This document shows positions 1-64,000 of a DNA stretch of 64,000 nt, in pieces (position 1 is the stretch's first letter; each line of letters begins with the position of its first letter). Made by a program: the position numbers and the translations under genes. This DNA comes from Podarcis erhardii (Eukaryota), in assembly GCA_964252035.1 (NCBI GenBank), contig OZ176207.1, one strand, 5' to 3'. The notes below the pieces were generated by a model. It searched no databases. It saw nothing but the letters and a program-made list of their open reading frames with translations, and was not told the origin of the DNA.

Positions 1-1432
1 AATTCTATCAGAAGTGATGTCATATGAGTTCTGCTGACCAAGCATGAACTTGATCCACATCTGTGTATCCCACCATAAGGTAGATCTACACTCCACCTCT
101 TCTGTCTCCCCACCTTTGTCAGCTTCATCTACAACTTTCTCACATTCCCCTGTGGCAGGCCTAACTAGATTACTCCAGTTGTTCACAAAAATACACGTTT
201 GCAGCAGCGACTCCTTCAGTGTTCAGGTGAAGTTTTGTAAACTATTTGGCTTAGTGAACAGCTTTTATATCTGCAGTCATATTTGAGGTTAATTGACAGT
301 TAGGTGAAAGACTGCATGATTTGCAAAAGGCTTTACAAAAGGATCTTTACATCTTTGTCTGTTTCTTGGCCACTTAATTTTCAATCTGCAGAAAAAATGC
401 TGGAAAGCATAAACAGAAGACAAGAAGTAGAATGCCTTTGTTTTGTCCACCTTTTAATATACTTTTTGATCACTTGACTACAGAGAATCAACACTCCCTG
501 TATAATGATGCCAAAATGAGTACACCTGAGTCTTGTGGAGTTGTTGGCTCGACCAAAAGTATCACGCGGTTGCACAGTTAGCTGCATCTAGATGCTGCCG
601 CATACTATTATCCTACATCAATTGTTTCACGAGTATCTTTTGTTCAGAAGACATTCAGTTCTTACTGGGATCATGTCAACATTGACAAGATAATGCTTTC
701 AATGCCCAACTCCCATAAACAACAATAGCTCTAAGTAGCAGTTGGCAAATTCGTTTGGTTTGAAAAACTGGGGTTTTATTGCTCCAAATGTGTAGTTCTA
801 CAATCTCACTTTTTAAATGCTTATATCTTTCATTCTATCAAAATTCCAGCTGCATTGTAACTATTTCCAAGAGTGGATTTAAGATACAGGGATTCAAATG
901 TCTTTTTTTTTTTTAATTGGTCAAATACCAATTTTTGTTTGGCCTGCATAGTGGTGTGCAAATTTCTACTGAATAATCCAGCTATGAACATGCAGGTCTC
1001 TAATCCAGAATCTAATTTAGAAAGATAACTGTCAGAAACAAAGCAAGCAAGCTCAGATCATAGGTGAGTGCATGGGCACCAGCCTCAATGTCTTTGCATG
1101 ACTAATTCCAAGAAGAAGGCTTAGAAGGATCTTGTCTATCGCTCAGTCAGGTGGGAGGTAGAAACAAGTCAATGCTATGCCCAGAAACAGCAGGGCAAGG
1201 TGATGGACAAAACAAAGAAGCAATCAGTAATGGAGAAACGAATCTGAGGCAGACATCAAGTTGAAGAAATGATTCACAAAAGGGCAGCTCAGGGCGTGGA
1301 GATAGTTGCAAGGAGACAGCACTAGTCTCAAGGCAGTTAAGATGCTTTAAGAGGGATCTGTTGAACAGCTAGCTAGCATCATCTCTGCATCCTCTTCCTG
1401 CTTTCTTTTGTAATGGCTGCTGGAATGGGGAC

Positions 1433-1562
1433 CCAGGGATGGGGACCAAGCTGCCCTCCAGGTGTGGTAAAACTCCAGCTCCCATCAGGGTCAGCTCACA
1501 TGAGCAGTGATCAGGGATGAGGAGAGATGGAGTCTCAGAATGTCTGAAGGGCCACAGGTTCC
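1433..1562. repeat. Short palindromic MITE-like repeat (ctcccatca...tgatggga-type), degraded
   Basis: Imperfect inverted arms (ccctccagg.../...ctgaagggccacaggttcc). Related pieces at ~33490-33555, ~44305-44380 and 53741-53836. Confidence 0.4.
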
Positions 1563-2200
1563 TAGCATGACCAAATGAGTTGCAATTGTACTTCATTACA
1601 GATGCAGTAGGTGAGCTTAGAAAATGAGGCTGGATAGAATCCTATAATCATGGGTAAGCTGCAAAGGCTGATAAAATTTTCTTGCAACAGTGGGCAGCAG
1701 TGATACTAGTTTTCTGTGGGTTTGATGCCCTCGTGAACAGGGAAATAATTTTACATGAGATCCTTCCTTGCGCAATCAGGACAATTAAATGTGCATCAAC
1801 AGTGGCAATGATAAATCTGCCTGGGTCCACCAAGGCATTTAGCATGTCAAGTAGATGTACAAAGGAGGTGAAGAAAAATGTTTAATAGAAATCTCCTTTG
1901 TGTCCCTCAGGACCAAATATATCCTCTGGGATAGACTTGTGATTAATTAAACTTTTTCTCCCTGAATGCAGGGCAATCAAGAAATTCCTCTCTTTTATTC
2001 TAATCCACTGACACAGTTGGAAGGAACATAACAATTCATCTATGCATCTATTCTCATTTCTATTCAACTCCTAGTCTCATATGAATTCTCAGCCCCGGGA
2101 GGTCACATGAACATGAGGAAATTATTTTGCACAGCATATATTGGAGAGCCTAGTTACACAGGTCCATATTCAATGGCCAATTGGGGACCCAGAAAGAAAG

Positions 2201-2313
2201 GAATATAAGAATAGCCCTGCCAGCTTAGACCAAATGCTTATCCAGCCCAGCATTCTGTTCCAACAGTGGCTAACTAGACACCTGTCATGGTAAGCCCACA
2301 AAAAGGACATGAG
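2201..2313 (-). mobile_element. Old CR1 LINE 3' end fragment
   Basis: ataagaatagcc...ccagcattctgttccaacagtggc motif. Similar to 11175-11372 and 15165-15370. Confidence 0.45.
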
Positions 2314-2363
2314 GAGAAGGAATGAGTAGGATGAAGACAAAGCGTGTTCTCCATCATGGAGAT

Positions 2364-3151
2364 CACGTGTTGTGGTGGGGGCTGCCAGGACACTCCAAAG
2401 TTGTGGGACGGGCTAATTGATTGTTGGCCACTGATGCGATTGGGCTTCCCTTGTTGAGAAGAAGTTAATGTTGCCATTTGTTGATTGACAGCCAGAAATG
2501 CTAAAACTCCTTGCACGAGGCTAGGGCTTCCTCTTTTCGCCCGTGCATCGGATTGCCCGTCCCCACCCCTATATTTAGGGTTTTTCGCTTTGACCTTGCT
2601 ATGCCTGTCATGGCGTCGTCTGCTCTTGGGGCAGGGGCCCGGTAGGAATTTTGTCCATCTGGCTGATTGGCTGGGGCCATTTGGTTTTTGCCTACTGTGT
2701 AGCAAATCGTCACAACTTGTAAAGTTGCGGTTAGGCATTGGTTTATGGTTTGGTTGGTTGAGGGGCATGGATTGGCTGTGCCTGCCTCTCTAATGCTGCT
2801 GCTGCAAGGGATTCCGTTAAAGGAATTGGGGGCTAACTATTGCTTGTCTACACTATCAAGGGGGCTCGGGCCACTGCAAGAGCTCCTGGCTGCATTTGGG
2901 GAGGGCTGAGGGCAGGTTCCCTGCTTCGTCGCTATCCCCAAGTGTATTCCCCTTTTCTGACTTTCGCAGGTGTGCGGAATGTCAGTCTGTCCCCCACGGT
3001 GGGGGCAGATAGTCGCAACCAGTGCCTAAGCAACCACTCACATGTTTGTATTTTAATAAAGTTGTGGCCAAAATTATGTCAAAAATCTTAAACAACAAAT
3101 TTGGTGTGATGTGTGAGTTATTGGGGTGGCCCTGGGGACCTCGACACGCAA
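2364..3151 (+). mobile_element. Solo LTR-like element, family X copy 1
   Basis: Core TGTTGTGGT (2368) ... ACCTCGACA (3146) with imperfect terminal inverted repeat; AATAAA at 3055-3060. Homologous blocks at 23861-24724 and 39571-40714. Confidence 0.75.
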
Positions 3152-4038
3152 GGAGGTTCTTAACAAATTCTAAAATGGTGTTTGCAACTTTTCCATAAGT
3201 GATCCTTAACTGATTTTTTAAAGACTGAGAGATTCTACAATTCCATTGATGAGGTGTTTTTCCCCCTAACCAAAATTTAATTGTTTGTAAGACATGTTTT
3301 TAAAAAGCTCCCATTGCAAAGTTTACTTATTTGAGCACTAATCTAACCAACCTTTTACAGTTAAGGCAAAAATGCCCAGCTGTGCAAAAGGGGTCTCAGG
3401 TGCACTTTGGAATATACTTTATTGATTTGCCTCTTCTGTGTAGCTAACAAATATATTTCCAGTTTCCTTCAAAACAGCTTGATCAAATCAAGAAACCTTT
3501 TTTCTGAAGCCAAATAAGTGAAAATGGTAGAGTGCCTCAGCAATTGTTAATAAGGCGGGATTCACAAACAGATTTCTAAGTGGGGTTTGCAATGGAGCTC
3601 TAAAAGTGACAAATAACTTCTGAAAATGACAGATATATGTAGAATCTGTTTGTCTTATCTGATTCTTTTTCTCTAATGCTGCAATTTAATTCTCTATTAT
3701 CCTGGAAAAGAGTTCGGACAAAGTGCATAAAAATAAACACACAGAGAAGATCTCAACATTTAATACAGAAGGCAGGAATGGCTTTCATAAATGATATTAT
3801 TAAGGCAGTTGAATAGTCATAGACCTGGATGGGAGACTGGATGGGAGGAAGACTTCTGGGAGGCCCATGTTACACTGGAATATAATATAAATCAGTATCT
3901 AAACATCAGAAGAGTCCTGCTGCTGGACCAGTCCTAAGGTCCATCATTTGTTTCCCACAGTGGCACATTTAGAAAGCACAACCTATGCTGATGTATGCAT
4001 TCGTTTTCCCTGGGGAATGCTGCCTGCCTTTTTATGTA

Positions 4039-4297
4039 CTGTATTTTTTGCTCTATAAGACTCACTTTTTCCCTCCTAAAAAGTAAGGGGAAATGTGTGT
4101 GCGTCTTATGGAGCGAATGCAGGCTGTGCAGCTATCCCAGAAGCCAGAACAGCAAGAGGGATTGCTGCTTTCACTGTGTAGCGATCCCTCTTGCTGTTCT
4201 GGCTTCTGAGATTCAGAATATTTTTTTTCTTGTTTTCCTCCTCCAAAAACTAGGTGTGTCTTGTGGTCTGGTGCGTCTTATAGAGCAAAAAATACGG
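4039..4297 (-). mobile_element. Non-autonomous Tc1/mariner-type MITE (ccgtatttttcgctctataagacgc TIR family)
   Basis: TIRs ctgtattttttgctctataagac / gtcttatagagcaaaaaatacgg; TA at the left end; long internal hairpin ~4137-4208. Shares its ends with 15635-16126. Confidence 0.8.
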
Positions 4298-4880
4298 TTC
4301 ATGTGCATTTATTTCTTTATCCATGCATCAAACACCCACTCTGCAAAGCAGAGTCTGGGGCTCCAGGCCAAAGGACTACTCTTCTAATTTTCTTTACAGC
4401 AAAGAAGAGAGTCATAGGCATAGTCAAATCCAGGGGATGTCTAAGAGCATATTTGATAACTAATCACTTCCTGGAACAAGTTGCCTGCTTCTTGAGATCT
4501 GTCCATGGTCCTGAAGATCCACCCCTGACCATCCTTGCTCTCTAGATTCCTGTTCTGAGATTGAATGCTGCTTTTTTCCTGCTTGTCCTCTCCTTATGTT
4601 CCAGTGCACAAGGTAGGCATGTGCCCACCTGACACATCTATGGACTCCACCTCACCAGAACCAGAACAAGTTATCATTAGTGTGCTTTTGGAAATGAACA
4701 GGGGGGTGGGAATCTTAATATAATCTACTGCCCTATAGCAAACAGACTGGAAGCAAATATATTGAAAGAAGGTCCCATGTGAAGTCTCATATTGATTCTA
4801 AGAACACTGTATAATAACAGACTTGCTGCTACATCATAACCTACACTGGGAACAAAGTGGACCTCTTTTACGGCATCTAA

Positions 4881-5445
4881 GGCCATGTCCACACCAAACA
4901 TTTAAAGCAATCATGGCTTCCACCCAAGAAGCCTGAGAGCTGTACAGTGGTACTTTGGGTTACAGACGCTTCAGGTTACAGACGCTTCAGGTTACAGACG
5001 CTTCAGGTTACAGACTCTGCTAACCCAGAAATAGTACCTCAGGTTAAGAACTTTGCTTCAGGATGAGAACAGAAATCGTGTGGTGGCGGCGCGGCGGCAG
5101 CGGGAGACCCCATTAGCTAAAGTGGTACCTCAGCTTAAGAATGGTTTCAGGTTAAGAATGGACCTCCAGAACAAATTAAGTTCTTAACTAGAGGTACCAC
5201 TGTAGTTTGTTAAGGATACTGAGGGTTGTTATAAGACTCCTGTTCCTCTCCCAAAACTGCAATGTCCAGAATGGTTTGACAATTAGTCCTTTTTCCAAAG
5301 AACTCTGGGAATTGTAGCTCTGCGAGGGGAATGGAGGTCTCTTAACAACTCTCAACACACTTAGCAAACTAAAGTTCCCAGGATTCTTTGGGGGAAGCCA
5401 TTTCAGTTTAAAGTGTTATGATAGTGTTTAATGGATGTGGACTAA
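4881..5445. mobile_element. Foldback (palindromic) non-autonomous element interrupted by a MITE
   Basis: The left arm (aagaagcctgagagctgta|gtttgttaagg...) is the reverse complement of the right arm (...cttagcaaactaaagttcccaggattctt). Ends are gtccaca / tgtggac. Confidence 0.65.
4945..5202 (+). mobile_element. Tigger/pogo-like MITE family 1, copy A
   Basis: TA|CAGTGGTAC...GTACCACTG|TA (TA TSD); three internal 16-bp repeats acagacgcttcaggtt. Confidence 0.92.
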
Positions 5446-6355
5446 CTCTTCGCTGATTCAGAGCAGCCCTCTGCTCTTCCAGTTCCTCTGGAACAGATAC
5501 TGAGAAATATTATCTTGCCCCTCCTATACTAGAAGCCAGGGGGTCATCATGACCTCTCTGAAGAAAACTCAAGAGTTTGGGGAATCTGAGAGCACTCATC
5601 AGTTGGCTGCTTTGGGGGAGATTGCAGACAACACTTGTTATTGAAATTTTACAATTTCTATCACACTTGGAGGAATTTTTTTCCTTATCATTGTTGACTT
5701 AATATCATTATTCATTTACCAAGAGAAGATCTATAACCCTATTGCAACATGGCTAGCCACAAACAATAGGGTAATATCTGAGGGAAAACTGTTTTCTGTT
5801 GGTGATTAAAAGCTAAATCGGCAGCCCTATCTCCCTCTGGATTAAGTAAATTCTATTAGTTTTTCAGTTGTGTGCAGTAAATATGGATTTCAAGATGTGT
5901 TTGTCTGCATTCCTTAAAACATTTATGAACAGTGAACAGATGCATTTGTTTTAAGCATATTTTCGTATTTCAACACTTTTCCCCTTGGTTTTTAATATGG
6001 ATACTGTTCATCACATATTGAATAAAACAACTTTTGCTGAACTTAATACCTCAACCCAAATCACATTGTCTCCATAAATATTTCACAATTTGTGTACAGC
6101 AAATACCAAATTCACTTCTGCACTTATTGTAATAGACCAAAGGGGGGGGGAGGAACCTTGACCATTTCACCCCCATCTGTTCTTGGGTTAGTCATGAAGA
6201 ATGTATATTGAATGAACATGGGGTGGTGCTTAGTTGGTTTTGAAAATACCTACTAGGTCCACTGGTATTGTTTGAAGGAAATGTACAAGATATGCTAAGT
6301 TACTGTTTAATCCAATGTCCATGAAATGTCTCTGTTTCCAACCATGAGTATGATC

Positions 6356-6476
6356 CAGCTATTGTGTGACCTTGGGCCAGTCACTATCTCTCAGCCTGAC
6401 CTACCCCACAGAGTTTTTGCCAGGGTGAAATGGAGAGCAGAAAAGGTTGTATGTCGCCTTGAGCTCCTTGGAGGGA
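6356..6476 (+). mobile_element. MIR/CORE-like SINE fragment
   Basis: tgtgtgaccttgggccagtcac...ctcagcct...cctacc CORE-like motif. Confidence 0.45.
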
Positions 6477-8325
6477 TGGTGGCCTCTAAGTGCAAATTTG
6501 AACCCTACTAGCTTCTATTTTATTTCAAATTGAGTTTCTATTATAACCAATGTGCTTTACTTTATTTAAATGTGATCCATTTTTGTTTCCTTGCTTGCTT
6601 AAAGCATTTTTGCCCTACTCTGCAGCCAAATAGGCTCCTAGGGCAATTTACAGATTAGAATGAAAACATAGGGTTGCTGCCACCAGGTTTACAAATGGTC
6701 CTTGCACTCCTTTTGTCTCTGGAGATATTCCAGAGGGGCCATAGGAAGCATTGGATCTCCAAGGATGGAGAGAGAGGTTCTACCTCAGAGAGGTAGACCT
6801 GATGTCAGATACCCGTTCCTCACCACCACAGAAACAACTGTGGCTCATACACTATTGACACTGGAGGTCTGACATAAGTAGGGTCCATTGCCTTCCCAGT
6901 CCCCCAACATCACCCCAAACCAGCAAGGAAACTCTGCTAGTCATTTTCCTCCCTGACATAGCGAATTCCCCCCAATTGATTTAAATGAGAGAGAACTTTT
7001 ATAAGTCCCAGAGAAGGACTAAACAGTGCAAGTGTTGCTCCAGCCCTTTTTTTATCCCCTACTGGCAGGACCCTGTAGGACATTGTATGAGCTGGTTTTG
7101 CCAGCCTTCATTCTCCCCACCCCATCTCCTGCCTTAAGAGTGCATCTTAAAAGACACATTGCAAAAGGAAATGCGAAGGGAGAGGGAGGAGGAAAGAAGT
7201 AATCACAAGCATACGCTCCAGTGTTATACTAGTGACCTGCAGGGGTGGAAACAGTTTGTGCAGCCTGGCAGAATGGTAACAGATGAGGAAGAAGAAGACC
7301 CCCAAAGCAGCTGGTGTCTCAGCAGACCAAATGGAATACTCCTGCTTCAGCTCCGTCATACCCAATACTAGCATTTTTTATGTTTTGTCATATTTGCTTC
7401 TCAGTTTGACTTTACTGGCATGGCTCATCAGTCCCTTGTTAGAATCCTGAAAATCCATGTGTTCTTCAAAGTACGTGAATGATCAGCATGGCTGTGAAGG
7501 CAGGTATATCTGAAATGAAGGCGATGAGAAAAATACTAAAGAAAAGTAGACCAAATTCACTATGTTTTCTAACAAGTATGTTTTCTAAGCCCTTAGGGTG
7601 AGATTCTTCACATTTATGGACTCCCATTTCTCAATAAAAAGATTGCCAGATAAATGAAAAATAAACCTACCAGATGTAGTTTGATACGCATTGTGCTTGG
7701 TGTTAGCAAATATGATGAGGATCAGATGGGACATTGTTCAATAAGCATCAGTGCATCTTCTCAAAATTGATGGCCCATTAATCAGCCGTAAAGTAACATA
7801 AATTCACAGCAGTGTAAGATATAAACTACCTACATCTAATAGTTAAAATGCAGGGAGCAGCTGCATCAAAAACAAACATGGTTGTGTCTAGGTTATGGTA
7901 CCGTCTGATTTTTAACTTGTTTTATGAGTTAATGTTTATTAATTAATTTTATAGATATTGTTTATTAAATTTTATATTGTCTGCTGCCTTGAGTACCTTG
8001 AGGCGGAAAGATGACATATAAGCTTGCTCAAATAATTAATGACTAAAGAAATGTTGACGGATCATTTACATGTATAAAGGTAAAATTAGGTTTCCCAAAA
8101 ATTATCCACGTTATTTGTGGTGGGGGTGGTGAAATTGAAAGGGAGCATTTTGCCAAATATTGTTGCACAGAGAGGTGAAATTCCCCAACAGTTTGCCCTC
8201 GTCCCCAGGAAAGTATCTCCTGAGACTTTTGACTGATTTCATATTGAATGAAACCCCCTAGTGCACATTCTTATGAGTGGGTGAAGGAAGAAATGAGCTA
8301 AGAGAGGGTGTTAAACCAACATCAA

Positions 8326-8657
8326 AAAGGTAAAGGGACCCCTGACCATTAAGTCCAGTCGTGACCGACTCTCGGGATGCGGCGCTCATCTCGCTTTACT
8401 GGCCAAGGGAGCCGGCGTATAGGTCATGTGGCCAGCATGACTAAGCCGCTTCTGGCGAACCAGAGCAGCGCACAGAAACGCCGTTTACCTTCCCACCGGA
8501 GCGGTTCCTATTTATCTACTTGCACTTTGACGTGCTTTCGAACTGCTAGGTGGGCAGGAGCTGGGACCAAGTAACAGGAGCTCACCCCGTCGCGGGGATT
8601 TGAACTGCCGACCTTCTGATCAGCAAGTAGTTTAGACCACAGTGCCACCCGCGTCCC
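8326..8657 (-). mobile_element. Sauria SINE, near full length
   Basis: tRNA-like head (gggacgcgggtggc... on the minus strand) and (ACCTTT)n tail; imperfect TSD ttaaaccaacat (8311) / ttaaaacaacat (8658). Collinear with 39821-40150. Confidence 0.92.
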
Positions 8658-10657
8658 TTAAAACAACATTAGATGATGCTAAAACTGAAGCCATGGTTGC
8701 ATCCAGAATTCATGGGTGGCAAAATCAAGGAGGCCTCTCTGCTGAACATTCATCCAGGGGAGAAGCTCAGAATTTTGTCATGAAATTCTTTTCTAAGAAA
8801 CTTCAGCTAAGCCCTAAGAAGAAGAAGAAAGCAGGAAATCATATCTTCCTTGGACTGATTTGTATGTGTGCTGGTGATTGCCTCTTGATTCCCCTGCCCC
8901 AATGTGAGAAGAAAGATGAGGAGTGGGGGGGGGGAGAGATGGCAGCTGGCGGTGCATCATTATGTGTACACACATGCCATCTCCTATGTGCGGCTGACTT
9001 TGGTGAGGTCATAAGGGGTTCTGCCTAAACAGGATCTCTGGGGTATGATAATCTACCTCTTCTTTTTTTTTTACATTGGCTGTGAAGTTAGACTTATTAT
9101 TAATAGACCAGATAGGAAGGATGGGACTCTCATCATCCACTTTGGAGCTAATTATTCATTTTGATCTAAGAGGATTATAATGCTGAAAGATAACCACAGG
9201 CAACATATTTATAGCGCTAGCAAACAGTGGCCAGGAACTTCGACTCCTGCATTTCAGCTTAGTTTATCTGATAGGAAAGTGTGTCGGGCAGGGAGAGCTG
9301 CTTTGGTTGATTAGTCGTGTGTTGCATGGGACCGTGTACACCCCACTAAGCAGATTATGTGTGTTTTCTTTTACAAATGAGCCCAACTCTCTTCGCAAGC
9401 TGCAAGTTATGTTAATGGTCACAAATGCTGCTTCCTTCTTCTCCTCTGGCCCCCCTCCCTCTGCCACTGCCGCTCCCAGTTTTAAACATTATTAGCTCTC
9501 TGGCAAGATCTCTGCTGCCGACTAAAAAACTTGGCACTATCAGGAACTGCTGAATAATTTAAGCTTCTGGCAGCCCGAGAAAAGAGAACACACACACCTT
9601 TCTAGGAGACAGGCATGCTGTTCAAATGTTTTGGAGAAAAGCACATGGCACACCACTGTATAGTCAGCAATGGCGACTGTCTCTCTTTAGAGAGGCACAA
9701 CTTCCTAGGCCAATGGGACAGAATGCATAAAGATGTTGAACGTGCAATTAAACAGATCCCTCTCCACTCCAGCATCCCCAGAGGCACAGAGGCGTTGGGC
9801 TTTGCGGGCTCACATTTCAAGAGTGCCTTTGCATGTGCAAGGCTGATTGGAGCGCAAGTGCACAGGTTTCGTAATGATGTGATGAGCCAAGATGTTCGAG
9901 GTATTTGATTTCTGTGAATTCCAATGAGAACAGGTGCCACAAAAGAACATTTATCGTGAGCTGGATGTGTTTATTGGGAGAAATCCCTGGCGCACTAAGG
10001 AGTTACTACAGTTGCCCTGGTGTGTCCAAATTGTTGCTGAAACGGCATGCCCTCGAGAAAGAAATGTTTCTGAACTGCACTGGGTTACAAAATAAATGCC
10101 ATTTTGTAGCACCTGGAGTCGTCGTCGTCGTCCCCCCCCCTACTTTTTTTGGTGTGTGTGTGCTATTCCAGTTTTGTGATTGGTTTTCCAATGTGAACTG
10201 ATATGATTCATACAAATGTTGCAGATTGGCACATAATTATCATTTGAATTTTGCACTCGCTGAATGACGTAATACCATTTCTATGCTCAAAAGGCATACC
10301 AAAATAATATTTCTCCATCCTCATCATCATTTTTAATTTGTATACCGTCTTTCTATCTTACAATACTCAAGGCGGTTTACAAGCTGAAGAAACAAAAAAT
10401 GTACAACTTATAACAATCTAATGCAATACAAAAATGTGATAATAAAACAAAACTTTAAAATAAGCAACCTACATCAAAAAGTAACGTTCAACAATTATTA
10501 GAATAGTACAAAACAATAGCAACTTATAAAAGTTAAACAGAAATCCACTCAATAGTTACAATAAATAATTTCTAAACTATAATCAATAAAACAATGGCAA
10601 GCCACAGTACATAAAATAATACAATACAAATTGAGAAGCAGAGACTAGAGGGTGGGA

Positions 10658-10805
10658 TGGGGCAAGGCAGGTGGAAGGAGGCCTTGCCTGATGGAGTCTC
10701 TCCCCTCACAGTTCTTCCTCCAGGAACAGCTCCCTCATGAGGAGTCCCAGGGCTAGGGGCTGGGGCAAGGCAGGTGGAAAGAGGCCTTGCCTGATGGAGT
10801 CTCTC
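10658..10805. repeat. 45-bp direct repeat x2 (period 103), each copy with an 8-bp hairpin
   Basis: tggggcaaggcaggtggaa(g/a)gaggccttgcctgatggagtctctc at 10658-10702 and 10761-10805, one mismatch. Confidence 0.75.
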
Positions 10806-10856
10806 ATTACATTTGTACTCCATGTTTCCTCTCAGAGGAGAACAGGGCAGCAAATA

Positions 10857-11167
10857 CAGTGGTGCCCCGCAAGACGAATGCCTCGCAAGACGAAAAACCC
10901 GCTAGACGAAAGGGTTTTCCGTTTTTCGAGGCGCTTCGCAAGACGAATTTCTCTATGGGCTTGCTTTGCAAGACGAAAACGTCTTGCGAGTCTTGCAATT
11001 TTTTTTGCTCCCCCCCCCTTTTCTAAGCCGCTAAGCCGCTAATAGCCGCTAAGCCGCTAATAGCGCTAAGCCGCTAAGCCGCTAATAGGGTTGCTTCGTA
11101 AGACAAAAAAACCGCAAGACGAAGAGACTCGTGGAACGGATTCTTTTCGTCTTGCGAGGCACCACTG
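10857..11167 (+). mobile_element. Tigger-like MITE family 2 (cgcaagacgaa-rich)
   Basis: TA|CAGTGGTGCC...GGCACCACTG|TA; internal gcaagacgaa and taagccgc repeats. Second copy at 46911. Confidence 0.9.
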
Positions 11168-11174
11168 TACATCA

Positions 11175-11372
11175 GTAAGAGCATAAGAAGAGCCTTTCCG
11201 GATCAAAGCAAAGGCCCGTCTAATTAATCCAGCCTCCTGTTCTCACAGTGGCCAACTAGATGCTATGGGAAGCCCCCAAAGGACTTGAGTGCAAAAGCAT
11301 TACTCTTCCCACTTGTGACTCCCAACAACTAACATTCAGAGACCCACTGCCTCCAACAGTGAAGGTAGAACA
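11175..11372 (-). mobile_element. Old CR1 3' end fragment
   Basis: cataagaagagcc...ccagcctcctgttctcacagtggccaac motif. Confidence 0.55.
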
Positions 11373-11383
11373 CAGAAACAATA

Positions 11384-11604
11384 CAGTGGTACCTCAGGTT
11401 ACAGACGCTTCAGGTTCAGGTTAGGTTATCCGCTAATCCAGAAATAGTATCTCGGGTTAAGAACTTTGCTTCAAGATGAGAACAGAAATCGTGCGGCGGC
11501 AGTGGGAGGCCCCATTAGCTAAAGTGGTGCTTCAGGTTAAGAACAGTTTCAGGTTAAGAACGGACCTGCGGAACGAATTAAGTACTTAACCTGAGGTACC
11601 ACTG
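11384..11604 (+). mobile_element. Tigger-like MITE family 1, copy B
   Basis: TA TSD and CAGTGGTACCTC TIRs at both ends. Confidence 0.92.
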
Positions 11605-12304
11605 TACAATTTTTAAAAACAAAAAAAAGCCACCATTAAAAACTTCATTAAGCACATTTTTAACAAATTATTTTAAGATAAAATATCTTTAGAAATCAAC
11701 CCATTCAGAAAAATATGAATAGTATTGGACTGTAAATGCATTGTTTCTTTTATTTGTGTTTATGTTTTAAATATTGTTTTTATTTTACTGCACGGTGCTT
11801 CAAAGTGCTCCGGCATAAGATGGCAGGATCTATTTTGATTAATAGATGAGTTTCTCAGCTGATGGGGCGTAGCTTTTTACAAAAAAATAAAATAAAATGG
11901 TGGTGTTTTACATGCCAGATCAGGGAAATAAAGGAGATTGACATTTGGATTTATTTATTGTTTGGACCTCTGAAAGCTGTATTTCTTCCAGTGCAAGAGT
12001 GGCACCACTTATCTGTTTGAGCATGACAGCCTCTAAAGCATGAGAACCATTTAATAAAGTAGGCTACTCTTTTGTTATAAATCATTCATTAGGGAAGAGA
12101 TGCTTCAGGTTTAGCCATGTTACTCGCTTTGATAAATCTCATAATGTTAAAATTCTTAACAAGAGCACCGTATTTAAAAACACACACACCAAGGTTAGCA
12201 TCAACATTGCTGAGATGTTGCTTTTGACTACCCAAAGTGATGTTGTTGTCAGTCAACACAGAAAGGTAACAAAACAAAAAAACCCAAGGAGTTCCTGTAA
12301 CAAG

Positions 12305-12535
12305 GAGAGCCAGTGTGGTGTAGTGGTTAAGAGCGGTAGACTCATAATCTGGGGAACCGGGTTCGCGACTCCGCTCCTCAACATGCAGCTGCTGGGTGAC
12401 CTTGGGCTAGTCACACTTCTCTGAAGTCTCTCAGCCCCACTCACCTCACAGAACAACAACAACAACAACAACAACTCTTCTTCTTCTTCTTCTTCTTCTT
12501 CTTCTTCTTCTTCTTCTTCTTCTTCTTCTTCTTCT
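12305..12535 (+). mobile_element. tRNA-derived CORE-type SINE (probably Squam3-like), 3' part deleted, (CAA)n(CTT)n tail
   Basis: A box tggtgtagtggtt and B-box-like gggttcg; homologous to 26168-26472 and 62863-63124; possible ctgtaac TSD (12295, 12534). Confidence 0.85.
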
Positions 12536-14594
12536 GTAACCTGGAACAGGATAAGATCAGAAGCATCCCAGTTGGTCGCCACAAGAATCATGTGCCAGAG
12601 CCAATACTAATGCCATGCAATTGAGCCAAAACTATTAGGGTGCATAGGCCACAACCCCATGAACCTCAGCCAGCCCCCACCTGGCTGGCTGTCGTCTTGG
12701 TTACAACTGTGTATCAAGTTCCTCCTCCTTACATTTCCCAGGATTCTGGGGGGGGGGGGGGTCATGTGTTTTAAGTATAAGGTGTGTATGGAACCCTACC
12801 TGGAGATGCCATGGATTAAACCTGGTACCTTCCGAAGACCAAATGCTCTACCTCTGGGTTATGGGGTAGAGGTCCTTCTCTGTTCCCCCTCCCCAAGAGT
12901 TTTGGGAGATGGCCACACAAGAACGGGCTGTGGTGGTTCTCTGTCTGTGGAATGCTTGCCTGGTGCCATCATTCCATATCTTTAGGTTCCAGGCAAAAAC
13001 ATCATAAGCTCCAACTCTCTGAGTCTCTAAACCAGGACAGGCACCTTCCCACAGCACCCAAATTGGCCACCCTGCCCTCATGTTAGAAAATGGGATGTCC
13101 CGTTTTCCCCATGACACTTGAAGGGTATGAAACATTTCTCTTTCCCCAGGCCGTCAGCCATTAAATGATCTATGGTCTGCAAAATGTGTAATTGGGGGGA
13201 ATATTATTATGGTTATTTTATTATTATGCTTTCTATTTTTTATGCTTTGCATTATGTTTTTATTATTATGGTCTATAAAATATGTTCTCAGTGCCCTTGA
13301 ATTTTATGATAAAGGGTGGTATATAAATTTAATAATAATAATAATAATAATAATAATATGTCTTGTGGTTCGTCTGCCAGACCACCAGCAAAGGAGCCCT
13401 CTCAGGGGTTGTTCCTCTGGGCTCTAGGACTGGGCAGGAAATGTAGAATGCATGCATGAGACTGGCTTGATCGGAAAGTTCTACAATATGTTGCTTTTAA
13501 ATCTAAGATGCAGATTTTCTTGAATTGTCAGTCTATTGATATATGTGACAATAGAGTCTTCTAAGAAGCATCCGTAGACTGATTATTAAGCTGGAAACTG
13601 AAGTCTATAAACTTTCCAGCTGGGGTTTATTGTAATATTTAGCATTAGACATTCTCTCTTTTTTAAGATCTGCCAATTTTAACAGTAGTTTAGCAACAGA
13701 AAAAAGGGGGGGAGCACCTAAAATATACTCTGGCAATTTTCCAGTGCAAATTGGTGACTAGATGCTTGATTTCTATTGATTCCAATTGCTACACCACCCT
13801 CCTTTCCCCCCTTGTACCTCTTGCCTATGTTATTATTTAGTAGAGTAAGTAGCAGGATTTAATGTTTCCAAGAACTGGCAACAGATTGCACCAGCAGTAC
13901 TTAAACAGCAGCACACTGTATTTATTTGTATGCTGCGTGTTTCCCCAATGTATGTAATTCTATCTCCAAATTCAACATTTGTTGGCCATTAAATGGGGAA
14001 TGATTCTGTTTAAGTCAAAACAGCAGTCAAAATACAAACAAGGCTGCATTATGGCGAGGATGTGAACTAAATAGTTGACACCAAATTTCTGGAAAATAAC
14101 CAATGTTTTGTGTCAAATAATACACCCTACTTTGAAAGAGTGTAAATCACACCATTAATAATGGAGAAAATTCTCTGTAAGCACCTAGAGGGAAAATTCT
14201 CCTTATGCATTTGATCTCAGTGGCCTACCAATTTTTTTCCCTTTATTATTTTCTCCCTCTTTATATGTTTTGCAAAATATTGCTGCACCGAAATGTTGCC
14301 TTAAGAAGAGTGGGCGGGTGGGGGAGGGGAGGAAGAAAAAGGTCCTGCTGGATTTCATTTTAGTTGAGCGTAGCTGAAAAATTGAGGCAGATCCTTGGGA
14401 GAGCATTGTGGACTTGTCATCAGAGCCCTGCTGGATCAGGAGGAAAGCTCCAGCATCTCTGTTGTGAGAAGTGGCTTGCGGGGTGGGATAGAGCTGCCTT
14501 TCCAGCAGGTGGGTCATTGTTGTTTAGCAGGAGAGAGAGATGACATGGAGGTCGATGTAGTGCAAATGCACCAGTGAGCTTGCACAGGGCCAAC

Positions 14595-15072
14595 TGTCAG
14601 GACTGCGTGCAGGAGCCAAGACCTGTGACCAACAGGACTCTGTAGGACTGGGGCCTTCCTAAGTTTGTTCTGAAGAGGCAAGGCGTGGCCTCACAGGTGA
14701 GGCCGATTGGTAACTCACAGCACCTGGTGGAAAGAGCCGGGAATGGATATAAGGTCAGCATTTTCCCTTCGGCTCTTTGCCACAGCAACATGCTTCCTGC
14801 CTTGCTGTGTTTGGCTTCTTGCTTCCTGATCCTTGAACCTCGGCTTCTTGACTCCTTGCTTCTTGATCCTCGATCCTCGGACCCTTGACTTCGTGACTTC
14901 TTGCTTTCCGACTCTCAGACCCTTGGCTTTCTGACTCCTGGCTTCTAGACCCCCGTTCCTGCTCCCACTCCGCCATCTTGCCCCTGGTCCCAACGTCCCC
15001 ATTCCTGCTCCCACGCCGCCATCTTGACCCTGGTCCCAATGACTTCAATCACCCGTGAACCGGACCGTGACA
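14595..15072 (+). mobile_element. Solo LTR (Gypsy/Ty3-like), family Y copy 1
   Basis: TGTCA...TGACA termini, perfect 5-bp TSD CCAAC (14590, 15073), ATTGG at 14706 and TATAA at 14748. Homologous to 28443-28898. Confidence 0.9.
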
Positions 15073-15164
15073 CCAACCTCCTCACTGCTTTACCCCCCCT
15101 CCATCTCAATCATGGAAAGCAACAGCAAACCCCTCCATCTCAATCATGGAAAGCAACAGCAACA

Positions 15165-15370
15165 GCAAAGACAAGCCTGGTAGATCAGGCCAGTGACCCA
15201 TCTAGTCCACCATCCTGTTCTCATGGTGGCCAACCAGAGACCTGTGGGAAGCCTGCAAGTTGGACAGGAGCACAACAGCATTCTGCTCTCCTGCGATCCC
15301 AGTGATTCGTGGCTGGTAACCATTGACAGCTTCATCCTCCATTAATTTGCCTAATCCTTTTTCAAAATCT
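15165..15370 (-). mobile_element. Old CR1 3' fragment
   Basis: gatcaggccagtgacccatctagtcc...ctgttctcatggtggccaaccag...ccattaatttgcctaatcc motif. Confidence 0.5.
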
Positions 15371-15634
15371 CTGTCTCCTGTGGTAGTGAGTTCCTAGAAA
15401 ACTTTTCTCTATCCACTTAGTTGATTCCAATGCGTAATTTTGTAAACTTTTACAATTCCATGCTTTACTCACCTTATCTCTAAACAAGCTGCTCTAAATG
15501 CTGCAAGCTTTCCTCATAAGGGATTTGCTCCAACCCCATTTTGGTTGCCCCAACCATCTGATGAGCTGCTTCTGATTTGCTGGTGGTGTCTGCTGAGACC
15601 ACACCACTTCAAAACGCAAAGGAGGGCTCACATA

Positions 15635-16126
15635 CCGTATTTTTCGCTCTATAGGATGCACCAGACCATAGGAGGGGGAGAACAGGAAAAAAAATCTCCC
15701 CCTCTCTGCTCAGCGCCCCTTCAGCGAAGCGGCAGGAGAAACTGAGCCCCTTCCATTTCTCCTCCAGCTTCGCTGAAGGGGCGCTGCGTAGAGAGGGAAA
15801 ACTGTGCAGCGCCTCTCCAGCGAAGCGAAGCCTGGAGAGCAGGAGGGATCAGTGTGCACCGACCCCTCTCGCTCTCCAGGCTTCAGGCGACTATCTGCAA
15901 GCCTTCGGAGCGGATAGCTGCCTGAAGCCCCCGGGGGCTTCGGGGGCTTCAGCAAAAGCAACGTGAAGCCTCTGGAGTGTGGGGGGAGCTCTCCCTCTGT
16001 GCTTTGGAGGCTTTGCATTGCTATCGCTGAAGCCAAGGAGCCTGAATTCTCTCCATAAGATGCACACACATTTCCCCTTAATATTTTGAAGGGGAAAAGG
16101 TGCGTCTTATAGAACGAAAAATATGG
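15635..16126 (+). mobile_element. Tc1/mariner-type MITE, same TIR family as 4039-4297, GC-rich interior
   Basis: TA|ccgtatttttcgctctatagg ... cttatagaacgaaaaatatgg; perfect 19-bp internal inverted repeat cagcgccccttcagcgaag / cttcgctgaaggggcgctg. Confidence 0.8.
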
Positions 16127-17927
16127 TCATTGATTGTTCCCACACAACAAAAACCCTTTGCTAATGTGAAGGAGCAGAGTTTCCACCAAGCCTTGTCTCT
16201 AATTCTAGTTTTCTACCTTGAAAGAAAATTTTGAGAAGAGGGGGAGGTATTTAAATATGTAGCACCAACACTTGTATTCTGTAGTGGTAGAACCAGTGTT
16301 CGAAACTCCCATTGTTTTCAGGCGCATTTTGCAACAGGGAATTTCATTAGTGTGAGCAGTTTTGGAGCCCTGGGAGCAGTACTGCGCCTAAGATTTCAGA
16401 TTAAAACTGCAGAGTGTAAAGAAAGGAGGGCCTTTTTCTGCCTCCTCACTTCCAACTACTCTCTGAAGACTGGAGAAGAGACCTTCCTAAGAATATTAGG
16501 GAGGGTGGGCAGGGGAAGGACTAGACCATGTGAAAAATGAACATAATATTTTAGCTGCAGTTCATTCATTTTCAGCTTTGTATCCTTGTTATAAAAAAGT
16601 TGCCTGGACATTCCATTGTTGCGCCCATAACCTAGGTTGAAGGTGCCATTTAGTTCCTAACTTTCATCTCTCAGTTTCTAACAATGGGTGCAACCTCTAT
16701 GGAACTGTACCATATACTGGTTGCGAGTGTGGATTTAACTTTTATTTTATGGTTTCCAGGAAGAATCCAAATGTAATGTGGTTCTGTGAAGTTGCAATGT
16801 GTGGTGGTAGAGCAAGCCACTCACTTGCACGTTGAATCATGAAAACGTTGATGGAGATTCCAGATGTTTCAGGAGCAGGGTGTTTTTCAGGAACCTTAGT
16901 TTAATGTGAGGTTATTGGTGATTTAAATATTAGTCGCTGATTTAATTTTGGATGACACCATCAACTATATATCAAGAGTACTGAACTCAGTGAAACACCA
17001 GGGCCACTATTTGTCCAGATGGCTATGCTTCTAGGTCCATCAGGAGAATAGGGCATAGCAAGAAATATAAAGGCCTGGTCCTGTGCATATTATTTGGAAA
17101 TTAGCCCTGCTGAGTTCAAAGGAGCTTGGATTCATGTGGTTAGAGCTTGTATGTGTTATAGCTGGAAGGTGGATCTGCCACAGTTGCACTGGTCTCCACA
17201 GCTACTGTAATGCACCACCCAGTCCTCAGTCCTTTGGCTACTGTTCCTCAACCACTGCTATGTGATAGCAGCTTTCCTGGTTTAAACTTTGCTAAGCTGT
17301 GGGCTACAATTTCCCAGCAACAGCCATAGAGAGGCAGTTAGGAGATGATCTGTGTTTCCAATTAGTATATTACATCAGAAAATTTATATTCCTCAATGCA
17401 GAATTGTAAAAGGATCGTTTGGCGTGGACTGTCCGTCACTGCCATTTTAGAGGAGATGGAAAGCTGCATGTCTATAATTACTTAAACAACGTATAAATCA
17501 ATCACTTGACATGATTTATGTTAATGCTGCCCTTGAGGAGTTTGCTTCTTACAGGAAACACAAAGAGACGTGATGATAAGCCGCTTACTCTACCTGAAGC
17601 CTTTACTGTCGTATTTATAGGCATCCAAATTACATTAAACTACAGATGGCTCTTGATCATAGATGATTTGTATAGTCAGCAAGCAATTCCATACATATTG
17701 GCTTTATTTATTAATTATGGGTTGGATCCAGACTTAGAATAGACCCACTGAAATCTATTGGACTTCAACTAAAGACTCTTAACCATGCATGGAGTTCTGC
17801 TGGGTCACAGAGCATTCTGTTCTTACAACCAGATGCCAATGGTTGTAACTCAAGCAAGACATGAGTTCAACAGTGCTCAGAGAAAATATGCTTAGGATAG
17901 AAATGCTAAGATAAAATAGGTCAGCTT

Positions 17928-18050
17928 CCAGAGGGATAGTCATGTTCAGCTGTTGTAACAAAACCAAGAGAGTCCTGTGGCACCTTAAAGACTAACAAAT
18001 TTATTATGGTATAAGTGTTCTTATTTTATAGTCTGTTTCATTAGATTGCA
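17928..18050 (-). mobile_element. Degenerate older member of the hammerhead-bearing Penelope-like short repeat
   Basis: The minus strand reads ...cttataccataataaatttgttagtctttaaggtgccacagg..., homologous to the 3' part of the copies at 20238, 26102 and 38365. The ribozyme core is decayed (ctaatga...gaacac). Confidence 0.55.
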
Positions 18051-20141
18051 TGGAGTGTTATCCTGAATTACATTCGTACATATACAGGATTATGGAGGAG
18101 GAAATTGGAATGCAGAAAGTACAGACAGTGATAACTGAATTATTACTATAGCCATTTTACAAAAGATAGCTGACCTGATAGCAAAGATATGGCATTAGTA
18201 AGCCAATTAACATTCAGGTAGTGTGATTTGAAACAAAGGGGGGGGGGGATCCAAAACCCTTTGTTCTGATTCAGTCCACAAGTAATAGCATGGAACCTCT
18301 TGATGAACTGCAATTTGGAGGTTTCAAGTTGTAGTAAAATAGACTCTTTTCTTTTTAAGGAAAAAATAGCATGCAGGACAAAGTGTGTCCCCCTCTCCAA
18401 AACCTATTTTGTCCTGCTTCTCCCCTCTCCAATATTGCTTTCTGGTGCCACCAATGAGGATGAGGGTCAAATCACTGCTCTCCATGAGTTCTTCAGAATG
18501 GTCCATGTGTGCGGGGGGGGGGGCAGGCAGGGATCACATGGTTGGCACTCCCTGTTTTTCACTCTTGTTGTTGCTGCCTTCCCATGCAGACTATCATGTG
18601 CCAATTCCAGCCAATGGATGGATGTCATGGTGAGGGTGTAGTGGGCCAATAAAACCCTCCCTGCCCCCTCTCTCTCACTCTCCCTCCCACCCACCCTTGC
18701 AATGAATGTCTGCATGGCAGTGCCAAAAGTGGGAGAAAGGGGAAAGTGGGATGGTTAGGCCAGACTCAAAAGGAGGAGGATGCTTTTGGTCTACCTGACA
18801 GAAAGTGGAAAAGCTTCCCACCCATTTAAGCACTGCCACATGGAGAGAAAGTCATCTGTGTGCTTGGAAGTAAATGTCACATCCTTGCCAACATTGCCAC
18901 ATTTATCCACATTCTTTTAGCTGTTTCAACTTGTGTTTCTTACCTTTGCCTTACTGGTTTCTGACCTCTCCATTTGACTGGAGATTTCTAGTAGGGTTCT
19001 TTTGGCAGTTTTTCTTTAACTACGTACTTAGGTACATTTTCCTACCTGGCCCATGTTGTTTGCCTGCAGTTAACTCTGCTTCCAGCTTCTTCTCTCTCTT
19101 TTTTGAGAACTTGGGGAGATTTTATTTGTGTTTCTTTTTTTGCTTTGGAGGAGTTTTCAATCCATTATTCCATGAAGGGTTTCCTTTCAGAAAGGGTCAT
19201 TCACATTTAAAAATCTTTACCTGAATGAATATCAATGCAAAAGAGGAAAGCAAAAGATTTCCAACCTATGTTGTTAAAGTATAGCTGTCTCTCCCCCTTC
19301 CCTCCCTTCTTGTGTCTTCCTCCTTAATTATCTGTCTTGACACTCATTGATGGAGAACGTTAGTACATTTTGCAGAACCCAGAACCAAAGCCCTTGAACA
19401 GATTGATACACCAGCAGCAGAACAAACCCACCTCTTGGCACAGTTTGCCAGGTGAGTGGGCAAGTCACCTTCTGTCGCTTCTGGCTTCCCATCTCTTGCA
19501 GCTACATTTTGGATTCCTCTTGAAATTATTTCCTGTGTGTGTTTTGTCAATTAATCTCTTCCTAGAAACCAATTACTGTACATTCTGCAATATGTGTCTC
19601 CCCCACCACCAAAGAATTAAAGTAACTCAGAGAGAACTCACAAAGCTTCCTTTTGCAGGAGAAAGCTCAGCTACAGTGCATGTTTGTTGCATGTAGAATG
19701 ATAAAATGATCTCAGCGACAAAGGCTGGGAAAGGCTTCAGGGTGCTTGAAACTTCAGGGAGCTGCTGTCAGCTACCATATCATGAGCTGGACCTAATGCA
19801 AAAAAATGGAGAGACATCGATTGTGCTAAAAACAATAAGCTGCTATAGATGGTGGGAAATGCTGTATGCCTTTGATTTAGGTAAGACGTAAACATCAGGT
19901 TGCGACAGAATATACATGAAGCACACCCAAGAGCATAACCAGTTGTCACAACTAACAGAAGCCCTTGGACCATCATGTTAAAAGATTTTGAAGATGGGGG
20001 AAATCACGAGAGCAGAGCTCCAAGACTTTCCCCCGCCCCAGAACAAGAGACTACATCTGCCAAAATGCCACAGTAACTGAGGGACAGTCCTTGTTCTGGC
20101 AAGCAAATGAGGAGATAACAAGGCTTCCAAGTTTTGCTACT

Positions 20142-20214
20142 TAGAATCATAGAATCATAGAGTTGGAAGAGACCACAAGGGCCATCGAGTCCAACCCCCT
20201 GCCAAGCAGGAAAC
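20142..20214 (-). mobile_element. Young CR1 3' UTR-only insertion
   Basis: 73 bp matching the 3' end of the long CR1 at ~49343 with one mismatch, including the (ATTCTATG)n tail. Confidence 0.85.
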
Positions 20215-20237
20215 TTGTAGTGATTGATTAGCATACA

Positions 20238-20277
20238 GGTATCTGAAGAAGTGTGCATGCACACGAAAGCTCATACC
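20238..20277 (+). ncRNA. Minimal type-I hammerhead ribozyme motif, intact core
   Basis: Stem I ggtat(20238)/atacc(20273); CTGAAGA (20243-20249); extra A; stem II gtgtg-catg-cacac; GAAA (20265-20268); palindromic AGCT in place of stem III; UC cleavage site at 20271-20272. Confidence 0.78.
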
Positions 20278-20325
20278 AATAGCAAACTTAGTTTGTCTCT
20301 AAGGTGCTATTTTCTTATTTTGTTT
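20238..20325 (+). mobile_element. Hammerhead-bearing Penelope-like non-autonomous repeat, 3'-truncated copy
   Basis: The ribozyme is followed by aatagcaaacttagtttgtctctaaggtgcta, as in the other copies. Confidence 0.7.
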
Positions 20326-23300
20326 TAGCAGAAAGAAAGTAAGAGAATGAAGAAAGTAATCAAGCAGAATCCCAATTGTTTGATTGGGTTCCTACTTCAC
20401 ACTGGAACTGAAATGGTAACATTTCTTTGCAGGGTTGTTTGCATTTCATCTGGCTGAAGACCTTTTGTTTTCAAGATAAACCTATGCAGTCAGAACCTAG
20501 AAGTACCATTGAATTTAATGGCACTCGCTCCAGGAAATTATTCGCAGGATTATGGTCACGCTTATCCTAATGCAGTGGGTATTAGGCTATGTACCAATGC
20601 TCTTGGGGAAGAGGGGACAACACAGCTGCCTGCATTTTTGGACTATCCTTGAGGTGCCTGGCTGTGGACTCTCATTGGAGCTCATCACTCCAAAATTTAC
20701 CAGCACCACACTGCTCCTTGGATAAATTCACTGAAAAGGTTTACCACAATTTCACTATCCGCTAATAGGGTGCAGAACTCCAGAGGCCACATTTGCATGC
20801 AGCTGTCGTATGGAGTCACACAGCTAATGCAGAGAATATGTAGCTGATAACTGCAGGAAAGGAAGTTCCCCCAGCACATTTGAAAAAGCCAATAGAAACC
20901 ATAAGATGTACTACACCATAATAAGTATGGTTCCTAACCATCCCCTTACTCCAAAATAATAGCACTCTTGGTCACTTGGTACATTTCACACCCCTTCTTG
21001 CACAGCTTTATTTAGACCTTGGAGAGAAGCCAGAACTCCTTTGTTCAAGTTCGCATTTCAGCTGACTTGATGGAAATCTACACATCTGGAACAAGGAAAG
21101 CCATTCTTTCAAAGTGGACGCCAGCGTAGGACTTTGGCAACGAGAGTGAGCTTGGAGAACAAATATCATTTGGAAAATGGCACAGTGTTCAAAACAAACA
21201 CGGCCTCTAATCGGTTTGGGCTGCTTTTGAACCCGTGTGTGGTTATTTTAAATATATCTCTTCAGTTATTTTGAAAAATGGAAAATGTTTTCCTCCGGCT
21301 TGAAGGCCACCAAAAGCCTTGAAGTAAAGAGGGACAGGATCAGAAGACTAAGTTTGCAGCTTTCCTCCCAGGATTAGGAAGAATTCCCTTCCCTTGAAAA
21401 TATTAATAGCTTTTGGTGGTAATTGTTAAGTCAGAAGATTGGTGGCCTAGTAAGTTTCTAAACATTCGTGGTACAAGGAACACGCAGTGCCTCAAAAGCT
21501 TTGGATTTACTATGAAAGGCCAGTTTCTCTTGCCCCATTTTGTGGTTTAGCACAGTGCAAGCAGACAACATCCATGCTCAGATTTAAATCTGTGGTTCTT
21601 GATCCAACAATCAGTGCAGAAGCTGCCTTTAATTGCATTGGCTGTGAAAATGTGGGCGAGGAGTAGCGATAAAAGGGGGGGGGGCAAAAAAGTTCTTCAC
21701 CCTGCTGCATTTCCTCCTCCTCTTCAGCAGCAGGATGTAACAAAAAAGAAGTCTGAGCAAAATACACAAGCCATGAATTTATTTATTTATTGCATTTCTT
21801 CACTTATATGATTCCGATTGTAATTCTCTGGCTAGAGAATGCAGGCTTCCAAGCTCATTTCACCCCCTACCTTTGCATGGCCAAGGGAAGTCGTCTCACA
21901 AATTAACCCCCAATATAATACAAAGCTGCACAAGCTCCCAATATTTGTGTTTGGGTTTATTTCAAATTATTATTCTCAAACCAGTTTGCTAATTTAATAT
22001 TGTTTTGCACATTGATTCAAGGCGGCGTGTGACCTTTTGTAGTGTATTTGATGTCGTCTCCCAAGCCCCTATTAGTATTAATGGGCATTGTGCGGTTTGC
22101 CTTAGAAAGGGATTGTACGGCACCATGTTTTTGTTACATAAACTCTTGGAACGTGTATTACTGCATTCATAGAGAGCCAATTGTATTTGCAAGAGGTATG
22201 AAATTAACAAGTATGGAATTAGCCACCATGTGAGTGGAATGTGTGAGTTATTTCAAAAATATTTGTTTAGTTGCCTTGGAAATAAATAGTCCAGAATTGA
22301 TTTTAAAGAGGCTTTGATAATACAGTATTTGTACTCTAGTAGCCTGAAAGACTGCTAAGTATAACATGGCTTTGTTCCTAAAGGATTGTGCCTGATAGGC
22401 AAATGATAACCTTTAAAAAAAAAAGTACAAATTTAAGTGAACGTTTAATAAATTCTAAGCACATCCCTTTTGTATGGAGGTTCTTCCTTTTTCTTTCAAA
22501 AGCTCATTAGCTTTTAAAATATATTTTTTCTCCTCCTAATTTTCATGTAACTAGCTGAACTATGAGTCAGTCCAAATGAGATTTAAAATAGGTCTCAATT
22601 TTCTATGCATGTAACTGCTCTTAATTGCAAAGAACAAGTGTAGACTGCCTCTGTCCAATTAAGACAAAAAGAGAAAAGGATAATTAAAAATAAATCATAA
22701 CATTCAAAAGTTACAGTTCCATTTTTTAAATAAAATTAGAGGGGCTCCCCCCCCCCCATTTTTTGAAGTTTCTGTGAGAAGAAATGGAACAGTGACTGAA
22801 AGATGCATCGTTTCAGTTCTGCTATGTTATGGGCTTGTTCGCACCACAGTTAGCTGTGTGTTTGCAGCTGTTTGTGTTCCCATTAAATTTGCACAGTCCA
22901 CATGACAATATCCTCAAGCAGCACCAATATCAATGCTTTCCTCCTGTAAATTTAGGTTTACCCGGTATAGGGATAATCCAATAAATTGGAGGAAATTGGG
23001 CTTCAAACTGCTTCACTCAGGGTTGCAGACCATTTGTTCTGGTGTTTTGGAGTGGGTGGGTCACTGCCATTTTCTGCTACTTTCTTTTCCATTCCCGTTA
23101 CTTCCTCAGTGCTTTCTTTTCTGGCCATGCTCTTTACTATTTCTGGTGCACTCCTGAATATATATTTTTTAAAAAAATGTTTTCTTTTGATCCCTCAGTT
23201 TTGCACAAAGTCTGAAAATGGCATGAACAAACATTAAACATTTCTACTTCAGATATATTGCATAGCAATCTGAAAAAATGTGTACTGGGAATTTAGAATT

Positions 23301-23356
23301 GCTTACATTTCTTTTCAAGCTGGCTAGAAAGGGAGGCATCAAGAGCTTAGCTACCT

Positions 23357-23396
<40 letters not shown>

Positions 23397-23860
23397 TCTC
23401 CGTCTGATTTGAACAAAACCAGAAAACTTCGTAATCAAATGCCACCATATATAGATATTGCTTTGCTCCTTCAGATTGCACAAAAGCAGAACAGCACAAG
23501 CAAATTTCCAATTGCCTGTCTGTGCTTTCGTGCACTTCCTTGGCAGGGATTTAAACAAAACAAAAAACAAAACAAAAAACAAGGCGCACCAGCATCTACC
23601 TGCATGCATCCCCCTGCTGGTACTTATTCAGCATAAGAGAACAAAGAAATAAGAAGGCAGGGACAAACACAAAAAGGATCGCTTGCTGAGATGAATGGGA
23701 AAGGCCAAAGTTGTGCCTCATCTACAAGTTCAGATAAGGATGTAGACTACTCTGGTCTAATTTGACTGGGCAGAGAGCAGATTAACAGCTAAATCATGCT
23801 CAAATGTTGATATGGCCATCAACTTTGGATACAAGATATTGACTGTATGATGGTGGCATT

Positions 23861-24724
23861 TTGCATGTCAAGGCCCTAAGCCAGCCCCCCATAAGAAATT
23901 CACACTGACACAGAATTTTGGTTTAAGGTTAATGAGCAAAATTTAGGCCACAACTTTATTGATTATAGCAAATGTGAGCGGTATTGGGTTGGGCATTGGC
24001 AATAGACTATATCTGACTTCTGCCCACCTTGCAGGGAGTCATGAAAAGGTAAACCACCAAAAGATGTAGCCACATCGGGAGAACCCACCTGCAGCTCTCT
24101 TTGGTGTTCCTAGAGGCCTGGCATGGCCCTAGCCCCTCAAGCGGACTTTGGACAAGATCCAAGCCCCGGATTCCTTTAACGGAATATCCTTGGACATGGA
24201 GGGACAGTCAATGGCCGACCTCCCCTCCCCCACACATCAATAACGCAATGCCTAACCACCAAACCTTACAAAGTTGTGATGATTGCTAAGGGGTGAGCAA
24301 AAACCAAGAGGCCAATGCCAATCTGCCAAATGGAAAAATTCCTACCCGGCCCAAGACAGGCGACCAACCAAAGTCCAAAGCAAGGCCAGAGGACACCTAA
24401 AATAAAATGGCGAGTGGGTGGGTGTTTGGCAGTGTGAAGCAGCGTGAAGCAGGTGCACAGCACACAACACACTGCCGCTTATATACCCCCCCACGAACAC
24501 CCCACTGAAAGTGATTGTCCAAGGAGGCCTGGGGTGATTGTGGTGCCACCCCGGCATGGAGGGCCTCACTCCACCCACGCCGGGGTCTGTGTGGACCTGT
24601 GTTGAGGGCCTGCCCGCAACCAGGACCATCTTTTAAGATGATCCAACTTGTACAAGTATTTAAAGATATTTCATGCTTGCGGAAACCAATGATCTGCATA
24701 CGAACAACAGCCTGCATGGCAAAC
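23861..24724 (-). mobile_element. Solo LTR-like element, family X copy 3 (diverged)
   Basis: Shares ggccacaactttatt, ttcctttaacggaat, ccttacaa.gttgtga and aaattcctacc blocks with copies 1 and 2; minus-strand TATATAA near 24480; element-oriented end ccttGACA-TGCAA. Confidence 0.7.
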
Positions 24725-24865
24725 ATGGCAAGGACACCTGTTCCAAACCCTTTTCAGCTTGGTCATGTGATCTCAGGCCCAGTCATCAAAACTCAAGCCC
24801 ACACTTACCTGGCTGCTCACCCAATAGTAGCTCCTCCCAGAGGTTCTTGAATGGACTTAGGAATA

Positions 24866-25107
24866 CAGTGGTACCTTGGGTTACATACGCTTCAGGTTAC
24901 ATACGCTTCAGGCTACAGACTCTGCTAACCCAGAAATAATACCTCAGGTTAAGAAATTTGCTTCAGGATGAGAACAGAAATTGTGCTCAGGTGGCGCGGC
25001 AGCAGCGGGAAGCCCCATTAGCTAAAGTGGTGCTTCAGGTTAAGAACAGTTTCAGGTTGAGAACGGACCTCCAGAACGAATTAAGTTCTTAACCTAAGGT
25101 ACCACTG
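24866..25107 (+). mobile_element. Tigger-like MITE family 1, copy C
   Basis: TA TSD, TIRs, two 16-bp internal repeats. Confidence 0.92.
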
Positions 25108-26167
25108 TATAGGTAATTTATACCAGCATAAATTGTGCTGGCTTCCTATAGTTATGATTGTTCTGTTAGTAGTTAAAGTGGCACCACCTCATCATTCCTC
25201 ATTTATCCACTTCAGTGGACCAAGATAAGTTAGTCACGGAGCTGCAACATCGTCGGACTTCTTATTTCCCTCTTCCTGAACCCTCACACATTCCAGTGGA
25301 CTTTTTTGAGATTGCCAAGGACCATCTGTTTATGGCAATAATACCCGCCTCCAGTATGGAAAGCAAAACTAATTGCGCCGCACCTTTGCCAGCCTCAGCT
25401 TTAATTCCTGAATGTAGGCCTTGCATGCAAGTGAATTGATGCTATATTTCAACACCAGATGAAAGACTGACCCAAAATAAACATAATGCAATTTAACATA
25501 AAGAGATATATAGTACAAGATAGATATTCTCAAATCTTAGAACTGCTGCCATGTGTTACCATATTGTCTTCCTTCTGCTCCTTCTGTTCCCTGTTTTCAC
25601 ACATTTCCCCTCCTTCGTTTGTATTTTCCCCCCCTTTCCCATGGAATATTAAGAAAAAGTCAGGATTTACATTCTGTTACGAGTGCGGTATACTACTGAC
25701 CGCTGAGTTACAGCTATCCTTTCACTGCCGAGATTACTTTTGCCATTTTGTATTGATTCTTTTCTTCTTTACCGTTTCCTAAAGTGACAGCTGTGTAGCT
25801 GCCACTTTACAAGATTGAATTAATCTGCCCTGAGAGTTTAGTATCTAAAAGCTAGATGGAGGTGGAACAATATCTGGCTTGCTCACTCATTGCATTCATT
25901 CTATTCTAGAATGTATTCAGATTGGGGACAGACCTGTTCCATTCTGCAGCGGAACGGGGACAATCTGTCCAATCTGAATTCATTCTAAAATAAGAAGAGC
26001 AGACAAAAGTCGGGGGGTGCAGAACTTTCTTCCGCTCAAGGGCAAATTTCTCTCATGGTTAACCATTCAAGGGCTGAAATCCTGAACAGTTTGCAGCCAG
26101 TTACAGGTAGGTAGCCGTGCTGGTCTGCCGTAGTCGAAACAAAATAAAAAAGAAATTCCTTCCAGTA

Positions 26168-26472
26168 AAAGAAGAAGAAGAAGAAGAAGAAGAAGAAGAA
26201 GAAGAAGAAGAAGAAGAGGAGTAGTAGTAGTAGTAGTTTGGATTTGATATTCCGCCTTTCACTCCCTTTAAGGAGTCTCAAAGCGGCTAACATTCTCCTT
26301 TCCCTTCCTCCCCCACAACAAACACTCTGTGAGGTGAGTGGGGCTGAGAGACTTCAAAGAAGTGTGACTGGCCCAAGGTCACCCAGCAGCTGCATGTGGA
26401 GGAGCGGAGACGCAAACCCGGTTCCCCAGATTACGAGACTACCGCTCTTAACCACTACACCACACTGGCTCT
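26168..26472 (-). mobile_element. tRNA-derived CORE-type SINE (Squam3-like), full length, (CTT)n tail
   Basis: Pol III A/B boxes on the minus strand, (GAA)n/(GTA)n tail, inserted at ccagTA|gcacc with TA repeated. Confidence 0.9.
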
Positions 26473-26504
26473 TAGCACCTTAGAGACCAACTAAGTTTGT
26501 TATT

Positions 26505-26544
26505 GGTATGAGCTTTCGTGTGCATGCACACTTCTTCAGATACA
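26505..26544 (-). ncRNA. Minimal type-I hammerhead ribozyme motif, intact core
   Basis: The minus strand reads tgtatCTGAAGAagtgtgcatgcacacGAAAgcTCatacc; stem I gtat/atac. Confidence 0.75.
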
Positions 26545-27255
26545 GTTCAGATACAGTTCTTTGGTTCACAGGCAGTTTGCAGCCAAGTGACTCAAAGGAC
26601 TGCTTTTGCACAATTCTTTATTTATTCCTTTATTTATTACATTCAGAGCCAACCTATTGCATTTTGCTGGTCCAGGCAAAACTGAAAGTGCCTCCCCCTC
26701 TGCAAAATTGCCCTTGGACAACAACACAACAACACAGCTCTCCAGAGTTCGCCACCCTGAAGCAACCACCTCACAGCATCATGGCTGAGGCGCCTGTTTG
26801 CTTTTATTTCCCGCTTTTTCTCTTCAAGGAGCTCAAGTGTACACTATACCACAATGGCTGTCAGTGCAATCCTATTAAAGAGGAGGGAGAGATTCTGATT
26901 GGTTTACCTTTACATGTGAGCCTACTTGATTCACACTTTATGATTCTATGTGAATGGAAATGGAACTATCTACGTTCACACTTCTCAAAAATCTTGCAAT
27001 GCAGGTTACAACCAAAAAATGGGCACATAAATTTATATCTTAGGGGAAAGCATACAAGCATAGATTTGGATACAGATAGATTAGCATAAAAAGCAGAATA
27101 TTAGGGTAAATGGCAAAAAAAGAGAAAAGTGTGCTAGACTAAGTTTTACCTGCTAGCCACACCAAATTACTCTCCTAGCCATTTTTACAGCCTGAAAGGT
27201 GGCTTCTAAATTTGCATTTCAATACGCACCTCAAAGGAAAGAAAGAAGCTAGAGG

Positions 27256-27523
27256 CAGAGGTGGGTGCAGTGGGTGTGTTCCACCCCGGGTGCCATCCCT
27301 GAGGGGGGTGACATCGCCACGCTGCCACCCCCAATTCTTGCAGCTGGCGGTGCCCCCATGGGGCGTCGCAGCCAGCGCACCGCCCGGGAGGCTCATGGCA
27401 GCTGGCGCACCCCATGGCACATGCGCCCTGCCCCCTTGGGATGCTTGCCCCACCCCTGTGGGTGGCTAGCCCCGCCCCCGCTGCACGCCGCTCCAAGTGA
27501 CGGAGCAGCTTGCTCCGCCTCTG
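27256..27523. mobile_element. hAT-type non-autonomous element, GC-rich
   Basis: Perfect 8-bp TSD GCTAGAGG (27248-27255, 27524-27531); imperfect TIR cagaggtggg / ctccgcctctg. Confidence 0.75.
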
Positions 27524-28442
27524 GCTAGAGGGGTGATTTGGGACAAAAAAAGAGCCTGGTGGGAAAGGGTTAAGCATCTGAAACTTCCCCCTCCCTAAGC
27601 AGGTTTGTTTTAAATAATAAAAATCCACCAAGGTTTCATCAAACATATTCACATGCAATGTTGGGCCATTACAGTGCATCAGAAATGTGCCACCCACTTC
27701 GGAAACTCTCATGCTTACGCAGAAAATTGTGCGCAAATATTTCATTCTCAAAGACCGAGCATGAGTTTGCAAAGGGTATTTGTGTGTTTCATCACAAATG
27801 TGGTACATTTCGGTAGGCAAAACGGAATTTGAGTTCCATGTGCTCATAAATTTTGCATGGTATTTCTAAGCTGTGATCTTTGCTGCCCTGACTTATGTTA
27901 ATCAGTGTGTTTGTTACCACACATCTTGAATATTGCATTTCTCTGGTGGCTGGCTTATCATCTTCTATAATTATTCTAAATTCCAATTAGTTCTGAACTC
28001 TTCTGCTGAGTTATTTATTTGCTTGTAGCAATGAGAAGACACACCACTGCCTTTCTTCCCAATCTTCGTCTCAGGAATAATGATTTTTAAAAAACCACTT
28101 GCATGCAATTGTCCCAAATGGATATTTATTCTATTTTATTTTCGTTTCAGGTCTGTTTGGAGTAATTTTATATTACTAAGAAGATGCTGAACCTGTGCTT
28201 GGACGAGCACATGATTTTATGCAACTATTTTGATGTAGCACTATTACTTTTGTGTCTGAATAAAGTTCTGTTAGTAAAGCTTTGAAACCATATTTTGGGT
28301 CTGGACATTTTTTATTCCAAGAGGAGTTGGTTTTTATGCATCCTATTACTTCAAGCTGCACAACATTAATATCTGCAATACAGTGTCTTCCTTGTAAAAC
28401 TCAGGGAGAAGTATGTGGACAAAAGTAAGACTAGTTTGTCCC

Positions 28443-28898
28443 TGTCAGGTGTGCGTACAGGTGCCAGGCCCTGTGACCAATAGGACTTTGCAGGACTGGG
28501 ACCTTCCTAAGTTTGTTCTGAAGAGGCAAGGTGCAGCCTCACAGGTGAGGCCGATTGGTAACTCACAGCACCTGGTGGCAAGAGCTGGGAAGGGTTATAA
28601 GGTCAACATTTCCCTTCAGCTCTTTGCCTCAGCAACATGCTCCCTGTGTTTGGCTTCTTGCTTCCTGAGCCTTGAACCTCGGCTTCTTGACTCCCTGCTT
28701 CTTGATCCTCGGACCCTTGATTTCGTGACTCGTTTCCTGATCCTCGGACCCTTGGCTTCTTGACTCCCGGCTCTCTGACCCTAGGACTCTTGGCTTCCTG
28801 GCTTCTAGACCCCGGTTCCTGCTCCCACCCTGCCATCTTGCCCCCAGTCCTGATGTCCCCTGCCGGGACTCCGATCGCCCGTGAACTGGACCGTGACA
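28443..28898 (+). mobile_element. Solo LTR (Gypsy/Ty3-like), family Y copy 2
   Basis: TGTCA...TGACA, perfect 5-bp TSD GTCCC (28438, 28899); collinear with 14595-15072. Confidence 0.9.
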
Positions 28899-29086
28899 GT
28901 CCCACCTGTAATTAGCACTGGCCCCACCTACTGTTGGTCTCCCTGCCTTCCACCCCACCTGTCCCAATGGACAACAGCCCCCACTGCTTGTACCCATGAG
29001 CTGCAGGCACCTTGGTCTGAGTCAGGCCATGTCTAGAGGTGAGTCACTCCCTCCAAATTATTAAATTATTAAAATGTTGGAATGAC

Positions 29087-29480
29087 AAAATCATAGCACT
29101 GCAGAGTTGGAAGGAACCCTGAGAGTCATCTAGTCCAAACCTTGATCATCTCGGTCACCCTCCTCTGCATATGTTCCAGCTTGTCAACATCCTTCTTAAA
29201 TTGTGTTGACCAGAATTGGACAACTCTGAGTGGGGTCTGACCAAGGCAGAATAGCGAGGGGCTATGACTTCCCTTGATTGGGACATTATAATTCTGTTGA
29301 TGCAGCCTAGAAATGACATTTTGTTTTGTTTTGCTGCTGCATCACACTTGACTCATGTTAAGCTTGTGGTCTACTAAGACCTCTAGATCCTTTTCACATG
29401 TACAAGGCAAGCCAGGGGTCCCCCATCCTAGTTGTGTGCAGCTGCCTAAGTGTAGAAAATTACATTGTCCCTACTGAAAA
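29087..29480 (-). mobile_element. CR1 3' fragment with internal deletion
   Basis: The CR1 tail (aatcatag...gagttggaagg...tagtccaa) is joined at ~29141 to ORF2 C-terminal sequence homologous to ~49770-50100. Confidence 0.75.
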
Positions 29481-31611
29481 TGTATGTTGTTTTTGTTTTC
29501 AATGAACAACTGGGGGGATCGAGGGTCACAAACCTTTTGCCACTGCAATATCATCATCATCATCATTTATTTGTACCCCCACAGATCTGACTGGGTTGCC
29601 TGAGCCACTCTGGGCTGCTTCCAACACACACAAACACACACACATTTGTATGACTGAATGGATGGGTGAATGTCAAACCCCATGTTATATTATATTTCTG
29701 CAGCATAATCAACACCTGGTGCAGAACCATAGAGAACGGGCCTTAAGTTTGGAAAAAGGAGAAACAAAGAGGAACCAAAATTGACAGTCCCTCACTCAAG
29801 GCAGAACGTTATTTTTCAGTGGTTACATTTTAATCAAGGTGTAAGGAAGCAGACAGTTTTGTGCAGGAGAAAACCCACCATGGCTGCAGTTGTGGAAGCC
29901 CCATTGAACTGGGATTTACTTCTAAGGAGACATGAGCTGCAGTCCTATGCCCCTTACCTGGGACCAAGTCCCATGCTTCCTTCTGAGTAGACACTGCACT
30001 GAAATTCTAGACATACCAGGACATTTTATTTTCTTACTCTTCAGAATTATATTTTGCTGTCCCCACAAAATGGTTATTGAAGGCACTGATTTAAGCTTTG
30101 CTGTGGCAAGTACAAAAGCAAAAACACTCCATTGTTTTCTCAGTTATATTTATTTCTATATTTATTGACTGTAGTTTTAGATCACCTTTCTTCCCAAACG
30201 ATCCCAAGGCAGTTAGACATAACAGCCACTATTATTGCTAGAGCACACCATAAGAATCCAAATGACGGATGGGGCCTCTTGATTTCTTCATATTGACAAC
30301 CATGTGATACAAATAAAGCTTCTTCTCTAGCACAGGATCAAGCTATGATTTATAAATCTCATAACTCGAAAATCCAAGGGTAAATTGGTTTTAAATTTTA
30401 GCCCTCCTTTTTCCAGAAAAGCCAACGGTTTCACAGAAGCTGCAGAGGTTCTTAAAAAGCTCTAGAGTATCTTCCTCCTCTTTCTTACAGTACATTATGT
30501 TTTATTGCGGCAGTAAAACTTAACAAAATGATAAAATAAAGGTAACAAATATACTACCGTGAGCTGCGTCTCGCTCAGTATTAATCAATAGACTCCCAGC
30601 ATTGATTGACTGTGCAAATCAATGAGCACATATCATTTTAATTACCAATCAATAACCCACGATGTTCTCTTCAAATAGAGCTTATTTGCTAAATAAAATA
30701 TTAATACACATTTGCCTGTGATTATAATGAACTAAAGCCTACATAAAATAGGGCACATCATTTCGTAGGGAAATTGGTAATTACTAGAGGTCTCTTCCCA
30801 AGTTGAGGGGTGCGTGTGCATATAATTAAAGGTGATTAAAAACTGCATATACTTGTTCTGCCTTCCGACAGCACAATTATGATCAATACTGGTAACCCTA
30901 CTGTAGTGAAAGAGATCCTAAACTGAGTTTGCAGATCTTTCGTTTTCCCCCTCTTTGTATTAACCATTGGGATGTGAAGGTGTTCGGTCTGTGACTTGGG
31001 TACCTCTGCTGTGATTGCACAAAGACCTGCTCCAGTGTTTATTTTTTTTGTTCTGATCAATACGATCACGGGTATACTTTTAGTTCTGTAGTTACAAAAC
31101 ACCGATGTGCTAACGCATATAATGCCCGGATAAAATGCTTAACCTAATTGTTAGAAATATATGAGTGATGATGGACTCATGCTGTTGTGCCACATCACCT
31201 ACGCTCTGCACCAGGAAACAGGCACACACATGTATTTCCAAAGAGGCAAAAATGCAGCAAGGCGAATCCTGCCTCCCTTCCCTCTAAAGAGCTCCTGCAA
31301 AAGTCAAGCTGGCACAGAGCATGCTCCGTATTTAGATGATAGGGTCCTTCATTCTCCGTGCAGGTAACTGTCAGTCAGGCAGGGTGTGGGGTACGATCAT
31401 TCCATCTGTGCTGTTCAGATTGTCAGGTCCATTGTTCTGCACAGTGTGAGGTGGATTGTGGAAAACAACCGGGAAGGATGCTTTTAAGTAATTGCTCTGA
31501 CTTAGACTGATTACTACAGTAACAACAGCCACTGATAGTTAAAGGACCAGCTCTGGCATATGGTGTGTGTTTATAATTGAAGGTTGTTAGGGGAAAGGTA
31601 GGGGAAATGGG

Positions 31612-31614
<3 letters not shown>

Positions 31615-31655
<41 letters not shown>
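31615..31655. repeat. (AG)n microsatellite
   Basis: Direct reading. Confidence 0.97.
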
Positions 31656-31657
<2 letters not shown>

Positions 31658-33582
31658 CTCTTTTTAATTGTTTGCATTGCTTTAGGATTAATAAAGCTGG
31701 GTATTTTCTTTCCTTTGGCTGAAGGAAACTAAATTTAAGCAGTAAATGGCAGCTAACACAGAAAATGCGAACTACGTATATATTTCAGCTACACTTCAAA
31801 ATCATGTTGTGCTTTCTGATAATCGTCCACATTTCTTTTTTGCAATTGTTCTACTTTTGGCACTCAGTGGAAAATAGCAACTCAAACCCAACTCGGGAAA
31901 CATCCTCTTGGTATTGGTTGTGGACTCCAGATTCCTCACAAGAGCATGTCATGAAGAACATGTATTTGGGTGTCCTAAATTATGATATGCAAAGAACACT
32001 TCCACATAGTCAGGCACCTAATAGAAGAGAATACATTTGCGAGAGGGTGCTTTTGAAAAATGGGTTTCTGAATATCCTACATTTTTTTTAAAAAAGTATA
32101 TTGGCATACTAAGGCTTACATTGCATCTGTTATTTACCCTGAACCAGTTGGTTGCATTTACTGAACATTTTGAGAGCCTGTGTGTCTTGAGGTTAACTGC
32201 CTACTAGATTCCCTTTTTCATGACATGTATAAAGTACAACTTTATAACGCACCACCTTTTTATTAAAAAAAACACCCCTAAATCCAATAAAGCTGGCATT
32301 AAAGTCAGACTGAATCTGTTTCCACCTCAAATATTTATTACATTAATGCCATAAATCTAAAGAATGGTGAGTGTGTGTGCTCTCTCAGCCAGTATCTTGA
32401 AGGGATCCTTTTCCTCTTTACATTATAATTCCCATGTTTAGCTGACAGCTTACATGCCTATTGATAATCTGCTTTTATTGTTAAAGACGTGCAGCAGAAT
32501 TTCTTCGGTGCCGTGCAGAATAGTGAACTCAAGAGCGTTTTCAGAGAGCAGTTGTACAAAAATATCTTTTTAAATGCCGTAGTAGATCTTTCTGTCCATC
32601 ACTGGAAAATAGCTGAGATTAAAAGTACAGGGCAGAAATGTCACAACAGAAATTGATAGGGAAAACAAAGTAAACATGCTGCACAGGAAGGCATGGTTTT
32701 ATGAACCGAGGACGCAATTGGTTCTGTTTTCCACTCCCGTTATTTTATTTTACTCATTATTTTGCACATGCAGGAACCTTCAGGTTGGCAGCGCTTTTAT
32801 GAAATCAAATTTGGGTGATTAACTTGGATGGTTTGTTTAAGCTCTTGGTCTCATGTTGTGTTTAGGAATGGAGCTCTCGCGTTCTCAAGTAGAATAGATC
32901 AATACTCAAATAAAAGGCTGTTTTTAACTGCTAATAGGTGCTGTGAGAATATTATTTCTGACACAATATAGAAAATGCATAGTTTTATTTAAACTGCATC
33001 TGCTGTGGTGGTGGAAAAATATCAGATCGCTAAAATTTGTTCATTCTTTTAAGGAACTTCAGCATCCAAAGATTCAAGATTTCAAATGTGCTTAGACATT
33101 TGTGAATAACATTGGCTCTCAAGAATTGAAGGGGGGGGGGAATGCTAATAAGAAAAGTACCTTTAAATATGGTTTATTGAACTGGCAATGAGCAGTGTGC
33201 TCATGCACTCCCTCTTTGCCCCTCCCTATCTCCCCTCACATTTCTGGTTCCAATGAAATTTTCCTGGTTCTTTAAATCACATTATCTTGAGTCAGGAAAC
33301 TGTGGCTTAAGTGTTCCCTAAAAAACAAGGTAATAAACCAGGATCATGTGAATCCCTGGATCTCTCCAGCATTTAATTTGTTAGGAATGAAGCAATGAAG
33401 CACTTCAAAGGCATAGTAGAATCCCTTGTAATAAAGGGTTTCATTCTAAATGGGGCAGGAGGATTAAATGGTTTCTAATTACAGAGCTACCCTTCAGATG
33501 CTGCTGGACTACAACTCCCATCATCCCTAACTTCTGGCCATGCTGACTGGGGGCTGCCTCTGCCTTAAGCAAACATAAGCGC

Positions 33583-33584
<2 letters not shown>

Positions 33585-33631
<47 letters not shown>

Positions 33632-33844
33632 TCCTGCCCATCTGGCTGGGTTTCTCCAGCCACTCTGGGCGGCTCCCAACAGACGACTAAAAATAGAATA
33701 AAACATCAGACATTAAAAACTTCCCTAAAGAGGGCTGCCTTCAGATGTCTTCTAAAAGTCAGATAGTTTATTTCCTTGACATCTGATGGGAGGGTGTTCC
33801 ACAGGGCGGGTGCCACTACCAAGAAGGTCCTCTGCCTGGTTCCC
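33585..33844 (-). mobile_element. L2 LINE 3' fragment with (ATT)n tail
   Basis: The minus strand encodes GTRQRTFLVVAPALWNTLP (L2 ORF2 C-terminal motif); (AAT)n at 33585-33630. Confidence 0.75.
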
Positions 33845-34071
33845 CTATTGCAAAAATGCTTGTATTATATTCCTCTCGCTACTCAGGGTTGACAGAATAC
33901 GTACCCCAAGCAGCAGTTGCTGGGGCAGGGGCCAATGGCAAGGTGTGGGAATGCCTGTGTGGGTCATGTGTCTGCATTATCCCATTGCCAGTGTGGGGAT
34001 AAGACTCACTGGCCAGTTGAAACATGCACTTCATTGCAGGCAGAAAAATATCTTAGTCTGGACAGTATATC

Positions 34072-34516
34072 TGTCAGGAGCTAGTCCTACACTCGAGTAG
34101 GACCCTGGCAGAGACACATGCCCAACTGGCATGTTCTCTCCCTCCTGGTCGATCGTTCGGGAGCTTCATTAGCTTTCTTCAGCCTGAACATCACAACGAC
34201 TGATGCCAACAGACACCAGCACACTTAGGGATCCACAGAGTCTTCGCAGTTTGTGTAACAGACCTCAGCAACTCAGCACTTTGGCTAATCTACTTTATTT
34301 ACATATAAACACACACGGAGCACTGCAACATGGCTCCCTCTCTCTCTAGCATCAGACAGCAAAGAGAAAGAACAAAGGACAATAGTCCCACTTCACGGAA
34401 CACAGTAACACAAACATCCGGTCTCCGTCACTTCCCATTCTGTGGAGTCAAAACATACACCATCATGTGATAGACAACAATCCCATGAATGCAATCATGG
34501 AGCAGGAATTCTAACA
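34072..34516 (-). mobile_element. Solo LTR, family Z
   Basis: TGTCA...TAACA termini, perfect 5-bp TSD ATATC (34067, 34517), minus-strand AATAAA at 34294-34299. Confidence 0.85.
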
Positions 34517-35335
34517 ATATCCACCCTTTTGTCTCTAATGATTTCTTGTTGCAACTTCTTCCATTTGCAGTTCTCTTTGCATCTGTATTTCCTAAAAAAA
34601 AAAATACAGATCCTAAAAAGTGGGGTTGGGAACAGCTGCTATTTTCTATTGGAGGTTGCAGGCTTCCCATGAGAATCTGGCTAGCCACTTTCAGAACAGG
34701 ATGCTGGAACTATAATAGGCCTTTCATCTAACAAAACAAAGGGGTCCCCCCCTTATGTTCTTATTTGGATTACGTATTAAGAGCAAGTGGCTTTCACAGG
34801 TGGGAATTCTGTGTCACCCAGAATAGTTTTGATAAAATGAAGTCGTTGCAAGTTTTAAAGCAAACCCATCCCTTACATTCTGTCATGGAAGTGCACTTAA
34901 AAATAGAAGTTGGAATGACATTTTTTTAAAAAACATATAATGGCATGATTAGATTACATAGTGAAACAGTCATTCAAGTATACATCCATACATGTGTCTG
35001 TGTGCATTTCTTTGGTCACAAAAGCCAGCCTACACCCCACCTCCTTGAAATGCCCCAGAGTGTGAATAAACAATATTAACTGTATAATAAATTGTATGTA
35101 TATCTGTGCTAAACGAATTCCATTATCCGGAAGGATCATAACAGTGGAAGAAAACCCGCCTATAGTTATTGCAAGTTAAATCCCCGGTAACTGGCGTATT
35201 TTACCATTTTTTTTTTTGTTCTGTTACCTATTTAATAATGCATCTATGCATATTGCACCCCTATTATTAATAGTAAATGTACATTTCAACCTGTCAAGTT
35301 TCCTTAGCCCCACTTTTGCAAGTTTTTTTTTAAAT

Positions 35336-35539
35336 NNNNNNNNNNNNNNNNNNNNNNNNNNNNNNNNNNNNNNNNNNNNNNNNNNNNNNNNNNNNNNNNN
35401 NNNNNNNNNNNNNNNNNNNNNNNNNNNNNNNNNNNNNNNNNNNNNNNNNNNNNNNNNNNNNNNNNNNNNNNNNNNNNNNNNNNNNNNNNNNNNNNNNNNN
35501 NNNNNNNNNNNNNNNNNNNNNNNNNNNNNNNNNNNNNNN
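35336..35539. other. Assembly gap (204 N)
   Basis: Run of N flanked by poly-T tracts. Confidence 0.99.
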
Positions 35540-37401
35540 TTTTTTTTTTTCACCCCTTCATTTCTTTATATCTCCTAGATTGCGCTGACAGTTCCCTTTC
35601 ATTGCATGCTTTAACTCACTGAATACTAAACACTCTGCAGATTGCAAAGGAGAAGGACCCAGTCGACTGTAGCCCCTCCCTTCCCTGTCTCTTTTCCCCC
35701 CTCCAGCCCGCCTTGATGAAGAGTAATTTGTAGGTCAGAAATCAATAGTGTGTCTTGGAAGTACATTTGCCTGCTTCCCATGTTACCGACTGCCCAGATA
35801 TGAATATTTTAACTGTTCTGGCTTCTACATGAACCTTGATGCCCAGGAAGCACAGGTTGGAGTTCTTTTTATCACCATTCTCTTTCCATGGCATGCGGCT
35901 CCTGCTTCTCCCTGGTAATTCTCATGTTGCCTCTCTCTCGGTCTCTCTCTCAGTTCTTCACTTCCACCCTCCCTTGGCTGATAAATTCAATGCGCGCCAT
36001 TGTTAAGACAAACTCCTCCTTCACACATACGTCTTTGCATTGTTTGCTGGATAAATGAGAGCGATAAATCATCAAGAATCCATTCCAACCCACCCTTTAC
36101 CAACCTCTCATAAGCTTGGCGCATCTTGACTAGTGTGTTAGAATTCAGACCTTGCAGTACATAGTTTCGTACCTATTCTGAACTGGGCTTTGAACATGGA
36201 GTGGGGGATCATGAAAAAGGCTAGGAGCCGAAAACAGAGAGGTGAAACCTCAGAATCATGCTTGAAGAATCTTATTGGACCACGTCCAATCTATCCATCC
36301 ATGACACCTTCTTCAGGGCGTTATTTTTCCACTTACTGTTGCAATTCACTTAGGAAGTAATGTGCTCCATGTTAACTCCCCCAACAGGCACACAAATTCT
36401 AGAGACCCTCAATATTTGCTAGGGCCCCTCAATGTAGAGGGGACTTTGCACACATTGAACGCTTGTGACATTACAACAGCACATCCCATATTCCAGCTTC
36501 AGTAGCCACCTCCTCCAGAGTGCTTGGTTCTCCTCCAAACAATACATGATGCACGTGACATCACACATGCATGACACATGATAGACCCCCTCAATATCGG
36601 TGGAAACCTGGCGCCTCTGTCCCCCCCAATAAGTGGGATAAGCGTCTTTTCCAAAAATGCACTGGGGATCAGATAGTTCACTTAAAGAAACAACATCATT
36701 TTGAGAATGGGGTTGCTATTCAGTGTCCAGCTTCAACATCAATTGTGTCTGGGATCAATTGGCGAGTACTTCACATGTTAAAGTTAAAACGTTCCTGACA
36801 AAAGGGGTGCTCACATACTACATTCAATAAGTGTACAATATATGTACCTGTATACACAAATAGTTGAGCTGTACATTTATAGTTATTTACATGTAATGTT
36901 GCATGAGTGCACACCGCCTTTGTACCTGTTTGAGCTGTACAATTCAACCTATGTATACTTTTTCATGCAAACACTTGCATATGTGTGGAGACAGCTTGTG
37001 TCCGTGTTCAATGTGTGAACAAGCCTAATATTACAAGTTTTCTCTCCTATCTTTCCAGTAGTCATAATACATCCTTTCCCGCTTTTTTGTAGGTTAAATG
37101 TGTTTTTAATCTCTATTATTACATTCAGATTTGCAGTGTGACAACCTCGGTTAGCTGTTATGATATGCCACCAACTTTCCAGTTGTTTATTTCAAATAAT
37201 TGTTTCTTTGCGAATGGTTTTCAGCCTAACTTCTCACATTGTGAATCAGGAGATGATTTATTGATTTATTATTGTGATCTATATACCAAGATAAGAAACA
37301 TCAGATACAAGTAATGTACAGGAGAACAGACTGAAATCCAATGCAATATCAAGCAACCACAACAATCCATAACCCCACACACTCCAGAACAATCCCTGGG
37401 A

Positions 37402-37606
37402 TGTGGATTACTGGAAAATTTAACAGCAGCGGGGTTTGGTAATAAAAATATATGTGTTTAAAAACAGCTAATAAAAAAGAGTAAAAACAAACATAAGTAA
37501 AGGAGGGGTGGGAAGTCAAGAAGAAACTTTGTGTTTAAAAAAATTGTATATAATGATAAACACTTAGAAATATTGTTGGAGACATATCTGGAGCTATATA
37601 TATAAA
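37402..37606. other. Unclassified 205-bp AT-rich segment flanked by an exact 16-bp direct repeat
   Basis: agaacaatccctggga at 37386-37401 and 37607-37622. Confidence 0.5.
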
Positions 37607-38335
37607 AGAACAATCCCTGGGACAATTTATGTATCTGTTAATGGAATTTATGTAGCCTTCCCCTAGCATAGGTTTTCCGGGTGGATCATAAAACAAATAC
37701 AGCGATTAGAATACAATATAAAATGATAAAGACTATTAAAAACTCCAAACACAATTGCAACAGAGTATTTTAAACTCAGAGAACCAGCCCATAAGATGTA
37801 AGTTATTTTAAAAGATTGGATGAATAATACAGTCTTTACCTGGTGCTAAAACAACCACAAAGATGGCGGCAACCAAGACTTTCCCACTACTGTTACGGGG
37901 AGGCTGTTTCATCACAAGGTTGCCACTGCTGAAAAAGGCCTTCTCCTTGGTGGTTGCCCACATTGTGCATAAGAACGCATCTGCTCCCAAGGTAGTGTTG
38001 GGGAGGTACATCCCCATTTGTGTTGCACATCCATCTGTTCATTCCAGTATCAAACTTCATCCATATCTTGTTATCCCTACCTGCTAAAATTCTTACTATA
38101 ATGCTTGTTAGATATATGACATCCTCCACAGAGAACAATGTGGCTTCACGTTTTTCCAAATGAGTAATATGAAGCCTGTGCATAGTAGTTTGATAATATG
38201 AGCACCAGAAATAACCTCTTTCTGAGCCAACAATTCCTTGAAATAGTAAGTTGAACTCCCCACTTACACTTAATTCTTTAGCTTAACCTATTTTATCCCA
38301 TTGTTTTCAATTGGAAATATGATTATTTGGTTGGG

Positions 38336-38498
38336 ATGAGCTTTCGTGTATATGCACACTTCTTGTGTATCTGAAGAAGTGTGCATGCAAACAAAAGCTC
38401 ATGCCAATAACAAACTTAGTTGGTCTCTAAGGTGCTACTGGAAGGAATTTTTTTATTTTGTTTTGACTATGGCAGACCAACACAGCTACCTACCTGTA
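38336..38498 (+). mobile_element. Hammerhead-bearing Penelope-like repeat with an inverted 5' duplicate
   Basis: Monomer at 38365-38498; inverted partial copy at 38336-38364; the plus-strand core has GAAA changed to AAAA. Confidence 0.78.
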
Positions 38499-39570
38499 TT
38501 TGACTGGGGACAGAGCCTTCTATATTCACATCTGCATTCATAAAGCATTCCTTTTTGGAGTCATTTGTGAGCTCACTGTACAAATAATCAACAGTCCACA
38601 ATCTACCTGTGAATTGTGTTCACAATGGTTAACCACTACAATTCCCTGTATTTCCCATAGCTGGATGAAGATTGTAGCATCCATTCTAAAGGTTTGCAAA
38701 TAAAATAATATCATAGCTGGTTCAAAAAAGTGAAAGCTTTTATTCCTGAGCTACCCAGTCTTTTCTCAAACAGCAATAAAAAAATATAACAGTTGAATAA
38801 AACTAGATGCATTGTGATTTCAAATTCCATTTTCTATCAACTATTCATACATTATTGTCGGGCTCATATAATTATCTCTGTGTCAAACCCTTGGCAAGGA
38901 GTTCAATGAAGTCTTTCTAGCTGAGTGGTTAATAAGCAGTATCTTATATAAAGTCTGCCAGTTGCATTGTTGCAGTTCTTAAACACCACATTAATAACAT
39001 CACACAGATGTTCTCACAAGTTTAGCTACTATTGGGGTCAAAAGAATGTCCATCAGGACAGCTGTTCCACAGCCAGATTCCTGGAAACATTTTCCCTACC
39101 TATCTCCTACAAGTAGCCCAGGATTGTTCTGCAAACCAAAACAAAATACCTTTTACATCCCAAGTTTTGCCTTTATGGAGTTCAAATGTCGTGAAATAGG
39201 CTCTGTGCAACAACAAACTGTGAAAAACAGTTCAACTGCTTTCATATTCACTCGCTCTTGACCTCGTTCACTACCTTTATCTCCTCTACTGCTTCTTCCA
39301 GATAACCCACCTTGTAAGGGATTGTGTCATGCCATCACCGTATCCTCCAACATTTTCCTCCCCAAAATGATTTGTGTGGTATTTCACCCAAAGAAGCCAC
39401 CATGATTTCTTGCTGTGAATCCTGCAAGATCCGCTCCTTGCTTTGTCTGCCTTATTTCCACCTGGCCTGGGAGGGCAGAGCCCTGGCTGACTGGCTGCAA
39501 AGGCTACTTGTCCTGCTCCAAATGCCTAGGATTTATTGCTCAGGGTGTTGTTGCTGGGGTCAAGATTTAG

Positions 39571-40714
39571 TTGCGTGTCGAGGACCCCCATGACACCCCC
39601 AGATAAAGACACGGTTCACATATCATTTTTGTTTTGGTTTTTGGCATAATTTTGGCCACAACTTTATTGAATTACAGAAGGTGAGTGGTTGCTTAGGCAT
39701 TGGTTAGCAACTATCTTTTCCCACTTAGAGGTAGGAACAGAACTGACAACTGCAAGCCTGCGGAAATCAGTAAGGGTAAACATTTTTGGGGAGAGAATAG
39801 AGCTGGATGCCAGGCTCTTAAAGGTAAAGGGACCCCTGACCATTAGGTCCAGTCGTGACCGACTCTGGGGTTGCGGCGCTCATCTCACTTTATTGGCCGA
39901 GGGAGCTGGCGTACAGCTTCTGGGTTATGTGGCCAGCATGACTAAGCCGCTTCTGGCGAACCAGAAACGCCATTTACCTTCCCGCCGAAGCGGTACCTAT
40001 TTATCTACTTGCACTTTTGAACTGCTAGGTTGGCAGGAGCAGGGACCGAGCAACGGGAGCTCACCCCATCGCGGGGATTCGAACCGCCGACCTTCTGATC
40101 GGCAAGCCCAAGAGGCTCAGTGGTTTAACCCACAGTGCCACCCGCGTCCCTTGCCAGGCTCTTACCTCTCCTCAAATGCTCCCAGGGGCTCTTGCGTGGT
40201 CCTAGCCCCTTGTCAGGGGTTCGGACAAAAGCATGGCGAGCCCCTGGATTCCTTTACCGGAATACCCTTGCAGCAGCAGCATTGGAGGGTCAGGCACAGC
40301 CAACCACATCCCCTCCACCAACCAAAACTAACCAATGCCTAACCACAACCTTACAAGTTGTGACAATTTGCTACGCAGTAGGCAAAACCCAAATGGCACC
40401 ATCCAATCAGCCAAATGGTAAAATTCCTACCAAGCCCCTGCCCCAAAAGCAGATGACCCCATGACAGGCATAGTAAGGTCAGCATGAGCAAACCCTAAAT
40501 AAAGGGAGGGTGGGTATGTCATCCGATCTGTGCAGCGAAAAGAGGAAGCTCAACGCTGCACACAGGTAATATATAGCACCCCCGTAAATCAAATAAGATT
40601 GCAACAATAAATTCTCCCCAGCAGCAATTGGAGGTCCCCAATCAAATTTGTGGCCATCCATACTAACCCGCCAAGCTACAGGGGATGCCATGATTGCCCC
40701 CACCACAACACGTG
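39571..40714 (-). mobile_element. Solo LTR-like element, family X copy 2, containing a Sauria SINE
   Basis: Element-oriented ends CACG-TGTTGTGG ... CCTCGACA-CGCAA; minus-strand AATAAA at 39663-39668; collinear with 2364-3151. Confidence 0.78.
39821..40150 (-). mobile_element. Sauria SINE, full length
   Basis: Exact 13-bp TSD tgccaggctctta (39808, 40152); tRNA-like head and (ACCTTT)n tail. Confidence 0.93.
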
Positions 40715-40844
40715 CTTTCCTTGAAGGAGAACCACTTTGTGGAGAGACATTGTTCCCCCCCCACCACCACCACTATTACGTTCTTACACTCTTATTCCTA
40801 GGCCTTATAACAAAATATCAATTAAGTGTTTCATATATTTATTA

Positions 40845-41198
40845 GGAGACTCTTGAGAGTCCCACGGACTGCAAGAAGATCAAACCTATACATTCTTAAG
40901 GAAATCAGCCCTGAGTGCTCAATGGAAGGACAGATTGTGAAGCTGAGGCTCCAATACTTTGGCCACCTCATGAGAAGAGAAGACTCCCTGGGAAAGACCC
41001 TGATGCTGGGAAAGATTGAGGGCACTAGGAGAAGGAGACGACAGAGGACGAGATGGTTGGATAGTGTTTTCAAAGCTACCAGCATGAGTTTGACCAAACT
41101 GCGGGAGGCAGTGGAAGACAGAAGTGCCTGGCGTGCTCTGGTCCATGGGGTCATGAAGAGTCGGACACGACTAAACGACTAAACAACAACAACAACAA
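40845..41198 (+). mobile_element. RTE-BovB LINE 3' fragment
   Basis: Encodes RRLLRVPRTARRSN...RLQYFGHLMRREDSL...RQRTRWLD; (CAA)n tail; 10-bp TSD atatttatta (40835, 41199). Confidence 0.92.
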
Positions 41199-43179
41199 AT
41201 ATTTATTAATACGAGATGTTTTCATTAGCCTATTGCTTATGACTCCTTGGTTTTTGTCCTGTCCTGCCACTGTTAACAAATTAGTTAGTCTTCGCTTTTG
41301 TGAGCCACCTTGTGTGTGGTATGCTATGGAAATAGGTGATGGTAATGGCATACTATGATGGGATAGTTTAATGCCAGGCAAATGAAAGAGGCCGTAAACA
41401 AACAAACAAAAGCCAACTGTTGGCTGGCATTTATTAAGCAGAAGTGTTTTAATTAATGTGCCAAACGAAAGATCAAATTGTAGTAGGCAGGAATGTGAAA
41501 TTTGAAACCAATACAATTAGCCTTGTGAAAGATCAAGAACCCTTCTGCTGAGGGAAGCAGAAGATTGTTAGCTGAAAGGCATTATAGCAATGAGTATGTG
41601 TCCAAGATCGTCTGCTTGGCAATATGCTGACAACAGCAAGAGAAGCAGGTGCGGGGGTCCAACTGGCATCATCTTTACATGCTGTGCACCCAAGACCAAA
41701 AAATAACACTCATTATAAGCCTTCGCCTGTATCTGGGCACAGAGCTGTGGGGTTCCTGCTTCAAGACTATTATCAACCTCTCTTGTCTCCTCAAGGTCAG
41801 TGTCTGTATAGGCAGCATTAGGGTTTCCACTGACAGCACTATTCTGAAGCTTGGGAACTTTCCCCTTTTTTTAAAGCAGGAAAAGAGAATACAAGGCAAC
41901 AGGTGTTCCTGTTATTTTGATCATCATCATTAGACTTTTACTGATTTGCATTTGACACACTGCAAATAAGTCAAAAAATCAGGTACAGGCAACACAAGTG
42001 TAAGAATGGCATAATCCTGAGCCAAAACCCAACTTTTAGCTCAGATTTTGCAAAGCTGTTCTCCCACCAAAAATATGTATGGAAGGGCATCTGCTAAGGG
42101 AAAGCATGTGTCGAATGTGCATATTAGTGAAAACAGCATAGATAAGGGGAAATTGCTTGTTGCATACATGTTGAATATGAAAAAACACACACTAAAATGC
42201 TTACACATTTTCATGAGGACTTTTTTAGGGGGGCAGAAGGGGTTGAAATGTGGCAAACTGAATTTAGGACTAAAAAACTAAGAATTGGTAAAGTTGTTTG
42301 CAGTCTCAGCACGGGAGGGATTTCACATAAAGATCTTCTGTCCTCCAAACAACAGAACAGATTCCTGCAATTTATGGCTTCTTGTCTTGGAGAGCAATCC
42401 TTACTTAAAGTATTTGTACTTGAACCATCCTGGAGAGCTGCTTCCAGCCAGAGTGGAATAATACTGGTGTCCTGGCCTGGTATAATTCAGCTTGCCATCG
42501 TAATAATTGTTCTGTTTACTATATAGCACTTTCCCCATTTATCCTCACTACAAGCCAATGAGGCTGAGTAGAAAGAATAAACTTTATTGGGAGCACAATC
42601 CATCGCTGGTTTATCGCTTTCAAGTCCAATTCATTTCAGTGGAAGAGATTTAAGTGTATGCTTTACTTTCTTCTTGAAATTACTGGACCTTAAAATATTT
42701 AGCTTCCAAGGAATGATGCCCTAAATAAATAAGTGTGCATTCTACATTTGCAAAATCAAAGTGAATGAAAAGTGAATTTGAAGTTATGAAGCCAATTTTT
42801 TTATTAGCCCGGCGTTGCTTTTATTCGTTTGCCAGCAGGAGAAAAGGATCAAGACTGCTTAAAGGTTTGACAGGTCCGCACAATATACAGTCAATGAAAG
42901 CTCCCTGAATGATGGTAAAGTCCTGCAAAATCCATCAGAATTTTGACTCCAAATCAGTACCATTAGTGCAGGAAATTCCCTGCACCCAATACCCACAGAG
43001 AAATCTTCATCCAGATGGCAAGCCTAACATTCACTGTCTCTTAAAATGTAAATCTCGCTGGATCTCTTTGGAACACGTTGCTCAAGATGCAGGACTGATC
43101 AGAAAGTTAAAAGAACTTCACCTCTGGGTCTGTATAGAACTAAAAGCTGGGAGTTAGAAGCTGCTCCCCAACACAATTA

Positions 43180-43398
43180 CAGTGGTACCTCGGGTTAAGA
43201 ACTTAATTCGTTCTGGAGGTCCGTTCTTAACCTGAAACTGTTCTTAATCTGAGGTACCACTTTAGCTAACGGGGCCTCTCGCTGCCACCGCGCTGCTGCC
43301 GCACAATTTCTGTTCTCATCCTGAAGCGAAGTTCTTAACCTGAGGTACTATTTCTGGGTTAGCGGAGTCTGTAACCTGAAGTGTCTGTAACCCGAGGT
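43180..43398 (-). mobile_element. Tigger-like MITE family 1, copy D, one TIR incomplete
   Basis: Intact TA|CAGTGGTACCTCGGG at 43178; the other end stops at cccgaggt and is followed by a repeat of ctgtaaccc. Confidence 0.85.
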
Positions 43399-44381
43399 CT
43401 GTAACCCCAGCCTCACTTGAGTGAGATTTAGATCTTTGGCTGAGTTAAAAATATTGCCATCCCTTGGTGGAGAAAAACAGAAACTTGAGACTAGACTTCT
43501 TAGCCTTAAATATACTTATTCAGACTCTTCCAGCAGTTACTTTCTACATACTAAAATGCAGTATGACAGCAAGCGACACATCCATCTCCATCAGCAGGCA
43601 AATGTAAAAGAGGATGATCTGAGGCCAGGAGGAAATGCTTACCTTGTCTAAGTTTCCCGCCACGAAGTTCAAGGGAAATGACATCACAGAGGTGCTCTCT
43701 CTAGGGATTCAGCTCTCTGTGTCTCAACCCCTTTATACACTTCTACAGTATGACCTCAATTTTTTCCCAACAGAAAAATACACTTCAGTTGTCCCTAACC
43801 AGATAATGAAATAATAAATGATGTAAAGAAAATGAGTTAGGTGAACTTTGTCTTTCCAACAGCAGGCAGGAAAAGGTTAATTCCACCTCTTGCTTGAACA
43901 GATGAAATTCCGCAGCCTTCTACTCCCTGAGCAGGCCTTGCCATGAAGCGCAGCCAGCGGTAAAATAGAATTGATCTCCGAGTCTGTTGTTGCTTGTTGC
44001 TGAATCTCAAAGGGGGTTATAAGAAGGTTGCGCTCTGGCAAGAGGACCTAATCTTGGCAGCCAGACCATCCTGTGGGGAAAGGAAAACACAAGCTCCTCC
44101 CCTCATTTTATGAATTCCTTTAAGAGAGATTTGGATAGAAGTTTAGTTCAGCCTTCATTTGGAAAACTTTATAAAGTTTGGGCTGCTGGAAATGTCAAGC
44201 TGCATGTAAGAAGCTGTTCTTAAGCTGTTGCAGCACCCACCTGCAAAAGAGTTCAGCGCTTCTCTTTCATTCGCCTGTAGACCTGCCAGATTTGCCTTTC
44301 CCAATCTGGTGTCTTCCATATGTCCTGGCCCACAGTCCCAGTCAGCATGACCAATAGTCAGGGGTTATGGGAGCTGTAATC

Positions 44382-44525
44382 TAGAATCATAGAATTGGAA
44401 AATTGGAAAAGACCCTGAGGATCATCTAGTCCAATCCCCTGCAATGCAGGAATATGCAGCTGTTCCACATAGGGATTGAACCTGCAACCTTGGCATTATC
44501 AGCACCATGCATTAACCAATAGAGC
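44382..44525 (-). mobile_element. SINE with tRNA-Ile-like head and CR1-type 3' tail
   Basis: Minus-strand head ...gcatggtgctgataatgccaaggttgcaggttcaatccc, then ggactagatgatcc...ttccaa...attctatgattcta. Confidence 0.7.
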
Positions 44526-44805
44526 CATGCCCCATAAAATATATGGAGGTTGGGGGAGGCTGTTACAGGTTCATACAGTGGAATCTGAACTTCCTCCAGG
44601 ATTTGGACTGAACCCAGGCACCAAGTCTGCCAACTGGATACTCCAGGACAGATGGAGATGTAAGATGACTTCCACGTGCAGGTAAGCCTTGTTCAAGCAA
44701 CAAGTTCTGATTATTCTATTCCTGTACTTTGTATTCCTGCATTCTGGGTGATGTCTTGTTCCTGACTTCCTGTCTTGTTTTTCACTCCTGCTTCTCAGTT
44801 TTAAT

Positions 44806-45596
44806 TTAGATTACTGCAACGCGTTATTCATTGGGCTGCGTCTGAAGACAGTTCGGCTAGTGCAGAATTCAGCGGCCAGGTTGCTCACTGAAGCAAGATG
44901 GCTTGAACGTATTACACCAATGTTGGTCCAACTCCACAGGCTACCATTTAGTTTCCAGGCCCTCTGCCACTGCCCTCTCTGCTCACATATTGTTATGTAC
45001 TGAAGTTCTCACCCTGGGCCTGCAGGGGGATACTGAAGATAGCTATGCAAATAAGGGATCGAAAGTGATGTTCAGTGATTGGATATTTACAGAAAGTGGT
45101 TACAATTATGTGTACTGGAGCTCTATATAAGCAGGCTGACTGAACCCTTCAGCTCAGTTCTGTTCTGGCCTCTGAATAAACAAGAGCTGTTTGAAGAATC
45201 GCTGTGTCGTCTGATATGTTCACCCACAACTTAACACATATGACATGTGCAAAGTGGTTGCTCCCAGACTTCAGAACTCCTTTCTTAGAAAAGCTAGACT
45301 GGCTCCCTCCTTGTCCTTTTGCCATCATGTGAAGACTGTTTTATTCCAACAAGCTTTTGGGAACTGACGGCTTTTTAAGAAAATGGCTTTTATATTGTGC
45401 TGATGCTATTAATAGTTTGATTACTTTGATTATTAATAGTTTGATTACTTTTAATTATCTTTTATATGTTTTTAGCTTTCCGTATTTTCTGTTTGTTGTT
45501 TTAACTTGTGTAGGCCACCTTCAGTCTCAGTCTGGGGAAGAAGAAGAAGAAGAAGAAGAAGAAGAAGAAGAAGAAGAAGAAGAAGAAGAAGAAGAA
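44806..45596 (+). mobile_element. Degraded L2 3' region with (GAA)n at its end, interrupted by a solo LTR
   Basis: LDYCNALF...QNSAARLLT...ITPML motifs at 44806-44960; pieces resembling the L2 ORF2 end at ~45270-45350; (GAA)n at 45537-45596. Confidence 0.65.
44991..45236 (+). mobile_element. Short solo LTR (246 bp), family W
   Basis: TGTTA...TAACA, perfect 5-bp TSD CATAT (44986, 45237), TATATAA at 45124, AATAAA at 45175. Confidence 0.88.
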
Positions 45597-46589
45597 TTGC
45601 TGTGAAGTAATGTAGGGCTGACCAGATGCATCAATGGAGGATCACCTGATCCTCTGCTTTGTGCAGAAAACATGAGGTGAATATTTCAGACCACCTCTGA
45701 TGAGTCTGAGGTTATTCTAAATCAACGGAAACTTAAATATGGGCATGAGGAGGAAGAAGAAACTCTGCTTTACACAAGATGCAGAAATGGAACTAAATCT
45801 GATAGAGAGAGAAAAAAGAAAATGATTTGCTGTTTTTCGTTAACATAGACATACACTGAAATAATGAAATAATGCTAAGAATTGTTATCTACATTGCTCA
45901 CATTGTTTCAATGCTTTCTCATCCAAACAAAATCCTTCTCTTGCAGATTATAAAAGCCAGCAAGACATTTTGGAAGAATTCAAGTTTTAAGATAAATTAT
46001 ACTAAATCAGTGACACCGAGATAGAGCTACAACCCTGTCATAGGAAGATCAAAAGCAATTATGAACTCCCCATAGCTTTGAATGGGCTCATTATTCATGG
46101 AAATACCTGGAATAAATACAACGGGTCAGCCATTCCAGGCAGGTTATTAGAATTTAATTACCCTCACATCATGGCAGTTTCAAATGGTGGGGCAAACTGA
46201 TTATTTTTTGAATGTACATCAGGCATATGTGTTTATTTTACTGTCAAAACCAACATGATCTGCCTGGTATTAGTGTGAAATCAGGGCCACATGTCATTAA
46301 TGGAAAAGTTTGCACCGAGTTCAGCAGAGTCTTGGATTTCATTCTGTCCATGAAAATACTTGTCGCAGTTAAATACAAGCATTGTCATATAAGATTGTGT
46401 GTGTGCGTGTGCGCGCATGCGCGTGTGTGTAGCTGTGGAACATACAGGACAATCTTGAGCATGTTTTCTCAGAAGTAAGTCCTATTAAGATCAATGGGAT
46501 TTATGCACTAGAACAACCTTCCTCAAAATCTAGTGCTCTCCAAATGCTTTGGAGTACAACTCAAAATATGAATGCTCAGGAAATGGACT

Positions 46590-46733
46590 TAGAATCATAG
46601 AATTGTAGAGTTGGAAGGGGTCACAAGGGTCATCTAGTCCAACCTTCTGCAACGCATGTAACATTTGCCCAACATGGGGCTCAAATCCATGATTCTGAGA
46701 TGAAGAGACTCATGCTCTGCCAACTGAGCTATC
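46590..46733 (-). mobile_element. SINE with tRNA-Lys(CTT)-like head and CR1-type 3' tail
   Basis: Minus-strand head gatagctcagttggcagagcatgagtctcttcatctcag...gagccccatgttgggc; tail ggttggactagatgacc...ttccaactctacaattctatgattcta. Confidence 0.72.
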
Positions 46734-46910
46734 GCAGCTGACGATGGGGGAGCAGTCATTTTCCATTCTTCACCTAACCTCTTCAGATCCAAGGCTACTG
46801 ATAGTGGATGTGTATGCTCAATTCTTTTTTTCTAAAAAAACGTTTCGGGGTACTCTCATTTCGACTCAAGAAAATCACCATTTTATAGTTCAAATTGGGA
46901 AAAATAAATA

Positions 46911-47222
46911 CAGTGGTGCCCCGCAAGACGAACGCCTCGCAAGACAGAAAACCCGCTAGACGAAAGGGTTTTCCGTTTTGGAGGCGCTTCGCAAAACGAA
47001 TTTCCCTATGGGCTTGCTTCGCAAGACGAAATGTCTTGCCAGTTTTTCCGACTTTTTTCCCTTCCCCCCCTTTTTCTAAGCCGCTAAGCCGCTTATCAGC
47101 TGATCCGCTAAGCCGATAAGCCACTAAAAGCCGATAAGCCGCTAATAGCGCTAATCCGCTAAGCCGTCAATGGGCTTGCTTCGCAAGATGAAAAAACCGC
47201 TAGACGAAGAGAATTGTGGAAC
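46911..47222 (+). mobile_element. Tigger-like MITE family 2, right TIR missing
   Basis: TA|CAGTGGTGCCCCGCAAGACGAA; collinear with 10857-11167 up to ggaac. Confidence 0.88.
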
Positions 47223-47759
47223 AGTAAATGGACAAAAGTACAAAGAACATGCATTCTTCATATGAAATATTGCCCCTCAATGAGGCCAAACTTTCATCAG
47301 TAAAACATCACACATCCACATTCCAACTTCTACTTCACACAATTAAATGCTCGTTTCCATTTGAGACTCAGAAAACACCGTGACAGGAAATGAGGCCGTC
47401 ATCGGAGGAAGCAACGGAACTGACGATTCACCGTGCTAGAGAAGAAACTTTTTTTTTACAAATTTGTTTCTTCTCCCTTTAGATTCACAAAATGTTTAGA
47501 GGTATGCATACCCCTGCATCCCCCCAGAAAAAAGCACTGAGTATGCTGATAACTCACTCGCTACCTTCCAAGAAAATGATCTCAGAGAAAGGGAATGGCA
47601 GTCTGGGAAAGGCAACTTGAAAGGAAGGAGTATGAAGTTCTCAAGCCGTAAGACTCCTTCCTGCCTTTGGCAGTTATCCTAATAATATCCAGATACACTC
47701 CGATGGACAAGAATGGAAGATTCATTATATTGGCCCGAATGCAGGTATTGGAATAAATA

Positions 47760-49057
47760 TGCCCAGGTTAGAGGCCCCCAACTCCAACCCTGCTAGGAAT
47801 CTGTTTTCTGAGTCTGGGCCAGAGGAGCAAGGACAGCAGTTACAGACCTCAATGTACAGAATGATTCTCCCAGGAAGAAGAGATTGTGGTGGTGGTAGAT
47901 GACTCCCTACTGAGGGCAAGAAAGACAACAGTGTGCAAAGGTAATAGGATGCCCTGGAAGGTGTGTTGTTATCCATGTGCAAAGAGTAACAGAGAAGTTG
48001 CACATTCTTATAAAGCCCACTCACAACCCCTTCCTTCTTATTTGTGTGGGTACAAATGATACTGCCAGACACAGCCTATAATGTATAGCAAGGGACTATG
48101 AGACTCTGGGCAGGAAGCTGAAGGGCCTTATGGCAGAGGTGGTTTTTTAATCACTCCTTCCTGTTGAAGGTCATGGCCCAGGAAGAAAGAGGAAAATACT
48201 GGAAGTAAACCACTGGCTGCACAGTTGGCGTTATCGGGAAAGGTCTTTTGGCAAGAGATGGTTCTACCTCACAGTGGATGGCAATAATGTGCTTGCTAAG
48301 AGCCTCACAAACCTGATCAGCAGAGCTTTAAATTAAATCATGAGCAGGAGGGAGACAATATTACAGGTGACAGAGGAACACCTGGTACTGGGGATAATAG
48401 CTTCACTGATGCACAGAAAACTGTGGTGGTGCTACAGAACCCTAATAAACAACAGGAAACTACAAGAAGGAAGCAGCTGAAGGGAATGACTCGTGGTTTC
48501 AGTTGCCTCTATACAAATGCACAGAGTATGGGAAACAAGCAAGACAAATTTGAGCTCTTAATATCGGATGGCAGATATGACCTAATAGTCATTACTGAAC
48601 CCTGGTGGGATGAGACTCATGACTGGAATGTAGAAATGGAAGGGTATAACCTGTTCAAAAGGAATAGACCAAACAGGAAGGAAGGAGTAGCAACATTATA
48701 TGTATAGATCCACAACCTGGAGCACAGAAGGCAGATTGAGAATATAGGGATAAAAATTGTAGGAGATGGAAACAACAGTTACCTTACTGTTGGTGTTTGC
48801 TGTAGACCTCCAAGCCAGCCTGAAGATTGGATGTTGCTTCTCTAGAACAGATTACCGTACATTCAAAAGAGAGAGATATAGTAGTCATGGAATGTACTAC
48901 CTTGGAAGGTGGTGGACACTCCTTCCTTGGAGGTTTTTAAGCAGATGTTGGACAGCCAACTGTCGTGGATGCTTTACTTGAGATTCCTGCATTGCAGAGG
49001 GTTGGACTAGAAGACCCTTAGGGTCCTTTCCAACTCTACAATTCTGTGATTCTCTGA
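47760..49057 (+). pseudogene. Old CR1 relic: ORF1 esterase, start of ORF2 endonuclease, large internal deletion, 3' end
   Basis: Frameshifted VVV.DSLLR, ...[18 protein letters not shown] and VITEPWWDETHDWN; jump at ~48890 to WNVLPWKVVD; attctgtgattct tail. The 5' boundary is approximate. Confidence 0.82.
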
Positions 49058-49419
49058 AATCATCCTTGATCACCTACCAAGCTCATAAGATGCTTTGCAT
49101 CTTTAGTGATGAAACGTGATCCAAAACCTTGTTAAGCCTTATGAAATCACAAAAAAAGTTAATTCAAATTTGCATGTTAAATTCAGCTGTTGTTCAGAAT
49201 ATGCAAGGAGATGCTGGTGGTAGAGAATCAAAAATTATTAAGATTTATTTGTTTTTAATGGGGGATGCACTTCCTCTTACTGCTTGGGAATGCTTTTTGA
49301 TCCAGCTTCGCTTCTGGAGGTTAAGGTCATGGGCAGAAAAAATAGAATCATAGAATCATAGCGTTGGAAGAGACCACAAGGGCCATCGAGTCCAACCCCC
49401 TGCCAAGCAGGAAACACCA

Positions 49420-50037
49420 TCAGAGCACTCCTGACATATGGTTGTCAAGCCTCTGCTTAAAGACCTCCAAAGAAGGAGACTCCACCACACTCCTTGGCAG
49501 CAAATTCCACTGTCGAACAGCTCTTACTGTCAGGAAGTTCTTCCTAATGTTTAGGCGGAATCTTCTTTCTTGTAGTTTGGATCCATTGCTCCGTGTCCGC
49601 TTCTCTGGAGCAGCAGAAAACAACCTTTCTCCCTCCTCTATGTGACATCCTTTTATATATTTGAACATGGCTATCATATCACCCCTTAACCTCCTCTTCT
49701 CCAGGCTAAACATGCCCAGCTCCCTTAGCCGTTCCTCATAAGGCATCGTTTCCAGGCCTTTGACCATTTTGGTTGCCCTCCTCTGGACACGTTCCAGTTT
49801 GTCAGTGTCCTTCTTGAACTGTGGTGCCCAGAACTGGACACAGTACTCCAGGTGAGGTCTGACCAGAGCAGAATACAGTGGCACTATTACTTCCCTTGAT
49901 CTAGATGCTATACTCCTATTGATGCAGCCCAGAATTGCATTGGCTTTTTTAGTTGCCGCGTCACACCGTTGGCTCATGTCAACCAAGACTCCTAGATCCT
50001 TTTCACATGTACTGCTCTCAAGCCAGGTGTCACCCAT
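49420..50037 (-). pseudogene. CR1 ORF2 C-terminal portion, out of frame with the main ORF
   Basis: [35 protein letters not shown]; +1 frame offset from 50069..52333. Confidence 0.92.
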
Positions 50038-50068
50038 CTTGTATTTGTGCCTCTCATTTTTTTTTGCC

Positions 50069-52333
50069 CTAGTGCAATACTTTACATTTCTCCCTGTTAA
50101 AATTCATCTTGTTTGTTTTGGCCCAGTTCTCTAATCTATCAAGGTCGTTTTGAAATGTGATCCTGTCCTCTGGGGTGTTAGCCGCCCCTCCCAGTTTGGT
50201 GTCATCTGCAAATTTGATCAGGATGCCCTTGAGTCCATCATCCAAGTCGTTGATAAAGATGTTGAACAAGACCGGGCCCAAGACAGAACCCTGTGGCACC
50301 CCACTAGTCACTCTTCTCCAGGATGAAGAGGAACCATTGATGAGCACCCTTTGGGTTTGGTCAGTCAGCCAGTTACAAATCCACTGAGTGGTAGCATAGT
50401 CAAGACCACATTTTACCAGCTTCTTTACAAGAATATCATGGGGCACCTTGTCAAATGCCTTGCTGAAATCAAGGTAGGCTACATCCACTGCGTTCCCTTC
50501 ATCTACCAGGCTTGTAATTCTGTCAAAAAACGAGATCAGGTTAGTCTGACATGACTTATTTTTCAGAAATCCACGCTGACTATTGGGGATCACAGCATTC
50601 CTTTCTAGGTGCTCACAGACTGTTTGCTTAATGATCTGCTCCAGAATCTTCCCTGGTATTGATGTCAGACTGACTGGGCGGTAATTATTTGGGTCCTCTT
50701 TTTCCTCCTTTTTGAAAATAGGGACAACATTTGCCCTCCTCCAGTCTGCCGGGACTTCGCCTTTTCTCCAGGAATTCTCAAAGATGACTGCCAGTGGTTC
50801 TGAGATCACATCTGCCAGTTCTTTTAATACTCTTGGATGCAGTTCATCTGGCCCTGGAGACTTGAATACATCTAGACTAGCCAAGTATTCTTGTACTATC
50901 TCCTTAGTTATTCTGGGCTGTGTTTCCTCTGCTGAATCATTTGCTCCAAATTCTTCAGGTCTGGCATTGTTTTCTTTATCGGAGAAGACTGAGGCAAAGA
51001 AGGCATTGAGGAGTTCAGCCCTTTCTGTGTCCCCTGTTTGCATTTCACCATCTTCTCCTCTGAGTGACCCCACTGTTTCTTTGTTCTTCCTTTTGCTACG
51101 AACATACCCATAAAAGCCTTTTTTGTTGCTTTTAACCTCTCTAGTAAGTCTGAGTTCATTCTGTGCTTTAGCTTTTCTGACTTTGTGTCTACACGTGCTG
51201 GCTGTTTGTTTGAATTCCTCTTTGGTGGTTTCCCCCCTTTTCCATTTTTTGTACACATCCTTTTTTAATCTTAACTCAGTTAAAAGTTCTTTAGATAGCC
51301 ACCCTGGCTTCTTTAGGCACCTTCCATGTTTCCGTCTCATTGGTATTGCCTGAAGTTGTGCTTTTACTATCTCCCTCTTAACAAACTCCCAGCCATCATG
51401 AACTCCCTTTCCTTTTAGTATTACTGTCCATGGGATCTCACCCAGCACTTCCCTAAGTTTTATGAAATCGGCTTTCTTAAAGTCAAGAAATTGAGTCCTA
51501 GTATGCTTGGCTGCTCCTTTCCACTGTATAGTAAACTTCAGAAGAGCATGATCACTCGCACCTAATGATCCTTCCACTTCTACCCCACTAACCAGGTCAT
51601 CAACATTGGTTAGGACCAGATCTAAAATGGCTGTTCCTCTTGTTGCTTCTCCCACTTTCTGGACAATGAAGTTGTCTGCAAGGCCAGTGAGGAATCTGTT
51701 TGACCTTATGCTCTTGGCTGAGTTTGACATCCAACAAATATCCAGGTAACTGAAGTCCCCCATTACTACTATCTTCCTTCCTTTTGCATGCTTGGCCATG
51801 TGTTCCAGGAAGGCATCATCTATGTCCTCCATTTGGCTTGGGGATCTATAGTAAACTCCCACAGTGAGGTCACTGTTATTCTTCTCTCCCTTAATTTTGA
51901 CCCAAATGCTCTCACTTTGGCTTTGAGGTTCTAAATCTTGGATCTCTTCACAGGTATACACATCCCTGACATATAACGCCACTCCTCCTCCTTTCTTGTC
52001 TGGTCTGTTTCTCTGAAATAGATTGTATCCCTCCATTATTACATTCCAATCGTGGGACTTATCCCACCAGGTTTCAGTGATACCTATTATGTCATATTTA
52101 GTTTGCTGTACCAAGAGCTCAAGCTCATCTTGTTTATTTCCCATGCTTTGCGCATTAGTGTACAGACATTGAAGTCCATTAATCATTCCCCTGTGTCTCT
52201 TATTTAAGGATTTTTTTCCTCCCACCACTAGGTCTGCGTTCTGTTTGCTCCATTTGGTCAATGACATTTGGATGATCATCTTCATCAATTGATAGACTCC
52301 TACCTTCAGGAGCACTGTCTCCCTCCCCCACAT
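50069..52333 (-). CDS. CR1 ORF2: apurinic-like endonuclease plus reverse transcriptase, prematurely terminated (754 aa)
   Basis: EN motifs YTNAQS, GITETW, GDFS, LDLVLTN, SDH; RT motifs [31 protein letters not shown]; stop after KCKVLH. Confidence 0.95.
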
Positions 52334-52336
52334 TAG

Positions 52337-52720
52337 TCAGTTTAAAGCCCTCCTGATGAGGTTTCTGAGATTTTTGGCAAAAACATTCCTCCCAACCGTT
52401 GTGAGGTGCAGCCCATCGCTTGCCAGAAGTCCATCTTCAAGAAACTGCAGTCCGTGATCTAAGAATCCAAACCGTTCCTGTTTACACCATTTGCGAAGCC
52501 AGCTGTTCACTTCCACTATTTTTTCCTCTCTCCCTGGGCCACGTCGTTCAACTGGGAGGACAGATGAGATGACAATTTGTGCATTTAATTGCTTCAATTT
52601 CCTGCCCAGAGCCTCGTAGTCTCTTTTGATCTTCTGGAGGCTATTGCTTGCAGTGTCATTGGTTCCCACATGAACCAAGAGGAAGGGGTATTTGTCAGTG
52701 GGTTTTATGATTCCTTGCAG
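52337..52720 (-). pseudogene. CR1 ORF1 C-terminal SGNH esterase-like fragment
   Basis: LLVHVGTND (block III) and DGLHL (block V); truncated at the element's 5' break. Confidence 0.88.
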
Positions 52721-53740
52721 GTGTAATGGTCAGGTGTATTTTACACTAGGTGCTGCTCATATGCTAGTTGTGTTCTCTTCTACCTAGTAGGTAGAGGTGT
52801 ACGCTACATCCATTTTGACAACCAGGAAATAGCTCCTTAATCTTCCAGTTGGTCAGCTCCAAGCACAATGCAAGGTGCTGACCTTTGAAGCTGTGAAGGC
52901 TTTGATCCTGCAGTATATTTTTGACTTCATTTTATTTCCATTCCTAAGAATTTGGGTAGGGGGTGATGCAAACTTTATAAGCTCATCAAGGGATTGATGA
53001 ACTCTGAAGTGTGGAGTAAAGGAATATGCAAGTAGCTTGGAACTGACCCTCATTCCTGGTCTGAAGTTGTGTGCATGTGCGAAGTTTATGGGGACTTACT
53101 GGAAACCATTCAAACCTGAAGACTGGTTCTACAAATGTATTGCTAAAGAGATCAAAAGCTGCAGTCAGTCACGTTTGGAACAGCTCTAGATTCTGCTTTC
53201 ATTCGGGAGCTGGTTCATTAAAGTAAAACTGTGTTTGCTGTTATTCAGAGTCTCTGCTTCTGTTTGATTTGGCCCGTTCATCCGTTCTTATGAATCACTG
53301 CTCACAAACAGATTTGTGAATGGGTTTCTATTCATACCAGAATGGCTCTTACACCTCAAATAATCATGTCATTATGTTTAAGAAAGTTGTTGTGTTGTTT
53401 GGTTAAGGAGGGGGGTTCACAAATATTTTCCCTATTGATTGTTGTTGTTGCTGCTGCTGCTAAACTATTTCCCCCCAAATTATTATCCAGTCAATGTTTA
53501 GATCAGGGTGGCATTCACTTAATGAACCCCATAGGCAAAAGTCTTGCACATGGATGCCCAAATGGGCAATGGAGCTTTTCCACCTCTTCTTCTCCTGCAC
53601 ATCTCCTGAAATTGGTTTAGTGGGGTCTGCAGAACCCTCAAACAGTGCACCGGGAAAAAGAAGGGGGATTGTCCCATCTGGCAAGCTGCAATGGTTGTGC
53701 AGATGAAATGTTCATCACAGCATTATGTTGAATTCCACCC

Positions 53741-53836
53741 TATGACTGGGGAACCTGTGCCCAGTCAGATGTTTTTGGACCACATCATCCCTGACTGTTG
53801 GCCATGCTAACTGGGGCCATAGGCTTCCCATCGCTG
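53741..53836. repeat. Short palindromic MITE-like repeat
   Basis: ggggaacctgtg ... cataggcttccc inverted ends; same family as 1433-1562. Confidence 0.45.
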
Positions 53837-54735
53837 ATATAGACTTAGGTACATTCCTGTATAACACGAATAGCATATTAGACTTCCTTCTTAATGAGGA
53901 TGTGAGTGACATGCTTAGTAAATAGCTGACATCGTCAAACTTTCCCCACAAACTTAATGCAAACAGATCAGGATGAATGCTCAATCAACAGGTTATCTGG
54001 AAGTGCCCCAAAAGTTGTACAGTTTTGTGTGTGTGTATGTTTTAATGAAGTGTGTCTTTGCTTTATTATCTGGTCCCCATCCTTTCACAAGCAGCAAGTG
54101 GCAAGGTGTCCTCTATTTCCCTTGATCCAGGCTGCCAAGGGAGTTTTGGAAAGCTCTGTATTACTCTGGCTTACTTTGGTATCCTCTGCTGGCAGGAATT
54201 TGGCAGGAAGTCATAGCTTTCTGCCTTGGCTGAAGTAGCGCTGACGGACAGTCGGGGGAAATGAACAGCTGTCTCTTCCGAGGGTTAACCTATCCTGTGG
54301 AGACCAGCAGGTCAGGCTGTGACGGGGAGGGATTGCTCCTCTATCTGATGATTAGAACAGGTGAAAAGGAAGGTGGCCTTATGAGCCTGTGGAAGATAAC
54401 GTACACAGATGAGCATTTCAGTATGACAAAAAAGGGCAAAGTGGGAACTAGAGCTGTTCCACCTTACAGAATATTCATTTAAATAAAAATAAAAAGGAAC
54501 CCATATAGAGTAGTAGGTAGGTAGAGCCAAGTAAATGAATTAGGATTGTTAAATGCTGCAGGAGTGTAATAAAACATTGGTGAGGAAAGTGTGGGCTCCG
54601 GAGCCATCGTATGTGAAGTCACACACATGCGATGCACATACTGGCCCCCCAATATGTGGTGCAAGTTGGCACCTCTGATGGGTAGTATTCTTTTACTCAG
54701 AGCAGACACATTAATGGACATGACTAGGTTTGGCC

Positions 54736-55360
54736 CCAGAAATGGAGGCAGTGAGAGATTTTACTTTCTTGGGCTCCATGATCACTGCAGATGATGACAG
54801 CAGCCACGAAATTAAAAGGCGCCTGCTTCTTGGAAGAAAAGCAATGACAAACCTAGACAGCATCTTTAAAAGCAGAGACATCACCTTGCCAACAAAGGTC
54901 CGTATAGTTAAAGCTATGGTTTTCCCAGTAGTGATGTATGGAAGTGAGAGCTGGACCATAAAGAAGGCTGATAGCCGAAGAATTGATGCTTTTGAATTAT
55001 GGTGCTGGAGGAGACTCTTGAGAGTCCCATGGACTGCAAGAAGATCAAACCTATCCATTCTGAAGGAAATCAGCCCTGAGTGCTCACTGGAAGGACAGAT
55101 CCTGAAGCTGAGACTCCAATACTTTGGCCACCTCACGAGAAGAGAAGATTCCCTGGAAAAGACCCTGATGTTGGGAAAGATGGAGGGCACAAGGAGAAGG
55201 GGACGACAGAGGACGAGATGGTTGGACAGTGTTCTCGAAGCTACCAGCATGAGTTTGACCAAGCTGCGGGAGGCAGTAGAAGACAGGATTGACTGCCTGG
55301 CGTGCTCTGGTCCATGGGGTCACGAAGAGTCGGACACGACTAAACGACTAAACAACAACA
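54736..55360 (+). mobile_element. RTE-BovB LINE 3' fragment (625 bp)
   Basis: Open frame FLGSMIT...EIKRRLLLGRKAM...FELWCWRRLL...RQRTRWLD; (CAA)n tail; exact 10-bp TSD aggtttggcc (54726, 55361). Confidence 0.94.
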
Positions 55361-55409
55361 AGGTTTGGCCAATTAATTTCAATGTGCCTACTCTGAGTAA
55401 AAGTTAGTT

Positions 55410-55557
55410 GAATATTATCCTAAATGTTTGCATTAATTTTTTAATCTGTGATATTTTAGTGTATTTCTGGTTTTTATGGAAGCCGCCCAGAGTGGCTGGG
55501 GAAACCCAGCCAGATGGGCGGGGTACAAATAATAAATTATTATTATTATTATTATTA
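55410..55557 (+). mobile_element. L2 3' terminal fragment with (TTA)n tail
   Basis: gccgcccagagtggctgggga...ccagatgggcgggg, the reverse complement of the end at ~33630-33680. Confidence 0.7.
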
Positions 55558-58500
55558 AGATTGATGGAATGTTTTTATTGCCAATGTCAGCTGGTGACGT
55601 TTTTATTTCCCCCGCTTCCTTTCTTTTTGTTATATTTGGGAATAAAAAAATAAAATGGGGGAAGGAAAGAGCTAAGATTAATTTTAATCTCCTCACAACA
55701 GCATTTAGGCCACACTTTACAAGCCCACTGCCAAACATTTACCTGTTTGCGGATATCAGGCTATGCAGCCATATCTATCCTGTCTTAAACTAAGAGTAGA
55801 ATTTGATAGATTGAATGGTTCCTGGCAGACAAAGGTTAAATAAATATTTAAAATTGGTTCACACCATCTCCAAAAGCAACACCAACAGTGATAACATCTA
55901 AAAGTATATACATCTGATCAATTTTTGTGTGTAAAAAAAATGTGTTGACAAAACAAGAAATTGAAATAAATATGCATGGCACAAACACACCTTGCTGTCA
56001 ATATTTTCAAATTAGAGATTTTATGAATAAGATATGTCAAGCTAAAAACAAGTTACATTCTGTAAACAGTTTTGAATTATTCATGCTTAAGGTTCTACAA
56101 GCCCCCCCACAACAACAACAACAAAAACCTGATGAAATATATTAAAGTGGAAAGAAAAAACTCACACAAATCTGTAAGTTTCTGTGGAATAATAGATCTT
56201 TATTTTTCCTGTGGGCTAGTCTCAAAGAAAATTGCTATATGATCATATGACAATGCTATGTATTGCCTTGGAGACTACATAAGATGTATGGAATGTACAA
56301 TGGGAAGTGTAAGAAATGCCTCAAAACAAATGAGACATTTTGATTTATCGGGGCAGCAATGTCTGGTGGTTCAGAAATGTGCGGAATTGGTCTGTTAAGG
56401 TAATATGTGAGCTCATTGTTTTAAGGGTTCTCACTCTAGTCTAGGTTTCAGACTACTCTGATCCCAGATCTGAAGTGCTGTTGCACTGCCTGCTAAGCAG
56501 GTTTTCCACAGAACAGGAGCTCTTGATTCTTTGCGCCTCCCTTGACTTGCAAAAGCAAAATTAATTATGCAGCAAAAAAAATAAAATAAAATGGATAGGA
56601 ATGTTCTTAATTTCAATAATTTTTACAGACAGCAGCAGCCAGTGAAGCAATTCATTGGTGGCCAATGTCAGCCACCGCTGCTGGACTGTGGTGGAGGGAG
56701 GGAATATTCTCAAGCTTACCAGCAGCTGATGGGAGTTGGCATTGGAAGGAAGGGGTGTCTCACTGGGGACCTTGCAAGTGTACAGCTGCCACCTGGCTAG
56801 TCACTCTCACTGATGGCAGTAGCCCATTTGTGACCAAGAAAGTGACTAGCTGGTCAGCAACAGCAAGTAGCTAGAGTGATGACTGAGGTGTCCCATCTGT
56901 CTAGGCTAGTGCCTAGACTAGGCTAGTGCCTTCTTTGGTAAGGATGGGAATTCTCCACCTTACCTTGAAAGCCAGGGTGGCTGCAGGTCTGAGGGGACCC
57001 TTTGCAAAGTGGCTTATGGTGGGCTTCCTTCTATATCAACAGACCCCTTACACCATGGGTTGACAAAGCAGAAGCATGGAACCCCTATTATAACCTCTCA
57101 CAATGCCCCACATTGGCACTATATTTTGGAAATTAAAATGGTGGCTCCCCTAGACATAGCCACCCAGCATTAGTTAAAAGGGGACCCTGGACAGGAGTCA
57201 GCAGAAGGCCCAACCATGACTCTCGAGCCCCCCAAAAGTGCCCAAGGGTGCTCTGTATTGATAATGGGCCTGTCAGTCACCTCACAGCCATGACCAATGA
57301 TTCTCGCTAACAAACCATATCACCAATTGTATACAAACTGGCAGGATTCAGCTTTTCTGAGTGTCCAGTTTAGCATATAAATATTGAAGGCTGTATACGC
57401 TATAATGTGTGTGTGTTAAAAGAATAGACACAGAAATCAAGCTAGCTATAAGTGATTTCCATAATCGCTTCATGAATGTTACATTGGAGGCAGTCAGTCA
57501 GTTGCTGGCTTTGCCTATTTAACCTGTCATGCCCTTTAAAAAGCTGCATAAATAAAATAAAATGACTCATCATTATCCCTTAAATGGTTTTGTTATACGG
57601 GTATACTTTATTACAGTCAAGGTAATAGAATGTGAGGTATTAATGGAATGGTATGACAAGCAGGGAACGTTGCTTCAGATATATTATAACTTCAGTGAGA
57701 GACAGTTTGAATCTGTGGGGAAAGTTGGCTTCCACCTACCCCCCATTGCTACCTTACTCTCCTGCCACCCCCCTCCCTCATGGCCAGCCACCCATGCTTT
57801 GGGGATAAATGTTCAAAATCAACCCAGCAGGGAATAAGGCATAAAAATGTCATTAACTTGAATAGAAAATGTGTGTGTAATTCCTCAGTGACAACTGTCT
57901 TGGCTGTGTCAGAATTGCGCAATTTGTATTGACCTAGTTGAATTTCTTCCCCTCAGCATCTGAAACTTACCCAATTTCCTGCAGGAATGTGTCTGCACAG
58001 TTTTAAGTCTAGTTTACTCATTAATGCTTCAATCGTTTCGACCACAAAGGAAAAGACACATGAAAGTGAAAATGTACCTTTTTTTCACAGCAGGGAGCCT
58101 TCATAATGAAAACCTGGCAAGCACACCTGAAGAGAACAGTAAAGCTTCCACAATTTACATATGAGGGCTGTACAGCTTTTCTTCTCCACAAGAAAGAATA
58201 AAAAGAAAAAGCTACAGCACAAAAGGAAGATAAAGATGAAATGTCAGTCATCTTGGAGGCAAGGTTACCATTAGGATATCATTGTTGTATCTTGAGTTTA
58301 TGAAACAGACAGACTCTGTTTACAGTATTAGTATTCTCATTCTTGTTATCATTATTATCACTTTTATTTATATACGGCTCCCAAAGTAGTTACATTTAAC
58401 TACAGAAGAATCCTATACAGGTATTCTCAAATGCAAGTCTTATTGAGTTCAATGAGGGCCCGCTCCTAGGAACATGAGTAGAGAAATGCAGTTGAGATTT

Positions 58501-58754
58501 CATGGGCCTCAGGTGAGATTGCTAGAGATTAACTACATTAAAGAGGCAAACATGCTGCCATTTACTATAAAAGAAAGCTACTTGCCAGTTATTTATGAGT
58601 CTATTTTTATCACCACAGAAGGCACCATTGGAATTGTCTTTCCTAGGTACCCACATAGCCTCCAGTAGAGTTGGTAAACCTGTGTGTGGTGATTTCTAGT
58701 TTCTCTGCTAGAGGATATTGTTAATGAAAGGGATGCCTTGAAGGGGTACCATAG

Positions 58755-58917
58755 TCGCTTTTCGCCGCTTCTGTACATGCACGTGACGTCATTTTGAGCA
58801 TCAGCGCATGCGCAAGTGGTGAAACCTGGAAGTAACGCGCTCCGTTACTTCCGGGTTGCCGCGGAGCGCAATTCGAACGCGCTCAACTTGAAGCAAATTT
58901 AACCCGAGGTATGACTG
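58755..58917. mobile_element. Tc1/mariner-type MITE family 3, one end only, CpG-rich
   Basis: Right end aacccgaggtatgactg|TA; internal perfect 10-bp hairpin ggaagtaacg/cgttacttcc. The left boundary is approximate. Confidence 0.65.
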
Positions 58918-59536
58918 TATACACTTCTGAAGGCCTGGGCCACTCCCACTCTCAACGTGATTGGCTGTCTAAACTCCCAAGCGGCAAATCATAACTCAGA
59001 GTTTAAGGGCCAATGGCAGTAGCCCAAATCCTGAAATGTTCTGTGATTGGATATCATGTATCCAATCAGGGGCTCAGAATGCTTAGTCCAGACTGAAGCT
59101 CAGGCAAACACAGACCACTGGATGTATAACAGGTATCATACCCTAAACCCCCCCTCCACACAAAAACTGAAGCTACTGCTGACTCCCCCTCAGTCTTTCT
59201 TAGCACAAGATAATATGGTTGTCATGATCCCTTTGTTCAGCAGCCATCTGGGCACAAAGTTAGAAGTTTCATGCCAGTGGCACAAGATGAGGAACTGAGT
59301 ACAAAATGTTGAAAGGTGGGGCGAGAATACCTGAAGAAACTGGAGGTGGGGCCAGAGGCATGGTCCCACGTCCTCTTCCATATGTACTATATTTGGGGTT
59401 GGAGGAGAGGACGACAGGCAGGCTAATAACAACACATATCAGAATCACCCTAGTTTCGAAAATCAGGTGATTAGACTGAGCCAATCCCCTTCTCTAAATG
59501 TATGATGCAGTATGTACTGAGAGAGATTATCAGGTA

Positions 59537-59778
59537 CAGTGGTACCTCGGGTTACATATGCTTCAGGTTACATACGCTTCAGGTTACAGACTCCGCTAAC
59601 CCAGAAATAGTACCCCAGGTTAAGAACTTTGCTTCGGGATGAGAACAGAAATCGTGCTCCAGTGGTGCGGCGGCAGCAGGAGGCCCCATTAGCTAAAGTG
59701 GTGCTTCAGGTTAAGAACAGTTTCAGGTTAAGAACAGACCTCCGGAACGAATTAAGTTCTTAACCTGAGGTACCACTG
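59537..59778 (+). mobile_element. Tigger-like MITE family 1, copy E
   Basis: TA TSD, TIRs, two 16-bp internal repeats. Confidence 0.92.
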
Positions 59779-61703
59779 TATTCCTGTGTGGCCATCTGCT
59801 GCCCACTCTGCTCCAGGGACTTAATATCTCTGCACCTGAGCACCCTGGGTAAGGTAACTTACAGTCTGATATTTCACCTCTGCACTAAATATCCCAAATT
59901 TCCATGGTTTGACCCAAATGTAAATATGGCCAGGATGCTCAGCTAAATGAGACTGTATTTCTGCATGTCATATTTGTATAACATAATGAAAAACAATGCT
60001 TTGTTTTTGGTCAGGCTCTGGGGTGGGTTTTTGTTTTTGTTTTTCTTGGTTCTCGTTTTTTTCTTGAAGGAAGGAACAGATGGTGAGAACAACTTGAAAA
60101 TCAAATATGTCTAGATATAGAAACTGAATTTATTCGGATAACTAAATGCAGAGGACATTCAAAGTCAGGCAGAGGTGAATAAAACAGACAGTCAGGATCA
60201 GGATCAGGATTAATCCAAATGTAATACTGTACATCAAAATTGTTTAAAAATTCACAAAGGTAATCATGTCTTCGAGGGTGAACTGGCATTTGCAAACTCT
60301 TTTTGAGTACTCCGAATTTCAGTGTGTCAAAAGCTAAGGGTAAAGAGGGGGTGGAATGTTTGCATTATGTTCTTGTACAATTCCTCTCTAACATCTGGTA
60401 TTGTCTTAGAATCGAACTTATGTTTCCATTTTGCTGCAATATAATTCAGTTGTCTTCCCTTCTGGCTCTGGACTGAGTTAATATAATCAGATTCATTGAG
60501 CATCAGGACTTGGAATACACTTGACCTCAGAGGGAAAGGTCAGTGTCTCTGTCACTAGAAAAAAAAGTTAACACAACCCACCAGTTTAATCAGCATAATT
60601 GCATTTCCCATTATGGTAATCACTTCCATTGTAGCAGTATCTAATTTGTATCTTTGTCCAAAATCTATAGTAGTCATTTCTCCCTAGTCCTTTATTATTA
60701 TTATTATTTGGAGAGCATCAAATAGCATGACTGAGGCTCAGTCCCTAGAGTTAGCCTTATAGCAAGAGATAACACACTTCTCCACCACCCACCCTGTTTC
60801 ATTCCTTTAAAAAAATCCTTTTTTTTTTAATCTCTTACAGTAAAAAAGAAATGATGGTGTGCAAAAACATTAAGAAGCCCAGCTCCTACATGGTAAGAAG
60901 ATGATGCTTCATTTGCATATGTAGACATCTATATTCTTCCTTCCTGTTACATCACAGATGGCCTTAAATTTTCCTGGCTCAAGGTTGTCCTTTGATTGGT
61001 ATTCAAGTGGAGTTGTAGAGTGTGTGCTTCCTAATCCCTGCAACACATGGTAATTTTTTCATTCTCTCCCATGCTCCACCTGTTCCATGGTCCAGTGGAG
61101 GGCTGCAAATCCTATCAGGGGAGCACAGCACTGCTATAAGCCCATTTCCCTGGCTCCAGTCCATCTCATGTGCACTCAGGCTGCAGAGTGCCAAGCCAGC
61201 TGCAGCCAAACGATCATGTTATCAGATGACGGATTGCTTCATATCAGGTGTTTAAACTGATGAGCTGCCCCATCTGGTAAATGATTTGGGGAGTCTGGCC
61301 CGCTTGATGAATTAGAAAGTGACAATGCCAATCAGCGTGACCCCTGCAGCTTCTCCGCTGCCAAACACAGCAGCCGCAATCAAGAGGAGCTCGCCAAATT
61401 TACTTTCCCAATCCTGTGCCACTGTAGTGACATTTGGTCAGTTGTCACCCAGTTATCCCTGAATTATGTAACAAATCCAAATATATCCGTTGTTTAACAT
61501 TTCGTGAAACTTGAGGTTTTCGCACACGGGTCCCATATAGCCTGCTCAACTGACACAACGTTGTATAACTGTATAGCTCTAGCATTTCTTTCGGAACAAA
61601 GATGGATGATGATGCTTCCTATTGGGACGATCAGCAGATATAAAGGGCTGTTATTGTTCTTAGCCAGTGATGTGACCCCAGGTTTAGGGTGGTATCTAAA
61701 TTC

Positions 61704-61704
<1 letters not shown>

Positions 61705-61734
<30 letters not shown>

Positions 61735-61752
61735 AAGAAGAAGAAGAAGAAG
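61705..61752. repeat. (AAG)n microsatellite
   Basis: Direct reading. Confidence 0.97.
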
Positions 61753-61815
61753 CTTGTATTTTAAATATTTAAAAATTGGTTAAAATATTGATTCAACGTC
61801 TGAAGTGTGTCAATA

Positions 61816-62041
61816 CAGTGGTACCTTGGGTTACATACGCTTCAGGTTACAGACTCCGCTAACCCAGAAATAGTACCTCGGGTTAAGAACTTTGCTTCAG
61901 GATGAGAACAGAAATCTTGCTCCGGCGGCACGGCAGCAGCAGGAGGCCCCATTAGCTAAAGTGGTGCTTCAGGTTAAGAACAGTTTCAGGTTAAGAACAG
62001 ACCTCCGGAGCAAATTAAGTACTTAACTTGAGGTACCACTG
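61816..62041 (+). mobile_element. Tigger-like MITE family 1, copy F
   Basis: TA TSD, TIRs, one 16-bp internal unit. Confidence 0.92.
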
Positions 62042-62255
62042 TACAGTTCTTGATGATGATGATGATAGAATCCTCAGAATAATAATTGTATTCTGGAACT
62101 AAGAAACACCTCACATAAGAAATCTCCACTTGCAAACCATCCCACGGTTAGGCTGCTCAAATCCCAAACGAGTCAATAACCTGTGAGTCCCACTGAAATC
62201 ATTCAGTGGGACTTAAAGCATAGCTGATTTTCTCTTGGTCACTAAGGGTCAATTG

Positions 62256-62291
<36 letters not shown>

Positions 62292-62660
62292 ATACTGCCA
62301 TTCATCCGAAGACCTCAGCATGATTCACAAGATACAGGATAGAAGCACAAAAGAAGTAGTTAAAACAAAAACTAAGCAATAATCTCCCCCTCCCACAAAT
62401 ACTTTTAAAAGGCCATAGAATATTCATCCACCAAAGGCCTGGTTGAAGAGGAACATTTTCACCTGGCGCCTAAAGGTGCATAATGAAGGCGCAAGACGAA
62501 CCTCCCTGGGGAGAGCATTCCACAAACAGGGAGCCACTGCAGAAAAGGCCCATTCTTGTGTTGACACCCTCTGGACCCCTCCTGGTGGAGGCACACAAAG
62601 AAGGACCTCAGATGGTGACAGCAGAGCCTAGGTTGGTTTATATGAAGAGAGTCGGTCCTT
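62256..62660 (-). mobile_element. L2 3' fragment with (CAAT)n tail
   Basis: The minus strand encodes WAFSAVAPCLWNALPREVRLAPSL; (GATT)n at 62256-62291. Confidence 0.7.
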
Positions 62661-62862
62661 TCCAATTGCATCTTCGCTATTTCATTTATGAACCATACAG
62701 CATATTTTTCTTTAACCTGCCTTTGCTCCCAGGATCCCTTGGGAGAAAGGCTAACAATAATTATAGATATACTTTGTTTTGTTGTGCTTCATTTTATTGT
62801 GCTTCACAGTTATTGCTCCTTGCAAGGACGTGAGAAGCCTGGCCACTTCCACCACCACCCCT

Positions 62863-63124
62863 CAGTGTGGTGTAGTGGTTAAGAGCAGTGGACTCATAAT
62901 CTGGTGAACTGGGTTCGATTCCCTGCTCCTCCACATGCAGCTGCTGGGTGACCTTGGGCTAGTCACACTTCTCTGAAGTCTCTCAGCCTCACTCACCTCA
63001 CAGAGTGTTTGTTGTAGGCGAGGAAGGGAAAGGAGATTGTTAGCCACTTTGAAACTCCTTAGGGTAGTGATAAAGCGGGATATCAAATCCAAACTCCCCC
63101 TCCTCCTCCTCCTCCTCCTCTTCC
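62863..63124 (+). mobile_element. tRNA-derived CORE-type SINE (Squam3-like), (CCT)n tail
   Basis: A box tggtgtagtggtt and B box gggttcgattccc; collinear with 26168-26472. Confidence 0.9.
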
Positions 63125-63200
63125 TGCCACAAGAGTGGAGCTAGCTAGGGCTAGAGCTGGGTTTTTATGCTCTCACCCTTGCAGCTAGTGGGGGCCTGTC

Positions 63201-63344
63201 TTAACAGACTACACTACAGTATAGTGTAAACATAACTTTTATATGCACTGGGGGGCAACACAAAATGTGTGACTCGTTTTATTGCAATATTCACTTTATT
63301 GTGATGGTTTAGAACCAAACCCACAATATCTCCAAGGTATGCCT
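63201..63344 (-). mobile_element. Tigger1-like DNA transposon 5' terminal fragment
   Basis: Minus strand aggcataccttggagatattgtgggtttggttc...cagtgcatataaaagttatgtttacactatactgtag matches my recollection of the Tigger1 5' end. Confidence 0.7.
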
Positions 63345-64000
63345 AAATAACTAAATAGAATGTTTAACCAGATTATCGAAGTTGCAGTCCTAATGACATG
63401 AGAGATTGGCAGATCTATCCTTGTCTACTCAAAATAAGCCTCATTGAGTTCATTGAGACTTAATCTCTGGTAAGCCTATAGGATTGCAATCTAAATCCTG
63501 ACAAACACAATAGGGCTAACATCTTATTGAAACAATTGGAGGTTGCAAAATAATGTGTAAAGATTTCTCCCATTGTGCAAGATTTAAACAAGTGGTCTTT
63601 TGAAATGTAAAATTAGTGAAGATACAGTGATAATTGAGAAGGGTTGCCTTTGTCTTTCCTCTCCCTGTCTGTCTCTTGTTCTCAATTGACTCTTCTAGCA
63701 TGTGCTGGAGGTCACTGTAAATCACAGGCTATCAACAGCATTATCCATGTGTTCTTATTGCTAAATTTTTATACCCTACCTTTTTGCAAAGTAGCATAAA
63801 ATTCCTAGAATTTTATGACCGTATGATTTTAAAAAGACAAAAACCTAGAAAACAGCAGAAGAAAGCAGCAGCAAAGAAAATTGGATAATAATACTAAAAC
63901 TAGTCAAAATTTGGTCTGGCCCCTGATTTGTCACTTAGGAAATAATAATAATAATGGAGATAGCTCTTTTCTTTTTGACAGAAATGGATGGAATTTGCAC

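What the first reader, a model, noticed from the sequence alone, without database searches (positions are those of the whole stretch)
20238..20277. Intact minimal hammerhead ribozyme in a dispersed ~130-bp non-coding retroelement
Seen: ggtat-CTGAAGA-a-gtgtg(catg)cacac-GAAA-gc-TC-atacc. This gives a perfect 5-bp stem I, all core nucleotides (C3-A9, G12-A14), a stem II that is itself a 14-nt palindrome, and a UC cleavage site (predicted cut after 20272). Stem III is reduced to the palindrome AGCT. Established: minimal type-I hammerheads with a palindromic stem-III remnant are typical of Penelope-like element terminal repeats and of retrozymes, and they cleave as dimers. Inference: the window holds four copies (17928, 20238, 26102, 38336) of an abundant, ORF-less, ribozyme-carrying mobile RNA family that may not be annotated as such in this lineage. 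One deviation from the canonical core is the extra A between A9 and stem II.
Basis: partly seen in the sequence, partly recalled or inferred. Interest (0 to 1): 0.8.

Follow-up and report, generated by a model that had tools for sequence, protein, structure and literature searches.

The report
Penelope-type minimal hammerhead in lizard repeat
The 40-base motif is a well-formed minimal hammerhead ribozyme of the kind already described in Penelope-like retrotransposons. It heads a ~132-base insertion module that recurs in this lizard genome, so it is real but ordinary.

Summary
The motif at 20238-20277 is exactly as described. A strict minimal-hammerhead descriptor finds it, plus one identical copy on the minus strand. 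It finds nothing in 200 shuffled windows.

The "extra A" after A9 is not a deviation. Together with the G10.1-C11.1 pair and the palindromic AGCU remnant of stem III, it is a published hallmark of the dimer-dependent hammerheads of Penelope-like elements (PLEs).

The motif forms the 5' edge of a 132-135 bp unit. The window holds three young insertions:
- one lacks its last ~35 bases;
- one is split by a SINE;
- one carries a head-to-head inverted arm and a dead core (G12 changed to A).

It also holds one old, decayed relative. A perfect 13-bp target-site duplication, the fixed 3' end, the reiterated 5' tip and the inverted arm all fit PLE-type reverse transcription.

No tandem array and no PLE reading frame lie in the window. 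Covariation cannot be judged from four near-identical copies.

PLE hammerheads are published for turtles, snakes and Anolis, and reptile retrozymes appear in a 2026 preprint. This scan has already noted the same family many times elsewhere in this genome.

Verdict: a new member of a known kind, of low interest.

The parts
20238..20277 (+). Intact minimal type-I hammerhead (copy A): stem I, CUGAAGA core, bulged A 20250, stem II palindrome 20251-20264, GAA, AGCU helix-III remnant, C17 at 20272.
   Evidence: monomer fold forms stems I and II, -10.1 kcal/mol
20238..20326 (+). Copy A of the unit, profile positions 1-98. The last ~35 bases of the tail are missing, and an 11-base internal deletion is present.
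26102..26543 (-). Copy B. This is one full unit on the minus strand (hammerhead 26504-26543), interrupted at 26168-26472 by a tRNA-type SINE with a microsatellite tail. Its CpGs are retained.
26544..26572 (-). 29 extra bases at the 5' junction of copy B, including the reiterated 11-base tip of the unit (TRF period 11, 2.3 copies at 26535-26559).
26573..26585 (-). Upstream target-site duplication of copy B (13 bp, perfect).
26087..26099 (-). Downstream target-site duplication of copy B.
38367..38500 (+). Copy C, a full-length unit. Its hammerhead is inactivated by G12 to A (CpG decay) and by a C to A change in stem II. An A to G change in stem I keeps a U-G pair.
38331..38364 (-). Inverted partial copy (unit positions 8 to 36-41), joined head-to-head to copy C with 9 bases between the arms.
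38324..38335 (+). Candidate upstream target-site duplication of copy C. It matches 38497-38508 at 10 of 12 bases and overlaps the outer end of the inverted arm.
17937..18020 (-). Old, diverged relative of the unit (tail region). Its hammerhead part is decayed.
   Evidence: E 6.8e-6

Best explanation
[quoted passage not shown] Stems I and II fold within one RNA. Stem III is reduced to the self-complementary AGCU, so an active site can form only when two copies pair through AGCU. This would happen in a tandem transcript or between two transcripts.

The motif is the first 40 bases of a 132-135-base module made of the hammerhead plus a ~98-base tail. The module runs from a fixed RNA 5' end to a fixed 3' end, the latter being the place where the PLE reverse transcriptase starts copying. 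The dispersed short copies are cDNA insertions of that module made by the PLE enzyme at nicked DNA. Most likely they are by-products of an autonomous lizard PLE rather than a separate self-propagating element.

Once inserted, the copies carry no promoter upstream and decay neutrally.

Shown here: the anatomy of the motif, the copy boundaries, the target-site duplication, the inverted arm, and the decay of copy C.

Inferred: PLE parentage, dimeric cleavage, and that the common 5' end is a transcript start.
For: [quoted passage not shown]

The published Anolis Poseidon_Ac hammerhead has the same plan with different helix sequences. It has a bulged U, a stem II closed by G-C, and ACGU where this element has AGCU. 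The pairing is therefore kept across families while the letters differ.

Insertion marks match what is published for PLEs. That work reports internal reverse-transcription start sites giving a fixed tail, and extension of both DNA strands. Here:
- there is a perfect 13-bp duplication around copy B;
- the 3' ends lie within 2-4 bases of each other in B and C;
- C carries a head-to-head inverted arm;
- B has a reiterated 5' tip.

All three young copies start at the same G. Copy C shows neutral decay, including loss of G12. The family occurs in Podarcis muralis, and Penelope repeats are annotated in lacertids.
Against: No PLE reading frame (RT or GIY-YIG) lies in the window. The only long ORF is an APE+RT LINE. 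A search of 1.8 billion proteins with the 38-residue open frame of the tail found only short spurious ORFs and no PLE protein. The link to a parent element therefore rests on analogy and on unchecked notes from other windows.

Rfam's hammerhead models do not match. Four near-identical copies give no compensatory change.

Cofolding predicts that two copies prefer a long duplex through the stem II palindrome (-37 kcal/mol). That duplex leaves no helix III.

For the Anolis element, no RNA-seq reads ending at the cut site were found, and cleavage was dispensable for insertion in vitro.
Confidence: 0.75

Rival explanations
1. The unit is an independent non-autonomous element, either a monomeric non-LTR retrozyme or a SINE-like RNA. 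It would be transcribed from tandem or circular forms, cut by its own hammerhead, and borrow the PLE enzyme in trans.
For: - The 5' and 3' ends are fixed and the size is small.
- The unit starts GTA and ends GTA, and copy B repeats an 11-base piece that reads like an end-to-start junction.
- A 2026 preprint reports non-LTR retrozymes in 4 of 5 reptiles, with a mean consensus length of 176 bp and many monomers, and derives them from PLE pLTRs.
- No protein relative of the tail frame was found.
Against: - No direct tandem of two units lies in the window, and a tandem is the defining layout of retrozymes.
- The bases upstream of the shared start differ among copies (CT, GT, AG), so the junction reading rests on two bases in one copy.
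- Single copies cannot release a monomer by self-cleavage.
- No promoter is known inside the unit.
Confidence: 0.17
2. The motif fits the hammerhead pattern but is catalytically silent. It would be kept in the repeat for another reason, such as binding by the reverse transcriptase or a DNA/RNA palindrome function.
For: - PLE min-HHRs cleave poorly in vitro.
- For the Anolis element, no in vivo cut ends were seen.
- The predicted dimer favours a non-catalytic duplex.
- There is no covariation in this window.
Against: - Every invariant core position and all four PLE-specific traits coincide, with zero descriptor hits in shuffles.
- The Anolis counterpart cleaves in vitro, and C3G/G8C mutants behave as expected.
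Confidence: 0.05
3. The unit is a SINE-like element moved by a LINE (CR1/L2 type), and the hammerhead resemblance is secondary.
For: - The window holds an intact-looking LINE ORF.
- The unit ends in a short CTAC-CTAC-like repeat.
- The target duplication is 12-13 bp long.
Against: - There is no tRNA, 7SL or 5S head, no poly(A), and no microsatellite tail.
- The head-to-head inverted arm and the hammerhead are PLE marks.
- The genuine SINE copies in the window look quite different.
Confidence: 0.03

Closest known systems
Minimal hammerheads of Penelope-like elements (Cervera and de la Pena 2014, PMC4209133; Lunse, Weinberg and Breaker 2017, as cited in PMC7761336)
   Same: - Type-I layout and full catalytic core.
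- Bulged nucleotide after A9.
- G10.1-C11.1 pair.
- Helix III reduced to a 4-base palindrome.
- Long helix II.
- Thousands of dispersed copies reported in vertebrates, including turtles and snakes.
   Different: The exact sequence was not found in the searchable literature. Here helix II is itself a perfect 14-base palindrome. The pLTR setting could not be seen in this window.
Poseidon_Ac (PAc) hammerhead of Anolis carolinensis (PMC11167929)
   Same: This is a lizard PLE whose hammerhead has the same architecture and lies at the pLTR-ORF junction. Reverse transcription starts inside the RNA and gives a fixed tail. Both DNA strands are extended.
   Different: The helix sequences are unrelated (ACGU in place of AGCU, and other stems). 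In PAc the ORF starts at stem II. Here the open frame from the ATG in loop II has no protein relative.
Animal non-LTR retrozymes (PMC7761336; bioRxiv 10.64898/2026.07.22.740005)
   Same: Short ORF-less units with type-I, often dimer-dependent, hammerheads. They co-occur with PLEs, and monomeric dispersed derivatives exist.
   Different: Retrozymes are defined by tandem repeats and abundant circular RNA. Neither is seen in this window, or neither could be tested here.
Rfam Hammerhead_1 (RF00163) and the HH9/HH10 amniote hammerheads
   Same: The same catalytic core and type-I topology.
   Different: Those have a closed helix III and loop-loop contacts. The covariance models give no match here even at E 10.

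Membership tests
PLE minimal hammerhead (min-HHR) | Invariant core: C3 U4 G5 A6 N7 G8 A9, G12 A13 A14, A15.1-U16.1, H17 | tested here: met
   Met in copies A and B; copy C has G12 changed to A.
PLE minimal hammerhead (min-HHR) | [quoted passage not shown] | tested here: met
   A at 20250. The trait is listed in PMC4209133.
PLE minimal hammerhead (min-HHR) | G10.1-C11.1 closing pair, and paired helices I and II | tested here: met
   G20251-C20264. Helix II has 5 bp (up to 7) and helix I has 5 bp.
PLE minimal hammerhead (min-HHR) | Helix III absent, positions 15.2-16.2 palindromic | tested here: met
   AGCU at 20268-20271. The AGCU/AGCU duplex is -2.5 kcal/mol.
PLE minimal hammerhead (min-HHR) | Compensatory changes in helices across family members | tested here: inconclusive
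   Four sequences gave 0 double changes, 2 wobble-compatible single changes and 2 broken cells. That is too few, and they are too similar.
PLE minimal hammerhead (min-HHR) | Location in the terminal repeat of an element with RT and GIY-YIG domains | tested here: inconclusive
   No such ORF is in the window, and the protein search with the tail frame found no PLE protein. Other windows of this genome are said to hold one (s1-268925, unchecked).
PLE minimal hammerhead (min-HHR) | Self-cleavage as a dimer | not testable with these tools
   This needs in vitro transcription.
PLE insertion | Target-site duplication, fixed 3' tail, frequent inverted 5' partial copy | tested here: met
   13-bp perfect duplication; 3' ends of B and C within 2-4 bases of each other; inverted arm of 34 nt, 85% complementary.
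Non-LTR retrozyme | Two or more units in direct tandem, each with a hammerhead | tested here: not met
   TRF finds no array with a period near 132. nhmmer finds only single copies.
Non-LTR retrozyme | Abundant circular RNA of unit length | not testable with these tools
Rfam Hammerhead_1 / HH9 / HH10 | Match to the family covariance model | tested here: not met
   No match at gathering score, nor at E up to 10 on 20150-20400.

The most novel reading that the evidence does not exclude
The 132-base unit is a self-standing, PLE-dependent mini-element whose RNA begins with the ribozyme. Under this reading the hammerhead does cut in lizard cells, and the cut ends leave traces in the DNA. One candidate trace is the inverted arm of copy C, whose outer end lies 2 bases past the predicted cut if the 12-base duplication is taken at face value. 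The reiterated 5' tip of copy B is another. If so, insertion junctions would be a genomic record of in vivo PLE hammerhead activity, which is so far undetected.
Probability: 0.12. Interest if true: 0.55.

Novelty: new member of a known kind. Interest (0 to 1): 0.25.

Why it matters
The role of PLE hammerheads is still an open question: cleavage is weak in vitro and has not been seen in vivo. A very abundant, young lizard family with a clean motif and fixed ends would be a convenient test system. As a finding, though, it adds one more family to a class described since 2014 and already characterised biochemically in another lizard. For annotation, the practical points are these:
- Such ~132-base hits should be labelled as PLE hammerhead-tail modules.
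- The bulged A is normal.
- Rfam models will miss them.

Tried and rejected
- **Rfam.** Scans of the whole window and of the local region gave no hammerhead match. This is expected for a motif without helix III, so it is not counted against the motif.
- **More DNA copies.** A 23-base tail anchor found nothing in metagenome or viral contigs. A hammerhead pattern with a free helix II interior found two identical metagenome contigs with a similar motif in ORF-free DNA. It also found two chance hits inside bacterial genes. None helps with covariation.
- **Protein route to copies.** The word search found nothing. The full search found six short spurious ORFs, one of them from Podarcis muralis.
- **In-window covariation.** Uninformative.
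- **PLE-mobilised SINE.** I considered that the SINE inside copy B might be a PLE-tailed SINE. This is rejected, because other copies of that SINE end in their own microsatellite and have normal duplications.
- **Literature search with a 20-base string of the motif.** No paper was found.
- **Lunse et al. 2017.** The paper is not held.

Full report
**Observation**

- a 5-bp stem I;
- CTGAAGA as C3-A9;
- one extra A (20250);
- a 5-bp stem II around CATG, inside a 14-base palindrome;
- GAA;
- the self-complementary AGCU;
- C17 at 20272, followed by the 3' strand of stem I.

The 30-base core recurs unchanged at 26510-26539 on the minus strand, and with two changes at 38371-38400. None is expected by chance.

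I wrote a descriptor from the published rules for minimal hammerheads and ran it on both strands. It hit only 20238-20277 and 26506-26543, and nothing in 200 dinucleotide-preserving shuffles. As a single strand the RNA folds into stems I and II (-10.1 kcal/mol). AGCU cannot fold on itself.

**What the repeat is**

BLAST and a small nhmmer profile define a unit of 132-135 bases: the hammerhead plus a tail of about 98 bases.

- **Copy A (20239-20326)** lacks the last ~35 bases.
- **Copy B** is a single minus-strand copy, 26543-26473 plus 26167-26102. It is interrupted by a tRNA-type SINE and its microsatellite.
- **Copy C (38367-38498)** is full length. It is preceded by a head-to-head inverted partial copy at 38331-38364.
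- **A fourth locus (18020-17937, minus strand)** is a distant, old relative of the tail with a decayed ribozyme part.

The repeat just upstream of copy A (20139-20214) is an unrelated family with its own copies elsewhere.

**Insertion marks**

- Copy B is flanked by a perfect 13-bp duplication, at 26573-26585 and 26087-26099.
- Between the upstream duplication and the unit lie 29 extra bases. They include the unit's first 11 bases reiterated 2.3 times.
- Copy C has a 10-of-12 candidate duplication.
- The 3' ends of B and C fall within a few bases of each other.
- All three young copies begin at the same G, while the bases before it differ.
- Copy C has lost G12 through a CpG-to-CpA change and carries a stem II mismatch. 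Its one stem I change keeps a U-G pair.

This pattern is neutral decay after insertion.

**Comparison with what is published**

[quoted passage not shown] They also report such motifs in turtles and snakes. Three of these four traits are directly visible here.

*The 2024 study of the Anolis Poseidon element (PAc).* It shows the following:
- a hammerhead at the pLTR-ORF junction that cleaves in vitro;
- C3G and G8C mutants that each abolish cleavage, and a double mutant that partly restores it;
- reverse transcription starting at two adjacent internal sites, which explains the fixed tail of PLE insertions;
- extension of both DNA strands;
- no RNA-seq reads ending at the cut site.

Reading the deposited consensus across its unit junction gives CTGAGGA, a bulged T, a stem II closed by G-C, GAAA, and ACGU before the cut. 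That is the same plan with different helix letters, including a swapped but still palindromic 15.2/16.2 pair. This between-family comparison is the only compensatory evidence I could obtain.

*A 2026 preprint.* It reports non-LTR retrozymes in four of five reptiles, with many monomers, and derives them from PLE terminal repeats.

*Lacertid annotation.* Penelope repeats are annotated in lacertid lizards.

**Which lineage**

A full HMMER search with the 38-residue open frame of the tail returned six short, evidently spurious ORFs. One is the C-terminus of a Podarcis muralis Ig-like protein model, that is, an exonised copy. The family is therefore present in wall lizards, and the window is probably from a lacertid or a near relative. 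No long PLE protein matched, so the tail frame gives no evidence of coding.

**Mechanism**

The best reading is that the hammerhead belongs to the RNA of a PLE and can act only when two copies pair through AGCU. The 132-base module spans from the RNA's fixed 5' end to the reverse-transcription start site. The short dispersed copies are cDNAs of just that module.

Whether they are by-products of an autonomous element or a separate non-autonomous lineage cannot be settled here. I favour the first. No tandem of units exists in the window, and the copies bring no promoter with them.

One caveat on activity: cofolding predicts that two copies prefer a 14-bp intermolecular duplex through the stem II palindrome (-37.2 kcal/mol). 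That arrangement leaves no helix III.

**Limits**

- Collection scans gave no usable extra copies.
- In-window covariation is nil because the copies are nearly identical.
- The N run at 35336-35539 was left untouched.

**Earlier notes of this scan**

Notes on the same genome describe the same family many times. Follow-ups elsewhere read the ~130-base copies as the last module of an active lizard PLE starting at one fixed base. Those notes are unchecked leads. My window independently shows the fixed start, the duplication and the inverted arm, but not the parent element.

**Verdict**

The feature is real and the ribozyme class was correctly recognised. It is already known as a kind, and here it is one more family member in a lineage where it was to be expected.

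Noticed in passing
window 26168-26472 (-): The SINE inside copy B is flanked by only about 2 shared bases (TA), not a normal duplication. Other copies of the same SINE (12306-12539, 62863-63123) have ordinary ends. It could be a nested insertion with a tiny duplication, or a template-switch chimera made during reverse transcription.
   Followed up: partly
window 26535-26559: The first 11 bases of the unit (minus-strand reading CTGTATCTGAA) are reiterated 2.3 times at the 5' junction of copy B. The scan noted reiteration of the element's tip at another locus of this genome.
   Followed up: partly
window 38331-38366: If the 12-base duplication is accepted, the outer end of the inverted arm of copy C falls 2 bases beyond the predicted hammerhead cut. 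If the arm instead extends over 5 bases of microhomology, it falls 7 bases beyond. The two readings cannot be told apart at one locus.
   Followed up: partly
window 20226-20231 and 20325-20330: A 6-base repeat (TTAGCA) brackets copy A. If it is a true duplication, copy A was born without the last ~35 bases of the tail, meaning reverse transcription started in the T-rich stretch.
   Followed up: no
window 50069-52333 (-): An uninterrupted 754-residue ORF with an APE-type endonuclease and a reverse transcriptase (RVT_1 E 5e-34). This is a LINE, possibly young. A 205-residue ORF follows it at 49420-50037.
   Followed up: partly
window 20139-20214, also 49343-49415, 46587-46662, 48981-49053, 44382-44452: A separate ~75-base repeat family beginning with reiterated ATAGAATC lies next to copy A and is scattered through the window. 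It is unrelated to the hammerhead unit.
   Followed up: no
protein P0006 (UniRef100_A0A670HY04, Podarcis muralis): The last ~35 residues of this Ig-like protein model are a translated copy of the hammerhead-tail unit. This is either exonisation or a gene-model artefact.
   Followed up: no
protein P0004 (ENA contig, 511 bases): This ORF starts with the reverse-strand translation of the hammerhead and later carries the forward translation. The head-to-head arrangement seen in copy C therefore recurs at another locus.
   Followed up: no
protein P0001 (ENA contig, 18299 bases): Three tandem 54-residue repeats resemble the tail frame weakly (38% identity). This may be a tandem array of a related unit in another organism. 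Its DNA could not be fetched.
   Followed up: no
L001 8798-8840 and L002 6645-6687: Two metagenome contigs share an identical hammerhead-like motif in ORF-free DNA. It has the same core flanks, a 3-bp stem II and a 4-of-5 stem I. It probably comes from a eukaryote.
   Followed up: partly
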